From Nitrospirales bacterium (lineage in GTDB: Bacteria; Nitrospirota; Nitrospiria; Nitrospirales; UBA8639), in assembly GCA_963422365.1 (NCBI GenBank), contig OY729426.1, forward strand, positions 96,001 through 160,000: a stretch of 64,000 nt of DNA, written 5' to 3'. The notes under the pieces are model-generated. The model saw only the letters and a list, made by a program, of their open reading frames with translations. It was not told the origin of the DNA and did not search any database. Numbering within the stretch: position 1 is the first letter of the stretch; each line of letters starts with the position of its first letter. The position numbers and the translations under genes were made by a program. This document shows, in pieces, positions 1-64,000 of this stretch.

Positions 1-1304
1 CCGCCAGGTGTGGCCGTGGGAGCGGATACGGCCCAATCCCCCACCCTGTGCGTTTGTCGAGAACGTAGCCAGGAAGAAGCATGCGAAAGTGCGCTATGGT
101 CAACAGAGAGGCCTCTTTCAATGAACGCATTGACGGTTAACGCCGTATCCCAAACGGGGGAATGGCAAGGTTGCAGGTAAAGCGTGGACGGTGTCCGGCC
201 ATCGGCTGACGCTGACGTTTCAATCTCCAGGGACTCGATTTCCCGAATTGCTTTTTGGATGAACGGATGCGTCACGGGGTATCCGAGAGCCACCAAGGCG
301 AAGATCGAATTTGCCATGGCCGGGTAAATCGCCCCAAGTCCCCCTTCACCCTGCATATGTTTCAGCAACCAAGCCTCGGCTTTCTTAATCGCTTTTTTCC
401 GTATGGAAAGAAGAGGATATTTTTCATAAATCTTGAGAACTCCATCGATCCAAACAAAAAAGTTCCGCCAACTCATGAACTCACGATCTTTTTGAAACGG
501 TGGTGCGTTTCGATAGTTAATGTGACCCCGAGGCATACAGAACAACTCTTCAATCCCTTGTTCTGCAGGAATTCGGCATTCTCGGCGAATGGCAAAAACA
601 ATAAGCAGAGGAATAACCACGGCTCTGGACCAATACGAGATGGCATAGATATTAAAAGAAAACTTTTGGGGCACCAGCACGATTTCTGGAGGCATGCTCG
701 GGAGACCGATCCAATCGTATTGTCCAAACAAGGCCAACGTAATTTTCGTAAACACATTGGCTGACACAACACCGCCTTTTGCTAAAATCGCCAGTCTGGC
801 TCGACACATCCCCGGATCATCTTGTGGGACCCCAGCCAATTTCAAAGCAAAGTAGGCTTTGACTGAGGCACTGACTTCCATGGGGCCGCCGGTATAAATT
901 GGCCACCCACCCTCTTCGAGTTGGGTGCCTTGAAGATAGCAAACCATTTGGGCTTCCCGATTTCTATCAACGGCACCGATATACCGACGCAACATCACAT
1001 ACTCCGAGGTCAACGTCGTATCCGCCTCTAATGCCTCAACCCAATATCCGTCTTCAGGATGCTGTTGTTCGAAAAGCCATGTCGTACTCCGCGCCAAGGC
1101 TTCTTCTACTGCTTCCGCATGTCCAACGGTCGATGGCGCAGAACGCCCCTGAATGAATTTTAGTCCCCTTGCAACATCAGGGTTATTCGAGACAAGCTTC
1201 AATGAAGGGTTGTGCGACTTCCAATGACGGGATCGTAATCGATGGGGGACAGAGGTAAAAAAACTCTCAGACAGTCGTCCTAGGAGACTTTTGAGGAGGT
1301 CCAT
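1..1304 (-). CDS. shc: Squalene-hopene cyclase, 5' part (runs off the window start)
   Basis: Translated by hand, not in the ORF track. Begins MDLLKSLLGRLS, contains WLFEQQHPEDGYWVEALEADTTLTSEY and LQPCHSPVWDTAL, which are typical SHC motifs. Confidence 0.93.
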   Translation of the reverse strand, partial: MDLLKSLLGRLSESFFTSVPHRLRSRHWKSHNPSLKLVSNNPDVARGLKFIQGRSAPSTVGHAEAVEEALARSTTWLFEQQHPEDGYWVEALEADTTLTSEYVMLRRYIGAVDRNREAQMVCYLQGTQLEEGGWPIYTGGPMEVSASVKAYFALKLAGVPQDDPGMCRARLAILAKGGVVSANVFTKITLALFGQYDWIGLPSMPPEIVLVPQKFSFNIYAISYWSRAVVIPLLIVFAIRRECRIPAEQGIEELFCMPRGHINYRNAPPFQKDREFMSWRNFFVWIDGVLKIYEKYPLLSIRKKAIKKAEAWLLKHMQGEGGLGAIYPAMANSIFALVALGYPVTHPFIQKAIREIESLEIETSASADGRTPSTLYLQPCHSPVWDTALTVNAFIERGLSVDHSALSHASSWLRSRQTHRVGDWAVSAPTATPG

Positions 1305-1457
1305 ATCTCAATGGTATGATTACAGGATATGTCGAGAGACGTGTACAGAACCAACGACTAGAAATTTTCAGGCGACTCATTCTTCGACACTGATCGAACA
1401 GATTATTGGCTTATAGCAGACCCTCTCGAAGAGAGTCAAGCATAGTACCGTCTGACA

Positions 1458-1495
1458 TTGAGAAAACCGACCAAGTTTGAGAAAACCGACCAAGT
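1458..1495. repeat. Perfect 19-bp tandem duplication (TTGAGAAAACCGACCAAGT x2)
   Basis: Copies at 1458-1476 and 1477-1495 in the pilin-shc intergenic region. Confidence 0.95.
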
Positions 1496-1602
1496 GAAGG
1501 ACCATCATGAATGTGACGGTGAAGAGGACTGCACATTTCCACTACATTGCCCTGGCACTTCACGGCTGAGGCCGTCTTATCCCAACCGACGGAAAGGGGG
1601 GA

Positions 1603-2058
1603 CTATAAGACAACATCATTCGTGACATTCAGCAACGTTTTGTTCTCATCGATGGTCCACACGTCACAGGTGGCATCGTTATCAACATTGCCAATCGCCA
1701 CGGCCGTAAACTCGGTATCAGACACCGTACTCTCGGTATCCTCCTTGGAGGGGGTACACCCGCTAGGCAATGTTCCTGAATGATTCTCCCCCAACTTGTA
1801 GGAATATCGTTGCAAGACCCCGGTCACGGCAAATCCTATGGCATTGAAGTTATCACTATACGTGTCATATTCGGCAAAATAGGCCATCTCCCCCGTATGA
1901 ATCGCCACGAGATTGTTTTTGGCTTCTAGTTGTTTGGCTCGCGCTTGATATTGAAGAAAATTGGGAATGGCAATCGCAGCCAAAATGCCGATGATGGCCA
2001 CGACAATCATCAGCTCGGTCAAACTAAACCCTCGCTGATTGCGGATGGCATGAACCAT
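1603..2058 (-). CDS. Type IV pilin / prepilin
   Basis: Class III signal QRG|FSLTELMIVVAIIGILAAIAIPNF, two C-terminal Cys, AGGAGG RBS upstream of ATG 2058. Confidence 0.93.
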   Translation of the reverse strand: MVHAIRNQRGFSLTELMIVVAIIGILAAIAIPNFLQYQARAKQLEAKNNLVAIHTGEMAYFAEYDTYSDNFNAIGFAVTGVLQRYSYKLGENHSGTLPSGCTPSKEDTESTVSDTEFTAVAIGNVDNDATCDVWTIDENKTLLNVTNDVVL

Positions 2059-2152
2059 ACGTTCCCTCCTTCTATATTGGCTACATTGAGCCCCTGCCTG
2101 CTTTGATGCAGATCTCACGCCATGACCTAATTGATGACTTGCTGAAGGGTGC

Positions 2153-4018
2153 CTAGGGAACAGGGGCTCCGAGAAGCACGGGATCCGCGTATTGGCTCAC
2201 TTGCGCGTCATCCTTCGACCGCTCCCCTTTCAAAACAGGCGGATTCCCAAAGCCCACCTCACGAAATCGTTTGATGAGTTTCTCATTGCGAGGCTCTAAT
2301 TCCAGAGACCGGATCCAGGCATCTTTAGCTGCTGCTTGATGATCTTGCGTCAGATAAATTTCTCCCAAATGCTCAAAAATGACCGGGTCATCTTTGACGA
2401 TCTCAGCTGCTCGCTTAATTTTTTGGAGGGCTTCGGCCACCCGCCCAACTTTGAACAACGCCCATCCTAAACTATCGATATACGCACCATTGTCCGGCTT
2501 GAGCGCAACAGCGCGTTGAGTGAATTCCACGGCTTCTTCCCCATGGATGCCTCGATCAGCATAACTATAGCCCAGGTAATTGAGCGCGTCGGCATGTTCA
2601 GGATTGAGCGTCAGTACGGTCTCCATTGTTCGAACCACGTCTGGGAACCGGTCCAGCTTGTCATACGCGGCACCAAGATTAAATCGCAGCGTTTCATCTT
2701 TGGGGTGATGTTCCAGCCCCTTTTCAAGCACAGACGTAGCCTGTTCAAATTGCTCGATTTGCAGGTAACTCAATCCCAACAAAAGATACGTCTCCGGATT
2801 ACCGGGTTTGAGCTCAACCGCTTGGGCTAAATGCAGCGCGGCTTCATCAAAACGTGTGAGTCGATACAGCAGAAAACCCAAGTGAAGACGGCTGTCATGA
2901 AAAGTCGGATCCACATGGATATTGGTCCGATACGATTCAATCGCCCTCTCAAAATCGTCGATTTGTTCGTACATCCACCCCAGATAATCCCGAACCCGAA
3001 GCTCGGACGGATGGGCCTGGACAATCCGGTTCAACCCCGCAATCGCACGGTGGGGGTCTTTCATCTCCACATAGACGAGAGCCCTTTGGATTTGCACTTT
3101 CACGTCCTCGGGGTCATCCGCCGTCATTTGATTAAGCATATCCAATGCGCGCGCGTAGTCTTTTTGTTTCACCAAAAGACGGACAAAGTCCTTACGGAAC
3201 GTATTGTTGCCCGGAGTGGCCGACGAAACAAACGGCTCATACAGCCGAATAGCTTCCTGAATTTCCCCATCGGATTCGTACAACTTGAGCAAGGCTCGAT
3301 ACGCTGGCTCAAATCGCTCAGCCCTGGTGATCGCTTGGCGGTATGCTTCCTTGGCTTCGACTCTCTTGCCTTGGGCCTCAAAGGCCTTTCCTCGGTAGAA
3401 ATATCCGAGATGCGACTCCGGCGTATAGGAAATACCCTGGGCAAAAGCCTCTTCAGCCTGTAGGGGTTGCTTAAGATTGAGCAGCAGCACCCCTCTGGCA
3501 AAATAGGTCTCCCCACGTTCAGGATTCACACGGACCGCTTCATCATATAACCCTAACGCGCGATCAAAGTTCCCTCCGCCTGCATAGATTTTGGCCATTT
3601 CAGTCAGCACGACCGCATCCTGCACACGAGTGGGTTGGATACGATCTAACGTGGCCATTGCTTTTTGCATCTTCCCCGACAAAAACTGCAACGCGGCTAA
3701 CCTCACGCGTAGAAAGACCGACTCCGAGTCAACCTGCAGGGCAGCGCGATACTCGAAAATGGCCTTGGGGACATCATTCGCAAGTTCTGCTAAATAGCCT
3801 TGTAAAAAATGATAATACGCTGGAGCAAGACGGGGTTGAGAGACGAATTCGGGTTCGGTGATGGAGTCGCTTGGAGGCTCAGGCACCGCGGCACACGATA
3901 CCACGATCAGAGGAACGAGGAGGCACGTGACTGCCACCCGTTCTTGCCATCCGCCGGGCAGTACGCCCGATCCTTTAGAAAACCACCGGTTGGTTTGTCT
4001 TGAATGTATATGTATCAT
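2153..4018 (-). CDS. TPR-repeat (lipo)protein
   Basis: Many TPR units, lipobox-like VVSC, C-terminal ADALNYLGYSYAD...YIDSLGWALFK...IFEHLGEIY. Confidence 0.9.
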   Translation of the reverse strand: MIHIHSRQTNRWFSKGSGVLPGGWQERVAVTCLLVPLIVVSCAAVPEPPSDSITEPEFVSQPRLAPAYYHFLQGYLAELANDVPKAIFEYRAALQVDSESVFLRVRLAALQFLSGKMQKAMATLDRIQPTRVQDAVVLTEMAKIYAGGGNFDRALGLYDEAVRVNPERGETYFARGVLLLNLKQPLQAEEAFAQGISYTPESHLGYFYRGKAFEAQGKRVEAKEAYRQAITRAERFEPAYRALLKLYESDGEIQEAIRLYEPFVSSATPGNNTFRKDFVRLLVKQKDYARALDMLNQMTADDPEDVKVQIQRALVYVEMKDPHRAIAGLNRIVQAHPSELRVRDYLGWMYEQIDDFERAIESYRTNIHVDPTFHDSRLHLGFLLYRLTRFDEAALHLAQAVELKPGNPETYLLLGLSYLQIEQFEQATSVLEKGLEHHPKDETLRFNLGAAYDKLDRFPDVVRTMETVLTLNPEHADALNYLGYSYADRGIHGEEAVEFTQRAVALKPDNGAYIDSLGWALFKVGRVAEALQKIKRAAEIVKDDPVIFEHLGEIYLTQDHQAAAKDAWIRSLELEPRNEKLIKRFREVGFGNPPVLKGERSKDDAQVSQYADPVLLGAPVP

Positions 4019-4041
4019 CTCGCCTTCATCAATCGCGGATC

Positions 4042-5391
4042 TTATGTCTGAAGGTGATGGCTCTCGAGATTGGCAAATTTCGCATACCGATCTTGGAAGG
4101 TCAGTTGCCGATCACCCGTCGGCCCATTGCGATGTTTCCGAATCAAAATATCGGCAATGCCTTTTTCCTCTGTATCCGGATTATAAACCTCCTCGCGATA
4201 AATGAACATCACGATATCGGCATCCTGTTCAATGGCCCCGGATTCCCGTAGATCAGAGAGGACGGGCCGTTTATCGATCCTGTTTTCCACGGCCCGGCTC
4301 AACTGGGAGAGTGCCAACACTGGAATATCCAATTCCTTGGCCAAGGCTTTTAACGATCGACTGATAACTGAAATTTCCTGTTGTCGAGATTCTGCTTGAC
4401 TGTGCCCCTGCATGAGTTGGAGATAATCGATGATCAAGAGATCCAGGCCCTGCTCCGCTTTGAGGCGACGAGCCTTGCCCCGCATTTGCTGCACCGTGAG
4501 CCCGCCGGAATCATCGATAAAAATCTTGGCCCTCTCCAAGCGATCCGCCGCATCACACAGCGAACGCCAATCTTCAGACGTCAGTTGCCCCGTCCTCAAG
4601 GCATGAGAATCTAAGCACGCCTGGGAACTGAGCATACGCAGAACCAACTGGGCTTGAGACATTTCCAGGCTAAAAATGCCCACGGTTAAATTCGCGCGAA
4701 TCGCGGCATATTCGGCCATTCCCAAGGCCAGACTGGTTTTCCCCATACTCGGACGACCGGCAATAACAATGAGATCGGACGGCTGCAACCCAGCCGTCAG
4801 ATCGTCAATCACACGGTACCCGGTCGGAACTCCTGTAATTCTTTCTTTGCGGCTAAATAATCGATCGACAATCTCAACACTTTCCTTAATGATTTGATGC
4901 ATGGCGACAAACGACCGATCCACGCGTCCTTGGCCCAGCCTAAAGATCTCCCGTTCCGCATATTCCAAGAGGTCAACCGACTCCACATGCGCATCATACC
5001 CTTTGGAGACCACGTCGGTGGCCACGCGGATCAACCCACGCAACAGGGATTTTTCCCGCACAATTTTGCAATGGTATCGTATATTGGACGCACTGGGGAC
5101 CGCCTGCACCAATTCAGCAACATAGGCAGCACCGCCCACCTGTTCCAATTGGGCTTTCGTTTTCAGGAGTTCCGTTAACGTGATCTGATCAACCACTTCA
5201 TTCCGTTCAGACAATTCAAGCATCCCCGCAAAAATGGTGCGATGAGCCCCACGATGAAAGTCTTCTTCGACAATCAATTCGATCGCCTTATTGAGCGCCC
5301 TGTTTTCCAACAGGATAGCTCCGAGGACGGATTGCTCGGCATCAAGATTCTGAGGCGGAAGACGAAGATCAGAGACGTCAGATGTGAGCAT
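4042..5391 (-). CDS. dnaB: Replicative DNA helicase DnaB
   Basis: PPQNLDAEQSVLG, GRPSMGKT, IIDYLQLM, LSQLSR, DLRESGAIEQDAD. Confidence 0.98.
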   Translation of the reverse strand: MLTSDVSDLRLPPQNLDAEQSVLGAILLENRALNKAIELIVEEDFHRGAHRTIFAGMLELSERNEVVDQITLTELLKTKAQLEQVGGAAYVAELVQAVPSASNIRYHCKIVREKSLLRGLIRVATDVVSKGYDAHVESVDLLEYAEREIFRLGQGRVDRSFVAMHQIIKESVEIVDRLFSRKERITGVPTGYRVIDDLTAGLQPSDLIVIAGRPSMGKTSLALGMAEYAAIRANLTVGIFSLEMSQAQLVLRMLSSQACLDSHALRTGQLTSEDWRSLCDAADRLERAKIFIDDSGGLTVQQMRGKARRLKAEQGLDLLIIDYLQLMQGHSQAESRQQEISVISRSLKALAKELDIPVLALSQLSRAVENRIDKRPVLSDLRESGAIEQDADIVMFIYREEVYNPDTEEKGIADILIRKHRNGPTGDRQLTFQDRYAKFANLESHHLQT

Positions 5392-6745
5392 GCGTACCGT
5401 TGAGGAGCAGGCTGGGAAGATCTTGGATGCCGACTGTTTGTGAGGCGTTTGCTTGTGTCTTTTTCGCTATGACCAAGGCTTCTTGGCTCGACAAAGAAGG
5501 CACGCCCACCATCACGGCCCAGGATACGCTGGAAGTTTGGACACGGGTTCGAATCATTTTGAGTCGGGTCGAATCCCACCGAGGCACGGTTTCATGATGC
5601 ACCACCAACCCGTGCGAGCGAAGGAGCTGACTTGTTTGAAACGCTTGGCCAAAGTGGGAACGAGGCGCCACCACTAATACGCGAGGGGGGTCTAACGCCC
5701 ATTCCTTTCCCCCTCCGTCAAACGCATGGAATAATCGATCGAGATCCAAGGCAAATCCCGTAGAAGGGAGATCTTGCCCAAATTGTCCGATCAAATGGTT
5801 ATAGCGTCCGCCGCCGCCGAGTTCACAACCGACATTGGCAGAAAACACATCAAACACGACTCCATCATAGTAATCAAAGCCCCGAAACTCTCCCAGATCC
5901 AGGAGCAGATGCTCCTTGACGCCGGCTGCATCGAGAAGAGCATAAACGTTGGTCAACCGCTCAAGGGGGGTCAGCAACCGAGTATTACGACCGGCAATGG
6001 CTCGGCCCCATTGCAATACTTCCTCTCGCCCATAACGCCCCGGCGCTTCAAGAAGCGCTCGGGCTTGCTTGCGTGCCACGCGTTCGGTTTTCAAGATTCG
6101 TTCGAGTTGCGGCAAGTCTTTATGCGCAGCGGCGAGTTCCGCCTGCTTGCGCCCCTGTTCCGACAGACCCGAATGCGCCAGCAACGCCTGATAGAAACCG
6201 ACGTGTCCGAGTGAAATTTTGAAATCCCATAGCCCAACGGCCTTCAGAGACTCAATGAGCAAAGTCAAAATTTCGGCATCCATCGACGCGTCATCGACGC
6301 CAATCAGTTCGACCCCCAACTGAAACACTTCCCGCTCACGGCCAGCATGTTCGGGCTCATATCGAAACACGGTGGAGCGGTAACTCAACCGAAGGGGAAG
6401 TTGTCGTCCGGCCATCCCCATCGCCACAATTTTCGCGATTTGCGCGGTCACATCAGGACGAAGCACTAAAATGCGTCCGGTCGTCCAATCGGCGACTTTG
6501 TAACACTTTTCGAGGATATCAGCCGGCAACCCGGCAGAGAGCACGTCCAGATATTCAAAGGTTGGTGGGATAATTTCGCGATAGCCCCATTGGGTAAAAC
6601 CCTCAAATAACACGCGTTCCAAATGACGGACGCGTTCAGCCGCATCAGGCAGCAGGGTCGTCATCCCAATTGGGATCAGGGAACGGGGTACTGTTCCTAA
6701 AGAAACCGCGTGGCGCTCCGAGTGTGGGTGGAGACGGCGAGCCAT
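5378..6745 (-). CDS. hisZ: ATP phosphoribosyltransferase regulatory subunit
   Basis: HisRS-like motifs LRPDVTAQIA, REVFQLGVELIG, FDYYDGVVF, GGGRYNHL. Start position is uncertain. Confidence 0.9.
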   Translation of the reverse strand: MARRLHPHSERHAVSLGTVPRSLIPIGMTTLLPDAAERVRHLERVLFEGFTQWGYREIIPPTFEYLDVLSAGLPADILEKCYKVADWTTGRILVLRPDVTAQIAKIVAMGMAGRQLPLRLSYRSTVFRYEPEHAGREREVFQLGVELIGVDDASMDAEILTLLIESLKAVGLWDFKISLGHVGFYQALLAHSGLSEQGRKQAELAAAHKDLPQLERILKTERVARKQARALLEAPGRYGREEVLQWGRAIAGRNTRLLTPLERLTNVYALLDAAGVKEHLLLDLGEFRGFDYYDGVVFDVFSANVGCELGGGGRYNHLIGQFGQDLPSTGFALDLDRLFHAFDGGGKEWALDPPRVLVVAPRSHFGQAFQTSQLLRSHGLVVHHETVPRWDSTRLKMIRTRVQTSSVSWAVMVGVPSLSSQEALVIAKKTQANASQTVGIQDLPSLLLNGTHAHI

Positions 6746-6761
6746 CGAAAAGAGAGGACCG

Positions 6762-8354
6762 TTAAGGCACGCGTGACAGATCGACAAGGCGAACGGAAAG
6801 AATGTCCTGCTCACGCTTGACGCTCTCCATCACGTGAAGAGGGGGCGGTTCATCTAACCCAATGATCAACAACGCATGGCTTCCCTTTTGCGCACGAGAG
6901 CATTGCATCCGGGCAATATTCATGTCGTGTTCCCCGAGAATACGCCCAACCGTTCCAATAACACCCGGACGGTCGACGTTATAGATCAACAGCATATAGC
7001 CTTCGGGAATCACCTCGACCGCATACGCATTGCTTTCAATAATGCGAGGATCCTTTTTATGATACAGGGTTCCGGCCAATTGATGCGTTTGTGTACCGAC
7101 TGTCACGTGAAGACGAATCACGCTCGTATAATCTCCCGCATCGCTCCCCTTCACTTCCTTGACCTCGATGCCACGTTTCTTCGCAATAAAGGGCGCATTC
7201 ACGGCATTCACCCCATCTTGTAAAATCGGGGCCAACAAGCCCTTTAAGACCGAGACCGTCAGAGGAGCCAAGGAAAGATTCGCTACCTCTCCGCTACATT
7301 CCACAGTGACCTGTTCAATGCCTCCATCAATCAGTTGCGCTTGAAATAACCCCATCCGCTCGGCCAACCCCAGGTAGGGATGGAGTTGAAGCAAGACCTC
7401 AGGGGGAACCGAAGGAACATTCACCGCACCCCGGGACACGCCTTTCTTAAAATAGTCTACGAATTGTTCGGCAATCGCGACGGCGACATTTTCCTGGGCT
7501 TCCTCGGTCGAGGCCCCGATATGAGGCGTACAGATAAAGTTATCCAGGGCAAGCAAGGGATGATCCGGGTTCACGGGCTCCTCGGCAAACACATCGAATG
7601 CCGCCCCAGCGACTTTTTTACTTGTGAGTGCCTCATACATATCTTGTTCATTGATGATGCCCCCACGCGCACAATTCACAATCATCACCCCGTCTTTCAT
7701 TTGTTGTATGGCTTGGGCATTAATCAAAGACCGCGTTTCATTGGTCAAAGGGGTATGAACCGAGATAAAATCGGCCCGTCTCAATAACTCGTCCAATTCC
7801 ACGGTCTCGATTCCCAACACACGCGCACGCCCCGGAGCTAAATAGGGGTCATAGCCTATCACCTGCATGGCTAAGCCCTGTGCTAATTTGGTGACATAGG
7901 TTCCAATCTGGCCTAACCCTACGAGGCCGAGGGTTTTGTTGAACAACTCCGCCCCCATGAATTTACTTTTCTCCCACTTACCCGCCTTCGTCGAAGCGAC
8001 GGCTTGGGGAATTTTACGACTCATGGTCACAATCATGGCAATCGTGTGCTCTGCCGTCGTAATCGTATTCCCACCAGGCGTATTCATCACGACAATACCC
8101 CGACGAGTGGCGGCTTCACAATCAACGTTATCAAGGCCCGTCCCTGCGCGACCAATGATCTTAAGACGACGCCCGGCGTCAATGACGTCAGACGTCACCT
8201 TCGTGCCGGACCGAACAATGATTCCATCATAGTCTTTGATTTCTTCCAGAAGCTGTTCTTTAGACAGCTTGGTTTTTATCTCGGGGCGAAACCCTCCCTG
8301 TTCAAGAACGGCAACGCCCCGAGGCGATAAACTATCACTGACCAGAATTTTCAT
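6762..8354 (-). CDS. serA: D-3-phosphoglycerate dehydrogenase
   Basis: GRAGTGLDNVD, NTPGGNTITTAEH, PHIGASTEEAQ, C-terminal ACT domain (DRPGVIG). Confidence 0.97.
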   Translation of the reverse strand: MKILVSDSLSPRGVAVLEQGGFRPEIKTKLSKEQLLEEIKDYDGIIVRSGTKVTSDVIDAGRRLKIIGRAGTGLDNVDCEAATRRGIVVMNTPGGNTITTAEHTIAMIVTMSRKIPQAVASTKAGKWEKSKFMGAELFNKTLGLVGLGQIGTYVTKLAQGLAMQVIGYDPYLAPGRARVLGIETVELDELLRRADFISVHTPLTNETRSLINAQAIQQMKDGVMIVNCARGGIINEQDMYEALTSKKVAGAAFDVFAEEPVNPDHPLLALDNFICTPHIGASTEEAQENVAVAIAEQFVDYFKKGVSRGAVNVPSVPPEVLLQLHPYLGLAERMGLFQAQLIDGGIEQVTVECSGEVANLSLAPLTVSVLKGLLAPILQDGVNAVNAPFIAKKRGIEVKEVKGSDAGDYTSVIRLHVTVGTQTHQLAGTLYHKKDPRIIESNAYAVEVIPEGYMLLIYNVDRPGVIGTVGRILGEHDMNIARMQCSRAQKGSHALLIIGLDEPPPLHVMESVKREQDILSVRLVDLSRVP

Positions 8355-8364
8355 GGAATCTTCC

Positions 8365-9447
8365 CTACGCTTTCCGTTTTTCAAAATCTGCCATATAGTC
8401 AATTAAGGCATCCACGCCGGCTTCAGGCATGGCATTATAGATACTCGCACGCATACCGCCCACCGAACGATGCCCCTGTAGTGTGGTCAAGCCGGATTGC
8501 GCAGCTCCCGCGAGAAACTCCGAATCCAATTCCGGATTGGCCAAGACAAACGGCACATTCATCCAGGATCGACAGGGAGGGTCCACCGGGTTCCGATAGA
8601 AGCCGGAACCATCGATCGCAGCATACAGTTTCTTGGCCTTGCGTTCGTTGAGTTTGGCCATGGCCGAAAGTCCGCCTTGCTTCTTCAACCATTTAAAACC
8701 CAAGCCCGCGATATACAGGGCATAGGTCGGCGGGGTATTCAGCATGGACTCCGCTTTCGCCTGTTGCGCATAATCGAACACGCTGAGCGTCATCGGCAAC
8801 GCATCACCGATCAGGTCATCTCGCACAATCACCAACGTCATCCCGGCAGGGCCAATATTTTTTTGTGCCCCCGCATAAATCAACCCAAACCGACTCACAT
8901 CAATGGGGCGGGACAGGATGGTCGAAGAAAAATCAGCGACAAGCGGAACGTGCCCGGTCTCGGGCACCCAGTGAAACTCAACGCCGTCGATCGTTTCATT
9001 GGGGGTGTAATGCACATAGGCTGCCTCTGCACTCAACGACCAACTTTCAAATGAGGGGATGGTGGTGAATTGCTGGCTTTCGGAAGAAGCCGCGACCTTC
9101 ACTTCGCAATATTTCTTGGCCTCGCTAATGGCTTTTTTGCCCCAAGCCCCGGTCAAAAGGTAATCCGCCTTGCTTTTCCCGCGCAAAAGATTCATGGGAA
9201 TGGCGGCAAATTGTCCGGTCGCTCCCCCCTGCAAAAAGAGCACCTTGTACGTATCGGGAACCCCTAATAAGTCACGAACATCCTGTTCTGCCTCGGCAAA
9301 CACCGAGAGAAATTCTTGACTCCGATGGCTTAGCTCCATGACAGAGGATCCGGACCCATGCCAATCCGTCAATTCGGCCTGGGCTTGTTGTAAGACGGCC
9401 TCAGGCAACATGGCCGGCCCCGCGCTGAAATTATACACTCGCGACAT
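8365..9447 (-). CDS. serC: Phosphoserine aminotransferase
   Basis: MSRVYNFSAGPAMLP, AGAQKNIGPAG, NTPPT, GHRSVGGMRASIYNA. Confidence 0.97.
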   Translation of the reverse strand: MSRVYNFSAGPAMLPEAVLQQAQAELTDWHGSGSSVMELSHRSQEFLSVFAEAEQDVRDLLGVPDTYKVLFLQGGATGQFAAIPMNLLRGKSKADYLLTGAWGKKAISEAKKYCEVKVAASSESQQFTTIPSFESWSLSAEAAYVHYTPNETIDGVEFHWVPETGHVPLVADFSSTILSRPIDVSRFGLIYAGAQKNIGPAGMTLVIVRDDLIGDALPMTLSVFDYAQQAKAESMLNTPPTYALYIAGLGFKWLKKQGGLSAMAKLNERKAKKLYAAIDGSGFYRNPVDPPCRSWMNVPFVLANPELDSEFLAGAAQSGLTTLQGHRSVGGMRASIYNAMPEAGVDALIDYMADFEKRKA

Positions 9448-9769
9448 ACAAAACCTTTGGATGATGAAGCATGAAATCAATCACCAGGGTCCATGCGCTC
9501 CACCGGCGCCTGGATCAGTGCCGGTGGGACACTCTTTTCATCATGCAAAACCGGCACGAAACGCGGCTCGGCAATCAGGAATCTTCGTGTCGACTCATGC
9601 CGTGAATGGAAAGGAAATTACGCTACCACATGGTCTGGCAACGGTCAAGGACAAGAACCACAATAACTCCATGCCTCAACTTTTTTCACGAGAAATCGCC
9701 CTTGTCATGAGAACAACGGTTTGCCTACAATGTGACCCTTATACAAGTTTCAGTAACGGGGAATAGAGA

Positions 9770-10042
9770 ATGATGGACGGATTACGATTCGAACGTCGCA
9801 GTGAAGGAGATTATTATAATGTCATTCTTCACATCGGGAGCACGTATGTGCCGATCAGTGATGAGGACGTGAAAGAATTAAAAAAGAAAAGCAGGCTCTT
9901 AGGCGTTCAATTTCTGGAGTTTTTCTTGGACCGGATCGGGTATTCCTCTTACCTCAAAGCCCAAATCAAAACGGAATTACTAAAAATCGGCGATTCCTCC
10001 CAGCAGCTTTCTATGCTCCGGCAGTCGATACAAGAACTCTGA
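9770..10042 (+). CDS. Small hypothetical protein
   Basis: 90-aa ORF filling the gap between genes, with a purine-rich RBS and protein-like composition. Confidence 0.7.
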   Translation: MMDGLRFERRSEGDYYNVILHIGSTYVPISDEDVKELKKKSRLLGVQFLEFFLDRIGYSSYLKAQIKTELLKIGDSSQQLSMLRQSIQEL

Positions 10043-10112
10043 ATTTCGTTGTGAACGCGTTACGATCTTTTTTATCGTACCGGATCACGCGTTACGCTTC
10101 GCGCCTCTTCCC

Positions 10113-11138
10113 TTAATCATGATACCCACCCACAATCTTATCAATAAAATTTAAGATTGAGGTTTTCTTCGTGATATCCTTCTCCAGCAGCAGCGCCTGT
10201 TGGTAATGATCTCCTGCAATCTCGGGTTTGCGTTTGAGATCATAGACTCGCCCCACACCAAATGTGGCCCTCGCATCATTGGGATTGGCTTTGAGCGCAA
10301 CATTAAAACTATCGAGAGCTGAATCAACCTGCCCCTTTTCCAATAAAATCCACCCCACTTCTGTCGCGGCTGGTCCGAAGTCCGGCATGATTCGCAGGGC
10401 TTCTTGATATTCCCGCAGGGCGAGGTCGCGTCGACCTTTTTGTTCATAGATCCCCGCCAACGCATAATGCACCTCAACGTCCTCGGGATTGAGCTTCATC
10501 GCGGTTTTATATTCACGAACCGCCGCGTCAATCTTCCCCTGTTCGGCAAGGGCACAGGCTAAATTCACGTATCCCAACGCATCATCGGGTGCGAGCTTGA
10601 TCAGCTCTCGATACTGGGGAATGGCCATTTCCAACTGACCGTGTTCTTGATACGCCACACCCAGGTTTAATCGAGCGGCTAAATAGGTCGGATCTAATTT
10701 GACGGCTTGGCGATACGCCTTGATGGCCTTATCCGTTTGTGCCATCCGTTGATAAATCTGAGCCAGAAAAAAATGAGGAAAGGGAGAGTCGGGGGCCAGG
10801 TGTCTCGCCGTTTGGTAACTCTTGATCGACTGCTCCGATTGGCCGGACTGCGCCAAAAACAGGCCATAGAGTAAATGAACGTATCCCTCCTCCGGATACG
10901 TCGCGTTGAGGCGATCAACCCATTCGCGGACATTCGCAATATCCGCCTCGTCCTGTAACGACCTCGCGTGCATCTGCCACGCCAAAGCAAATTCGCCTTT
11001 CAACAGATACATGGCATTCAAGGCAAACAACGCCCTAGGCCCGGCCGTCGCACTCTGCGTCCAGTGAGTCGCGGCGTCGATGACCGCATCCCAATCCCCT
11101 CTGAGCATGGCTTGTTCGATCGTCTGTTCTTCACTCAT
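10113..11138 (-). CDS. TPR-repeat protein
   Basis: Repeated TPR units (e.g. AARLNLGVAYQEHGQLEMAIPQY). Confidence 0.9.
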   Translation of the reverse strand: MSEEQTIEQAMLRGDWDAVIDAATHWTQSATAGPRALFALNAMYLLKGEFALAWQMHARSLQDEADIANVREWVDRLNATYPEEGYVHLLYGLFLAQSGQSEQSIKSYQTARHLAPDSPFPHFFLAQIYQRMAQTDKAIKAYRQAVKLDPTYLAARLNLGVAYQEHGQLEMAIPQYRELIKLAPDDALGYVNLACALAEQGKIDAAVREYKTAMKLNPEDVEVHYALAGIYEQKGRRDLALREYQEALRIMPDFGPAATEVGWILLEKGQVDSALDSFNVALKANPNDARATFGVGRVYDLKRKPEIAGDHYQQALLLEKDITKKTSILNFIDKIVGGYHD

Positions 11139-11204
11139 TTGACCACATTCATCTCTCGCAACCCCCAAAACCCCCAAAAAGGACTGAAGCGAGCGCCATT
11201 CGGC

Positions 11205-12698
11205 TCAGCGCGTCAGCGTATCCTCGACATCGGGTGGGGTGGCAGGAATCAATTCGCCTAAATGAGGATACTGATTCATGATTTGCTGTTTCATGGCCCA
11301 GGCCACCGCACGGTAGGACCAATGGCCTTTGACCCCTGACCGGAGTTGGCACATGTACTCCGCTTGGGCATAATCCATCTTAAAGACACACCGAACCTTG
11401 AAGCCAAAGGGAAGCACGTAAATCGAGGCCTCCTGATCCATGCCCCGCAACCGTTCGATATCCTGTTGAACCGCGTCCATGGCCATTTGATACTCTCGAT
11501 CCAGTTTCGCCTCATACAACGGATGAGGGATCTCATAGCCGTGGACGGTGGTAAAGTTTTGTTGGATTTGCTGGCACCGTCGATGCCGGTGCAGATCCCG
11601 CCATCCTCCAATATCCATCAACACGTCGAAGATTAAGGGATAGCCGCATCGACATTCCTTAATCAACTCGTCATAGGGACCTCGACGGCGAAAGGCCACT
11701 GCAAGGGTCTCCTGTTTTTCCTTCTCGGACCACTCCCGCACCAATTCCAAAATCCGGCGATACGGCGCATGACTGACGCGATACAACAAACTCGTGACCA
11801 ATTCATCCATCAACGAATGCGGCTCGATGAGATCAACCGGCACCACTTGATCGGTCCAAGCCGACGGCAGATCCAAACCCGCCTTGTGAAAAATTTTCTT
11901 GGCGTGCCTCGACAAATCACGATAGACCTCCGTTTGGTACTCATTGGCCTTGGCGTGACGGGCTAAGGTCGGCGCGAGCGGCTCCGCAGGTTTCCCTGTC
12001 TCACCGCCCAACGCTCCCCACACATTCGAAGGAGCTTTCGCACAGACATCTTGTAACTCCTGGCCAAGCGCCTGGAGTTCAGGAAGCTGCGTCGACAAGA
12101 ACCGGATGATTTGTTTTTCCAACGTCCGGATACTCACCACCTGTCCCACGTTCGTCGTGGTTGCCAAGGGCAACAAATACCGAGTGATATCGTAAACACG
12201 CGCAGCAAGGGTTCGACCATAATTCGCCTCGCTCATGGTCTCGGGCCTGGGAGATTGCCGTTGAAGATGTTCAAGAAGCCGATCATGAAACGTTCGATAG
12301 AGATTGAACAGACTACCGAGAATCCCGCGATAAAATGCCTCGGGTTCGGAATCCTTGATGGTTGACGGCACGTAACAGCCGGACACGGCAAAGTTTTGGT
12401 ACCGGCTGGACTTGGCCTGTCCATCCCACAGCGGTTCATCTTCCAGGCGAATGGCCGCTAATTCGGAAATGCCTTCCAGGCACACGGTCACGTGCCCAAG
12501 ATCGGCGATCGAAGCATGGCCATAGGCAAAATAGAACTGCTCCCAAAACTTTTCGGACGAGTGCCCATGTACCCACTGCAAACTGTCTTCGATGGAATCC
12601 TGAGAACGACTATATCGTGCAAGGGCATACGCCGCTTTCTCTGGCGGCATCGGAGCGAGGACGATCACTCGGCGTTTGTTTTTTTCCTCAACGGACAT
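11205..12698 (-). CDS. thyX: FAD-dependent thymidylate synthase-like protein (long, tandem-domain ThyX)
   Basis: ARYSRS, YGHASIADL, KSSRYQ, RDLHRHR and LRSGVKGHWSYR motifs. Confidence 0.85.
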   Translation of the reverse strand: MSVEEKNKRRVIVLAPMPPEKAAYALARYSRSQDSIEDSLQWVHGHSSEKFWEQFYFAYGHASIADLGHVTVCLEGISELAAIRLEDEPLWDGQAKSSRYQNFAVSGCYVPSTIKDSEPEAFYRGILGSLFNLYRTFHDRLLEHLQRQSPRPETMSEANYGRTLAARVYDITRYLLPLATTTNVGQVVSIRTLEKQIIRFLSTQLPELQALGQELQDVCAKAPSNVWGALGGETGKPAEPLAPTLARHAKANEYQTEVYRDLSRHAKKIFHKAGLDLPSAWTDQVVPVDLIEPHSLMDELVTSLLYRVSHAPYRRILELVREWSEKEKQETLAVAFRRRGPYDELIKECRCGYPLIFDVLMDIGGWRDLHRHRRCQQIQQNFTTVHGYEIPHPLYEAKLDREYQMAMDAVQQDIERLRGMDQEASIYVLPFGFKVRCVFKMDYAQAEYMCQLRSGVKGHWSYRAVAWAMKQQIMNQYPHLGELIPATPPDVEDTLTR

Positions 12699-12958
12699 GG
12701 AGCAAGTTTTTCTTCCGCTCTCCGACTTTATTCAACCTGCCGAAAGCGATTCACTATAGTCAGGCACATGCTCCAATCTCAAGTCGGCACGGTTTCCGTC
12801 TTGATAACGTTCTCAATAACGTGAAAAGAAAACCCTTGAAACAGGTTGCTCCGATGGCTAGACTCCCCTTTCCAATAAAAAGGATCCCACGGGACAACTC
12901 GAGACCGGGGTCGGGGCCGACACAGGAGCCGTTCCCGACAGAAGCGAAACACGCACGT

Positions 12959-14323
12959 ATGATCAAAAACGACCAACAACCCATCCATGGCCAATGGTCC
13001 TCTCGCTTAGCCTTTATCATGGCAGCTACGGGCGCTGCCGTCGGCCTCGGAAATATTTGGAAATTTCCCTATATTACAGGGGAAAACGGGGGTGGGGCCT
13101 TTGTCTTGGTCTATATCCTCTGTGTGGCTGCCTTGGGAATTCCACTGATGATGGCAGAGGTGATGCTCGGACGCCGCGGCAAACGAACGCCGGTCAATAC
13201 CATGCGAGTTCTGGCTGCGGAAACCAACGCCCGCCAAGGCTGGCAACTCATCGGGTGGTCCGGCACCTTGGCCGGCACACTGATTTTGTCTTATTACAGC
13301 GTCATCGGCGGATGGACCCTCGGGTATATTGTCCATGCAGCTACCGGTCGTTTCTCAGGTCTCAACGGAGATGGGAGCACGAGCCTCTTTGGAGACTTTG
13401 TGGGAAATCCCTTAGTTCAGGTGGGTTGGCATACGGTCTTCATGCTCATCACCATGTCCATCGTGGCCCGAGGAGTGCGGCATGGATTGGAAAAAGCCAT
13501 CACCTACCTTATGCCGGTCCTGGTTGTGCTGTTGTTCATTCTTTTGGGCTACGCCATGACCACCGGCTACTTCATGCAAGGGCTCGCCTTTTTATTCACG
13601 CCCGACTTCAGCCACTTTTCAGGCACCAGCATGCTCACGGCCCTGGGGCACGCGTTTTTCACGTTGAGCCTGGGAATGGGCACCATCATGATCTATGGGG
13701 CCTATGTTCCCGAAGACACTTCCATCGCCAGTACGTCCGTGGCCGTGGCCGTGGCCGACACGATGGTCGCCCTCATCGCGGGCATGGCGATTTTTCCTAT
13801 TGTTTTTGCCAATACCCTCACGCCCGGAGCCGGCCCGAGTCTCATTTTTGAAACCCTTCCCGTGGCCTTCGGCAACATGGCGGGCGGGACATTGTTCGGA
13901 ACACTCTTTTTTATCTTGCTCCTCGTGGCAGCCTGGACATCTTCCATTTCATTGATCGAACCGGCGGTCACCATGATGATCGAACATTTCAACATGACTC
14001 GTCACACGGCCGCCTTCTGGACCGGACTGGCCACGTGGCTATTGGGATTCGGCACGGCCTTTTCATTCAACATCTGGGCAGACGTCGAAGTTTTGGGGCT
14101 GACCTTTTTCGATCACCTCGATTTCCTCACCTCAAACCTCATGCTGCCAATAGGCGGAATCGGTATGGCCATCTTCACCGGTTGGGTGATGACCAAAAAA
14201 ATGAGCCGAGCTGAACTCGGCATGAAAAATGAAACAGGCTATTCCATTTGGCAGGTGTCGATTCGATTCATTGCCCCTCTCGCGGTTTCGATTGTCCTCC
14301 TTCACGCCATCGGCGTATTTTGA
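12959..14323 (+). CDS. Sodium-dependent transporter (NSS/SNF family)
   Basis: WSSRLAFIMAATGAAVGLGNIWKFPY...GGGAF, AFFTLSLG, multiple TM segments. Confidence 0.95.
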   Translation: MIKNDQQPIHGQWSSRLAFIMAATGAAVGLGNIWKFPYITGENGGGAFVLVYILCVAALGIPLMMAEVMLGRRGKRTPVNTMRVLAAETNARQGWQLIGWSGTLAGTLILSYYSVIGGWTLGYIVHAATGRFSGLNGDGSTSLFGDFVGNPLVQVGWHTVFMLITMSIVARGVRHGLEKAITYLMPVLVVLLFILLGYAMTTGYFMQGLAFLFTPDFSHFSGTSMLTALGHAFFTLSLGMGTIMIYGAYVPEDTSIASTSVAVAVADTMVALIAGMAIFPIVFANTLTPGAGPSLIFETLPVAFGNMAGGTLFGTLFFILLLVAAWTSSISLIEPAVTMMIEHFNMTRHTAAFWTGLATWLLGFGTAFSFNIWADVEVLGLTFFDHLDFLTSNLMLPIGGIGMAIFTGWVMTKKMSRAELGMKNETGYSIWQVSIRFIAPLAVSIVLLHAIGVF

Positions 14324-14350
14324 AAACCGGGCAACAAAACATTCCAGGGA

Positions 14351-14418
14351 AGAACCCCCTGATTGACTGTGATAGCGGGACGCCGTAAGGCGTCCCATAG
14401 CGAAACGTATTAAGTACA
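14351..14418. repeat. Palindromic element with perfect 8-bp hairpin GGGACGCC-GTAA-GGCGTCCC (terminator or REP/MITE-like)
   Basis: Hairpin at 14377-14396 with no U-tract on either strand. Confidence 0.45.
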
Positions 14419-14686
14419 CGGCAGCCCCCCCCCATGCCCACTTGCCTCCTGAACACCAAGGGATGGAAATGGGGTATGGGTGGCGGAAGCAGTTGTAGAG
14501 CCACATCCAGAGTCAAAGCCCGGGACATGCCTTATGCGGTCAAGAATCGGTTCCATGAGTCTGTTCCAGACCCTGATTGGGGAATGGCGTCGCTACACCA
14601 AAGGAAGGAGGGCGGGCTCATTTTCCGGATTTCGATCCATTCTCTTCCCTTGCAACCATTGGTCGTTTCTCCTACCGTAGCGCATC

Positions 14687-16363
14687 ATGTCGAAAAAGCG
14701 TTTGTGGTTCTACTGCCTGCTCACGGGTACGGGGTATTCGCTTTCCGTTTCCAATTTATTGGAAGGTTTTCCCTGGGGCGTGTTCGCCTGGATTGCGTTA
14801 CTGCCCCTCCACCGGGTGCTGATCGGCGTCACAACGGGTCAAGCCTTTTTACGCGGATGGTTGACGGGATTTTTGGCGTTTACCGGCACGATGTATTGGG
14901 TCGTGATCGCGATGCATCTCTATGGTCAAGTCCCCCTCCCCATCAGCATCGTGCTCATGTTTACATTGGCGGGGTATCTGGGGCTGTACGTCGGGCTGTA
15001 TGCCTGGGGATTTATCTGGCTGGAACAACGATGGGCCACCGGCGCGTGGATCGTGGCACCCTGCTTGTGGGTCTCTCTGGAGTATGGACGCACCTACGCG
15101 TTGAGTGGACTCCCCTGGGGCCTGTTAGGTTACTCTCAATTTCAATGGCTGTCGATCATCCAGATCGCACACATCACCGGCGTCTACGGCGTGTCATTTC
15201 TCATTGTGGTGGTGAACGTCTCATTGTTTCTTCTGCTCCGTTGGGTTTGGGCAGAAAAACCGCAGAGATCCCCCCTCCTCCGGCCCTGGATTCCGCTCGC
15301 CTCATCCGTTGTGGCCATCCTCGTGGTCTGGCTCTATGGGCTGAGTCAACTGCATCTTCCTCGCTCGGAGAGCCTCACCATTGGGGTCGTTCAAGCCAAT
15401 ATCGATCAAGCGCATAAATGGGACGCAGCCTATCGCGTGGAAACGTTGGAACAATACCGCCGGCTCACAAAAACCGTCAGTCCCAAATCCGATCTGATTC
15501 TTTGGCCTGAAGCGGCCACGCCCTTTTTGTTCGAACGAAACGTAGGCTATCAATCGCTGGTGATGGAGATGATAAAGGACGCGCAGGTGCCACTGGTGTT
15601 TGGAAGTCCGGCCCTTCGGCCTCAAATCGACGGCACCCCGTCTCTGCTGAATAGCGCCTATGTTCTGACCCCCTCCAGGGGTATCACCGGGCGGTATGAC
15701 AAGCAACATCTCGTCCCCTTCGGTGAATATATTCCCCTGAAACAGGTTCTCTTTTTCCTGGACAAGTTGGTGGTCGGCATCGGCGATTTTCAGCCGGGAC
15801 CAGGCCCGACCCTGCTCTCCCTTCCACGTGGATCAGGACAACGACAGGTTCGGTTTGGTGTCGCTATTTGCTACGAGGTCATTTTTCCGGATCTTGTACG
15901 GCGACTCGCCAGCGAAGGCGCCAATTTTTTGGTCACGATCACCAATGACGCCTGGTTCAGGAAAACCGTCGCCCCGTATCAACATTTCGGGATGGTCGTC
16001 TTCCGCGCCGTTGAAAACCGTATGGCGGTTGCCCGCGCCGCCAATACCGGCATTTCCGGATTTATCGATCCGACCGGACGCATGATCACGGCCACGCCCA
16101 TTTTTACCGAACAGGCTATCACCGGATCGATTCCCCTGAGCGCGCCCTCGACGTTTTATACACGATTTGGCGATGTGTTTGCGTGGGCCTGTGTTATAAT
16201 AGCCTTGTGTTTGCTATCATTCGCTCGTTTTTTTCCCACAGACCACCCGCGGTTGACACCTGGTTTTCACCACGACGCAAAGGAGCCACGCATGCTTGAG
16301 GATATTCGAAACCGTTTGCAAGCCACCGGAGACCACATCAAAGAGTTACGGAGGCGTCTTTGA
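14687..16363 (+). CDS. lnt: Apolipoprotein N-acyltransferase; the ORF continues in frame through the prfB N-terminus
   Basis: [58 protein letters not shown]. Confidence 0.95.
16192..16200 (+). promoter_or_regulatory. Extended -10 promoter (TGnTATAAT) inside the lnt 3' end, probably for prfB-lysS
   Basis: Exact TGTTATAAT about 90 nt upstream of the prfB ATG. Confidence 0.55.
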
Positions 16364-17402
16364 CCTGCCTCGACTACGGAACGAACGAGAGGAACTCGAT
16401 CAAGAAAGCGCCCAACCTGATTTCTGGAAAAATTCGCAAATCGCGACCACGGTTGGACGGCGCAAAGCCACGATTGAACGAGACATCTCCCGCATCACCG
16501 ATTTTGAGCAAAGGCAGGCTGATCTAGAAGCCACGCTCGACCTCATCGGGGAAGAGGATGATGCCGAACTCGAAACCGAATTAACTCAGGGCATTCAAAC
16601 GCTGGAAACGCTTCTGGAGCACCTGCGCACAGAGCAGTTACTGGCCGGTGCGCATGATGTTCGATCCGCCATGCTGGGCATCACCCCCGGGGCCGGCGGA
16701 ACGGAATCGCAGGATTGGGCCCAAATGTTGATGCGGATGTTCGTACGCTGGGCTGAGAACAAGAAGTTCAAGGTCGGCACAATCGACATTCAACCCGGTG
16801 ATGAAGCCGGGATCAAAAGTGCCACGTTGAGTATCGAGGGCCCCTATGCCTATGGCTATTTGAAATCGGAAGCCGGGGTGCATCGTTTAGTGCGGATCTC
16901 TCCGTTTGATGCCAACAAACGTCGCCATACGTCGTTTGCCGCCGTTTCGGTGTATCCCGAACTGGATGACGAGGTTGAGGTCGAGATAGATGAAAAAGAT
17001 CTGAGGATCGATACGTTTCGTGCAGGCGGGGCCGGCGGCCAGAACGTCAACAAAGTCGAAACCGCCATTCGCATGACGCACCTTCCCACCGGAATCGTCG
17101 TGCAATGTCAGAACGAGCGCTCGCAGTTACAAAACCGCATGGGCGCCATGCGTGTCATGAAAGCGAAGTTGTTCGAGTTGGAACAACGGAAAAAGGAGTC
17201 CGAATTTCAAAACATCGTCGGCGAAAAAAAAGACATCGCCTGGGGCAGTCAAATTCGGTCGTATGTGTTCCAACCGTATCAAATGGTCAAAGACCACCGA
17301 ACGAATCAGGAATCCGGGAATATCGCGTCGGTCATGGATGGAGACCTCGATCCCTTCATTGAAGCCTATTTGAAACAGACCATAGCCGCCACGAGTTCAT
17401 AA
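16292..17402 (+). CDS. prfB: Peptide chain release factor 2 with programmed +1 frameshift
   Basis: AGGAG RBS, ATG at 16292, SPF and GGQ motifs in the +1 frame, frameshift cassette GGAGG-CGT-CTT-TGA-C. Confidence 0.97.
16350..16364 (+). promoter_or_regulatory. RF2 autoregulatory +1 frameshift site
   Basis: Internal SD GGAGG, 3-nt spacer, then CTTTGAC, as in the canonical prfB cassette. Confidence 0.95.
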
Positions 17403-17459
17403 CGACCCGGCGGGAGTCCATGGAACCGTTGGGTCTTCATTGCGATGTATTGGAATGAC

Positions 17460-18950
17460 ATGATGGATGAATCAAACGAACAACGCACGCAACGCATTCA
17501 AAAACTCGACGTGCTCAAAGCCATGGCGGTGCAGCCCTATGGCACCCGCTTTGAGACGACTCACCAGGTTGCACACCTCGTGGCGGCATATGGATCAAAC
17601 GCCAAAGACGAACTCGAGCAACAGCCAATCGACTGTCGTATCGCGGGACGCATCGTGGCGTTTCGCCGGTTCGGCAAAGCCGCGTTCGCCTCGCTTCAGG
17701 ACGGCGCGCATCGGCTCCAGGTATATTTGAAAAAGGACGTGCTCGGAGACGACGCCTTTCGCCTCTCCCAAGAATTGGATTTAGGCGATTGGATCGGGGT
17801 GGAAGGTCGGTTGTTCCGCACGAAAACCGATGAGTTGACCGTCGAAGTCCGCATGCTGACGTTTTTGTCGAAAGGACTTCGCCCCCTTCCTGAAAAGTGG
17901 CATGGCTTGACGGATATTGAAATCCGGTACCGGCAACGCTATGTGGACCTGATTGCCAACCCGAACGTCCACGCCATTTTTGAAACACGCAGCAGGATCA
18001 TCACGGGCATCCGCAACTATCTCACCGAGCAAGGGTTCCTCGAAGTGGAAACGCCGATGATGCACCTCATCCCCGGGGGGGCCACAGCCCGCCCATTCGT
18101 GACGCACCACAATTCTCTCAATACGAATCTCTATCTGCGTGTCGCGCCGGAGCTCTATCTCAAACGCTTGATCGTCGGTGGCTTTCGGCGCGTGTTTGAA
18201 ATCAATCGAAATTTTCGCAATGAAGGCATCTCGACCATCCATAATCCGGAATTCACCATGCTGGAGTTTTACCAAGCCTATGCCGACTACCGGGACCTCA
18301 TGGCGTTGACCGAAGATCTGTTCGGCACACTCGCGCGGGATATCCACGGCAGCCCCACGCTGGAGTACCAAGGGCACATGATCGACCTGACTCCCCCATG
18401 GCGCCGTCTTCCCTATTTCGAAGCCATCGTCGAGCACAATACATTCGACCGAACGGTTCTTGAAGATCAGGCGGCGGCAACAGCCGCGGCCCGACAACTC
18501 GGGTTGGAAATTCCCAAGGAGGCCTCACTGGTTGGAATCTTGAACATGATTTTTGAAGAAACCGTGGAACACCGGCTGACTCAACCCACGTTTATCACGG
18601 ACTACCCCACGGAGATCTCTCCGCTCTCGCGAAGGAAGGACACAGACCCGCACCTCACCGACCGGTTTGAATTGTTTATCGCCGGCCGTGAGCTGGCAAA
18701 TGGGTTTTCCGAGTTGAACGATCCGCTTGACCAACGCCAACGCTTTGCAATCCAAGCGTCTCAACGGGAAGCCGGCGACGATGAAGCGCATGATTTCGAT
18801 GAAGATTTCCTGCGCGCCTTGGAATATGGGATGCCTCCGACGGCGGGAGAAGGCATCGGCATTGATCGCCTGGTGATGGTGTTCACGAATCAAGCCTCGA
18901 TCCGCGACGTTATTCTCTTTCCTCAACTCCGACCGGAGAAACCGTTGTGA
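17460..18950 (+). CDS. lysS: Lysine-tRNA ligase (class II)
   Basis: [49 protein letters not shown]. Confidence 0.98.
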
Positions 18951-20221
18951 CCCTGCCGTATGAAATTTTCGTGGGGCTTCGGTATCTCCGAGCCAAACGT
19001 CGAACCCGAACCATTTCTCTCAACACCGTCATTTCGATCACCGGCATCACGTTGGGCGTCGCCGCGCTCATCGGAACCCTCGGGATTATGACGGGGTTTA
19101 AGGAAGACATGCAGGCGAAGATTTTAGGAACAACCTCGCACGTCGTGATTCAGGCACAGGGGCAGCAACCCATGGCCGGGTATTCGGAACTGATTCAGCA
19201 AGTGGAAAAGGTGCCGGGAGTGGTCGCGGCCACCCCGTACATTTTCAAACAAGTGCTACTCACCTCGGAAACCGGGGTGCAAGGGGTGGTCCTGCGTGGC
19301 ATCGATCCGGATAAAGAACCCGAGGTCACGGAAATGACCAAGAACGTGACATTCGGCACCGTACAGGATTTAGCTGCCCCGCAGCCGCCCAAGCCGACCG
19401 AGGTCCCGACGGACGCCTCCACCAGGGCTGCCCAGAAACCCGGCATCATTTTAGGCAAAGAATTAGCCATGCGTCTCGGGGTATTCGTCGGCAATCGGAT
19501 CAACGTCGTGTCTCCCGTCGGCCCGATCAGCGCATTGGGAATGACTCCGAAAATTCGCCAATTTCACGTCATCGGATTATTTGAGTCCGGCATGTACGAA
19601 TATGACTCCTCGCTGGCCTACATTGCGCTGGATGAGGCTCAACGGTTTTTCAGTCTGGGCCAAACCGCAACGGGCATCGAAGTGAAAGTGGACGACGTGT
19701 TTACCGCCGACACCATTGCCGCACGGATTGAGGCAGGACTCGGGATCGGGTATAGGGCAAGAGACTGGATGGTCTTAAACCGGAATTTGTTTTCGGCCTT
19801 ACGTCTCGAAAAAACCATGATGTTTTTGTTGTTGGTCCTGATTACGCTGGTCGCGTCCTTTAATATCGTGGGCACACTCACCATGATCGTCAACGAAAAG
19901 CAACGAGAGATCGCCATTCTGAAAGCCATGGGCGCCACCCCTCAAGCCATCATGCGCATTTTCATGTTGAACGGCGTGGTCATCGGCTTAACCGGCACGG
20001 CGATCGGCATCCCCTTGGGGTACACCTTTCTCTACCTCATCGAAAATTATTGGACCTTCGATCAAACCGTGTATTACATCTCACACATTCCGGTCCACGT
20101 GAAGGCCCTGGACGTGTTCCTGGTTTCGTGTTCCGCTATGCTGATCAGCTTTGTCGCCACGCTGTATCCGTCGCGGCAGGCCGCCAAACTCGCACCGGTC
20201 AGCGCCCTTCGGTACGAGTAA
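18947..20221 (+). CDS. lolE: Lipoprotein-releasing ABC transporter permease LolC/E
   Basis: MacB/FtsX layout, [32 protein letters not shown], directly upstream of lolD. Confidence 0.92.
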
Positions 20222-20934
20222 TGCCCATGCGCACTTCTCCTGATTCAGCATCGCCGTTTCTTCAAGTAACCGACTTGTCCAAGTCGTTCCTCTTGGGAAA
20301 TCAAACCATCGATGTGCTCAAGGGCATTAATTTGGAAGTCTGTCGAGGAGAGATGCTCGCGATGGTCGGGGCTTCAGGAGCAGGGAAAAGCACCCTGCTC
20401 CATATTTTAGGCACCCTGGATCGACCAACGCGAGGAACGGTGTGCTATGAATCCCAAAATATTTTCCGTTTATCGGAACAGGAGCTTGCCCATTTTCGAA
20501 ACCGGCGCATCGGGTTTGTGTTCCAATTTCATCACCTCCTGCCAGAATTTACGGCGCTGGAAAACACCTCCCTCCCCAGCCTCATGCAAAAACGCCCGAC
20601 TGCGCAGTGCATCGAAGAAGCAAGCGCGCTCCTTTCGGAAGTCGGCTTAGGACATCGCTTGCATCACAAACCCGGCGAATTGTCCGGAGGCGAGCAACAA
20701 CGAGTGGCCGTGGCACGCGCGCTCATTCACAGCCCGGACTTGGTCCTGGCAGACGAACCAACAGGGAATCTGGACACGCACACCGGCGAAACCCTGTTCG
20801 CCCTGTTGCGAAAGTTAAACGAACAACGCCAGACCGCATTCGTGATCGTCACCCACAACGAACACCTCTCTCGCCAAGCAGATAGATCGATCCACGTGGT
20901 AGACGGACGGATCGTGAATGGGGGCGGCGAGTAA
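20221..20934 (+). CDS. lolD: Lipoprotein-releasing ABC transporter ATPase
   Basis: GASGAGKSTLL, FQFHHLLPEF, LSGGEQQR, LADEPTGNLD. Confidence 0.93.
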   Translation: MPMRTSPDSASPFLQVTDLSKSFLLGNQTIDVLKGINLEVCRGEMLAMVGASGAGKSTLLHILGTLDRPTRGTVCYESQNIFRLSEQELAHFRNRRIGFVFQFHHLLPEFTALENTSLPSLMQKRPTAQCIEEASALLSEVGLGHRLHHKPGELSGGEQQRVAVARALIHSPDLVLADEPTGNLDTHTGETLFALLRKLNEQRQTAFVIVTHNEHLSRQADRSIHVVDGRIVNGGGE

Positions 20935-20938
20935 AACG

Positions 20939-21079
20939 AGCAAGAATCTGCCGCTGGTCGGCAAGCTGCTTAGTCATGGGCGACACCAAACCACGGCGGG
21001 CTACGCTGACCTTGCCGACGGGCACCTCGTCGAGGCGGCGGAGAAGGTCGGCGCCGTCATTGCCAGTGTGGTGCGCTGA
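20939..21079 (+). pseudogene. C-terminal fragment of a tyrosine recombinase/integrase
   Basis: Hand translation NLPLVGKLLSHGRHQTTAGYADLADGHLVEAAEKVG is a degenerate LLGH...TT.xY motif; there is no N-terminal part. Confidence 0.75.
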
Positions 21080-21259
21080 ATCTATTCGTCAGAAATGACG
21101 AACCTGGACAAGAGAGCATTCAACATATCGAATAATGATTTTCCGAATACCTGATGGAGTCCGGCTCGCAGCCAAGATAAATCCTTCCCCTGTTGAGCAA
21201 ACGGGAATTTCTCCAGCCAATACACCAAAGCCAGCTTTACACGCTGCGTGAGAGTCCAA

Positions 21260-21530
21260 CCAATCGTGCCGGCGGCACTCGGCGCGGCCAGCGGTTTTGC
21301 CTCAGTGAGAGTCCTCACTCTCTACATCAATAGCCTGCAAGTGAGTGAGCACTATGCGCGGTCGGAACTCCTGTAGCTGGTTTGTCCTCTAGCGATCTAT
21401 TGGTTAGGACGTATGGCGCTGCTTGCCAATCACGGGCTCGTTGCTGATGACCCGCTAATCTTCGCCTTGAACGACCGCACCAGTTGGCTGAACAGTGTCG
21501 GGATTTTAGCTGTTAGTGGTGGCGCTCTAA
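21260..21530 (+). pseudogene. UbiA-family prenyltransferase C-terminal remnant
   Basis: ALGAASGFASVRVLTLYINS...ELL*LVCPLAIYWLGRMALLANHGLVADDPLIFALNDRTSW, with an in-frame TAG at 21374 where Trp is expected. Confidence 0.7.
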
Positions 21531-21605
21531 TGGCCAGCGGCATGAAGCTCTCTGGCCGTGGCCGTTATCCTGTGCTCAATTGTCGGGTAGAGCACCTGCG
21601 TGAGC
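21530..21605 (+). pseudogene. N-terminal stub of a DprE1-like FAD oxidoreductase (copy 1)
   Basis: MASGMKLSGRGRYPVLNCRVE, resembling MKLSGWGRYP, immediately after the ubiA remnant. Confidence 0.55.
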
Positions 21606-22197
21606 CTTACGGGCGTTGGTTGACGAAAACCGCTTCGGCCTTGCCTCCCACCAGGTCGATGTCTTCATTCTGGAACCCGGCACGGATCGTTACCTCGATC
21701 GGCTCTGCGATTAAAACCCCTGCCCCAAAGGCAAACCGGAATGCAGGACACCAGGCTGCGGGAACGTCAATTTCTGGCGCCGGCATGAGGAATTCCGATG
21801 GTGGCCTGAGACCCTCGCGGACAGCCGCTCCGTCCGGCTCTTCGACCGCGCCACGGAATCGCACCGCCTCGCCGACGATGTGCCGCTTCCCTGCGACAGC
21901 AGACACGATGCCCCGTCGCAATGAGCGATCGAGTCTCGTGGTTGGCCGATAGTCTCATGTACGGTCCAGGCTAAGATCAAGCGCGCCGTTTCCGACCGCA
22001 TCTGCGGTGGCTGGCCAGCCGGCAGCGAAGTCCCCGAGCACCATCCTGACCCGCTTCCCATCGATATCAGCCGGATCAAAGGGCTTCGCCTTGTAGAGCT
22101 TGCACCCGTAATCGGACAAAGGCGAGGCCATCAGCGGGACCGCACCAGGAGGCAGCCTCGTCGCCGGCGCTCCCGCGGCGCAGTACGCTGCCTGTGC

Positions 22198-25100
22198 CTA
22201 CCAGATCATGCGGATGGCGAGGTTCGCTCCATGCTCTGGCGTGCCGTCCCTGCTCTCGCGGCGACTGCCTTCCAGGCTCAGGTCGAGCCCCGTGCTGAGA
22301 TTGAGACGGCCGCCCACACGGTAGCGGCGACCGCCGCCGTTTCCGAACACCGCGCCGCCGTAAGGCGTGACAAGGCCCGCGCCGCCGAATGCCGGCAGGC
22401 CGTAGCCCAACTCCGCCTCGATGCGTGCGCCAGGCACATCGCCGTTCGCATCTGCCTCGCGGCCGGTCAGGCCGTCCTCCCACAGGCGCTCCATGCCGCT
22501 CCCCACCTCGCCCCAGGAGGGGGTGAGGCTCAGCGACAGGCCGCGCCCGTCCGCGCCGGGGTCGAGCCGGAGCGAACCCGATGCGCCCCATTGCCGCACG
22601 CCACCCGTGTGCGCCGCGAGCGCCCGCCCGGAGATCGCCGCAGTCAGCCCAATTTCCCTGTCGACGTAGCCCAGACCGCCGCCGATCTCGACACCGGTTC
22701 CGGTCTCCCCGTCACCGCCGTCCCAGCGCAGGCCCAGCTCCAGAGACGGCGTCAGGACTGTGTCAGGGAACAATTCGAAGTCGCGAGAGCCTTCCAGCGC
22801 CAGACGCATCCGCCAGGTCCGCACCGACAGACCCTTGATCAGGTCGCCGTTGTCGTCGACCTCGAGACGCGACCCCTGAACCTCGCTCTTCAGGTCGAAC
22901 GCCGTCGCGCCTTCCGAAACGAGCCGCCAGGCGCCGCCCGCCGCCGCCGTCAGCAGCGTCGAGTCGCTTGACTGACGGCCAGCCGCCGCATCGTTGATCT
23001 CAATCTCGCCCCTGCCGTATCCCGCCAGCGCCCACAGGCGCGAGCCGTCCGGCAGCGATAGGCCTGCATAGGGATGCACGCTCGTCATTCGGTTCTCATG
23101 CGTGCCTTTGAGCGGCGCATCGCCGCCGTTGTCGGTATAGTCGATTGAACTCTCGAACCGGGAGACCGCCACCCCAGCCCGCACGTCCTCGCCCAAAGCG
23201 GCATCGACGCCGAGATGGGCGGCGAACATGTCGCCGTCCCAGTCGACAGGGCCATCGAGCGACAGGTTCCGCCAGTCGCCTGCGCCCCAGACCGCGACCC
23301 CGCCTGACCCCGGTCTAGCGCCATCGCCGCCGTCTCCGGAGAGGCCCAGCGAGAACGACTTACCGGCCAGCGCCCGGCGCCAGGAGAAATCGCCCTCGTT
23401 CAGCGCCTGATCGTTGGCCTCCAGGAGATGTGCAAGCGATGCCAACGTCTTCGACCCCGTATTCCCCATGTCCGGCGCCACCGAGCCAAGCCGGTCCGCC
23501 ACCGCACCGGCCGTGCTGGCCGTCATGGCGCGCGCCAGCTCCGGTAGAACTACCTCGTTCACAACCCGGAGCCGCTGCCGCTTCGCCATCGCGGGGGAGA
23601 TCACTTCGATGTCGAAGGTGAGCGTGGCAGGGTCGCCGTCGGCGTCGCTCACGGTGTAGGTAAACGTTGCCTTGTCGAACACCGCTGTTGGGGTGCCAGA
23701 CAGCGTGCGTGCCGTGCTGTCGAAGGTCAGCCCGGTCGGCACGGCCGGTGACAGGCTGTAGGTCAGCGGTGCGTCGCCGCCGGTGGCCACCGGCAGTTGC
23801 AGCGTGCCGATATCAGTACCCTCGGTCCACGACTGGGCAGGGATTGCGGTGCCCTGCACGAAGGCCGGCTTGTCGCCCAGGATAACGGGGAATGTGACGG
23901 TGGTCTCGCCGGTGTTGCCTGCCTCGTCGGTGATCACGACGACCGTGTCGTGCGTATCGGGGTTGACGGTGGTTGGCCTGCCGGAGATTACGCCCGTCGT
24001 TCCGTCCAGCGCCAGGCCCGGAGGCAGGCTGCTGCCCGACTTCACCATGTAGGAGGCGATGTCGGTATCCTTCGTCGTGGGGTCGAGGTCGGCGATCGCC
24101 TGGTTCGCAATCCACGTCCCGGTCGGGTCGGTGTAGAAAACTACGGGGACGACGCCGTCCACTTTGCGCCGCGCGGACGGCACCACCGCTTCGTGATCCA
24201 GTTTGGCGTCGATGCGTATGCCGCCGCCGGCGTTGATCCAGATTTCCCCGCTGTTAAGGGCGAGCTTGTTGGCGGCGATGCTGATCCCGTCTGTGTCCAC
24301 ATCGCCAGCGTCCACCCTGTAGAAGAAGACCAGCTTCGACTCGTCGCTTTTGTCCTCGTCATAGACCGCCTGGCGGGTCCGGTTGCCGATGGTCAGTCCC
24401 ACCTTCGGCTTGCCCGTTACCATCACGCTCACGTTGAACGCGATCGCCACCTCAATCTCCTCGCCGAAGCCATACGTGTCGCCGTCCAGGGGCGCGTTGC
24501 TGAAGGAGATCGAGGACACTGCCGGCACCGACACTGTTCTGCCGTCCACCTTGCGGTTGGCGTCGGCGGCCACCGCATTGTGATCCAGTTCGGCGTCGGT
24601 GCCGTTGGTCGAGATGCTCCCGCCGTTGAGGGAGAGCGCGTTGGCGGCGATGTAGATCCCGTCTGTGTCCACATCGCCAGCCTGCACCGTGTAGAGGAAG
24701 ACCAGTGTCTTCTCCGGGGGGTCATTGGAACCCGGAGGATTATAGTAAGTCGCATACCGCTTGTCGCTGCCGATGGTCAACTCTACCCGGGGAGCGCCAG
24801 TCACCACCACCGCGATGTCGAAGACGGCCATCACTTCGATTCTCTCGCCCTGTCGGTAGGTGTCGCCGCTCGCCGGGGAGTTGTGGTAGGTGACGTATCT
24901 CACCACCGGCGCGTCTACTGCCACGCTGGCCGCCACTTCGATATCGAAGGTGAGCGTGGCGGTGTCGCCGTCGCCGTCCGTCACGGTGTAGGTGAACTGG
25001 GTCTTGCCGAGCGTCGCTGTCGGGGTGCCCGTGACCGTGCGCGCGGTTGCGTCGAAGGTCAGGCCGGTCGGCAGGGCCGGGGTCAGGCTGTAGGTCAGCG

Positions 25101-26505
25101 GCGCGTTGCCGCCGGTGGCCGCCGGCAGTTGCAGCGTGCTGATAGCCGTGCCCGCGGTCCAGGGCTGGGCAGAGATTGCGGCGCCCGACGCGAAGGCCGG
25201 CGTCAGGTCCGCCGCCACTTCGATGTCGAAGGTGAGCGTGGCGGTGTCGCCGTTGGCGTCCGTCACGGTGTAGGTGAACGAGGTCTTGCTGAACGCTGCT
25301 GTCGGCGTGCCCGTGAGCGTGCGCGCCGTTGGGTTGAAGGTCAGCCCGGTCGGCAGGGGCGTGGTCAGGCTGTAGGTCAGCGGCGCGTTGCCGCCGGTGG
25401 CCGCCGGCAGTTGCAGCGTGCTGATAGCCGTGCCGGCGGTCCAGGACGGGATAGTGATTGCGACGCCCTGCGCGAAGGCCGGCCTCGGTTCCGCCGCCAC
25501 TTCGATGTCGAAGTTGAGCGCGGCGGTGTCGCCGTCGCCGTCCGTCACGGTGTAGGTGAACTGGGTCTTGACGAGCGCCGCTGTCGGCGTGCCCGCGAGC
25601 GTGCGCGCGGTTGCGTCGAAGGTCACCCCGGTCGGCAGGGGCGTGGTCAGGCTGTAGGTCAGCGGCGCGTTGCCGCCGGTGGCCGCCGGCAGTTGCAGCG
25701 TGCTGATGGCCGTGCCCTCGGCCCAGGACTGGGCAGGGATCGATACGCCCGACGCGAAGGCCGGCGTCAGGTCCGCCACCACTTCGATGTCGAAGGTGAG
25801 CATGGCGGTGTCGTCGTTGGCGTCCGTCACGGTGTAGGTGAACGAGTTTTTGCTGAACGTCGCTGTCGGGGTGCCCGTGACCGTGCGCGCGGTTGCGTTG
25901 AAGGTCAGCCCGGTCGGCAGGGGCGGGGTCAGGCTGTAGGTCAGCGGCGCGTTGCCACCGGATGCCGCCGGCAGTAGCAGCGTGCCGATAGCCGTGCCGG
26001 CGGTCCAGGACTGGTTGACGATTGCGGCGCCCGGCGCGAAGGCCGGCGTCAGGTCCGCCACTACTTCGATGGGGAAGGTGTATCTGATGCGGTCGCCGTC
26101 GGCGTCCGTCACGGTGTAGGTGAACCGGGTCTTGCTGAACGCCGCTGTCGGCGTGCCCGTGACCGTGCGCGCGGTTGCGTCGAAGGTCACCCCGTTCGGC
26201 AGGGTCGGGGTCAGCGTGGCGCTCATCGGCAAGGGGCCGGTGACCTTTGGCAGTGGATTCGGGCCGATGTCTGCGCCCACGATCCAGGTCGTCACGGTGG
26301 TGATGGTGATGTCTCGGGTGAAGGCAAAGGCTGGCGTCAGGCTCGCCGCCACGCCAGCGAACGCCAGCAGGCCGAAAAGACCGGTCAGGAAACGGCTGGC
26401 CCGGCCGCGCCTGCATGCGCGAGGCTTCGGTTCGGCAGGCCGGCTTGCGCTCATCGTAACCGGCCTTTGGGAATGGGGTGACATACGCGTTAACTTGTTT
26501 TCCAT
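22198..26505 (-). CDS. Large autotransporter-like surface protein with tandem putative-Ig (He_PIG-like) domains
   Basis: Signal peptide ending ...LTPAFA, LPTGLTF...GTPT repeats, C-terminal beta-barrel-like region ending in Trp. The start is uncertain; the ORF-track extension to 26727 runs into an IS remnant. Confidence 0.85.
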   Translation of the reverse strand: MENKLTRMSPHSQRPVTMSASRPAEPKPRACRRGRASRFLTGLFGLLAFAGVAASLTPAFAFTRDITITTVTTWIVGADIGPNPLPKVTGPLPMSATLTPTLPNGVTFDATARTVTGTPTAAFSKTRFTYTVTDADGDRIRYTFPIEVVADLTPAFAPGAAIVNQSWTAGTAIGTLLLPAASGGNAPLTYSLTPPLPTGLTFNATARTVTGTPTATFSKNSFTYTVTDANDDTAMLTFDIEVVADLTPAFASGVSIPAQSWAEGTAISTLQLPAATGGNAPLTYSLTTPLPTGVTFDATARTLAGTPTAALVKTQFTYTVTDGDGDTAALNFDIEVAAEPRPAFAQGVAITIPSWTAGTAISTLQLPAATGGNAPLTYSLTTPLPTGLTFNPTARTLTGTPTAAFSKTSFTYTVTDANGDTATLTFDIEVAADLTPAFASGAAISAQPWTAGTAISTLQLPAATGGNAPLTYSLTPALPTGLTFDATARTVTGTPTATLGKTQFTYTVTDGDGDTATLTFDIEVAASVAVDAPVVRYVTYHNSPASGDTYRQGERIEVMAVFDIAVVVTGAPRVELTIGSDKRYATYYNPPGSNDPPEKTLVFLYTVQAGDVDTDGIYIAANALSLNGGSISTNGTDAELDHNAVAADANRKVDGRTVSVPAVSSISFSNAPLDGDTYGFGEEIEVAIAFNVSVMVTGKPKVGLTIGNRTRQAVYDEDKSDESKLVFFYRVDAGDVDTDGISIAANKLALNSGEIWINAGGGIRIDAKLDHEAVVPSARRKVDGVVPVVFYTDPTGTWIANQAIADLDPTTKDTDIASYMVKSGSSLPPGLALDGTTGVISGRPTTVNPDTHDTVVVITDEAGNTGETTVTFPVILGDKPAFVQGTAIPAQSWTEGTDIGTLQLPVATGGDAPLTYSLSPAVPTGLTFDSTARTLSGTPTAVFDKATFTYTVSDADGDPATLTFDIEVISPAMAKRQRLRVVNEVVLPELARAMTASTAGAVADRLGSVAPDMGNTGSKTLASLAHLLEANDQALNEGDFSWRRALAGKSFSLGLSGDGGDGARPGSGGVAVWGAGDWRNLSLDGPVDWDGDMFAAHLGVDAALGEDVRAGVAVSRFESSIDYTDNGGDAPLKGTHENRMTSVHPYAGLSLPDGSRLWALAGYGRGEIEINDAAAGRQSSDSTLLTAAAGGAWRLVSEGATAFDLKSEVQGSRLEVDDNGDLIKGLSVRTWRMRLALEGSRDFELFPDTVLTPSLELGLRWDGGDGETGTGVEIGGGLGYVDREIGLTAAISGRALAAHTGGVRQWGASGSLRLDPGADGRGLSLSLTPSWGEVGSGMERLWEDGLTGREADANGDVPGARIEAELGYGLPAFGGAGLVTPYGGAVFGNGGGRRYRVGGRLNLSTGLDLSLEGSRRESRDGTPEHGANLAIRMIW
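24935..26300 (-). repeat. Tandem 282-bp coding repeats (4 similar units plus 1 diverged), with a further dispersed copy at ~23603-23884
   Basis: The ACTTCGAT anchor recurs at 24935, 25217, 25499, 25781 and 26063 (exact 282-bp period) and at 23603. Confidence 0.93.
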
Positions 26506-26649
26506 TATGCGGCCTCTCATGATGTCACTAGTTTTTGTTGAGATCATGGCGTAGATGAACACGGAACCAAAACAAAAACAAGAACAGGGTGATGCATGAT
26601 AACATAAGGTTGCTTTGCCGTTCAAAGACCAAAGAGTGCTCATGCTATA

Positions 26650-26975
26650 TGGATTTGAGGCCATCAACGAGCAGTGCGAAATAGATGAAGCGGAGACCGT
26701 ATCCAGCTTATCAAAGCGCGTGAGCACCCGCCTGAACAGACGTTCGACTTCATTGACTTCTTGTAGAACTCTCGGTCATAGTCCCATGGAGCTACCCGAT
26801 TGGCCTTCGGCGGGACCAACCGGTTCAAGCCGCAGGTCAGCGACGCACCGATGGGTCTCATCGCCTGCATAGGCCCTGTCCATGACCATGGAGCACGCCG
26901 AACTCGGCAAGACAATGTTGCCCAGCAACTGATGTCTTTGCGGAGCATCTCCCGCCTGGTCCCCAGACAACGAAA
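26650..26975 (-). pseudogene. IS5-family transposase remnant
   Basis: Frameshifted pieces DAPQ...MDRAYAGDETH, VPPKANRVAPWDYDREFYKK, NEVERLFRR and TRFDKLD. Confidence 0.82.
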
Positions 26976-26991
26976 ACCCTGTTGCACTCTA

Positions 26992-27140
26992 ATGGCTGGC
27001 GGCAGGAAACTCTGGCCGGGGCCGGTATCCGGTGCTTGATTGCCGGCTGTAGCGGCTGCTGAGCGCGAGGCGCTGCCTGGGTTGCCTGGTCACAGCGACA
27101 CCCTGATCGCCCGTGGCAACGGCAGCTCCTACGGCGTTGA
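26992..27140 (+). pseudogene. N-terminal fragment of a DprE1-like FAD oxidoreductase (copy 2)
   Basis: MAGGRK.SGRGRYPVLDCRL...REALPGL...TLIARGNGSSYG, resembling the IARGNGRSYG FAD-binding motif, with frameshifts and a stop. Confidence 0.65.
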
Positions 27141-27525
27141 GGTCGGCCAGCGTTGGATCCAGGTAGCGATGCGGGCGTCGAGCACGACGCTTACGCCAGC
27201 AGCTCCAGTTTCGATAGGCCCGATCCTTCTGGCGGTACAGGGAAGGTCTTGTAGGCGAGGCCGATGGAATAGCGGGAGCGGCTTTCAGGCCTCCCGCCGA
27301 CATGGCGCAGCCAAGCCATGTGCATGGCCGAGGTCAGCATCGCGAAATCCACGAGGATGGCGTTCTCCAAAACGCGCACGAGATTGCTCGGGATGGTCGG
27401 CGGCTCCAGCCAGCCGATGGGCACATACTCCCACCGCTCCGAACTCACCTCGGGAATGACCAGAAACGGCGCGGTGGGGATCGTCATGAATGCAAATTCG
27501 GTTGGAAACGATGCGAGGTTGCGGA
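27135..27525 (-). pseudogene. Fragment of an MmeI-like (type IIL) restriction-modification enzyme, target-recognition region
   Basis: FLVIPEVSSERWEYVPIGWL...LTSAMHMAWLRHVGGR...RYSIGLAYKTFP, then a stop and frameshifted VLDAR / TLADL. Confidence 0.82.
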
Positions 27526-27565
27526 TGAGAGATTGTCTGCCCGTTATAACTAGACGCAATGATGC

Positions 27566-28378
27566 TTATTGGGGGGACGCGGTAATTCTGTCTTTGATTA
27601 CATCAAAGGTGGCTTTGAGCACCACTTGTTTGGAGACCAATTCTCCGCGAAGACGATAGGGACGATTGGAGACGATCTTGTCAGCTATTTCCTTGGGTAA
27701 CCCTAAAAATAACACCAGGTCATTCGCGGAAGCCGTATTGATATTGACGGGTGCCACTGTTCCATTGAAAGGAACCGCGACCGGAGGTGGGGCTGGCTTG
27801 GGTGAGCGTTTCGTAGCCACCATAGGCGGGGCTGTAGAGGCATTTTCTTTCGGTTGAATGGCCATGGCCAGAGGAGCCGGTGCCGCGCTTTTTACTTTGG
27901 CTTCACGGGCTTCTTTGAGTTCTTTCTGATAGCGGCGCACCGTATCCCGCAACGCGCGATTTTGGCTTTTTACCCGCTGATGCACACGCTGAATTTCTCC
28001 CAGTTTCCGCGCCCTCGCTTCACGGTCCCTCTGCGCCTCAGCCTCACGAATGGCGAGCAGATCTCGCTCATTTTCGTGACTTTCTCTGAGCCGTTGAATT
28101 TCAGCGCTCAGCATTTCTAAATCAAGAGCCGCCTTTTCATGGTCGGCTCGTAATTTGTTATTTTCTTGTCGAAGGGTCTCATGCCACATCAGGCTTTGTT
28201 CCAGTTCCATCTTGGCGGCTTCCATATCGGCCACGGCTTCGTCATGTTTGCTCTTGGCGACGACACAGCCTCCCAAGAATAGGCCGACACTACAGAGGAG
28301 GCTCGCTCCCCACATGCCGCACCGCCACACCCGTGTACGCCGAGTGGTCATGAGTTCGTCCGTTCTTCTCAGCATCAA
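27566..28378 (-). CDS. Putative lipoprotein with coiled coil and C-terminal helix-hairpin-helix (ComEA-like) domain
   Basis: LFLGGC lipobox, heptad-rich middle, VNINTASANDL...LGLPKEIADKIVSNRPY. Confidence 0.75.
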   Translation of the reverse strand: MMLRRTDELMTTRRTRVWRCGMWGASLLCSVGLFLGGCVVAKSKHDEAVADMEAAKMELEQSLMWHETLRQENNKLRADHEKAALDLEMLSAEIQRLRESHENERDLLAIREAEAQRDREARARKLGEIQRVHQRVKSQNRALRDTVRRYQKELKEAREAKVKSAAPAPLAMAIQPKENASTAPPMVATKRSPKPAPPPVAVPFNGTVAPVNINTASANDLVLFLGLPKEIADKIVSNRPYRLRGELVSKQVVLKATFDVIKDRITASPQ

Positions 28379-28556
28379 AACATTACGCCCCCGTTCGTCC
28401 GGCAGACAAAATGATTTTCTCAGGTTTTTGCCTCGCCATTATGGTATTTACTATGAAATCCTTGGTATGTTTTGTCAACAGTGCACATGGCGAGGATTCC
28501 ACCGTCATTATTGCACTGTTCCCCATATACTCACTTGTCAATCATTGTCATCACCC

Positions 28557-29432
28557 ATGGAACAATTCGGACCAGGTGTAGCAGTTCTGCTCGGCCTTTT
28601 GGAGGGACTCACAGAATATCTCCCTGTCTCGTCGACCGGCCATCTTATTCTGTTCGGGCACTGGTGGGGATTTACGGGTCGCATGGCAATCAGCGTCGAC
28701 ATTTGCATCCAGCTGGGGGCGGTGTTAGCCGTCGTTGCCTACGAGCGCACAAAAATTCTTTCCTTGCTGAGTCATGCAAACCAAGAACGGCACCTCTTGC
28801 AACGCCAGTTCCACACCCTGCCCGCCACCGCTTTCTTCACGCATCTGCTCAGGGTTTCTGCAGGTACCCACCACCATCTTTGGTTTCTCATTGGCTTGGG
28901 CGCGGCGTTCTTGCCGGCGGCGTTGGTGGGATTATTGGCTCATGAGTGGATTGAGGAGCACTTATTCTCTCCCCGAACCGTGGCCCTGAGTATCATCATT
29001 GGCGGGATCATTATTCTCATCGTAGAAATCTGGCCCAAAGCCGTTCGCTGTACGGTGTTGGAACAAATCGGCCTGTTGAGGGCCGTGGGAGTTGGACTCG
29101 CCCAGTGCGTGGCGTTGATTCCTGGGATGTCGCGCTCAGGATCGACCATTGTAGGAGGTCTTCTTTTGGGGTTGGATCGAAAAGTCGCCACGGAGTTTTC
29201 CTTCTTCCTGGCGCTTCCGACCATGTTCGCCGCCACCGGCTACAAATTCGTGCAATCGTATCATCTCTTGAACGCCCAAGACGTCCTGACGCTGATCATT
29301 GGCCTGGTGGTGTCCTTTCTGGTGGCCTGGGCCGTGATTGCGGCGTTTCTCACCTACGTCAAACGACACACGCTGAAAGTGTTCGGCTATTACCGCGTCG
29401 TGCTCGGGGCCATTATTCTCCTCCTGATTTAG
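28557..29432 (+). CDS. uppP: Undecaprenyl-diphosphate phosphatase
   Basis: EGLTEYLPVSSTGH, IQLGAVLAV, PGMSRSGSTI, ATEFSFFLALP. Confidence 0.95.
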   Translation: MEQFGPGVAVLLGLLEGLTEYLPVSSTGHLILFGHWWGFTGRMAISVDICIQLGAVLAVVAYERTKILSLLSHANQERHLLQRQFHTLPATAFFTHLLRVSAGTHHHLWFLIGLGAAFLPAALVGLLAHEWIEEHLFSPRTVALSIIIGGIIILIVEIWPKAVRCTVLEQIGLLRAVGVGLAQCVALIPGMSRSGSTIVGGLLLGLDRKVATEFSFFLALPTMFAATGYKFVQSYHLLNAQDVLTLIIGLVVSFLVAWAVIAAFLTYVKRHTLKVFGYYRVVLGAIILLLI

Positions 29433-29551
29433 GAAAGGAGGAGAGAGGCTGAGCCCACGCTGGTTGGCAGCGAATTACATCGCAACTCGATCCTTACGAT
29501 CCTTATAGCATGGCGGCGAATCCGCGAGCGGATTTCCGCGCCGTTCTCGAC

Positions 29552-29792
29552 TCATTCCTTTGACAGTTCATACGCCTTCTGTGCGTTTATCCAGAAGTCA
29601 GGGGTTCGGCCGAAATACACGCCCAGCGCGATGGCCGTCTCGGCCGTTACCCCTCGCTGATCTCATGAAGCCGCGTCGCCGGCAGGCCAATATCCCGAGC
29701 GATGCCGTTGACGGTCAACCCATAGCCTTGATCTGCTCAAGCAACAGGGCGCAGGGATGCATTGTGATACGATTCGTGGGCACATTGATCAT
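29552..29792 (-). pseudogene. higA: HigA-type antitoxin, frameshifted
   Basis: MINVPTNRITMHPCALLLEQ.., frameshift to LTVNGIARDIGLPATRLHEI, second shift to VTAETAIALGVYFGRTPDFWINAQKAYEL. Confidence 0.82.
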
Positions 29793-29826
29793 CTTCTTGC
29801 TCCGTTCCTTAATCTTAGTGATTGTT

Positions 29827-30093
29827 TCATGCCACCTTGAAGGCATCTCCATCTCTCCAGACAAAGCATCTACGCCACCCACGCGAGACACGAATGCTCT
29901 GCCGTCCTTCACGGCCGCCCTTAAGCCCTTCGAGGTGATGTCCTGACGGTATCCGAAGGTCATTGATATTGGCTGCGTAGTTGATCCGGTCCAGCTTGCT
30001 CTGCGCCCGTTTCACAAGCATTGCCGGAAAAGACCTATTTCTCACGCCGTTGAAGATATTCGCAGTACGCTTGTCGGAGAAGGACCTGATCAT
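29827..30093 (-). CDS. higB: HigB/RelE-family toxin, C-terminus truncated (probably inactive)
   Basis: MIRSFSDKRT...DLRIPSGHHLEGLKGGREGRQSIRV...CFVWRDGDA; ends KVA* in place of the usual VEIVDYH. Confidence 0.82.
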   Translation of the reverse strand: MIRSFSDKRTANIFNGVRNRSFPAMLVKRAQSKLDRINYAANINDLRIPSGHHLEGLKGGREGRQSIRVSRGWRRCFVWRDGDAFKVA

Positions 30094-30104
30094 ACAATTC
30101 GCCC

Positions 30105-30122
30105 ATTACGATAAAACGTAAT
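30105..30122. promoter_or_regulatory. Palindromic operator ATTACG-N6-CGTAAT upstream of higB
   Basis: Perfect inverted repeat just upstream of the toxin ATG, as expected for HigA autoregulation. Confidence 0.6.
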
Positions 30123-30179
30123 ACGACAAAAATACAAGAGGACGCTCAGCTCGCCAAGAATTCCAAAAAATTCTGCTGC

Positions 30180-30974
30180 TCAGGAGAGATAATACTGAGG
30201 GCGTCGATCTTTCACCAACTCATTGTACGGATTGATCGACTTGTTGCGGGCTTCGTTGATATCGATCTCGACTACCGCGAGTTCCGGAGCATCTGCAGAA
30301 GCCCGGGACAGAATATGACCGTTTGGTGCAATAACTTCACTTTTTCCGATAAAGGTCAGAGGTGGTTTGCCTCCTCTGGCTTCTTGACCGATTCGGTTGG
30401 CCGTAATGCCGAAGATCCGATTTTCCAAGGAACGTGTCACCATGGCATCAGGGCAGTGAGGCAGGACTAAATTCGATGGATGACACACAATCTCGGCCCC
30501 TTGTAAGACGAGAGTACGAGCGGCTTCTGGGTAGTACCAATCAAAACAGATCATGACCCCAATGCGGGCCTCGCCAATATCCCAGACCTGAAACCCTGAG
30601 TCACCCGGGCTGAAGAACAACGTTTCCTCACAAAACAAATGCGTTTTGCGGTAACACCCCAAGAACCCCGAAGGACCAACCACAATCGCCGCGTTGTAAC
30701 ACTGCCGACCGGCCCGTTCAGGCAGCCCCGCAACCAAATGCATCTGATGTTGTCGGGCAAGCTCAACGCAGGCCTGAGTCGTGGGGCCGTCCGGAACCTG
30801 TTCCGATAAATCGAGGACTTCCTCCTGATTAACAAATTGATAGCCGGTAAAGGCACATTCCGGCAGAACAAGCAGTTCGCACTCCACCGGACCCAGTCGG
30901 GAAGCAACCCGTTCAAGATTTCGTTGCACTTCTCCGAATTCAGGATGTAGTTGGAAATAGCCGACTTTCATCAA
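30180..30974 (-). CDS. Carbon-nitrogen hydrolase (nitrilase superfamily)
   Basis: E-K-C triad: VLPECAFTGY, YRKTHL, MICFDWYYPEAAR. Confidence 0.93.
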   Translation of the reverse strand: MMKVGYFQLHPEFGEVQRNLERVASRLGPVECELLVLPECAFTGYQFVNQEEVLDLSEQVPDGPTTQACVELARQHQMHLVAGLPERAGRQCYNAAIVVGPSGFLGCYRKTHLFCEETLFFSPGDSGFQVWDIGEARIGVMICFDWYYPEAARTLVLQGAEIVCHPSNLVLPHCPDAMVTRSLENRIFGITANRIGQEARGGKPPLTFIGKSEVIAPNGHILSRASADAPELAVVEIDINEARNKSINPYNELVKDRRPQYYLS

Positions 30975-31000
30975 TTGACCCTTTGAATGTCCTTCAAAAC

Positions 31001-31032
31001 AAAAACGGGCAGGAACCCCCTTGCCCGTTTTT
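31001..31032. terminator. Intrinsic (possibly bidirectional) terminator
   Basis: AAAAACGGGCA-loop-TGCCCGTTTTT, downstream of the smbP-like gene. Confidence 0.8.
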
Positions 31033-31059
31033 TAGACCGCATTGACCCGTTCGGCACAA

Positions 31060-31401
31060 TCAATGGACTTCCTTAAGATGCATGACGGCACTGTTGGCAT
31101 GCTTGGTCGCCACCTCGGCATGACCTTCTTTGCCATGCGCAATGGCGTCTCCCAATGCACTGACGCCTTCATCAAGATGCGCATTGGTGACTTCTCCCTG
31201 AGCCGTTTTCGCATGCGCCAATGCTTCTTCTGCATGTTCGACAACGGCATCAGCATGCCCCATGCCGCCATGTTTTGCCGCTTCCTCCGCATGTGCAATT
31301 GCTTCCTGAACATGCGCATTGACTTCAGCGAACACCGGCGCAACCACCAATACGAACGCTGCCGACATCAACAATCCGGCGAGAAAAATGTTTTTCGCCA
31401 T
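31060..31401 (-). CDS. smbP: Periplasmic small metal-binding protein, SmbP-like
   Basis: Signal peptide plus heptad-spaced His in Ala/Glu-rich helices (HVQEAIAHAEEAAKHG...). Confidence 0.85.
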   Translation of the reverse strand: MAKNIFLAGLLMSAAFVLVVAPVFAEVNAHVQEAIAHAEEAAKHGGMGHADAVVEHAEEALAHAKTAQGEVTNAHLDEGVSALGDAIAHGKEGHAEVATKHANSAVMHLKEVH

Positions 31402-31478
31402 TCTACACCCCCTCTTTGAAAGGTTGGAAAAACAACGGATTCCTTACACTTATCTTCTCGCATACTTTCGAGATTTCT

Positions 31479-32348
31479 TCAAGAAGCCTCTTCTTCGGCT
31501 TTGCCCGTCACCTGGTAGAGCAAGTTCATATCTTTTTCAGCGGGAGCCGCAAAGTCCCGGCTCCACTCCCACCAGGACCCAGGATAGTTTCGCACCTTCT
31601 CATAGCCCGTCAACTTGAGCAAAAAATAGACCCATGCCGACCGAAGACCGCCCAAACAATAGGTAACGACTTCTTGCTGTTCGCTCATGCCAAACGCATG
31701 AAACATTTCCCGAAGGGCGGACAGGGGCTTGACGGTGGCATCCTGCTGGAGAAACCCGTTCCAGGGAATATTGACTGCGGACGGGATATGCCCTGGTCTC
31801 GGCAACCCATCGATTTCCTTCCCCGCATACTCCTCCACGCTTCGGGCATCCACGATCACCGTGTCTCGATGCGGACTTTTGACCAATTTTTTCAGTTCCT
31901 GTTTTTTAATGATCACTTCCGGCTGAACCAACGCCCGAAAGTCGCCGGGTTTGGGGCGAACCGGCGCATGTTCATAGGGTCGATGTTCCGCCGTCCATTT
32001 AGGCCAGCCTCCATCCAGAACCTTGACGTTCTGATGTCCGAGATAGTGCAACATCCAAAACATCCTGCCTTCATCACCCCAATTATCAAAAGGATTGGAG
32101 TACACCACGACGTCGCTCGAATTATTCACGCCCAAGGCTTGGATCCGCTTCTCTAACCGAGCGATATCAGGATCCAGCAACCCTTTGGCCGTCGCTTGAG
32201 GATCACTATATTCATGCCAACTACTATGCACCGCCCCGGGAATGTGAGAGGTGTACGCGCCTTCGCCACGCACGTCAATAAGCACCAAATCATCCCTGCC
32301 AAGATTGAGGGACAAGGTTTCAGTATCGATGAGGTACGTGCTCCACAT
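31479..32348 (-). CDS. Tandem-domain rhodanese / sulfurtransferase
   Basis: HIPGA, VLDGGWPKW, GHIPSA, YCLGGLRS active loop, NYPGSWWEWS. Confidence 0.93.
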   Translation of the reverse strand: MWSTYLIDTETLSLNLGRDDLVLIDVRGEGAYTSHIPGAVHSSWHEYSDPQATAKGLLDPDIARLEKRIQALGVNNSSDVVVYSNPFDNWGDEGRMFWMLHYLGHQNVKVLDGGWPKWTAEHRPYEHAPVRPKPGDFRALVQPEVIIKKQELKKLVKSPHRDTVIVDARSVEEYAGKEIDGLPRPGHIPSAVNIPWNGFLQQDATVKPLSALREMFHAFGMSEQQEVVTYCLGGLRSAWVYFLLKLTGYEKVRNYPGSWWEWSRDFAAPAEKDMNLLYQVTGKAEEEAS

Positions 32349-32384
32349 AATTCAACCTGCCTAATTCAACCTGCCGTTAAAATA

Positions 32385-33707
32385 TTAATTAGTATGCTTT
32401 TCGGGATGAACCCCGTTCTCCGGAGCGGAGCATCCTAAACGTGTATCGACCGGCGTTTCCGCATCCAACGCCAACTCCAATTTTTCGCCAAGAGGGAATT
32501 GGCGCGTATAGATCGTATAGCGGTACGGGTCATCCGACCGCAACCCATAGGTCTCTCGCAACATGGCATGCTGGCCGTCGGTCAAAATATGATACCGAAC
32601 CCGCGCTTCCAAAACCAAGTCTGATCGTGCGTCGGGGATTTGATAAGCAAACTGATAGTCGCGGCTTGCCAACGGCAGTAGGCGATTATCATACACTTCG
32701 AGAATGACGGGTTGCCAGAGAATCCATCGGCCCATGGTGTCGGTTTGCTGCTCAATGATCTGACCTGATTGATCTTTGACGTAAAATTCCACGGTAAAAT
32801 GGCGATCAGGGTCTCCCGTGGGGATTTTATGCCCGGCCCCGGCATTGATCAGGGTGAGTGTCATCGTGACGGTCTCTCCCTGTTTGGGGTTGGGGGGATC
32901 GGCCTTGGCCTGAATCGCTACGGCCCGCTTGATCATTTCCGGATCATGCCCGCCACGCCATAAATGTTGCCGGCCCTGCCGAATGGGCCCTCCCTCGGCC
33001 ACCGGACGTGAAATTTCCGGCATGTGGCAATGCTGGCACGTAAATCCCTGCTCCTTCATAAAAAACTCGCCTTCATATTCCGCATACGTCCCACACGGCC
33101 CCACGTTATAAAATTGAAAGGGTCCGGAGACCACGTTGTGACAACGATAACAAACCTCCTTCGTGCGAAAGGTGGGATCGTATTTCGTCGGATGCGGAGC
33201 CGCCGAATCGTCAAACGGTCCCAAGATGACTCCATCACGGACGTGACAGGCCGCACACGTCACCCCTTCTCGTTGATAGGCTTCGTCGTACCGAGGGTTT
33301 GCGACTTGAACAGCCTTTTCAACCCGATTATCGGGGATCTTCTGAATGAGCGTGGGCTGCTGATTTTCTAACGGCGTGTGGCAGTTGAGGCATACCCAGA
33401 TCTGGTCATCCTTTTTCCAATATGCCTGGAAAAAAGGATCCTCATATGCATGCGCATGAATGCTGGTCTTCCATTCTTCATAAATCGCCTGATGGCATTG
33501 TCCGCAGGCTTCTGCCCTCAGAGAGTCCAGGCCTGCAGGGACCTTCTGCAACGGAATCGCATGGGCATAATCTTCACGCAATCCGAAAATAACGGTGGGC
33601 CGGATCTCCGTATAAAAATAGTAGAGCAAGGCCGGGACGACCAGCAGCAAGGTCAACACGACATAAAGCCCTTTTTCCCCTCGTCGTCTTTCTCGCCATC
33701 GTGTCAT
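32385..33707 (-). CDS. Membrane-anchored multiheme cytochrome c (5 CxxCH)
   Basis: CGQCH, CLNCH, CAACH, CYRCH and CQHCH; N-terminal TM helix; AGHKIPTG motif. Confidence 0.9.
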   Translation of the reverse strand: MTRWRERRRGEKGLYVVLTLLLVVPALLYYFYTEIRPTVIFGLREDYAHAIPLQKVPAGLDSLRAEACGQCHQAIYEEWKTSIHAHAYEDPFFQAYWKKDDQIWVCLNCHTPLENQQPTLIQKIPDNRVEKAVQVANPRYDEAYQREGVTCAACHVRDGVILGPFDDSAAPHPTKYDPTFRTKEVCYRCHNVVSGPFQFYNVGPCGTYAEYEGEFFMKEQGFTCQHCHMPEISRPVAEGGPIRQGRQHLWRGGHDPEMIKRAVAIQAKADPPNPKQGETVTMTLTLINAGAGHKIPTGDPDRHFTVEFYVKDQSGQIIEQQTDTMGRWILWQPVILEVYDNRLLPLASRDYQFAYQIPDARSDLVLEARVRYHILTDGQHAMLRETYGLRSDDPYRYTIYTRQFPLGEKLELALDAETPVDTRLGCSAPENGVHPEKHTN

Positions 33708-33710
33708 CGT

Positions 33711-34655
33711 TTACGTGTCCATCAAAGCCAAAAGATGTTGTTCGACCGAAGCAGCCAGTGCCCGAAGGTCGTAGCCCCCTTCCAGGCAGGCCACAATGCG
33801 ACCCTGACAATGGGTCTGAGCAATGGATGCCACGATGCGAGTAAGCTCGCCATAGCCTTCATTCGTGATCGCCATACTCGCGAGGGGATCATCCCTGTGC
33901 GCATCGAATCCAGCCGAAATCAGCACAAACTCAGGCTGAAACGCCGCCGCCGCCGGAACTAACACGTTGTGAAAAATTTCACGATACTCATCCGTCCCCT
34001 GCCCCCCATACAAGGGCACATTGATTGTCGCACCTTCTCCCTTGCCTCTGCCACGTTCCTCGTCCGATCCGGTACCGGGATAATAGGGATATTGGTGCGT
34101 GCTGAAAAAGAGAATGGAGGGATCATCTTCAAACGCGTGTTGCGTGCCGTTGCCGTGATGCACGTCCCAGTCCACAATCAGCACGCGCATAAGGCCATAA
34201 CGCTCTTGAATATACCGCGCCGCAATCGCCACGTTATTATACAGGCAAAACCCCATGGCGCGATTGGCCTCGGCATGGTGCCCAGGCGGACGAACCGCAC
34301 AGAAGACCTGATCGACTTGGGTCGCCATGACGGCATCGACTGCCGCCAGGACCCCGCCAACGGCGAGAGACGCAGCAGGCAACGAACCGGGTGACAGGGA
34401 GGTGTCCGCATCGAGTGAGGCATAGCCTGTGCTGGGCGCCCTCTCTTCCAGCCGCTGCACGTAGGCTGGATCATGCACGCGCGTAATCCACTCCTTTTCA
34501 GCGTTTCGTGGTTCGATCAGGGTCAACTTCGACATCGTCCCTGTTGATTCAAGTTGAGCGACAATGGCCCGCAGCCGCTCCGGTGACTCAGGATGGTGCC
34601 GACCCATATCATGTTCCAAATACGCTGGATGCGTTACCATTCCCACACGGCCCAT
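33711..34655 (-). CDS. Histone-deacetylase-family (Zn-dependent) deacylase
   Basis: HPESPERL, RPPGHHA, GFCLYNN, DWDVHHGNGTQ, SAGFDAH, LEGGY. Confidence 0.95.
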   Translation of the reverse strand: MGRVGMVTHPAYLEHDMGRHHPESPERLRAIVAQLESTGTMSKLTLIEPRNAEKEWITRVHDPAYVQRLEERAPSTGYASLDADTSLSPGSLPAASLAVGGVLAAVDAVMATQVDQVFCAVRPPGHHAEANRAMGFCLYNNVAIAARYIQERYGLMRVLIVDWDVHHGNGTQHAFEDDPSILFFSTHQYPYYPGTGSDEERGRGKGEGATINVPLYGGQGTDEYREIFHNVLVPAAAAFQPEFVLISAGFDAHRDDPLASMAITNEGYGELTRIVASIAQTHCQGRIVACLEGGYDLRALAASVEQHLLALMDT

Positions 34656-34836
34656 CACACGATCCTTCTGTAGGCTTTTCTTGTAACTTTGACTTTCAGG
34701 AAACAGGGAAGGTGAGGGAAAATAAAGAAAAAATGGTAACACAGTGGATGAAGTTAGACAACACGAAGACCGCTCTGTTACAGTTCTTTACCAAAGAGAA
34801 CACGCAGAATGTTCACAACATTCGATAGGACACGTG

Positions 34837-35160
34837 ATGCCAGACCCCAAGATAGACAAATTCAAAAAAGTCTTACAAATGGATCCCAATGATGAAACCC
34901 TCTGGTTCGGGTTGGGAAAGGCCTACATGGGGGATGAAAATTGGGAAGAAGCCATTTCAGCCCTTGAGATCTGCCTCAAAGTGAAACCCACCTACTCCGC
35001 TGCCATGCTTGCCCTGGCGCAATCCTTCAAACACGCCAACCAACCGGATCAATGCCGCGCGGTCTGCGCGCAAGGTATCGAAGTCGCCACGGCCAACGGC
35101 GATTTACTCGTGATCAAACATCTGGAATCTCTGAAAGATTCGCTTTCATCAACAGCTTGA
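34837..35160 (+). CDS. Small TPR protein
   Basis: DPNDETLWFGLGKAY...PTYSAA TPR pattern. Confidence 0.8.
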   Translation: MPDPKIDKFKKVLQMDPNDETLWFGLGKAYMGDENWEEAISALEICLKVKPTYSAAMLALAQSFKHANQPDQCRAVCAQGIEVATANGDLLVIKHLESLKDSLSSTA

Positions 35161-35211
35161 GAAACAAAAGGGCCTGGGCGAAACCCTGACCCGTTGCATT
35201 GATAACGTGCG

Positions 35212-35744
35212 CTAAAGCACGGCACGAGCCGACGTTTTCATGGCATACACTGCCGTGGGATTTATGATTACACTGCGGATCTGTGAAAATCCTCTAGAGT
35301 CCGAAACCCATTCGCTCACATGGACATTGGTCAAACGAATGTTGGACCTTGACTCCGCGGGCTGGATATCCCGCAAGGTCCGCAAGACTCCACTGACTGG
35401 GACCATGATGGGACCCGATTTCTTTGGACCGATCAGCTTCAATCGGCACAAGGATCGTGACTTCGACAAACAAACGGTCATACCCAAAGTCGCATGCCAA
35501 ATCCGCGGTTCTGGTTCCCGGAAGAAAGGGCTACCACCGGCTTCGATGAGTGACGCTTCGCCACGGCATTGTAGACCCCGCGAAACTTGAATGCCCCCAC
35601 GCGCTGAAAAGTTTCGCACTTCAGAAACACGATGGCGTGCGAATGGTCATCAAGCTGTCGAGAGGTCTGAATAGGCGTTTCATGGGCTACGCCACTTAAA
35701 CGAGCCGCCGCACGTGTCATGTCATAAAAAGTGGGAAGAGTCAT
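35212..35744 (-). pseudogene. PLP-dependent serine/threonine dehydratase-family pseudogene
   Basis: TPIQTSRQLD...FLKCETFQRVGAFKFRG...SSGN followed by an early stop; only degenerate pieces downstream. Confidence 0.75.
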
Positions 35745-35832
35745 GATTGGCCATGGTTGGATAATCGGGAACCAATCAGGTTCCGCAACCCCTCACGAAC
35801 GAGTCGTCGCGCCGCGCCGCGTTGGATCGGGT

Positions 35833-36531
35833 TTACTTCGGCGGTTCAGTTCGTTTCCGGTCGGGAGTCAATTCCTCCAATCGAAACTGCTTGGGGAGGA
35901 GGACCGGGATGACTAGAGCGACGGGATCTCCGCGTTTCAGGGTCGTGGGTTTCTCTAATTGTAAGAGGACATTGGCCACAAACGCGTCGTAGTTCGGAAG
36001 GAAGGCATACAAATTGGGCGTGAGCTTGTATTCTTGTGACTTGATCCCTTCCCATACGGAAAACGTGCGTTTCGGGTAATGATAAAAATGGTTAGGAATA
36101 TCCTTCAGCATCATGCCGATTTGCTTGGGGTAATAAAATCGGATTCCACAACAGAGTTTGGCATAGCCGCTATTTAAAATCGTGTCCACGTACATCCCGG
36201 AAAACGATTTATACCCGAGCAGCCGCTCTTCGGGAAGGATTTCGGGTGCCTGCCACTTTAATCCATCTTTCGTTCGACGAATCTTGCAATCAACCGGACA
36301 CCGGACCAGCCACCCATACTGACCCGCCATGCGCACCGGCCCGCAATCATCCGGAAGCACTTTGTAGCCATCGGCGGCTAACGCCCGTTGCTCGTGCAAA
36401 GGCAGATTGGTCATCAGCGGCCGGTGGGGATGGAAATCGAGTTTCAAGCGTTCCGGCGCGATGGCGGTGGTGTACTCACGCTCCCAATAAATGGTCCACT
36501 GAACGGGGCTGCCGTCTGGCGTTTCGCCCAT
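35833..36531 (-). CDS. Hypothetical protein, possible dUTPase-like fold
   Basis: 232-aa ORF with RBS; C-terminal LKRGDPVALVIPV resembles the dUTPase-like IxxGxxIAQ strand. Confidence 0.65.
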   Translation of the reverse strand: MGETPDGSPVQWTIYWEREYTTAIAPERLKLDFHPHRPLMTNLPLHEQRALAADGYKVLPDDCGPVRMAGQYGWLVRCPVDCKIRRTKDGLKWQAPEILPEERLLGYKSFSGMYVDTILNSGYAKLCCGIRFYYPKQIGMMLKDIPNHFYHYPKRTFSVWEGIKSQEYKLTPNLYAFLPNYDAFVANVLLQLEKPTTLKRGDPVALVIPVLLPKQFRLEELTPDRKRTEPPK

Positions 36532-36566
36532 CTCATCGTCCTTTCAACAGTCCCGAATCAGACCGT

Positions 36567-37211
36567 CTACTTCATCGTTTCCATCTCGTTCGTTTCCTGA
36601 TTCGCCTGACCCCGCTTGACGGTCCAGGCCACCTCCGCAACTCGTTGACCAAGAGCACGCGCCTCGGCCAGCTCTTGCTCGTTGATTCCAGGGCTCTCGC
36701 CTTCCGTCGTGGCAGACGCCCCAAACGCGCCGCCGCCGCTCACCACAATCATGTGATTGCCCAACATGGCGGCCAGCATCGTCAGCATGGTGACTTCCTT
36801 GCCACCCGAAACCTGGCCACCGGTGGCAAACGCGGCACCGACTTTGTTCCGCATTTTGAATTCGGGCCAGACGGCAAACTTGAATTGCCAATTATCAAAA
36901 AATGTTTTGACTTCCCCTGCCATATTGGCCCAATACACGGGAGAGCCAACCACCAAAGCATCGGCGGAGAACAACATCTCCGACGTCACCTTCTCGACGC
37001 GTTCCACCTGCACGCGGGTCCTCGGGACTGACTGCACGCCTTCCGCCACCGCTCGCGCCATCGTTTCGGTATGACCCGAAACCGAATGATAGGCCACTAA
37101 CACCGTGACCGCTCGTTCAGCCTGTACCGGCTGACTCAAGATCACGAGGGCAAAACAACAGAGACCACTCGACCAGCCTGTCAGGTAGCGAACAAAGAGT
37201 CTATTCTGCAT
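36567..37211 (-). CDS. Flavodoxin/WrbA-like NAD(P)H-dependent oxidoreductase with predicted signal peptide
   Basis: VAYHSVSGHTETMA, VGSPVYWANM, KVGAAFATGG; hydrophobic N-terminus ending VQA. Confidence 0.88.
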   Translation of the reverse strand: MQNRLFVRYLTGWSSGLCCFALVILSQPVQAERAVTVLVAYHSVSGHTETMARAVAEGVQSVPRTRVQVERVEKVTSEMLFSADALVVGSPVYWANMAGEVKTFFDNWQFKFAVWPEFKMRNKVGAAFATGGQVSGGKEVTMLTMLAAMLGNHMIVVSGGGAFGASATTEGESPGINEQELAEARALGQRVAEVAWTVKRGQANQETNEMETMK

Positions 37212-37337
37212 GGAGAGATTCGTGCCACAAGACCCTGGAAGGGAATGGCACCTGGAATGAATTGGGATGTTTCTCAGGGGATTCAACGACCCACCTGCGT
37301 AGCCCGTTCTTCTCTTTCCTGCACAAACAAGAAACCG

Positions 37338-37360
37338 TGCCCACACGGAGGCTGTGGGCA
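37338..37360 (-). terminator. Intrinsic terminator
   Basis: TGCCCACA/TGTGGGCA stem followed by a T-rich tract on the minus strand. Confidence 0.6.
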
Positions 37361-37380
37361 ACGAGCGGCCGGTTTGATCG

Positions 37381-37566
37381 TTACATACGCTCGGTTTCTT
37401 CTTCCATGTGTTCTTCTACGGAAACATGGGTGAGGGTGCCACGATAGTCACACCGATGACATCGAACGCGCCACTCTTCAACCCATCGTTCTTGAACAAA
37501 CGTTTGGTTGCATTGGGGACAGACAAATACGCCTTTGACATAATGGACTTGTCGCTTATATTTCAT
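37381..37566 (-). CDS. Small zinc-ribbon protein (61 aa)
   Basis: CPQC...CHRC pair, strong AAGGAGG RBS, downstream terminator. Confidence 0.72.
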   Translation of the reverse strand: MKYKRQVHYVKGVFVCPQCNQTFVQERWVEEWRVRCHRCDYRGTLTHVSVEEHMEEETERM

Positions 37567-37664
37567 CGTTTTCCTCCTTCAGAACCCCTGGTCGTACGAA
37601 GACATCCGGTGATTAAACCTGCCACAGGGGGGGGGGCTTTTGCAAACCCAGCAGGCGAGGAGGC

Positions 37665-38621
37665 TTACTCCTTGGGAGACGATTTCCCTTGAACCTTACG
37701 GCGCTGTTTTCTGGGGAATCGCTCGGTATGGACTTGCTTCAGCCGCTTGTGTTCCACGTGCGTATAAATTTGGGTTGTGGCAATGTTGACGTGCCCCAAC
37801 ATCATTTGCACGGCGCGCAAATCGGCGCCATGTTCAAGCAGATGCGTGGCAAACGAATGTCGCAACATGTGCGGGGAGATAGGCTTGTGAATGCCGGCTC
37901 GGAACGCCCGCATTCGGAGAATGTTCCAAAAGCTCTGACGAGTCATGGGAGCCCCCCGCCTGGTGACAAACAATGCTGACGCAGATCGACCTTTCAGCAA
38001 GGCCGGCCGCACGCCATGGCAATAGGCCGCGAGCTTCTGCCGCGCGATCTCTCCGATAGGAACCATCCGTTGTTTCTCACGTTTTCCAGTGGCTTGTACA
38101 TGCCCCACTTCCAAATTCACCGCTGATAGGTGAAGCGAGATCAATTCAGAGACCCGAAGACCGGCCGCATACATTAACTCCACCATGGCGGAATCCCGAA
38201 TGCCTTCAAGACCTTGCCCCATCGGCAATTCCAACAAAGCCGTCACCTCGGCTTCCGTTAACGTCTTGGGAAGTTTTATCCATTGCTTCGGGGCTCCCGG
38301 TAATTGCGACAGCACTTCCGGAGCCCCATGCTCTGCACTGAGGAATCGATAAAACCCTCGTATGGCCGCCAAGCACCGGGACACCGAGGCCGGAGATAAT
38401 TGTTGCGTGCGCAGATGATTCAGAAACCCGGTCAAATGAGGTGGGACGTCAAGAAGATTGTGCATGCCTTCCAACGCCAGATAGGCTTGCAGTTTTTCAA
38501 GATCCCGTCGATAGGCCTGGACGGTATTGTTGGCCACACCACCCTCGACTCTCAAATTGGTCAGATACTGATCGATCAGAGCTTCACTGCGCCACGGTTG
38601 TGGGATTTGCTCATCACCCAT
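37665..38621 (-). CDS. xerD: Site-specific tyrosine recombinase XerD
   Basis: [42 protein letters not shown]...TTQIYTHV. Confidence 0.92.
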
Positions 38622-38731
38622 ACGTGTCCCTCCTCTCATCCTGAAAAGGGGCTGATCGAGGGCGGCTCCTCTCGCCAATGCTCCGAGAAGGAAAAAGCTG
38701 TTGTGGAATATCTTGATGTTGTCGGATTTTC

Positions 38732-38760
38732 TTGACAGTCGTCGCCCCTGGCTTTATATA
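38732..38760 (+). promoter_or_regulatory. Putative sigma70 promoter
   Basis: TTGACA-N17-TATATA upstream of the ORF at 38783. Confidence 0.4.
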
Positions 38761-38782
38761 CCACAATACGTAACAATGTCTC

Positions 38783-40747
38783 ATGATCATCGCGACATTT
38801 TCTTTTCCTTCCCCACGTATTTGGTTTCTCCTCATAAGCATGAGTGTCATTCTATGGCCGGGCACCCCCCTTGCACAGCTGTCATCCACTCCAATGGCCG
38901 AGGAGCAGGCTCTCGCGCACATACAGGCTCAACTCAAGCAACAACAAAGCAGGGAGGCGTTACACTTGATCGAATTTTTCCTCAATCAATCTCATCCGCC
39001 TGCCTTCATCGATCAATTCACCTTTTTGCATGCTGTCGCCCTCGAAGCTCAGGGTGAAGGCAACCACGCCATCACTCTCCTCGAACAATTCCTGGAAGAA
39101 TATCCGGCCTCTCGGCTGATCCACGATGCTCGATTAATGCTGGGCACCCTCTATACCGAATCGCGACAGCCCAACCGTGCCATTCCCATTCTGTCTCGGG
39201 CGCTGGACCTGACTTCGAACGACACGACACGCGTCGAGGCCCTCCATCGATTGTGCCTCGCGTACGAGTTAAACGGTGATTACCTTCTGGCGATTCAAAC
39301 CGCACTGACTCACGTTGAACAATTAGGGGAAAACGAACGACGAGATTTCCTGGACTACATTGAAAATCTCATTCTGCAAAAAATGAACGAACGGTCGCTC
39401 AGCGACGTCTTCGATGCATTTTCGACCGCGTATCCCGGTGATTTAGCATTGATTCGCCTCATTGAGCTCCACACGGCACACGGTGACGAAGTGTTGGCCG
39501 CACGAGAGATCCGGGCCTTTCTTCAACGATTTCCCGATCATCCCTATGCCCAAACCGCCAGTGCGCTTCTGCAAACCTTCATTGCCAAGATCAAAGCCCA
39601 TCGTCACGTGATTGCAGCGGTCTTTCCCTTTTCGGGACCAATGAAACCATTTGGGAACGAGGCGTTCAATGGTGCTCGGTTGGCCTTGGAAGAAGAAATG
39701 TTTTTAGGAGCCGACGCCGTTGGACTCGTGGTCAAAGATAGCGTCCTTCCGCCCGACCAATTTCGCCGCGAGTTTTCTCAACTGCTCGACGAATTCACTC
39801 CCATTGCTCTGATTGGACCATTATTAGCCCAAGAGGTCCAACTCTTGGGTGACACGCCTGATCTCGCAACCGTGCCCTTTCTGACACCAACCGCGACCCT
39901 GCGGAACGTCAAACAATTTGGACGGTATTGGTTCAGCACTGCCATGACGCCCTCTTTCCAAGTCGAACATCTTGTGGAATATACCATGCAGCATTTCGGG
40001 TATACCCGCTTTTGCAGCTTGACCCCACAAACGCCCCATGGCAAACACTTGAATCACATATTTCAAGAAACGGTCATGAAAAATGGGGGAGAGGTGGTGG
40101 CCGCAGCGTTGTATCAATCGGGAACGACCGATGCGTCGGCTCAAATGACTCGCATCAAACATAAGGATTTGAGCCTCTATGGAGAAATGTTACCCTTGGC
40201 CACTGAGGAGCCGGTCGCTCCGGAGAAAAATCCCGTCAAGGAAAAGCAAGGAGAAGAGGAACAAGCACGGTTAGTCTATACTCCTGGATTCGATGCCCTC
40301 TTTCTCCCCGGACATCCTACCGATGTGGCCTTTCTTGCCGCGCAACTCGCATTTTTTGATATAAACGTGCCCTTGTTAGGGACGAACAGTTGGAACCACC
40401 CCAATCTCCTCAAATGGGGGCGCAGTTCACTTGAGGGGGGGCTGTTTGGGGATGCCCTGTTCCTTCAGACCACCGATCCGAAAATTCGGCGTTTTATCAC
40501 AACCTATCGTGAACGGTTTCAGGCCGACCCTTCCATTTTTGCGGCACAGGCCTACGATGCCATGCGCGTGATCCTTGATACGGTCCGCCGTGGCGCCACC
40601 ACAGGGGCCGAAGTCCACGAACAACTCTTTGTCCGGCATGACATTCCAGCCTTGGGAGGATTGGGAAAATTTGATGAGGGTGGTATCCTCACCCGCAAAG
40701 TGTCTATGATTCAAATTCGTAACGGCCGATTCATCCAACTCAATTGA
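38783..40747 (+). CDS. LppC/LpoA-like protein (TPR plus periplasmic binding-protein domain)
   Basis: N-terminal TPRs, then PFSG...IGPLL...AQAYDA type-1 PBP fold. Confidence 0.8.
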   Translation: MIIATFSFPSPRIWFLLISMSVILWPGTPLAQLSSTPMAEEQALAHIQAQLKQQQSREALHLIEFFLNQSHPPAFIDQFTFLHAVALEAQGEGNHAITLLEQFLEEYPASRLIHDARLMLGTLYTESRQPNRAIPILSRALDLTSNDTTRVEALHRLCLAYELNGDYLLAIQTALTHVEQLGENERRDFLDYIENLILQKMNERSLSDVFDAFSTAYPGDLALIRLIELHTAHGDEVLAAREIRAFLQRFPDHPYAQTASALLQTFIAKIKAHRHVIAAVFPFSGPMKPFGNEAFNGARLALEEEMFLGADAVGLVVKDSVLPPDQFRREFSQLLDEFTPIALIGPLLAQEVQLLGDTPDLATVPFLTPTATLRNVKQFGRYWFSTAMTPSFQVEHLVEYTMQHFGYTRFCSLTPQTPHGKHLNHIFQETVMKNGGEVVAAALYQSGTTDASAQMTRIKHKDLSLYGEMLPLATEEPVAPEKNPVKEKQGEEEQARLVYTPGFDALFLPGHPTDVAFLAAQLAFFDINVPLLGTNSWNHPNLLKWGRSSLEGGLFGDALFLQTTDPKIRRFITTYRERFQADPSIFAAQAYDAMRVILDTVRRGATTGAEVHEQLFVRHDIPALGGLGKFDEGGILTRKVSMIQIRNGRFIQLN

Positions 40748-40766
40748 GTGCCCTGTCTTCCGACTC

Positions 40767-41480
40767 ATGGTCCAATTTTTTCATACCTTGTCCTATGTGA
40801 TTCTTCCGCTTATGCTCGCCGTCGTCTTGCATGAATATGCTCACGGCTGGGTCGCCGATTATTACGGCGATGACACGGCTCGGAGACATGGCCGATTAAC
40901 ACTCAATCCGCTCGTCCACCTCGACCGTTTCGGCACCATTATCGTTCCCCTGCTCTGTTTGCTGTTGCCTGGAGGGTTCCTGTTTGGTTGGGCAAAACCC
41001 GTGCCCGTGACTCCGGGGCGGTTGCGCAACCCTCGACGCGATATGGCCCTTGTCGCGGCAGCCGGTCCGGCGATGAATTTCGCGTTGGCCATTCTCAGCG
41101 GCATCCTGTTGAATGTCCTGCTCACCATTGATCCGACGCTCCAGGATCATTGGCCTCCCCAAGCAGGCGTCGCACCAAGAACCGATCTGCTCGGGATGCT
41201 CCTGTTACCGTTGGTCGCCATGGCCTTGTTTTCGATTATCATCAACACCTTACTCTTCGCCTTTAATCTGCTTCCGATCCCTCCGCTCGATGGAGGCCGA
41301 ATTTTAATGAGTAGCTTGCCACTCAAACCGGGCCTCCTGCTCAGCCGGCTGGAACCCTATGGAATGCTGGTTATTCTCGGCTTGCTCTTTTTTGATTCAC
41401 GGATTCACGTGATCAGCGGCTTTATTGGGACCATCTTCCAATACATGACGGGTCATATTCTCTCGAGGTTTGCGTTGTAA
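40767..41480 (+). CDS. Site-2 protease (M50 family)
   Basis: HEYAH, AAAGP, FNLLPIPPLDGG. Confidence 0.95.
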   Translation: MVQFFHTLSYVILPLMLAVVLHEYAHGWVADYYGDDTARRHGRLTLNPLVHLDRFGTIIVPLLCLLLPGGFLFGWAKPVPVTPGRLRNPRRDMALVAAAGPAMNFALAILSGILLNVLLTIDPTLQDHWPPQAGVAPRTDLLGMLLLPLVAMALFSIIINTLLFAFNLLPIPPLDGGRILMSSLPLKPGLLLSRLEPYGMLVILGLLFFDSRIHVISGFIGTIFQYMTGHILSRFAL

Positions 41481-41500
41481 ATGATTGTGAAGAAGTCGTG

Positions 41501-42481
41501 ATGCGCGTAGTCAGCGGCATGCAGCCCAGTGGACGCCTGCACCTGGGCAATTATTTGGGGGCCCTTACGAATTGGAAAACCCTTCAGGACGACCATACGT
41601 GTTTCTTCTTTGTGGCGGATTGGCATGCGCTGTCCACCAATTACGAAGATACCAGCCGCGTCACAACCTATGTCAGGGAATTGCTCATCGATTGGCTCGC
41701 GTCGGGGATTGACCCTGAGCGATCCACGGTCTTTCTCCAGTCCCAGGTGCCGGATCATGCCATCTTGAATGTACTCCTCTCGATGCTGACCCCTGTCTCG
41801 TGGTTGGAACGAAATCCGACGTATAAGGAAAAACAGGACCAACTCAAGGGACGTGACCTTTCCACGCATGGGTTTTTGGGGTATCCCGTTCTTCAAGCCG
41901 CAGACATCTTGCTCTACAAAGCCGATGCCGTGCCGGTCGGCAAAGACCAACTCCCCCACCTGGAACTGACCCGCGAAATCGCTCGACGGTTTAATCATCT
42001 CTATACCCCTGTACTGGTGGAACCTCAAGAATGGCTCACGGAGTTTCCTAAAGTCGTCGGAACCGACGGTCGCAAAATGAGCAAGAGTTACGGAAATACG
42101 ATTAATCTTTCAGACACCGAGCCCACGGTCCGGCAAACACTCAAGACCATGGTCACCGACCCGGCCCGGGTGAGGCGAAGCGACCCGGGAAACCCGGATA
42201 TCTGCCCGGTTTTTGAATTCCATAAGATGTATTCCAACTCCACGGTCATTGACCAGGTCAACAAAGAATGCCGCACGGCAAAAATCGGCTGCATTGATTG
42301 TAAGAAATTTGTGGCGGATGGCGTTGTGGGACAACTCTCCCCCATTTGGGAAGTTCGCAGCTCACTCGAAGCCAACCCCGCACGGCTCGATGAAGTAGCT
42401 CAGGCCGGACGCGAACGAGCTTCCACGGTCTCCCGCCAAACACTTGAAGAAGTCAAAGAAGCCATGAAGATTTCGCTCTGA
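41501..42481 (+). CDS. trpS: Tryptophan-tRNA ligase
   Basis: HLGN and KMSKS motifs, YPVLQAADI, VPVGKDQ. Confidence 0.97.
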   Translation: MRVVSGMQPSGRLHLGNYLGALTNWKTLQDDHTCFFFVADWHALSTNYEDTSRVTTYVRELLIDWLASGIDPERSTVFLQSQVPDHAILNVLLSMLTPVSWLERNPTYKEKQDQLKGRDLSTHGFLGYPVLQAADILLYKADAVPVGKDQLPHLELTREIARRFNHLYTPVLVEPQEWLTEFPKVVGTDGRKMSKSYGNTINLSDTEPTVRQTLKTMVTDPARVRRSDPGNPDICPVFEFHKMYSNSTVIDQVNKECRTAKIGCIDCKKFVADGVVGQLSPIWEVRSSLEANPARLDEVAQAGRERASTVSRQTLEEVKEAMKISL

Positions 42482-42594
42482 CTCCTTTAGCAGAAGATTT
42501 TTCCAGTCGCCTTGCGCTCTCCAAAAGTTCTTCCTGAAGAGGAAGTTGACTTAGTCTACTCCCAAAAGTACTATTTCAGCTTCCCCTTTCCTGA

Positions 42595-43635
<1,041 letters not shown>

Positions 43636-43701
43636 GCGTTCAGGCTTCGCCCGCCTGCCCGGTTGACTGAATCCTCCCTGGTCTGGAGGAAAGAGTTATT
43701 C

Positions 43702-44895
43702 ATGCATATTACCAAACGAACCATTGATCAAATCGACCTCCAAGGCAAGCGTGTCATCATTCGTGCAGACTTTAACGTTCCACTCGACGAGTCTCTCCAA
43801 ATCACGGACGATTCTCGAATTCACGCGGCTATTCCCACGATCAATCATGTCGTTGACGAAGGGGCGAGTGTGATTCTGTGTTCACACTTGGGGCGTCCCA
43901 AAGGAACGGTCTGCCCGGAACTCAGCTTGACACCGGTGGCCAAACGTTTGAAGCGCCTTCTGGGGAAAGATGTGACGTTTGCGCCGTACTGCATGGGGCC
44001 GATCGTCAAAAACCTCGCAAGTCAATTACAACCCGGCGACATTCTGTTGCTGGAAAATCTCCGGTTTCATCCTGGAGAGGAAGCGAATGATGACCATTTT
44101 GCGTCGGAGTTAGCCTCGTTAGGTGATGTCTTTATCAATGAAGCGTTTGGGACCGCGCATCGGTCCCATGCCTCAACTGTCGGAATCCCCACGTTCATCA
44201 AGACTTCCGCGGCCGGCTATTTAATGCGGCAGGAAGTGGAGTACCTTGAGGGGGCCGTTGAAAATCCCACTCGCCCCTTTGTGGCAATTTTAGGGGGAGC
44301 GAAGGTATCGGGAAAAATTGGCGTGATCGAAAACCTTGGGAAAAAAGTTGATAAAGTCATTATTGGCGGAGGCATGGCTTTTACGTTTCTAAAAGCCACG
44401 GGTCTTGAAATCGGTCGATCCCTGGTCGAAGATGAGATGCTTGATTTCGCCAACGGCATTCACGAACATGCCCTCGAGCAAGGGATAAAATTTTATCTTC
44501 CGGTGGATTGCGTAGTCGCGGCCAGCCTGGACCCTGGTGCCGAAACGAAAATTGTTCCCATTCAAGAAATTCCCGAAGGATGGTATGGAATGGATATCGG
44601 CCCAGCCTCCGTCAAACTTTTTTCCGAGGCCGTTGAAAATGCCAAAACCATTCTCTGGAACGGGCCGATGGGCATGTTTGAACGAGACGCCTTTGCCCGA
44701 GGGACCCAAACCATGGTCCATGCCATCGCCAATGCCTATGCCCTCACGATAGTCGGGGGAGGAGCAACCGCCTTGGCCGTCCACCGCGCCGGTGAAACCG
44801 ACAACATGTCGTTTATTTCAACAGGGGGTGGCGCGGCGCTCCAATTGTTAGAGGGAGGGGACATGCCGGGACTTGCGGCACTACCGGATCGGTAA
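43702..44895 (+). CDS. pgk: Phosphoglycerate kinase
   Basis: RADFNVP, SHLGRP, LLENLRF, GGAKVSGK, ISTGGGA. Confidence 0.98.
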   Translation: MHITKRTIDQIDLQGKRVIIRADFNVPLDESLQITDDSRIHAAIPTINHVVDEGASVILCSHLGRPKGTVCPELSLTPVAKRLKRLLGKDVTFAPYCMGPIVKNLASQLQPGDILLLENLRFHPGEEANDDHFASELASLGDVFINEAFGTAHRSHASTVGIPTFIKTSAAGYLMRQEVEYLEGAVENPTRPFVAILGGAKVSGKIGVIENLGKKVDKVIIGGGMAFTFLKATGLEIGRSLVEDEMLDFANGIHEHALEQGIKFYLPVDCVVAASLDPGAETKIVPIQEIPEGWYGMDIGPASVKLFSEAVENAKTILWNGPMGMFERDAFARGTQTMVHAIANAYALTIVGGGATALAVHRAGETDNMSFISTGGGAALQLLEGGDMPGLAALPDR

Positions 44896-44944
44896 TGGGT
44901 CTGACGCCTCCCTTTTCCCCTGATCTCCTCCGGTCACGGCTTTC

Positions 44945-45700
44945 GTGAAACCTCGACTCATAGCAGGCAATTGGAAAATGCACAAAACGGCTGCCGAGGC
45001 TGTCGAGTTTGTCCACCAATTTCGGCAAGCACTGGCTCATGACGTCTCCGTGGACATCCTCCTCATTCCGCCATTTACCGCCCTTGACGGCATCCAGCAC
45101 ATTCTCCATGCCGATGATCCATTCCGACTGGGAGCGCAAGACCTGTATTGGGAAACGGAGGGTGCTTACACAGGTGAGGTCTCCGGAGGCATGCTGAGAG
45201 ACGTGGGGTGTCAGGCGGTCATCATTGGACATTCAGAACGCCGGCGACTTTTGGGGGAAACCGATGCACACGTCAACAACAAGCTGAAAGCCGCCTTGCA
45301 CCATGATCTCGCTCCCATTCTCTGCGTGGGGGAAACCCTGGAGGAACGACAAGCCGGGCAGACGCAACACGTGGTCGAAGAACAAATAATCCAAGCACTA
45401 CACGATCTTCCTCCTGCTCAGCTGACGGGTCTCACCATTGCCTATGAACCGGTTTGGGCTATCGGCACCGGATGTGCCGCCACGGTCCGACAAGCCGAAG
45501 ACGTGCATGCCTTTCTTCGCTCAATCTTCACTATGGAATGGCCGCAAATCGGACAACAGATACGAATCATCTATGGAGGAAGCGTTTCTCCTGACAATGC
45601 CCAAGAACTCTTCAGGTCAGATGAGATCAATGGAGCTCTCGTAGGAAAAGCTTGTCTTGACCCTGAAGGCTTTGCTAAGATTTGTCGGATAGCATCCTAA
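44945..45700 (+). CDS. tpiA: Triosephosphate isomerase
   Basis: AGNWKMHK, GHSERR, AYEPVWAIGTG, YGGSV. Confidence 0.98.
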   Translation: MKPRLIAGNWKMHKTAAEAVEFVHQFRQALAHDVSVDILLIPPFTALDGIQHILHADDPFRLGAQDLYWETEGAYTGEVSGGMLRDVGCQAVIIGHSERRRLLGETDAHVNNKLKAALHHDLAPILCVGETLEERQAGQTQHVVEEQIIQALHDLPPAQLTGLTIAYEPVWAIGTGCAATVRQAEDVHAFLRSIFTMEWPQIGQQIRIIYGGSVSPDNAQELFRSDEINGALVGKACLDPEGFAKICRIAS

Positions 45701-45737
45701 TCGTACAACGTTACCAAAAAGCTGTCGGGAAGCGTCG

Positions 45738-46088
45738 ATGTATACTGTCACCATCATTCTCCATCTCATAGCCTGTTTTTTAATGATTGCCGCGATCTTG
45801 CTGCAGGCAGGAAAAGGTGCAGAAATCGGCGCGTCATTCGGTGGATCCAGCCAAACGGTTTTTGGAAGTCGGGGGCCTGGTACGTTTCTCAGCAAGATCA
45901 CCATAGGCACCGCGATTATTTTCATGCTCACATCAATCAGCCTCGCGTTACTTTCCAAACAAGGAAACGTCGCTTCTTCGGTGATTGATATTCCCGCTGC
46001 TTCGAGCGAAGCCACCTCCTCCGGTCCGGCAAGCACGGAAGCCCCTCCTGAATCGTCCGAGCCTCACGCTGAAGACGCGGCACAGTAA
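45738..46088 (+). CDS. secG: Preprotein translocase subunit SecG
   Basis: LLQAGKGAEIGASFGG...FLSKIT; follows tpiA. Confidence 0.95.
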   Translation: MYTVTIILHLIACFLMIAAILLQAGKGAEIGASFGGSSQTVFGSRGPGTFLSKITIGTAIIFMLTSISLALLSKQGNVASSVIDIPAASSEATSSGPASTEAPPESSEPHAEDAAQ

Positions 46089-46117
46089 TTTTTCTTGAAA
46101 TACGGAAAAAGGTGAAC

Positions 46118-46177
46118 CCGGATTTTCACGCCTGATCGTCGTAAGACGGTCAAGGAGACGAGGACTGAGAAATCCGG
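46118..46177. terminator. Nested hairpin between convergent secG and ilvE
   Basis: Outer stem CCGGATTT/AAATCCGG, inner stem TGATCGTC-GTAA-GACGGTCA. Confidence 0.45.
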
Positions 46178-46178
46178 T

Positions 46179-47093
46179 TTACACGGGAGTCAGCCAATGG
46201 GCGTGGGAGGGGTCTTCGCCCTTGACGATATCGAAAAAGGCTTTCTGCAGAAGATCCGTCACAGGCCCTCGTTTTCCAGTTCCAATTTGACGGTCATCAA
46301 TTTCACGAACCGGAGTCACTTCGGCAGCCGTCCCTGTGAGAAACACCTCCTCGGCAACATACAACGCATCCCGAGTGAACCGTTCTTCAACTACAGGGAT
46401 CTTGTTTCCCTGAGCCAGATCCAAAATGGCACGACGAGTGATGCCTTCCAGGATGGAGGTTAAAGGGGTGGTCTTGAGTACGCCCTTCGACACCAAAAAC
46501 ACATTTTCTCCGGTCCCCTCAGCCACGTAGCCTTCCGCATCTAAGAGAATGGCTTCATCGTAACCCGCATTTTTCGCTTCACACTTGGCTAAAATCGAAT
46601 TCACGTAGTAGCCAGGAACTTTCGCACGGGTCATGGAGACATTGACATGGTGTCGGGTAAATGAGGAAACCTTTGCCCGAATTCCCTGCACTAAGGCGTC
46701 CTCTCCCAAATAGGTGCCCCAAGGCCAAACGGCAATTGCCAGCTTCACGGGATTATTTCCCGGATACAGCCCCATTTCGCCATACCCCACGTAAAGCAAG
46801 GGACGGATATAACAGGAGTCCAGCTTATTGATCCGAACGGTTTCCACGATGGCTTCGGACACGTCCTTGCGACTATAGGGGACTGTCATCAGCATAATAT
46901 GCGCCGACTCGAAAAGCCGATCCACGTGCTCATGCAAACGAAAAATCACTGACCCTGTTTTCCCTTGGTAGCAACGAATGCCTTCGAAGGCTCCCAAGCC
47001 ATAATGCAAGGAATGCGTCAAAATATGGACAGAGGCTTCGTGCCAATTCACAAAGGTCCCATCCATCCAAATTTTTTCACTTGGCGTCACCAT
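46179..47093 (-). CDS. ilvE: Branched-chain amino acid aminotransferase
   Basis: HSLHYGLGAFEGIR, AEGTGENVF, ILEGITR, GTAAEVTP. Confidence 0.96.
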   Translation of the reverse strand: MVTPSEKIWMDGTFVNWHEASVHILTHSLHYGLGAFEGIRCYQGKTGSVIFRLHEHVDRLFESAHIMLMTVPYSRKDVSEAIVETVRINKLDSCYIRPLLYVGYGEMGLYPGNNPVKLAIAVWPWGTYLGEDALVQGIRAKVSSFTRHHVNVSMTRAKVPGYYVNSILAKCEAKNAGYDEAILLDAEGYVAEGTGENVFLVSKGVLKTTPLTSILEGITRRAILDLAQGNKIPVVEERFTRDALYVAEEVFLTGTAAEVTPVREIDDRQIGTGKRGPVTDLLQKAFFDIVKGEDPSHAHWLTPV

Positions 47094-47154
47094 GACCGGC
47101 CTTTCTGTTCTCGACGTTGGACAAAGAAATGTTTCTCGAACATACGTCCACGTA

Positions 47155-47184
47155 TTTATACCGATGAGAGTCTCAGCCTGTCAA
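47155..47184 (-). promoter_or_regulatory. Putative sigma70 promoter for ilvE
   Basis: Minus strand TTGACA-N18-TATAAA. Confidence 0.4.
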
Positions 47185-47276
47185 TCAAACTTCTTGATTA
47201 CCCCAACACCCCAGAACATCTTGACACCTCCTTAAGGGCATGATACATGTACATGTAGTGAAAGGATGACTCTCTC

Positions 47277-47591
47277 ATGTACGCGATCTTAGAAACTGGC
47301 GGAAAACAATATCGGGTCGAACCGGGATCGATCCTTCAGGTCGAACAACTGCACGCCGAAACAGGGCAAACCTTGCAATTAAAGCCTGTTCGATTCATTT
47401 CGACGGATGAGGAACCCCTTCTGGGACAACCGTCCCTCGAACACGCTCATGTACAAGCCACGGTCATTCGAAACGGCCGCACTCGTTCAATCACGGTGTT
47501 TAAGAGAAAACGACGAAAGAATTACCGAAAAACCCGTGGACATCGTCAATCATTCACCCAACTCCGAATCGATGAAATCATCACAGGGTAG
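47277..47591 (+). CDS. rplU: 50S ribosomal protein L21
   Basis: MYAILETGGKQYRV...RKNYRKTRGHRQ. Confidence 0.98.
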   Translation: MYAILETGGKQYRVEPGSILQVEQLHAETGQTLQLKPVRFISTDEEPLLGQPSLEHAHVQATVIRNGRTRSITVFKRKRRKNYRKTRGHRQSFTQLRIDEIITG

Positions 47592-47612
47592 CGAGTAGGA
47601 CAAGGACCCGGC

Positions 47613-47867
47613 ATGGCACATAAAAAAGGTGGCGGTTCATCGCGAAACGGACGTGACAGTAATCCTCAGTATCTGGGAGTCAAACGATACGCCGATGAAC
47701 AGGTTCAACCGGGCAATATTCTTATTCGCCAACGAGGCACCAAGTTTTATCCTGGCTATAATGTCGGGATGGGCAAAGATCATACTCTCTTTGCCAAGAT
47801 TGCTGGAATCGTGAAATTTGAGGGGGGCGACGCGCGACGCAAGATTAGCGTGTATCCCTCAACGTAA
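47613..47867 (+). CDS. rpmA: 50S ribosomal protein L27
   Basis: [16 protein letters not shown]. Confidence 0.98.
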
Positions 47868-47948
47868 ACCACTATCTGGTTTATCTTTCGATCCTCCCTG
47901 TTTTCTTTCTTCCCAATCTTCCTATGACCATCGGGCTGATGGCGACTT

Positions 47949-48956
47949 ATGTTTATCGACCATGCAAGAATTTTTGTCCGATCCGGCAACGGCGGGAATG
48001 GGGGCTGCAGTTTCAGACGGGAAAAATTTGTACCCTATGGTGGCCCGGATGGCGGTGACGGCGGGCATGGAGGAAACATCGTCATCACGGCCTCAACCGG
48101 TGTGACGACATTGCTCGACCTGAAGTACCGACGCCATTATGAGGCCGAGTCAGGCTCTCCAGGGCAAAGAGCCAATCGACATGGTCGCTCTGGCTCCGAC
48201 GTGACGATCACCGTGCCGGCAGGAACCCTGATCAAAAATGCAGAGACCCAAGACCTCCTGGCGGATTTAGTGACACCCGGCCAAAGTGCGATCGTGGCCA
48301 GGGGCGGAAAAGGCGGAAAAGGGAACGCCCGGTTCTCCACCTCCACGAACCGAGCACCACGAGAGTGTGAAGCGGGTGCATCCGGAGAAGAGTTGCAACT
48401 CGATCTGGAACTGAAACTCTTGGCCGACGTCGGTCTTGTAGGGTTTCCAAACGCTGGAAAGTCCACGCTGATTTCCACGCTCTCGGCCGCTCACCCGGAA
48501 ATTGCCGATTATCCTTTCACAACCCTGCAGCCACATTTAGGGGTCGTCGCCATAGGCGAGTACGACAGTTTCGTCATGGCCGACATTCCCGGATTGATTA
48601 AAGGAGCCCATGCGGGCAAAGGCTTAGGGCATCAATTTCTTAAGCATATTCAACGCACGCGCTTTCTGCTGTATCTTATTGATATTTCCGAATGGACCAC
48701 GGATGATCCCGTGAACACGTTGCACGTGTTACAAGACGAGCTCTCCGCGTTTGATCGAACATTGGGTCCACGTGCTTTTGCCGTCGTCGGGACCAAAGTC
48801 GATATCCAAGGCAGTGGGCAGCATCGTCTGGAGATCCAGGACTATTGCCAGGAACATCAGATTTCCTTTTTTCCGATCTCCTCGGCCACACGTGAAGGAC
48901 TCGAGGCTTTACGCACATTTCTTGCCCAACACCTTCATGAAGTTGACACAGCATGA
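47949..48956 (+). CDS. obgE: GTPase ObgE/CgtA
   Basis: FRREKFVPYGGPDGGDGG, GFPNAGKST, DIPG. Confidence 0.97.
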   Translation: MFIDHARIFVRSGNGGNGGCSFRREKFVPYGGPDGGDGGHGGNIVITASTGVTTLLDLKYRRHYEAESGSPGQRANRHGRSGSDVTITVPAGTLIKNAETQDLLADLVTPGQSAIVARGGKGGKGNARFSTSTNRAPRECEAGASGEELQLDLELKLLADVGLVGFPNAGKSTLISTLSAAHPEIADYPFTTLQPHLGVVAIGEYDSFVMADIPGLIKGAHAGKGLGHQFLKHIQRTRFLLYLIDISEWTTDDPVNTLHVLQDELSAFDRTLGPRAFAVVGTKVDIQGSGQHRLEIQDYCQEHQISFFPISSATREGLEALRTFLAQHLHEVDTA

Positions 48957-50077
48957 GAGATTCCATCCTCTCACACGCCAAACGTCTCGTCATTAAAATA
49001 GGCAGTAGCCTTCTGGCCGCTCGATCGGCAGGATTGCGGCTCGACCACATTCAACGCCTCTCCGCTGAAATCGCTCGGCTCAACCAGGAAGCACGAGAAA
49101 TCGTCTTGGTGTCATCAGGGGCCATTGTGGCAGGCATTGCAAAGCTCGACCTCAAGGCCTATCCCCAAACCCTCCCCTTGAAACAGGCCGCGGCTTCAGC
49201 AGGACAAAGCCGGCTCATGCATGCCTATGAAACCTGTTTCCAGGAAGCCGGACAAAAAATTGCCCAGGTGTTGCTCACGCATCAAGACCTGGCCGATCGA
49301 AAACGTTTTCTCAACGCACGGCACACGCTCACGACATTGCTTCAATTGAGGGTTATTCCCATCATCAATGAAAATGATGCAGTCTCGGTAGATGAAATTC
49401 GTTTTGGCGACAATGACACCCTCGCAGCTCAAGCCGCTCATCTGGTGGATGCGGATCTTTTGATTATCCTCTCGGACGTCGACGGACTGTTCACCCAAGA
49501 CCCGCGACACCATCCGGAGGCCACGTTGATTGCCCACATTACGGACATGACACCAGACATCGAACAAGGAGCAGGAACCTCTCAGAGTCAAGAAAGCCGC
49601 GGAGGAATGGTGACGAAAATCCAGGCGGCAAAACTGGCCCGTCAATTTGGAGTCCCGACGTTATTACTCAATGGTGAAACCCCTGACTTGCTGCAGAGCG
49701 TCTTTGCCGGATCCGAACAGGGCACCCTGTTCTTTCCCCAAGGCCGGAAACTGCCTAGCCGCAAACACTGGATTGCCTATACGCTACGATCGAAAGGACA
49801 ACTCGTGCTGGATTCCGGAGCCGTCAAGGCACTGACTAGCCGAGGGAAAAGCTTGCTGCCTTCCGGGATTATTGAAGTGAAGGGAACCTTTGTGGCAGGT
49901 GATCCCGTTTCTTGCGTGGATGCGGATGGAAAAGAGTTTGCCAAAGGACTGGTGAATTTTTCATCGGAAGTCGTGTCCGGGATCAAGGGGTGCCGAACAC
50001 AAGAGATTCACCGTGAGTCGGGAACTCACGAATATGAAGAAGTGATCCACAGGGACAACCTTGCGCTGTTGGTCTAA
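48953..50077 (+). CDS. proB: Glutamate 5-kinase with PUA domain
   Basis: IKIGSS, INENDAVS, FGDNDTL, GGMVTK, SLLPSGI, IHRDNL. Confidence 0.97.
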   Translation: MRDSILSHAKRLVIKIGSSLLAARSAGLRLDHIQRLSAEIARLNQEAREIVLVSSGAIVAGIAKLDLKAYPQTLPLKQAAASAGQSRLMHAYETCFQEAGQKIAQVLLTHQDLADRKRFLNARHTLTTLLQLRVIPIINENDAVSVDEIRFGDNDTLAAQAAHLVDADLLIILSDVDGLFTQDPRHHPEATLIAHITDMTPDIEQGAGTSQSQESRGGMVTKIQAAKLARQFGVPTLLLNGETPDLLQSVFAGSEQGTLFFPQGRKLPSRKHWIAYTLRSKGQLVLDSGAVKALTSRGKSLLPSGIIEVKGTFVAGDPVSCVDADGKEFAKGLVNFSSEVVSGIKGCRTQEIHRESGTHEYEEVIHRDNLALLV

Positions 50078-50100
50078 CCACCTTGTCCGTCATTCGCCCC

Positions 50101-50796
50101 ATGCTCCGTAGCACGGTGAGCGATTCCCCATTCACTCGAATCGGTTTACTGGGTGGCACGTTCAACCCCATTCATCACTGCCACCTTTCGATTGCCAGGG
50201 AAGCGCAACGCGCCTTAGCACTCGATCACGTGATCTTCATTCCTTCAGGCGACCCACCTCACAAATCACGTGCATCGCTGGCCCCGGCTCACCATCGATT
50301 GAGCATGGTGAAACAGGCCATCGCGGGGCTGGCGGACCTTACGGTTTCCGATGTAGAAACCACCGTACCGGATACATCCTATACCATCGAGACGGTACAA
50401 ACGCTTCGAGAAACCGTAAAGGGCGAACTCTGGTTCATCATCGGCCTCGATGCGTTTCTTGAGATTGCCGGATGGAAATCGGTTGAGACCTTATTGTCCT
50501 CGACAAACTTTCTTGTGCTCTCGCGACCAGACTTTCACTTTTCCCAAGTGGCCTCGCTGCCGCTGTTATCTTCTCTCCCGCCCACGCAACTTCAGCGTTT
50601 AGATTCCGGCCAACACCATCGTCTGGATCTCGCCATCGGACCGCAAGCCACGATCACGTTTCTGCGGATTGCCCCTTGTCGGGTGTCCGCGTCCGCCGTC
50701 CGCGAACGAATTCTGAAGGGGTTGGACGTCACGGATTGGTTGCCACCCCAGGTCCATTCTTATATAATTCAACATCACTTGTACGTCCCGCATTAA
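50101..50796 (+). CDS. nadD: Nicotinate-nucleotide adenylyltransferase
   Basis: GLLGGTFNPIHHCH, PPHK, SYTIET, VSASAVR. Confidence 0.95.
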   Translation: MLRSTVSDSPFTRIGLLGGTFNPIHHCHLSIAREAQRALALDHVIFIPSGDPPHKSRASLAPAHHRLSMVKQAIAGLADLTVSDVETTVPDTSYTIETVQTLRETVKGELWFIIGLDAFLEIAGWKSVETLLSSTNFLVLSRPDFHFSQVASLPLLSSLPPTQLQRLDSGQHHRLDLAIGPQATITFLRIAPCRVSASAVRERILKGLDVTDWLPPQVHSYIIQHHLYVPH

Positions 50797-50807
50797 GGAG
50801 GAGCCAT

Positions 50808-51227
50808 ATTTCAGACGTCAGACACAAAGCGTTGCTCATTGGGGGAATGGCCCTTGATAAACAAGCCTCCGATGTCATGGTCCTTCAAGTAGAACACCTC
50901 ACCTCAATTGCCGACTATTTCGTCATTTGTTCTGGAAATTCGGAACGCCAAGTCAAAGCCATTGCCGAAGCTATTCGGCAAGAAATGGCACGTCGTTTTA
51001 AGGATCACGCTACCCTAGAAGGAAAAGCCGCAGCGAACTGGATCCTTCTCGATTATCGAGACATCATCGTTCATATTTTCCGGGAAGATATTCGCACGTA
51101 TTACGGCATTGAAAATATGTGGAGAGACGCCCCGCAAATCCCGCCAACGGAATATGATACGCTTGCCCTGGGGCACTTTTCGTCACAGCCGAATGAATCC
51201 ACAAAGGTGTTTCATCAAGCAAGCTGA
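50808..51227 (+). CDS. rsfS: Ribosome silencing factor; probable ATT start
   Basis: LDKQASDV...TSIADYFVICSGNSERQVKAI...WILLDYRDIIVHIF; AAGGAGGAG precedes the in-frame ATT at 50808. Confidence 0.9.
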   Translation: MSDVRHKALLIGGMALDKQASDVMVLQVEHLTSIADYFVICSGNSERQVKAIAEAIRQEMARRFKDHATLEGKAAANWILLDYRDIIVHIFREDIRTYYGIENMWRDAPQIPPTEYDTLALGHFSSQPNESTKVFHQAS

Positions 51228-51276
51228 CACAGTCTTTTTTTGCAAACACCCCGTCTTGCACAAAGGGAGTAAGCGA

Positions 51277-52317
51277 ATGCCTCAATTTGACATTCTCGCG
51301 GAACAGGTGCTGCAGGGCCATTCGGTCACCCGTGAAGAAGGCTTGGAGATACTCCAAACCAACGACGCCCAACTCTTACCCCTTCTCAATGCCGCGTATA
51401 AGATTCGTCACGCCTATTTTGGTCGAAAAGTGACCATCCAAATGTTGTTCAATGCGAAAAGCGGCGCTTGTCAGGAAGATTGCCACTATTGTTCGCAATC
51501 CAGTATCTCCACCGCTTCCATTGACCGCTATGCGTTAGTAGCCCCGGAGGAAATGCTCAAGGGTGCTCATCGGGCCTATGAGGCCAAAGCCCAACGATAC
51601 TGTGTGGTGATCAGCGGAAGAAGCCCGCTCGACAAAGAAATGAACGACATTGCCGCTGCGGTGAAGCAGATCAAACAGGAACTTCCCATGCAGGTCTGCT
51701 GTTCCTTGGGACTCCTCACCGAACCCCAGGCCAGACAACTCAAAGCCGCCGGCGTCGATCGCATCAACCACAATTTAAACACGAGCGAAACCTATCACGC
51801 CTCCATCTGCACGACCCATACGTATCAAGATCGGCTGACCACCTTACAACACGCCCGAGCCGCCGGATTAGAGTTGTGTTCAGGCGGGATTGTCGGGATG
51901 GGAGAATCCGATGAAGATCTTCTCGATCTTGCCTTCGCCCTGCGAGACATCAACCCCGACTCGATTCCATTGAATATGCTGCATCCGATTCCAGGAACCC
52001 CCTTAGCCGACGCCACGCATCCCCGATTCGATCCCCAATCAGGCCGGGGACAAGCGTCGGGAACAGGCTTGACTCCGCACCGATGCCTCACCATCTTCTG
52101 CCTGTTTCGTTTTCTCCATCCGCGACGGGAACTCCGCGCGGCCGGCGGACGTGAGTTCAATCTTCGATCCCTGCAACCTCTGGCCCTGTACGTCGCGGAT
52201 TCGCTGTTCGTCAACGGCTATTTAACGACCCAGGGAGACCCTGCCCACGAAGTGCAACGAATGATTGAAGACATGGGCTTTAAAGTGGCGATCCATTCAC
52301 CAACCTGCCAAGCTTAA
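51277..52317 (+). CDS. bioB: Biotin synthase (radical SAM)
   Basis: KSGACQEDCHYCSQS, NHNLNTS, CSGGIVGMGE, GYLTT. Confidence 0.96.
   Translation: MPQFDILAEQVLQGHSVTREEGLEILQTNDAQLLPLLNAAYKIRHAYFGRKVTIQMLFNAKSGACQEDCHYCSQSSISTASIDRYALVAPEEMLKGAHRAYEAKAQRYCVVISGRSPLDKEMNDIAAAVKQIKQELPMQVCCSLGLLTEPQARQLKAAGVDRINHNLNTSETYHASICTTHTYQDRLTTLQHARAAGLELCSGGIVGMGESDEDLLDLAFALRDINPDSIPLNMLHPIPGTPLADATHPRFDPQSGRGQASGTGLTPHRCLTIFCLFRFLHPRRELRAAGGREFNLRSLQPLALYVADSLFVNGYLTTQGDPAHEVQRMIEDMGFKVAIHSPTCQA
52022..52061. repeat. In-frame palindromic (REP/RPE-like) insertion within bioB
   Basis: CCCGA..TCCCC..GGGGA..TCGGG nested inverted repeats, encoding the extra peptide PRFDPQSGRGQASG. Confidence 0.6.
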
Positions 52318-55300
52318 TCCCACCCGCAACGTCTCTTGCCGACGTTCGCTACCGATTAGCGAGTCACTCGACTCCCACCTTTTTTTTATCCTTGAACAAT
52401 AGCCGCGCTTCATTTTTCCCGACCTCGTAGTTTTTTCTCATAAACAGTAATGGTATTCTTAACGTCCCTATGGGAAAGACCGACAAATATACCGCTTCAA
52501 ATATCAACGACCCTGCCCGTAACCGCGCCTTACGCCTTATACAATACCTTCAAGCATTAGCTGACCTTCGTACGAAAATCATTCGAGACGTGAAAGACTA
52601 TGAGCATATTCTCTGGTTGCACGAAATTCCTCGTGAAAAGGAGTGTTTCACACAAGCATGGGGCCCCAATATGATGATCGTGAGCCAGATATCTGGATTG
52701 AAGTTCAAAAGAGAGACGAACCAGTTCGACCGAGGGTTCCGAAAGTCTGCGACACATGGGTGAACCAAGAAACGTTAAAAAATACTGAGAACTTCCCTGA
52801 ACTCTTCCCTACAATCAGCGTTGCAGTGGAAGAGCAAGATCAAAAAGAAGACACCTTGTCGCCAGCGTACGAAAAACGAAACCTGGAAGATTATCCCGAC
52901 GTTCGGAAAGCTTGGGACCGATACCGGAAAAATGAGTGGCTGCCCTGGATGGAATCACATCGCGATTGGGCCACTGTACAAAATGTCTACACCGAACTGT
53001 TCACCATCTATCAAGGACAAAAGCGTCTAGGCGAAGAATATGAATTGCTCGTGGGCATTGGTCTTCTGACCTGGCAAACGCCTTCGGGGCACACCGTCCG
53101 CCGACATCTTGTCACAGCAAAAGCCAGCTTGGGTTTCAAATCCACACTCGGCAAATTCGAAGTTATTCCAGACCCTGACGGCGCAAAACTCTCTGCCGAA
53201 TTAGATATGCTGGATGCCACAGAGCAACCTCTCCACGCTCAACAGTCGGCAATGGAAGGGTTGCGTTCCGCGGATGACAATCCTTGGGATCGCGCTTCTG
53301 TTGACGCCGTCCTCCATGCACTCGCAAAAAAGTTGGACGCTCTTGGCGAATACCACCACGCATCGCTGAAACCACGTCAATCGAAGGCTGACAAAAAACC
53401 CTTTGTCGAATTCGCTCCGGCACTGATTGTCCGAAAACGATCCTTAAAAGGACTTCAGGAAACCCTAGCTAAAATGTGTTCCCAAATAAGCAAGGGCGGT
53501 GAACTGCCACATGCATTTCTGGATCTCGCTGAAGGCAGAATAGACCCTGGAATAAGCGGGCCAGACACATCCGGTACGAATGGCACAGACAAAACGGAAC
53601 CACCAATCTATTTCCCCAAACCTTCTAATGATGAGCAACGCCGAATCATCAAGACCCTTGGTTCAACCAGCGGCGTGTTGGTACAAGGCCCCCCTGGAAC
53701 AGGGAAGTCTCACACCATCGCCAATCTTATCTGTCATCTCCTCGCAACAGGACAAAAAGTGTTGGTCACTGCCCAAACCCCAAGGGCCTTGGACATTCTG
53801 CACAATCATCTTCCAGAAAAGATTCGTCCTTTGTGTATTAGTCTCTTGGGGAGTGAAAGTAAAGAACAACGTGCGCTCGAGGCGAGTGTGAGCGGGATTT
53901 TAGATCGGCAAACGGAATGGAGTGAATCACACGCGACCTCAGAAGTGACCCGACTCAAGAAAAAACTCCATCAAGTACGGAAGGAAAAGGCTGAAACCGA
54001 ATTCAGACTCCGATCGATTCGAGAATCCGAAACGCGTGAACAGTCCATCCTAGATGGAGCCTATCACGGAACTGCAGCGAACATTGCACGACAACTCAAC
54101 CAGGAATCGACTGAATATGATTGGCTGACCGATCCCATACGGCACGACCAAGAAATGCCAATCGCTCCCAGGGACCTAGAAAAGCTGAGACAGGAATTAA
54201 CCAATTTCAGCCCCGAGTTAGAAGCGGAACTGAAATTGAGCATGCCTGACCCTAAACAAGACTGTATCGACGTGGAAAGATTTAAGGCACTTGTTCAACA
54301 AGAAATCGAAACAAGAGAAAGCCTGGAATCCGATCAGGCATTCTTGAATTCCCCAAGAGATACGATCCAACTGGTAGACATTCAGCACGTCCATCGAATG
54401 ATCGAGGCTATGGAATCACTGATCGCTGAGGTTCAAAGCATCAAAGCACTGCCCATGCCGTGGATCGAGTCAGCTATCCATGAGATGTTATCGGGCAATG
54501 ATCGACCCTGGAAGGAACGTCGCCGCGTCTCTGACGATCACTTGAGAGGGTTAAGCGAACGGGCGGAAAAAATTGATCGGCAAAAACTGGATGCTCCGGG
54601 CAGTCTTGACCGACAAAAGCTGTTAAACGATGCAAAGACTCTCAAGCAACATTTCGACCATGGTGGAACAATCCGGTGGCTGTGGTTCCTCAATAAGAAG
54701 ATCGTCAAAAACAACGAAAATCTCATCAGACATGTTCACCTTGATGGCCATCCGTGCGATACATCCGGAGTGCTAGAGAAGCTCATTGAATATCTCTCCG
54801 TAGAACAAGCCATTGAATACGTTTGGAATATATGGAAGGGAAAAGCTGACCGGCGGGAAGGCTCTTTTCTCATGCAGGTAGTGGAACTCGACGCACTCTT
54901 GCATGCCCTGACTCGGGTTATCGGTCTTGAGGATCCACTGGAGCATGCCAAAGCTCGCGTCCGACAGGATCCAAGAATACCCGAACCGGTGTGGCATGAC
55001 TTGGATGCTCTCAGGCAATTCCTCAATACCTGCCGATTTGTCATTCAAAAACGTAAACTGGAAAGCGTTCAAGAAGCATTGAGCGAGGGTATCTCCGGCA
55101 TTCGAGCCTTTACCCATCGTGAATCATGCCATCCTTCGGCACAAGAAGCTCTGGATTCCATGCGAAGCCGCGATGTGGAGGCCTATGAGAACATTGTGCG
55201 CCGACTTGTCGAACTTCAGCAATGGTCAGAACGGGTAGCGTGGACAGAATCGACCCTCGACCGCCTTAAGCCCATTGCACCGATGTTCGCAAAAGCATTG

Positions 55301-57082
55301 AAGGAATCCTGCCGAGACGAACAGTGGATGAACCGAATTCGTTCAGTGGAACAGGCTTGGAAGTGGACACGAGCATATTCTTGGCTTCGTGACTTTCTCA
55401 ATGCTAATGACGTTCCTGGCTTAGAACGGTGAGCAAAACAACTCGAGGAAGATGAGAGGGATACGCTGGCTACCCTTGCTGAAATGCAGGCCTGGACATT
55501 CTGCTTCACGCGGTTACAGGAGGAACATCGAAGACATCTGGTTGGATGGCAACAGGCAATAAAAAGAATCGGGAAAGGCACTGGCAAGAGTGCTCCAAGA
55601 CATCGCCGAGACGCGCAACAACATTTGAATAAATGTCGGGAGGCCATTCCTGCCTGGGTCATGCCTCTTCATCGACTGTGGGATACCGTCGATCCGTCAC
55701 CTGGCATGTTCGACGCGATTATCGTCGACGAAGCATCCCAATGCGGGCCGGATTCCCTCCCATTGATGTATCTGGGGAAAAAGCTCTTGGTTGTCGGAGA
55801 CGATCAGCAAATCAGCCCTGAGGCCGTAGGCATTGATGACAATAGTCGGCGCCAACTTATACAGGAACATTTGCATGACTTTGAACATGCTGATTCATTT
55901 GATATGGAAAGCAGTTTATTTGCCCATGGATGTCGCCGCTTTGGCAATCGGATTGTGTTACGAGAACATTTTCGGTGTATGCCCGAAATTATTCGATTCA
56001 GTAACGACCTGTGTTATCACGACACGCCACTTATCCCTCTCCGCCAGTATCCACCGGACCGACTGGAACCACTAACCATTATTCACGTGCCGAGTGGATA
56101 TAGGGAAGGGGATGGTGCAAGGGCCATGAACCGTCCCGAGGCCGAAGCCCTTGTGAAACGGGTCATCCAATGTTGTCAGGACGAACGTTACAACGAAAAA
56201 ACCATGGGTGTCATCACGCTTCAAGGCACGGCACAGGCTCAGATCATTGAAAGTATGTTGGTGAAAGAATTGGGGGCGGAGGAGATGGAAAAGCGAAGAC
56301 TGATTTGCGGCACTCCTTCCCATTTTCAAGGGGATGAACGAGAGATTATCTTTCTTTCCATGGTCGCCGCTCCCAACGAACGTATTGGACCTTTGACGAC
56401 AGAATCGTACAAAAGACGGTTCAACGTGGCGGCGAGTCGAGCCAAAGATCAAATGTGGTTATTCCATACGGCAACGCGAAACGACCTGATTGACGCCTGT
56501 CTACGAAAGCAGCTGCTTGAATTTTTCAACAACCCAGAAAGCCAAATTACTCAGGCACTTGGAGAAGAAGCCGAGCAATTGAGAGAAAAAGCACGCTTTG
56601 CTAACCGTGGAATTGAGAAACCACCAAATCCGTATGACAGTTGGTTTGAAGTAGACGTATGCCTAGCCATCGCTGCAAGAGGGTATCGGATCGTGCCGCA
56701 ATATCCGATTGCGGGAAAACACATCGATCTGGTCGTTGAGGGCAACAAATCGCAACTTGCCGTTGAATGCGACGGCGATCATTGGCATGGTGCAGACAAA
56801 CATCAAGAGGACATGGAACGACAAAGAAAGCTGGAGCGTGCGGGATGGAGGTTCTACCGAATTCGTGGAAGCTCCTTTAATGCCAATCCGGAAGCGGCCA
56901 TGGAAAGTCTGTGGACTCTGCTTCGGGAGCTGGAAATTTTCCCCGTCGGCTCTTCCCGCGATGCATCAGAGGAAACACCCAAGCCTGAAGAACAGCCTCA
57001 TCACAATCCTTTCGAGGAGTCGACACCCACCCAACCCGTTGCTGGACCTACTATCGAGGCAACGGTGCAGGAGGGGCACCCA

Positions 57083-57188
57083 GTAGAAAGTCAATCACTA
57101 CACGGAACAGTTTTAGATCTGGCCGGCAGCGCAGTGGCCGCGGTGGTGACACTGGTAGAAAGTCAATCACTACACGGAACAGTTTTAG
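57083..57188 (+). repeat. 34-bp perfect direct repeat separated by a 38-bp GC-rich segment
   Basis: GTAGAAAGTCAATCACTACACGGAACAGTTTTAG at 57083-57116 and 57155-57188; the 72-bp period keeps the frame. Confidence 0.95.
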
Positions 57189-57244
57189 GCTCCGCACCCA
57201 CCCCACAGGATGAGCAGACAGAAAACTTCGCTTCGGCAGAAGCT

Positions 57245-57409
57245 CTCTCGCTGACTTCTCGTCAAAAAGAAATTCTCCGACTCGTGGCCCAAGGTCACAC
57301 AAATCGAGAAATCGGCGAACAACTTGATATCAGCGTCCGGACGGTTGAAGTTCACCGATTTAATCTGATGCGGCGCCTCCGCGTGCGAAACGTAGCCCAA
57401 CTTCTCAGA
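57245..57409 (+). repeat. 165-bp copy of the LuxR HTH coding segment (paired with 62671-62835)
   Basis: Hand alignment: 150 of 165 nt identical, 53 of 55 aa identical. Confidence 0.95.
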
Positions 57410-58362
57410 AAAATGACTGATGAAGAAATTGAGTTCGATGGATAACAGGCACCTTACACCCATTGGCCAAAAGCCGTTCTTCCTGACCCTCAGTCCGCTA
57501 TCATTGATGAAATCATAAGCGGTCTCCTCGCAATCATTTCAGTGAAAGGACCAATCGTCTGTCACAGGGCTTATTTTTTGTATGCCGGAGCTGTCGATCC
57601 GCCAATAATGAAAGTGGTAAGACAAATCCGATCAACTTTTGATAAAGCAATTCGTCAAGCTTTACGACGGGGACTCATTGAAGGAACAGATGAACGCGGA
57701 AACCGTGAATGGTATTGCCTGATCGTTCGTAAGGTAGGCACGCCACCTGTGGTGGTGCGCAAACGAGGAAACAGGGACTTTGATGAGATTCCTCCTTCGG
57801 AATTGAGGGCGTTAATGAATGACCTTTATCGCCAAAATCTCAACCAAAACGATGATCAACTTCTTCAATCTGTAAGGGTCCGATATGATTTCGGACGGAT
57901 GACGTCTGATATGAGAAAGAAATTGTTGAGGATGAGAGGATGAAGCAGCAATATTTTCAATAAAGGTTCTCTGGCAAGGCGGTATCATCAAGTGGATGTG
58001 CCGACATTCGTCAACGACGTACGCACTCATAGACGGAAGACCGGTTGAATGGCGTCAAATTTTTCTTTGACTTCGGGATGTATTTTCTCCGGCAGCATCA
58101 CGGCAGCGATGTCATTGAAGCGGGTCTAAGGAAAGCCATGTAATCCGGCCGCATCCAGAATCGGCGGAATGACTGCTGTTCTCGCCTTACGTTGTTGCCT
58201 ATACGCGTCGACCAAAGGATTGGGCTTTAGGAAAAGGCAGGCGTGAAGGTCTGCTCCAGATAGGCCAACGTATCTTTCCTGGCTTCTGCCGAAAAAGCCC
58301 CGGCACCTACTTCCTTCTCAATAAACCGTTCCAGTGCTCTCGGGTGTACGAGCAAGGGCTAT

Positions 58363-59184
58363 TTACGCACGGCCATTGACTGACCAGAGATGGGAACAGC
58401 CAGAGGTATCCCGTTGGCTCCAGCGATAGATTGCATCACTGTAACCGTGGAGGATGGCCACTGTCTGATCACGAACCTGTCGAAATGTCTCTTACGACTC
58501 ATCCGTCAGCGGATCTGCTGACGGAATATCATTGAGTACAACGACTCTTTGCGCGGCTGGACGTGTTTCTTTCAGTTCCATCCATGTGAACGACACAAAC
58601 TTCGCCGTTTGTGACAAAGGGCTTCGAATGAGTTTGACGAGCCGCTCGGCTTTCCGTGGCAAGGGAATGACGAAGTCGATGGGATGTTCAACCGTGCCTC
58701 CTGGTATGGTTACATTTGCAGTATAAAGAACCTTCCGTTGATCAAGAAACTCGCCAACCAGTTCAAAAAAGTCAGTGAAAGTATAGGGAACGTGACTCAT
58801 CCAGAGATCATGAAGCCGCAAAACAGCAGTGAGTAAAAAATACGCGCGCGGAGAAAGGTTCGTCGCAGACGCAGCAGCTTCCAAACGCCCATTGGCAAGA
58901 CGAACGGCACAGCCGGCCCTTGCACGTTCGACCAAAGCTTGACGCCGCTCAGAATCCTCAATCTTGATCCCCAAGCATTGGAGGCATTCAATGGTGTCGC
59001 CGTTATCATGAAGAATATCATCTCCGTGATGGTGTTCGACATAGATCTGAATGCCGTCATGAAATGGATCCAGAAATGGTGTACTCAGTACGGAGACATC
59101 CCCTCGTTGGAAAGTCTTGAACCTGTCACGAAGCCAAGTGAGATAATCTTTGGCCAGATCTGGCTGTAGAAATGCGGGCGTCAT
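58363..59184 (-). pseudogene. DUF1828/DUF1829-like protein with premature stop
   Basis: YLTWLRD...STPFLDPFHDGIQIYV...LHDNGDT; after TAA 58492-58494 the frame continues ETFRQ...ILHGYSDAIYRWSQRD. Confidence 0.72.
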
Positions 59185-59599
59185 TTCAAGTCCATATTCA
59201 CTTGGATGCCGTTTGCGAAACTGGCTTTGATGATTGTAAGAAAATGTTCTAGAGTGACAGAAGGGTCCCTAAAGTCACACCAAGTTACTGGCTCTGCCCA
59301 GGCTAATCCAAAGCCCTCCCGAACGACATGCAAGTGTGATTGATTGAGAATTTCCGTTCCATCCGGAGTAGGGCGATAGGGACTGTTGTCGAGGCGAAAG
59401 AGGCCAATACCGCGGTCCTTGGTTCGACAGTGCAGCCGAATTCCAAATGGATTCCGTTTCATCGAAAGGATACATTGAAGTCCTTTATCCGTTCTTGCAA
59501 TCTATGAGTTCATTTTCCATCCTCTCTGCTTGCCAGTTTAGAGGATCAGATCTTGTTGCTTCTTTGGCGATCTCGATCTGCTTGCGCTTGCGTTAACAT
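59181..59599 (-). pseudogene. DUF6978-like protein, frameshifted
   Basis: MLTQAQADR start, frameshifts, then LFRLDNSPYRPTPDG...HLHVVREGFGLAWAEP; coupled (ATGA) to the DUF1828-like gene. Confidence 0.68.
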
Positions 59600-59810
59600 T
59601 CGTTCAAATTTTTCACAATCAGTAACTCGTTCCCTCGGTCGTCGATCACTTTCACGGCAATCTGCTTGTGCTCACCAGCCTGGAATTGGCGCACTCATGG
59701 TGCCTGAGAGATGATCCAAGACGCTTTCTTCACAATCACCCCTCAAAGCCTTTCGAATGAAAAGTGGCTTGGTACAGCCATGGAGTTTTGACCTCTTTTG
59801 GATCAAAACA
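59593..59810 (-). pseudogene. C-terminal remnant of a site-specific DNA methyltransferase (Mod-like)
   Basis: KALRGDCEESVLDHLSGTMSAP, frameshift, FQAGEHKQIAVKVIDDRGNELLIVKNL*. Confidence 0.7.
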
Positions 59811-59869
59811 AAGCCCTGACGGTGGGAATAAAACAGAATAATAACTCACACTGTAAAGAAATTCTTTCA

Positions 59870-62446
59870 TCACTCGTACCGCAACCCATCCGCGATGACG
59901 CCGCTGGTGGCCCAACGAGCCGGAAGATAGCCGGCAACCAGCCCCGTGATCCCCGCGATGAGCACGGCTTCCAGGATGGTCTTGAAGGGGAGGATCATGT
60001 GAATGGTCCACCCGAAGGACTGCTTGTTGATCACACCAATCAGCAAGGCTGCGAGTAAAACCCCACCAAGGATCCCCAGGCCCAACCCTAACAATCCCAG
60101 ACACAGCGATTCTCGAACGACCAACCCTTGCACCTGCCTCCTGCTTGCTCCAATCGCGCGAAACGTCGCAAACTCCCGTTGTCGTTCGATCACCGTCGTC
60201 AAGAGGGTATTCATGATTCCAAGCAGCCCGACGATCACCGCGACCACTTCCAACCCATAGGTCAACCGAAAGGTTCGGTCAAACACTTCCAGAATATCGG
60301 TCCGCAATTCTTTGTTGCTGATAATCGACACCGGCAAAAGCGGATCGAGCGCCTTTTTCAGATCCCTCCGTACGTGTTGACTGCTCACGTGAGGCTCCAG
60401 ATAAATTGCCAGCACCGTCGCGGTCGCATCACCCCACCATTCCTGGTAGATCGATCGGTCGAGAACCATCTTTCCACCATCCGTCGTATAATCGTAAAAG
60501 ACTCCCACCACCGTGAAATCCTTCTGCCCCATGGCAGTCGGCAAAGACAGCACATCGCCGACCCTGACCCCGAGTCGATGCGCGAACACTTCAGAAACCA
60601 CCACACCCTTTTCTTTGATCGCTTGGCGGAGACGGTCGGAAGACTCTCCGTTCATAAACAGGTATTGACTCCGTTCCGCATGCAGGGAGAGATCTCGCGC
60701 CACGAGAGAAGCCTGGGTGGATCCAACTGGAATGCGCACTTGACGATAGGGGTCAACGGCTGCTACGCCCGGGACCGCCCGGGCTCGCTGAACCGTTTCC
60801 GGTGAAAGAACCGTTTCGAATTGATGGGCATCCAATCCTTCAACGGGCGGGGTCACAATCAGATCCGCCATGAGGGTCTGATCGATCCATCGTTCAACGG
60901 TATCGCGGAAACTCTCTACCATTACTCCCACCCCCACCACGATGGCAATGCCCACCATAAAGGCCGACAACGTGACCCTAGTTCGTCCCGAAGACCGGAC
61001 AATCTGGTCGACGACAAGGTGCGCCATCGACCCCGAAGACGTTTTGAAGAAAACCGACGTTGCCAGACCCAGAAGATGAATGCCGAGAGGAGCAAGGAAG
61101 GTGCACCCCAGCAAGACACAAAACGCCGCTGCATATCCAAACAAGGGAAGCCCATTGACCGGACCAGATAAGGAGAGAACCCCAGCCACCCCCAATACAG
61201 CCATGGCCAATACAGTCCATCGACCATGATGATGGTGACGATTGGCTTCATTTTGCCCAGGAGCCAAGGCCAGAGCCGGAGCCGTCTGACTCGCTTCCCA
61301 GCAAGGTACCAATGCCCCCATCAAGGACAGAGCCATGCCCAATAGACCGCCTCCTACCAACACCAGAGGACGGAATGCAGACACTCCCTGAGCCTCCATT
61401 CCGTAGAGTTCGGAAACCGTTTCCTGCTCAAGCCCGACAAGCCAATGAGCCAAGCCGCTACCGAACACGGCCCCGAGTCCACCGCCAACGGCGCCGACTA
61501 TGATCGCCTCACCGAGAAACAACAGGCCAATCTGCAGCCGTACCATGCCTAGAGCACGGAACATGCCGATTTCTCGCCGATATTGCACAACAGAAAATCC
61601 TACGGCGTTGTAGACCAAAAACATGCCGACAAAGAGCCCGACCATACCGAGGGTGGTGAGATTCATCTGAAACGACGTGAGCATACGCTGCACCTGTGCA
61701 TTACGTTGTGATGAGCGCGTGACCAAAACCGAAGACCCTAGCCGTTCTTGAAGCTCCTGAATCACATGCTCCACCGATACGCCGGGGGTCGTCACGAGGT
61801 CCAATCCATCAAGCTGGCCCAGCCGCGCAAATTGCACTTGGGCAGCGGCAATATCCATGATGACCAGGGGTCCCCACCGCTTTTCAGTGCGGGCAAGCTG
61901 GAACACTCCACGCACGGTCGTTTGGAATTGACGCGAGCCGACACGTACCACCACAGGATCACCCCGGACCACCCCTAAGCTCGTCGCCACATCGCGGTCC
62001 ACAAAGAGTGCCTCGACACTGAGCAGGGGATCCAAGGAGAATTCCTGTTGCGGAGAGACTTGCCACTCGCCCGTCTTTTCGTTGACCAGCGCCAACATGT
62101 CCAGCCCCCACACTGTACTCATGTGGGTGTTTCCTTGATCCGTTTCGAGAGTGACTGATTGGGCAACATAAGGATGAAGGGTTTGGACGTCGGGATGCAC
62201 ACGGATCTGCTCAATGAGCGTTTCATCAATTCGATGTTCGGCTCCCGAGATATGAATCGTAGCCGCTCCCACCACTTGTCTCACGGTTCGTTGAAACGCC
62301 TCAAATACGGTTTGATTCGCCAGAGACATGGCCAGGGCGGCCGCCACTCCCACGCCGACTCCAACCACGGTCAGTGAGGTTCTGAAAGGTCGGCTCGTCA
62401 GGTGTTTGAAAGCCAAAATCCCGAATAGGAAGAGCCATTGTGACAA
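59870..62446 (-). CDS. ABC transporter permease with duplicated MacB/FtsX domains
   Basis: RREIGMFRALG, REFATFRAIGA, INKQSFGWT, terminal LRYE. Start is uncertain. Confidence 0.9.
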   Translation of the reverse strand: MSQWLFLFGILAFKHLTSRPFRTSLTVVGVGVGVAAALAMSLANQTVFEAFQRTVRQVVGAATIHISGAEHRIDETLIEQIRVHPDVQTLHPYVAQSVTLETDQGNTHMSTVWGLDMLALVNEKTGEWQVSPQQEFSLDPLLSVEALFVDRDVATSLGVVRGDPVVVRVGSRQFQTTVRGVFQLARTEKRWGPLVIMDIAAAQVQFARLGQLDGLDLVTTPGVSVEHVIQELQERLGSSVLVTRSSQRNAQVQRMLTSFQMNLTTLGMVGLFVGMFLVYNAVGFSVVQYRREIGMFRALGMVRLQIGLLFLGEAIIVGAVGGGLGAVFGSGLAHWLVGLEQETVSELYGMEAQGVSAFRPLVLVGGGLLGMALSLMGALVPCWEASQTAPALALAPGQNEANRHHHHGRWTVLAMAVLGVAGVLSLSGPVNGLPLFGYAAAFCVLLGCTFLAPLGIHLLGLATSVFFKTSSGSMAHLVVDQIVRSSGRTRVTLSAFMVGIAIVVGVGVMVESFRDTVERWIDQTLMADLIVTPPVEGLDAHQFETVLSPETVQRARAVPGVAAVDPYRQVRIPVGSTQASLVARDLSLHAERSQYLFMNGESSDRLRQAIKEKGVVVSEVFAHRLGVRVGDVLSLPTAMGQKDFTVVGVFYDYTTDGGKMVLDRSIYQEWWGDATATVLAIYLEPHVSSQHVRRDLKKALDPLLPVSIISNKELRTDILEVFDRTFRLTYGLEVVAVIVGLLGIMNTLLTTVIERQREFATFRAIGASRRQVQGLVVRESLCLGLLGLGLGILGGVLLAALLIGVINKQSFGWTIHMILPFKTILEAVLIAGITGLVAGYLPARWATSGVIADGLRYE

Positions 62447-62604
62447 AATTTGTTTCCCGAAATCTCGTTGTGGTAGTTTACGACAATCCAATTGAATTGT
62501 TGAAAAAGCCGACCAATGGACAGCTTGCTTTTGAAAAAATTTTGAACAATGCAACAAGTTCCTCAGGTTCAGATACAGCACTGAAGAAGACGCGGGCGTC
62601 TCTT

Positions 62605-62895
62605 ATGGCCACAGTCAAGCCAAGTCATCGAGAAATCAAAGGAAACTCGAAAGAACAAACTGAAGAGACGCTCTCTCTGACTGCTCGTCAAAAAGAAATT
62701 CTTCGACTCGTCGCCCAAGGTCATACGAATCGGGAAATCGGAGAACAACTGGATATCAGCGTCCGGACGGTTGAAGTTCACCGGTTTAATCTGATGCGAC
62801 GACTCCACGTGCGAAACGTGGCCCAGCTTCTCAGACAAGGGATGCGCTTACGCCTCATCCCGAAAAGTACCGTTCCCACAAGTAAAGCCCCCTAA
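62605..62895 (+). CDS. Stand-alone LuxR/GerE-family HTH transcriptional regulator
   Basis: LTARQKEILRLVAQGHTNREIGEQLDISVRTVEVHRFNLMRRL; no receiver domain. Confidence 0.92.
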   Translation: MATVKPSHREIKGNSKEQTEETLSLTARQKEILRLVAQGHTNREIGEQLDISVRTVEVHRFNLMRRLHVRNVAQLLRQGMRLRLIPKSTVPTSKAP

Positions 62896-63029
62896 CCTGG
62901 TGCTTTTTGCTCCATCCGAAAATGTCCCTTGAAGGTTGCTCGAACGAGCCAACAACCGGCCTGTCTTTTGCGTGGAGCACAAAGAGGAAAGAGGTTGGCG
63001 GTCACACGTGGGAAAACGGGGATTTGGGG

Positions 63030-63968
63030 TCAGAGTTCTTGTAACGTTCCGCGACATTCCAAAAGGGAGCGGTACCCCTTTTTGTCCAAAATTTCGCTGA
63101 GTTCCTTTTCCAACCGTTGAAAGACCCCGACACCTTCCTCGACGAGTGCCGTTCCAATTTGCACGGCGGAAGCCCCGCATAAAATATGTTCAAACACATC
63201 CGTACCCGAGACAATCCCCCCTGTTCCAATAATCGGCATCCGGCCATCGAATACCTTCCAAAACGCCCGCACATTCGCTAAGGCCACGGGTTTAATCATT
63301 GTTCCACCAAGACCGCCAAATCCGCCTTTCGGCTTGATCGCCACGCATTCCTTCTCCGGATCGACCACTAACCCATTTCCTACGGAATTAATGACTGACA
63401 GAAAGTCGACCCCAACGTCTTGTAACATCCCGGCCGTGGCTTCATGGTGCACCGGATCAAAATACGGAGGGAGCTTGACCCCCATCGGCACGGTGATGAT
63501 GCCTTTCAATTGCAGAAGGAGCGAGCGTGAGGCTTCCAAGTCATAGCCGATTTGCGGCTTTCCCGGGATATTCGGGCAGGACAAATTGACCTCGATGAGG
63601 TCAGGCCGAACGGCCGTGATCGCTTGAGCCGCTTCAAGAAAATCCGGCGTACCGAGCCCGGCGATGCTCGCAATAACGGGTTTCCCAAACCTTCGAAGAG
63701 TTGGAATGATCGCGGCATAGGCCGGATAACCGAGATTCGGCAGCCCCATGGAATTGATGGATCCCCCTGGAAAACTGCAATACCGGGGCTCCGGGTTTCC
63801 TTGCCGGAAAGCCGGGGTCATGGACTTGGTGACGATTGCCCCGCTCCGGGATCGGCCTAAGTGTTCCAGCTCTTCTTGGGTCACGCACAGGGCCCCCGCG
63901 GCATTCATCAGACAGATTGAAAAACGTACATCGGCAAGCGTGGTCGAAAGATCCATGGATGATCTCAT
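63030..63968 (-). CDS. pyrD: Dihydroorotate dehydrogenase, class 1A-like
   Basis: MNAAGALC, GNPEPRY, GSINSMGLPNLG, NLSCPN, KLPPYFD, KPVALANV. Confidence 0.93.
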   Translation of the reverse strand: MRSSMDLSTTLADVRFSICLMNAAGALCVTQEELEHLGRSRSGAIVTKSMTPAFRQGNPEPRYCSFPGGSINSMGLPNLGYPAYAAIIPTLRRFGKPVIASIAGLGTPDFLEAAQAITAVRPDLIEVNLSCPNIPGKPQIGYDLEASRSLLLQLKGIITVPMGVKLPPYFDPVHHEATAGMLQDVGVDFLSVINSVGNGLVVDPEKECVAIKPKGGFGGLGGTMIKPVALANVRAFWKVFDGRMPIIGTGGIVSGTDVFEHILCGASAVQIGTALVEEGVGVFQRLEKELSEILDKKGYRSLLECRGTLQEL

Positions 63969-64000
63969 GTCGTTCCTGGGGCACAGGCAATGGGAGCCTG

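Follow-up and report, generated by a model that had tools for sequence, protein, structure and literature searches.

The helix-turn-helix (HTH) domain of a LuxR-type regulator of Nitrospirales lies in frame inside a helicase-nuclease gene in the 64,000-nt stretch of DNA that we analyzed (the window), and it is very probable that this host domain was both captured and kept under selection. The initial annotation had proposed capture and retention of this kind, and the proposal is now backed by intact fusions in relatives, by repeated capture and by a dN/dS of 0.04 in the HTH versus 0.80 in the linker that precedes it. Features of the window are collected in Table 1.

Table 1. Features of the helicase-nuclease gene, the regulator gene and their surroundings, in window coordinates.
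Feature	Position	Strand	Remarks
Helicase-nuclease gene, broken	52470..57943	+	SF1 (Upf1/Sen1-like) helicase + MTES_1575 nuclease + LuxR HTH + DUF3320-like tail
Frameshift	52668..52671 (near 52669)	+	Two extra bases vs G053 and strain X6
In-frame TGA within helicase	55430..55432	+	Arg codon at this place in G053
REase_MTES_1575 (Vsr/DUF559-like) nuclease domain	56645..56920	+	Pfam PF18741, 101 bits, E 3.8e-29
Linker, fast-evolving, predicted disordered	56951..57244	+	dN/dS 0.80 vs G053; pLDDT<50 in G053 model
Captured LuxR-A HTH, 55 codons	57245..57409	+	Pfam GerE match; nt match to 62671-62835; four helices in G053 model
In-frame TAA	57443..57445	+	11 codons past HTH; separates tail from HTH
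DUF3320-like helical tail	57446..57943 (tail ORF 57542-57943)	+	In frame, behind TAA stop
DUF6978 + DUF1828 pair	58492..59462	-	PADLOC candidate PDC-M24A/B; same island as helicase gene
Stand-alone HTH-only LuxR (LuxR-A)	62605..62895	+	96 aa from conserved ATG (inferred start); longest ORF begins 62440

The match between the fused copy (57245-57409) and the stand-alone copy (62671-62835) is exactly as first described: over 55 codons there are 15 nucleotide differences, 13 synonymous and two replacements (fused/stand-alone, S/A at codon 5 and R/H at codon 46), and both copies are in frame. The two form the longest repeat within positions 52000-64000 (175 nt, 89%; blastn E 1.7e-61 for fused versus stand-alone HTH). 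Pfam GerE (PF00196) matched residues 589-642 of the ORF at 55484-57445 with 66.9 bits (cut-off 23.5), placed after the AAA_12 and MTES_1575/DUF559 matches of the same ORF. The fused domain ends early, and about 10 of the last residues of stand-alone helix 4 are absent. The HTH stands between the nuclease and a DUF3320-like tail, and HTH and tail share a frame, but the TAA at 57443 cuts the tail off. That the fusion is an assembly chimera or other artefact might be suspected because the genome was assembled as a single contig and several frames of this gene are broken, but this was rejected as extremely improbable: contigs X3 and X5 of two studies, one of which may be the source sample of the assembly, show 0 differences from the window across the 5' junction (57159-57355) and, from 57326/57328 onward, across the 3' junction, and the fusion is also found in G003, in independent proteins and, intact, in another species (G053). 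The same contigs span the TGA at 55430 with 0 differences and are identical to the window at the frameshift site. Because they match the window at both junctions and at the covered stops, neither the breaks nor the fusion are assembly errors.

The gene is, as had been reported, broken in this genome (G000) by the frameshift near 52669, the TGA at 55430 and the TAA at 57443. Its whole length of ~1820 codons is now divided among pieces at 52470-52763, 52643-55432, 55484-57445 and 57446-57943, which together have 82% nucleotide identity to the intact G053 gene; the motifs GPPGTGKS, DEASQ and VECDGDHWH lie at 53687, 55727 and 56762, respectively. Within the linker lie an exact 34-nt duplication (57083-57116 and 57155-57188) and a repeat unit, R, which in relatives is found on the flanks of tail modules. 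The tail has 75% amino acid identity to that of G053, and a DUF3320-like tail was present in 139 of the 270 proteins fetched. No Pfam match to the G000 tail was obtained at E<=0.1; in matching tails of relatives, DUF3320 scored above the Pfam cut-off in P0218 and P0189, at the cut-off in P0169 and below it in P0135 and P0261. Proteins P0002 and P0003 and the second copy in G003 end at about the point of the TAA at 57443. The G000 allele is likely a dead pseudogene.

Intact homologs were found both with the HTH (G053, P0001-P0003) and without it (the G003 copy at this site), the two kinds that the initial annotation had proposed to look for. Close copies of the helicase occurred in three of the 38 genomes of the genus. 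In G053, a different species, an intact 1882-aa fusion occupies the same site between bioB and a permease gene, and G003 has its intact copy without the HTH at that site and a decayed fused copy elsewhere. Intact fusions besides G053 are P0001, P0002, P0003 and P0272, all with the helicase and nuclease motifs. GerE was detected in three of the best 120 proteins (P0001-P0003), to which cluster members add P0272, P0274, P0276 and P0277.

Between G000 and G053 the fused HTH has accumulated 19 silent and 3 replacement differences (dS 0.65, dN 0.025), with a dS inside the 0.37-0.70 range of the other regions and the lowest dN of any region. The comparison of the HTH with the linker gave a Fisher p of 5e-7; the nuclease and the helicase each had a dN/dS of 0.16 (p 0.018 and 0.010, respectively, versus the HTH), and two of 20 55-codon windows of the enzyme core were as conserved as the HTH. 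Of the 13 changes that the fused copies of G053 and G003 have in common, 12 are silent, and fused copies have silent changes of their own, absent or rare in 37 stand-alone genes, while the protein is unchanged. At the protein level, P0001 and P0002/P0003 are 95-96% identical in the HTH, 86% in the helicase-nuclease and 53-60% in the linker. In the helicase tree, a starred clade of 13 has G000 as its earliest branch; this tree would fit a single capture of the LuxR-A HTH, and so would the 3' junction, which is shared. The best HTH tree did not unite the three fused A copies in one clade but neither showed nor rejected a single capture (one-clade test, p-AU 0.22), so part of the path between G000 and G053 could be stand-alone history or gene conversion.

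Loss of the domain has been frequent. The HTH is absent from seven of the 13 proteins of the closest clade, the fused copy of G003 has drifted (dN/dS 0.35), and two of the three fused A genes with DNA are broken. Strain X6, which is ~98% identical, has neither the frameshift nor a 72-bp duplication, and a deletion of 111 nt, which keeps the frame, spares 20 of its 55 HTH codons. Taken as a whole, these observations suggest that the HTH module is dispensable.

LuxR-A is a core gene of Nitrospirales with a match in 108 of 115 family genomes; among the 53 rows listed at >=68%, 50 were titled Nitrospira or Nitrospirales and one was labelled Nitrosospira. The HTH matches those of EsrB (7vim), SsrB (2jpc) and FixJ (1x3u) in sequence (E 1e-13 to 7e-9). 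A second HTH-only core regulator, LuxR-B, is identical to LuxR-A at 29 of 55 positions and was matched in 141 of the 151 genomes of family f2, a tally that takes in three unpublished genomes, on which no other result depends; many f2 genomes have 11-14 LuxR-type matches in all. The two HTH-only genes (window 62605-62895 and G000:C1:1496817-1496975) are near-universal and extremely conserved in Nitrospirales, and a third, more distant type was seen in two f3 genomes examined. Damaged luxR-A copies were noted in L061 (G015, frameshift) and L093 (G062, a stop in the second copy), and second HTH matches in G062 and G083, considered as candidate fusions, were rejected as stand-alone copies. Our literature search returned nothing on the two HTH-only regulators, which are likely points of conflict with phages.

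The 13:2 ratio of silent to replacement differences had been read as a sign of selection after capture. This ratio is not diagnostic and was rejected as proof, as stand-alone orthologs differ alike: across 666 pairs of 37 stand-alone LuxR-A genes, the median number of differences was 17 for silent and 3 for replacement changes (G015, whose luxR-A is frameshifted, was excluded from DNA comparisons). Silent-rich differences are the rule among these orthologs because LuxR-A is so strongly conserved. The neighbour at 62671 was likewise not supported as the direct, recent donor, since three other species' genes are nearer to the fused G000 HTH (13 differences from G024 and 14 from both G001 and G005, versus 15 from the neighbour). 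A test of the fused copy and its own LuxR-A as one clade gave a p-AU of 0.27, which neither supports nor rejects that clade. In the HTH tree, six stand-alone genes shared a starred set with the three fused copies for which DNA was available; the gene of G000 was among the six, and those of G053 and G003 were not. From the nearer genes of other species and the placement of the fused copies, the donor appears to have been an ancestor in this gene sub-lineage and not demonstrably the gene at 62671; the fused gene may later have moved between species.

An unindexed search identified P0181, in which the nuclease is followed by the HTH of LuxR-B, and a search based on P0181 yielded six more LuxR-B fusions among 120 proteins (P0280-83, P0285 and P0286; P0285 is the intact fusion of G244). 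The LuxR-B HTH occupies the same slot as the LuxR-A HTH, and the enzyme cores of B and A fusions are 51-55% identical. One clade of all fused HTHs was rejected (p-AU 3e-8), as was one clade of the fused proteins' helicases (p-AU 7e-48), which fell into three separate groups; in a quick tree of 75 of the 338 helicase cores, P0181 was sister to a protein without the HTH. Because the trees reject a single clade for the HTHs and for the helicases, at least two captures, and probably three, took place. These searches started from LuxR-A and were biased to LuxR-A and its nearest paralog. No fusion was found in other phyla, over which the search was uneven, and a scan of JGI metagenomes gave 22 loci, none with the HTH.

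The two kinds of fusion differ in their likeness to the host. Intact A fusions are 93-98% identical to the host domain, and B fusions retain 38-49 of 55 residues of host LuxR-B. Columns 32-40, which we take from NarL to be the core of the third (recognition) helix, are unchanged in all nine A and all seven B fusions (16/16). In the B fusions, 27 of the 55 HTH columns vary, and helix 4, which is shortened in A fusions, is the most changed part (0.38 changes per site). The column test gave p 0.04 for the whole helix (30-44) and 0.001 for 32-40, a range picked after seeing the data. The lysine after N20 has a role in DNA binding by LuxR HTHs; it is replaced by N or E in four of the seven B fusions, which could weaken binding.

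The HTH is one of several modules found in the variable tail of these proteins. In G053, a 127-bp repeat R (83%) stands on either side of the HTH, and R precedes other modules in G003. The layouts observed were tail only, R-HTH-R-tail, R-PLNQ-R-HTH, R-PLNQ-HTH-R-tail, and R-PLNQ in one or two copies; in P0002, P0003, P0181, P0281-83, P0285 and P0286 the HTH is terminal and replaces the usual tail. Wider relatives end in the DUF3320-like tail, another short conserved domain, GreA-C (13 of the best 120 proteins), a PcrA/UvrD Tudor domain (P0220, P0391) or a weak receiver (P0033). The Tudor domains of PcrA and UvrD bind RNA polymerase. PLNQ is a module of 140-168 aa without a Pfam match that forms a one- or two-copy tail cassette in P0002-P0009 and P0020 and is also a free gene in two of 115 genomes. 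These free genes (L258:1468-1974, minus strand, and L259:1459-1965, plus strand, in G042 and G016) adjoin a toxin-antitoxin-like pair, and PLNQ DNA has a GC content of 56-58% versus 46% in the helicase. The ESM Atlas gave only weak, inconsistent matches to PLNQ, and among the viral contigs searched none carried a relative of LuxR-A, of P0181 or of PLNQ. A Trp-rich unit of ~70 aa precedes the LuxR-B HTH in P0280-P0282, P0285 and P0286, and a unit of ~95 aa follows the HTH in P0280 (residues 1765-1863). Another protein, P0221, has 14 LuxR-like HTH repeats in 2854 aa and is unrelated to the helicase. In the G053 model the HTH helices span residues 220-230, 235-242, 246-259 and 265-272 with pLDDT 50-74 (mean pLDDT of the model, 53), and a Foldseek search with this model returned no row at E<=0.001. 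The layouts suggest that modules may be shuffled by recombination at repeat R.

The carrier consists of a split SF1 helicase (AAA_11/AAA_12) followed by an MTES_1575 nuclease, and its solved relatives are Sen1 and Upf1. The best models were those of ProA (NF058533; 225.6 bits over residues 368-1580 of the G053 protein against a cut-off of 1500, with 204.6 for P0002 and 204.1 for P0007) and, in PADLOC, PDC-S37 (228 bits, E 4e-68, profile positions 298-1527 of 1550); Hhe (NF042953) reached 143.9 bits against a cut-off of 2000. DUF4011 had no match in the window ORFs (E<=0.1) or in 21 relatives (E<=0.001). The enzyme resembles a Prometheus-type single-protein system, but neither its score nor DUF4011 makes it a member.

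Between bioB and the gene for the FtsX/MacB-type permease lies a gap (window 52318-59869) whose defence-type genes differ from species to species: the helicase-nuclease gene and PDC-M24 in G000, ParDE and the gene in G053 (L052), a transposase, the gene and an AAA_21 ATPase in G003 (L021), and an E1/E2/JAB/MBL cluster in G001 (L096:1520-6614). In G005 (L097) the gap is only 235 bp. By its content this gap is a defence hotspot, and family likeness together with the island context make a role of the carrier in defence likely. Some further details of the island were noted. The match of the DUF6978 ORF is confined to the second half of the profile, and this ORF may be truncated; the G001 gap genes comprise an MBL hydrolase, JAB, E1, two E2-like genes and one gene that by eye is patatin-like, with no evident cyclase; and bioB of G000 has an extra stretch of ~13 codons (HPRFDPQSGRGQASGTG) at window 52073-52120 that is absent from G053 bioB.

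What the HTH does in such an enzyme can be read in several ways. The best reading, which we hold tentatively, is that of a captured module for targeting DNA or transcription. DNA binding by the fused HTH is suggested by the preserved recognition helix and by the fact that the slot elsewhere holds domains that bind nucleic acid or RNA polymerase. In place of the usual DNA-binding tail, or alongside it, the HTH would act as a label that gives the enzyme its address and would keep it on promoter DNA or on transcription complexes, sites at which transcription of an invader can be attacked. With the recognition core kept and helix 4 shortened (A) or most changed (B), the sequences point to the DNA-binding face being used rather than to pairing with the host protein. 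Against a targeting module stand the frequent losses of the HTH (7/13; the 111-nt deletion in X6), the broken or drifted fused A genes, the replaced lysine in B fusions, the scores far below the ProA and Hhe cut-offs, the missing end of helix 4 in the A fusion, given that LuxR HTHs usually bind DNA as dimers, and the conserved recognition helix itself, which fits a decoy as well. The overall pattern leans toward DNA binding, with the bait reading kept beside it. Should the HTH be no more than an additional DNA-binding domain, the fusion would be a neat case of domain shuffling and not a new kind of system.

Less probable, though a serious possibility, is that the HTH is an integrated decoy that mimics an essential host regulator, so that a phage or mobile-element protein attacking LuxR-A or LuxR-B would bind it and switch the enzyme on. 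Each capture (probably three) used one of the two HTH-only core regulators (108/115 and 141/151 genomes), though f2 genomes often have the 11-14 LuxR-type matches given above; the searches, however, began from LuxR-A, which favours its nearest paralog. The A copy is nearly identical to the host domain in intact fusions, as bait must be, but the B fusions have drifted outside the recognition helix. Scattered gains and losses of the HTH are consistent with an arms race. The carrier is a candidate immune protein, by its likeness to ProA, Hhe and PDC-S37 (below cut-offs) and its defence-type neighbours, and the HTH has features of a decoy, in being a host-derived domain built into another protein by repeated, lineage-variable integration under selection. 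A phage protein that binds a LuxR-type regulator's DNA-binding domain is known, as one report describes the phage inhibitor Aqs1 blocking the DNA-binding face of LasR (PMC13043044). Against a decoy, the HTH sits on long, poorly predicted linkers with no evident route from binding to activation, and there is no known phage trigger. Extending the decoy idea to the family, such that anti-phage helicase-nucleases use integrated decoys and Nitrospirales grafted the HTH of one or the other of two core regulators three times into the repeat-flanked slot, is likewise doubtful; if true, the slot contents (LuxR HTH, GreA-C, Tudor, receiver) would amount to a list of host proteins that phages attack. Within the family, nearly the same enzyme occurs naturally both with the HTH and without it, which makes tether and decoy separable.

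It is improbable that the fused HTH pairs with host LuxR, as a guard or by riding along with it, or represses its own promoter. LuxR-family heterodimers exist, the A fusions are near identical to the host protein, and the two genes lie 3-5 kb apart in G000 and G053. However, helix 4, the usual dimer surface of LuxR proteins, is incomplete in A fusions and has changed more than any other part in B fusions, and no shared palindrome was seen by eye upstream of five helicase genes or in the luxR-A upstream alignment. A predicted complex of the fused HTH with host LuxR-A scored 0.03, which carries no weight either way. We also consider it quite unlikely that the HTH is a neutral passenger, picked up from nearby DNA by a repeat-flanked, disordered tail and similar to its donor through recent origin or gene conversion, with no function. 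Repeat R flanks the HTH in G053, the donor gene is close by, loss and decay are frequent, and the same tail also took up an unrelated island gene. Against this stand the silent changes specific to fused copies while the protein stayed fixed, the in-frame position of every capture, each covering the whole four-helix domain, and the divergence of B fusions everywhere but in the recognition helix.

In the full-text literature, with subscription journals largely uncovered and domain tables in supplements that could list it, we found no description of a LuxR HTH on an SF1 helicase-MTES nuclease. A recent, datable capture of a host transcription factor domain by a likely immune enzyme, with two paralogs involved, is the pattern of integrated domains in plant NLRs, which were defined by such captures. 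Among known systems, Prometheus (ProA) is likewise a large single protein with a split Upf1/DNA2-like SF1 helicase, an MTES_1575 nuclease and a DUF3320-like end; the enzyme described here differs in scoring far below the cut-off of 1500, in having no DUF4011 match and in a tail with a host LuxR HTH. Hhe, Mokosh MkoA/MkoC and PDC-S37 share the SF1 helicase and nuclease region (the Mokosh matches cover the helicase part only), and to our knowledge none of them has been described with a LuxR HTH. C-terminal variants of Prometheus, including an added WYL domain, are described in PMC13700489. The HTH itself resembles the LuxR/FixJ/GerE type in sequence and in its predicted four-helix fold (Foldseek rows had E above 0.001), and differs in that the donors here are HTH-only, with an unstudied regulon, and in that helix 4 of the A fusion is incomplete at its end. 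Integrated-decoy receptors, such as plant RRS1-WRKY and, in PMC11702601, a proposal for bNACHT11 that so far states the integrated-domain idea as a hypothesis for bacterial immunity, also place a host transcription factor's DNA-binding domain in a likely immune protein in a lineage-variable way; here the carrier is a helicase-nuclease and not an NLR, with no known effector or trigger. Finally, conflict proteins fused to GreA/B-C, for which Kaur et al. (2021; PMC8195603) predicted that the fused domain directs defence nucleases to RNA polymerase, join a host transcription domain to a nuclease effector, and GreA-C fills the same slot in the present family; the fusions described here differ in that the donor is a lineage-specific transcription factor whose capture, which happened more than once, is recent enough for 91% DNA identity to persist.
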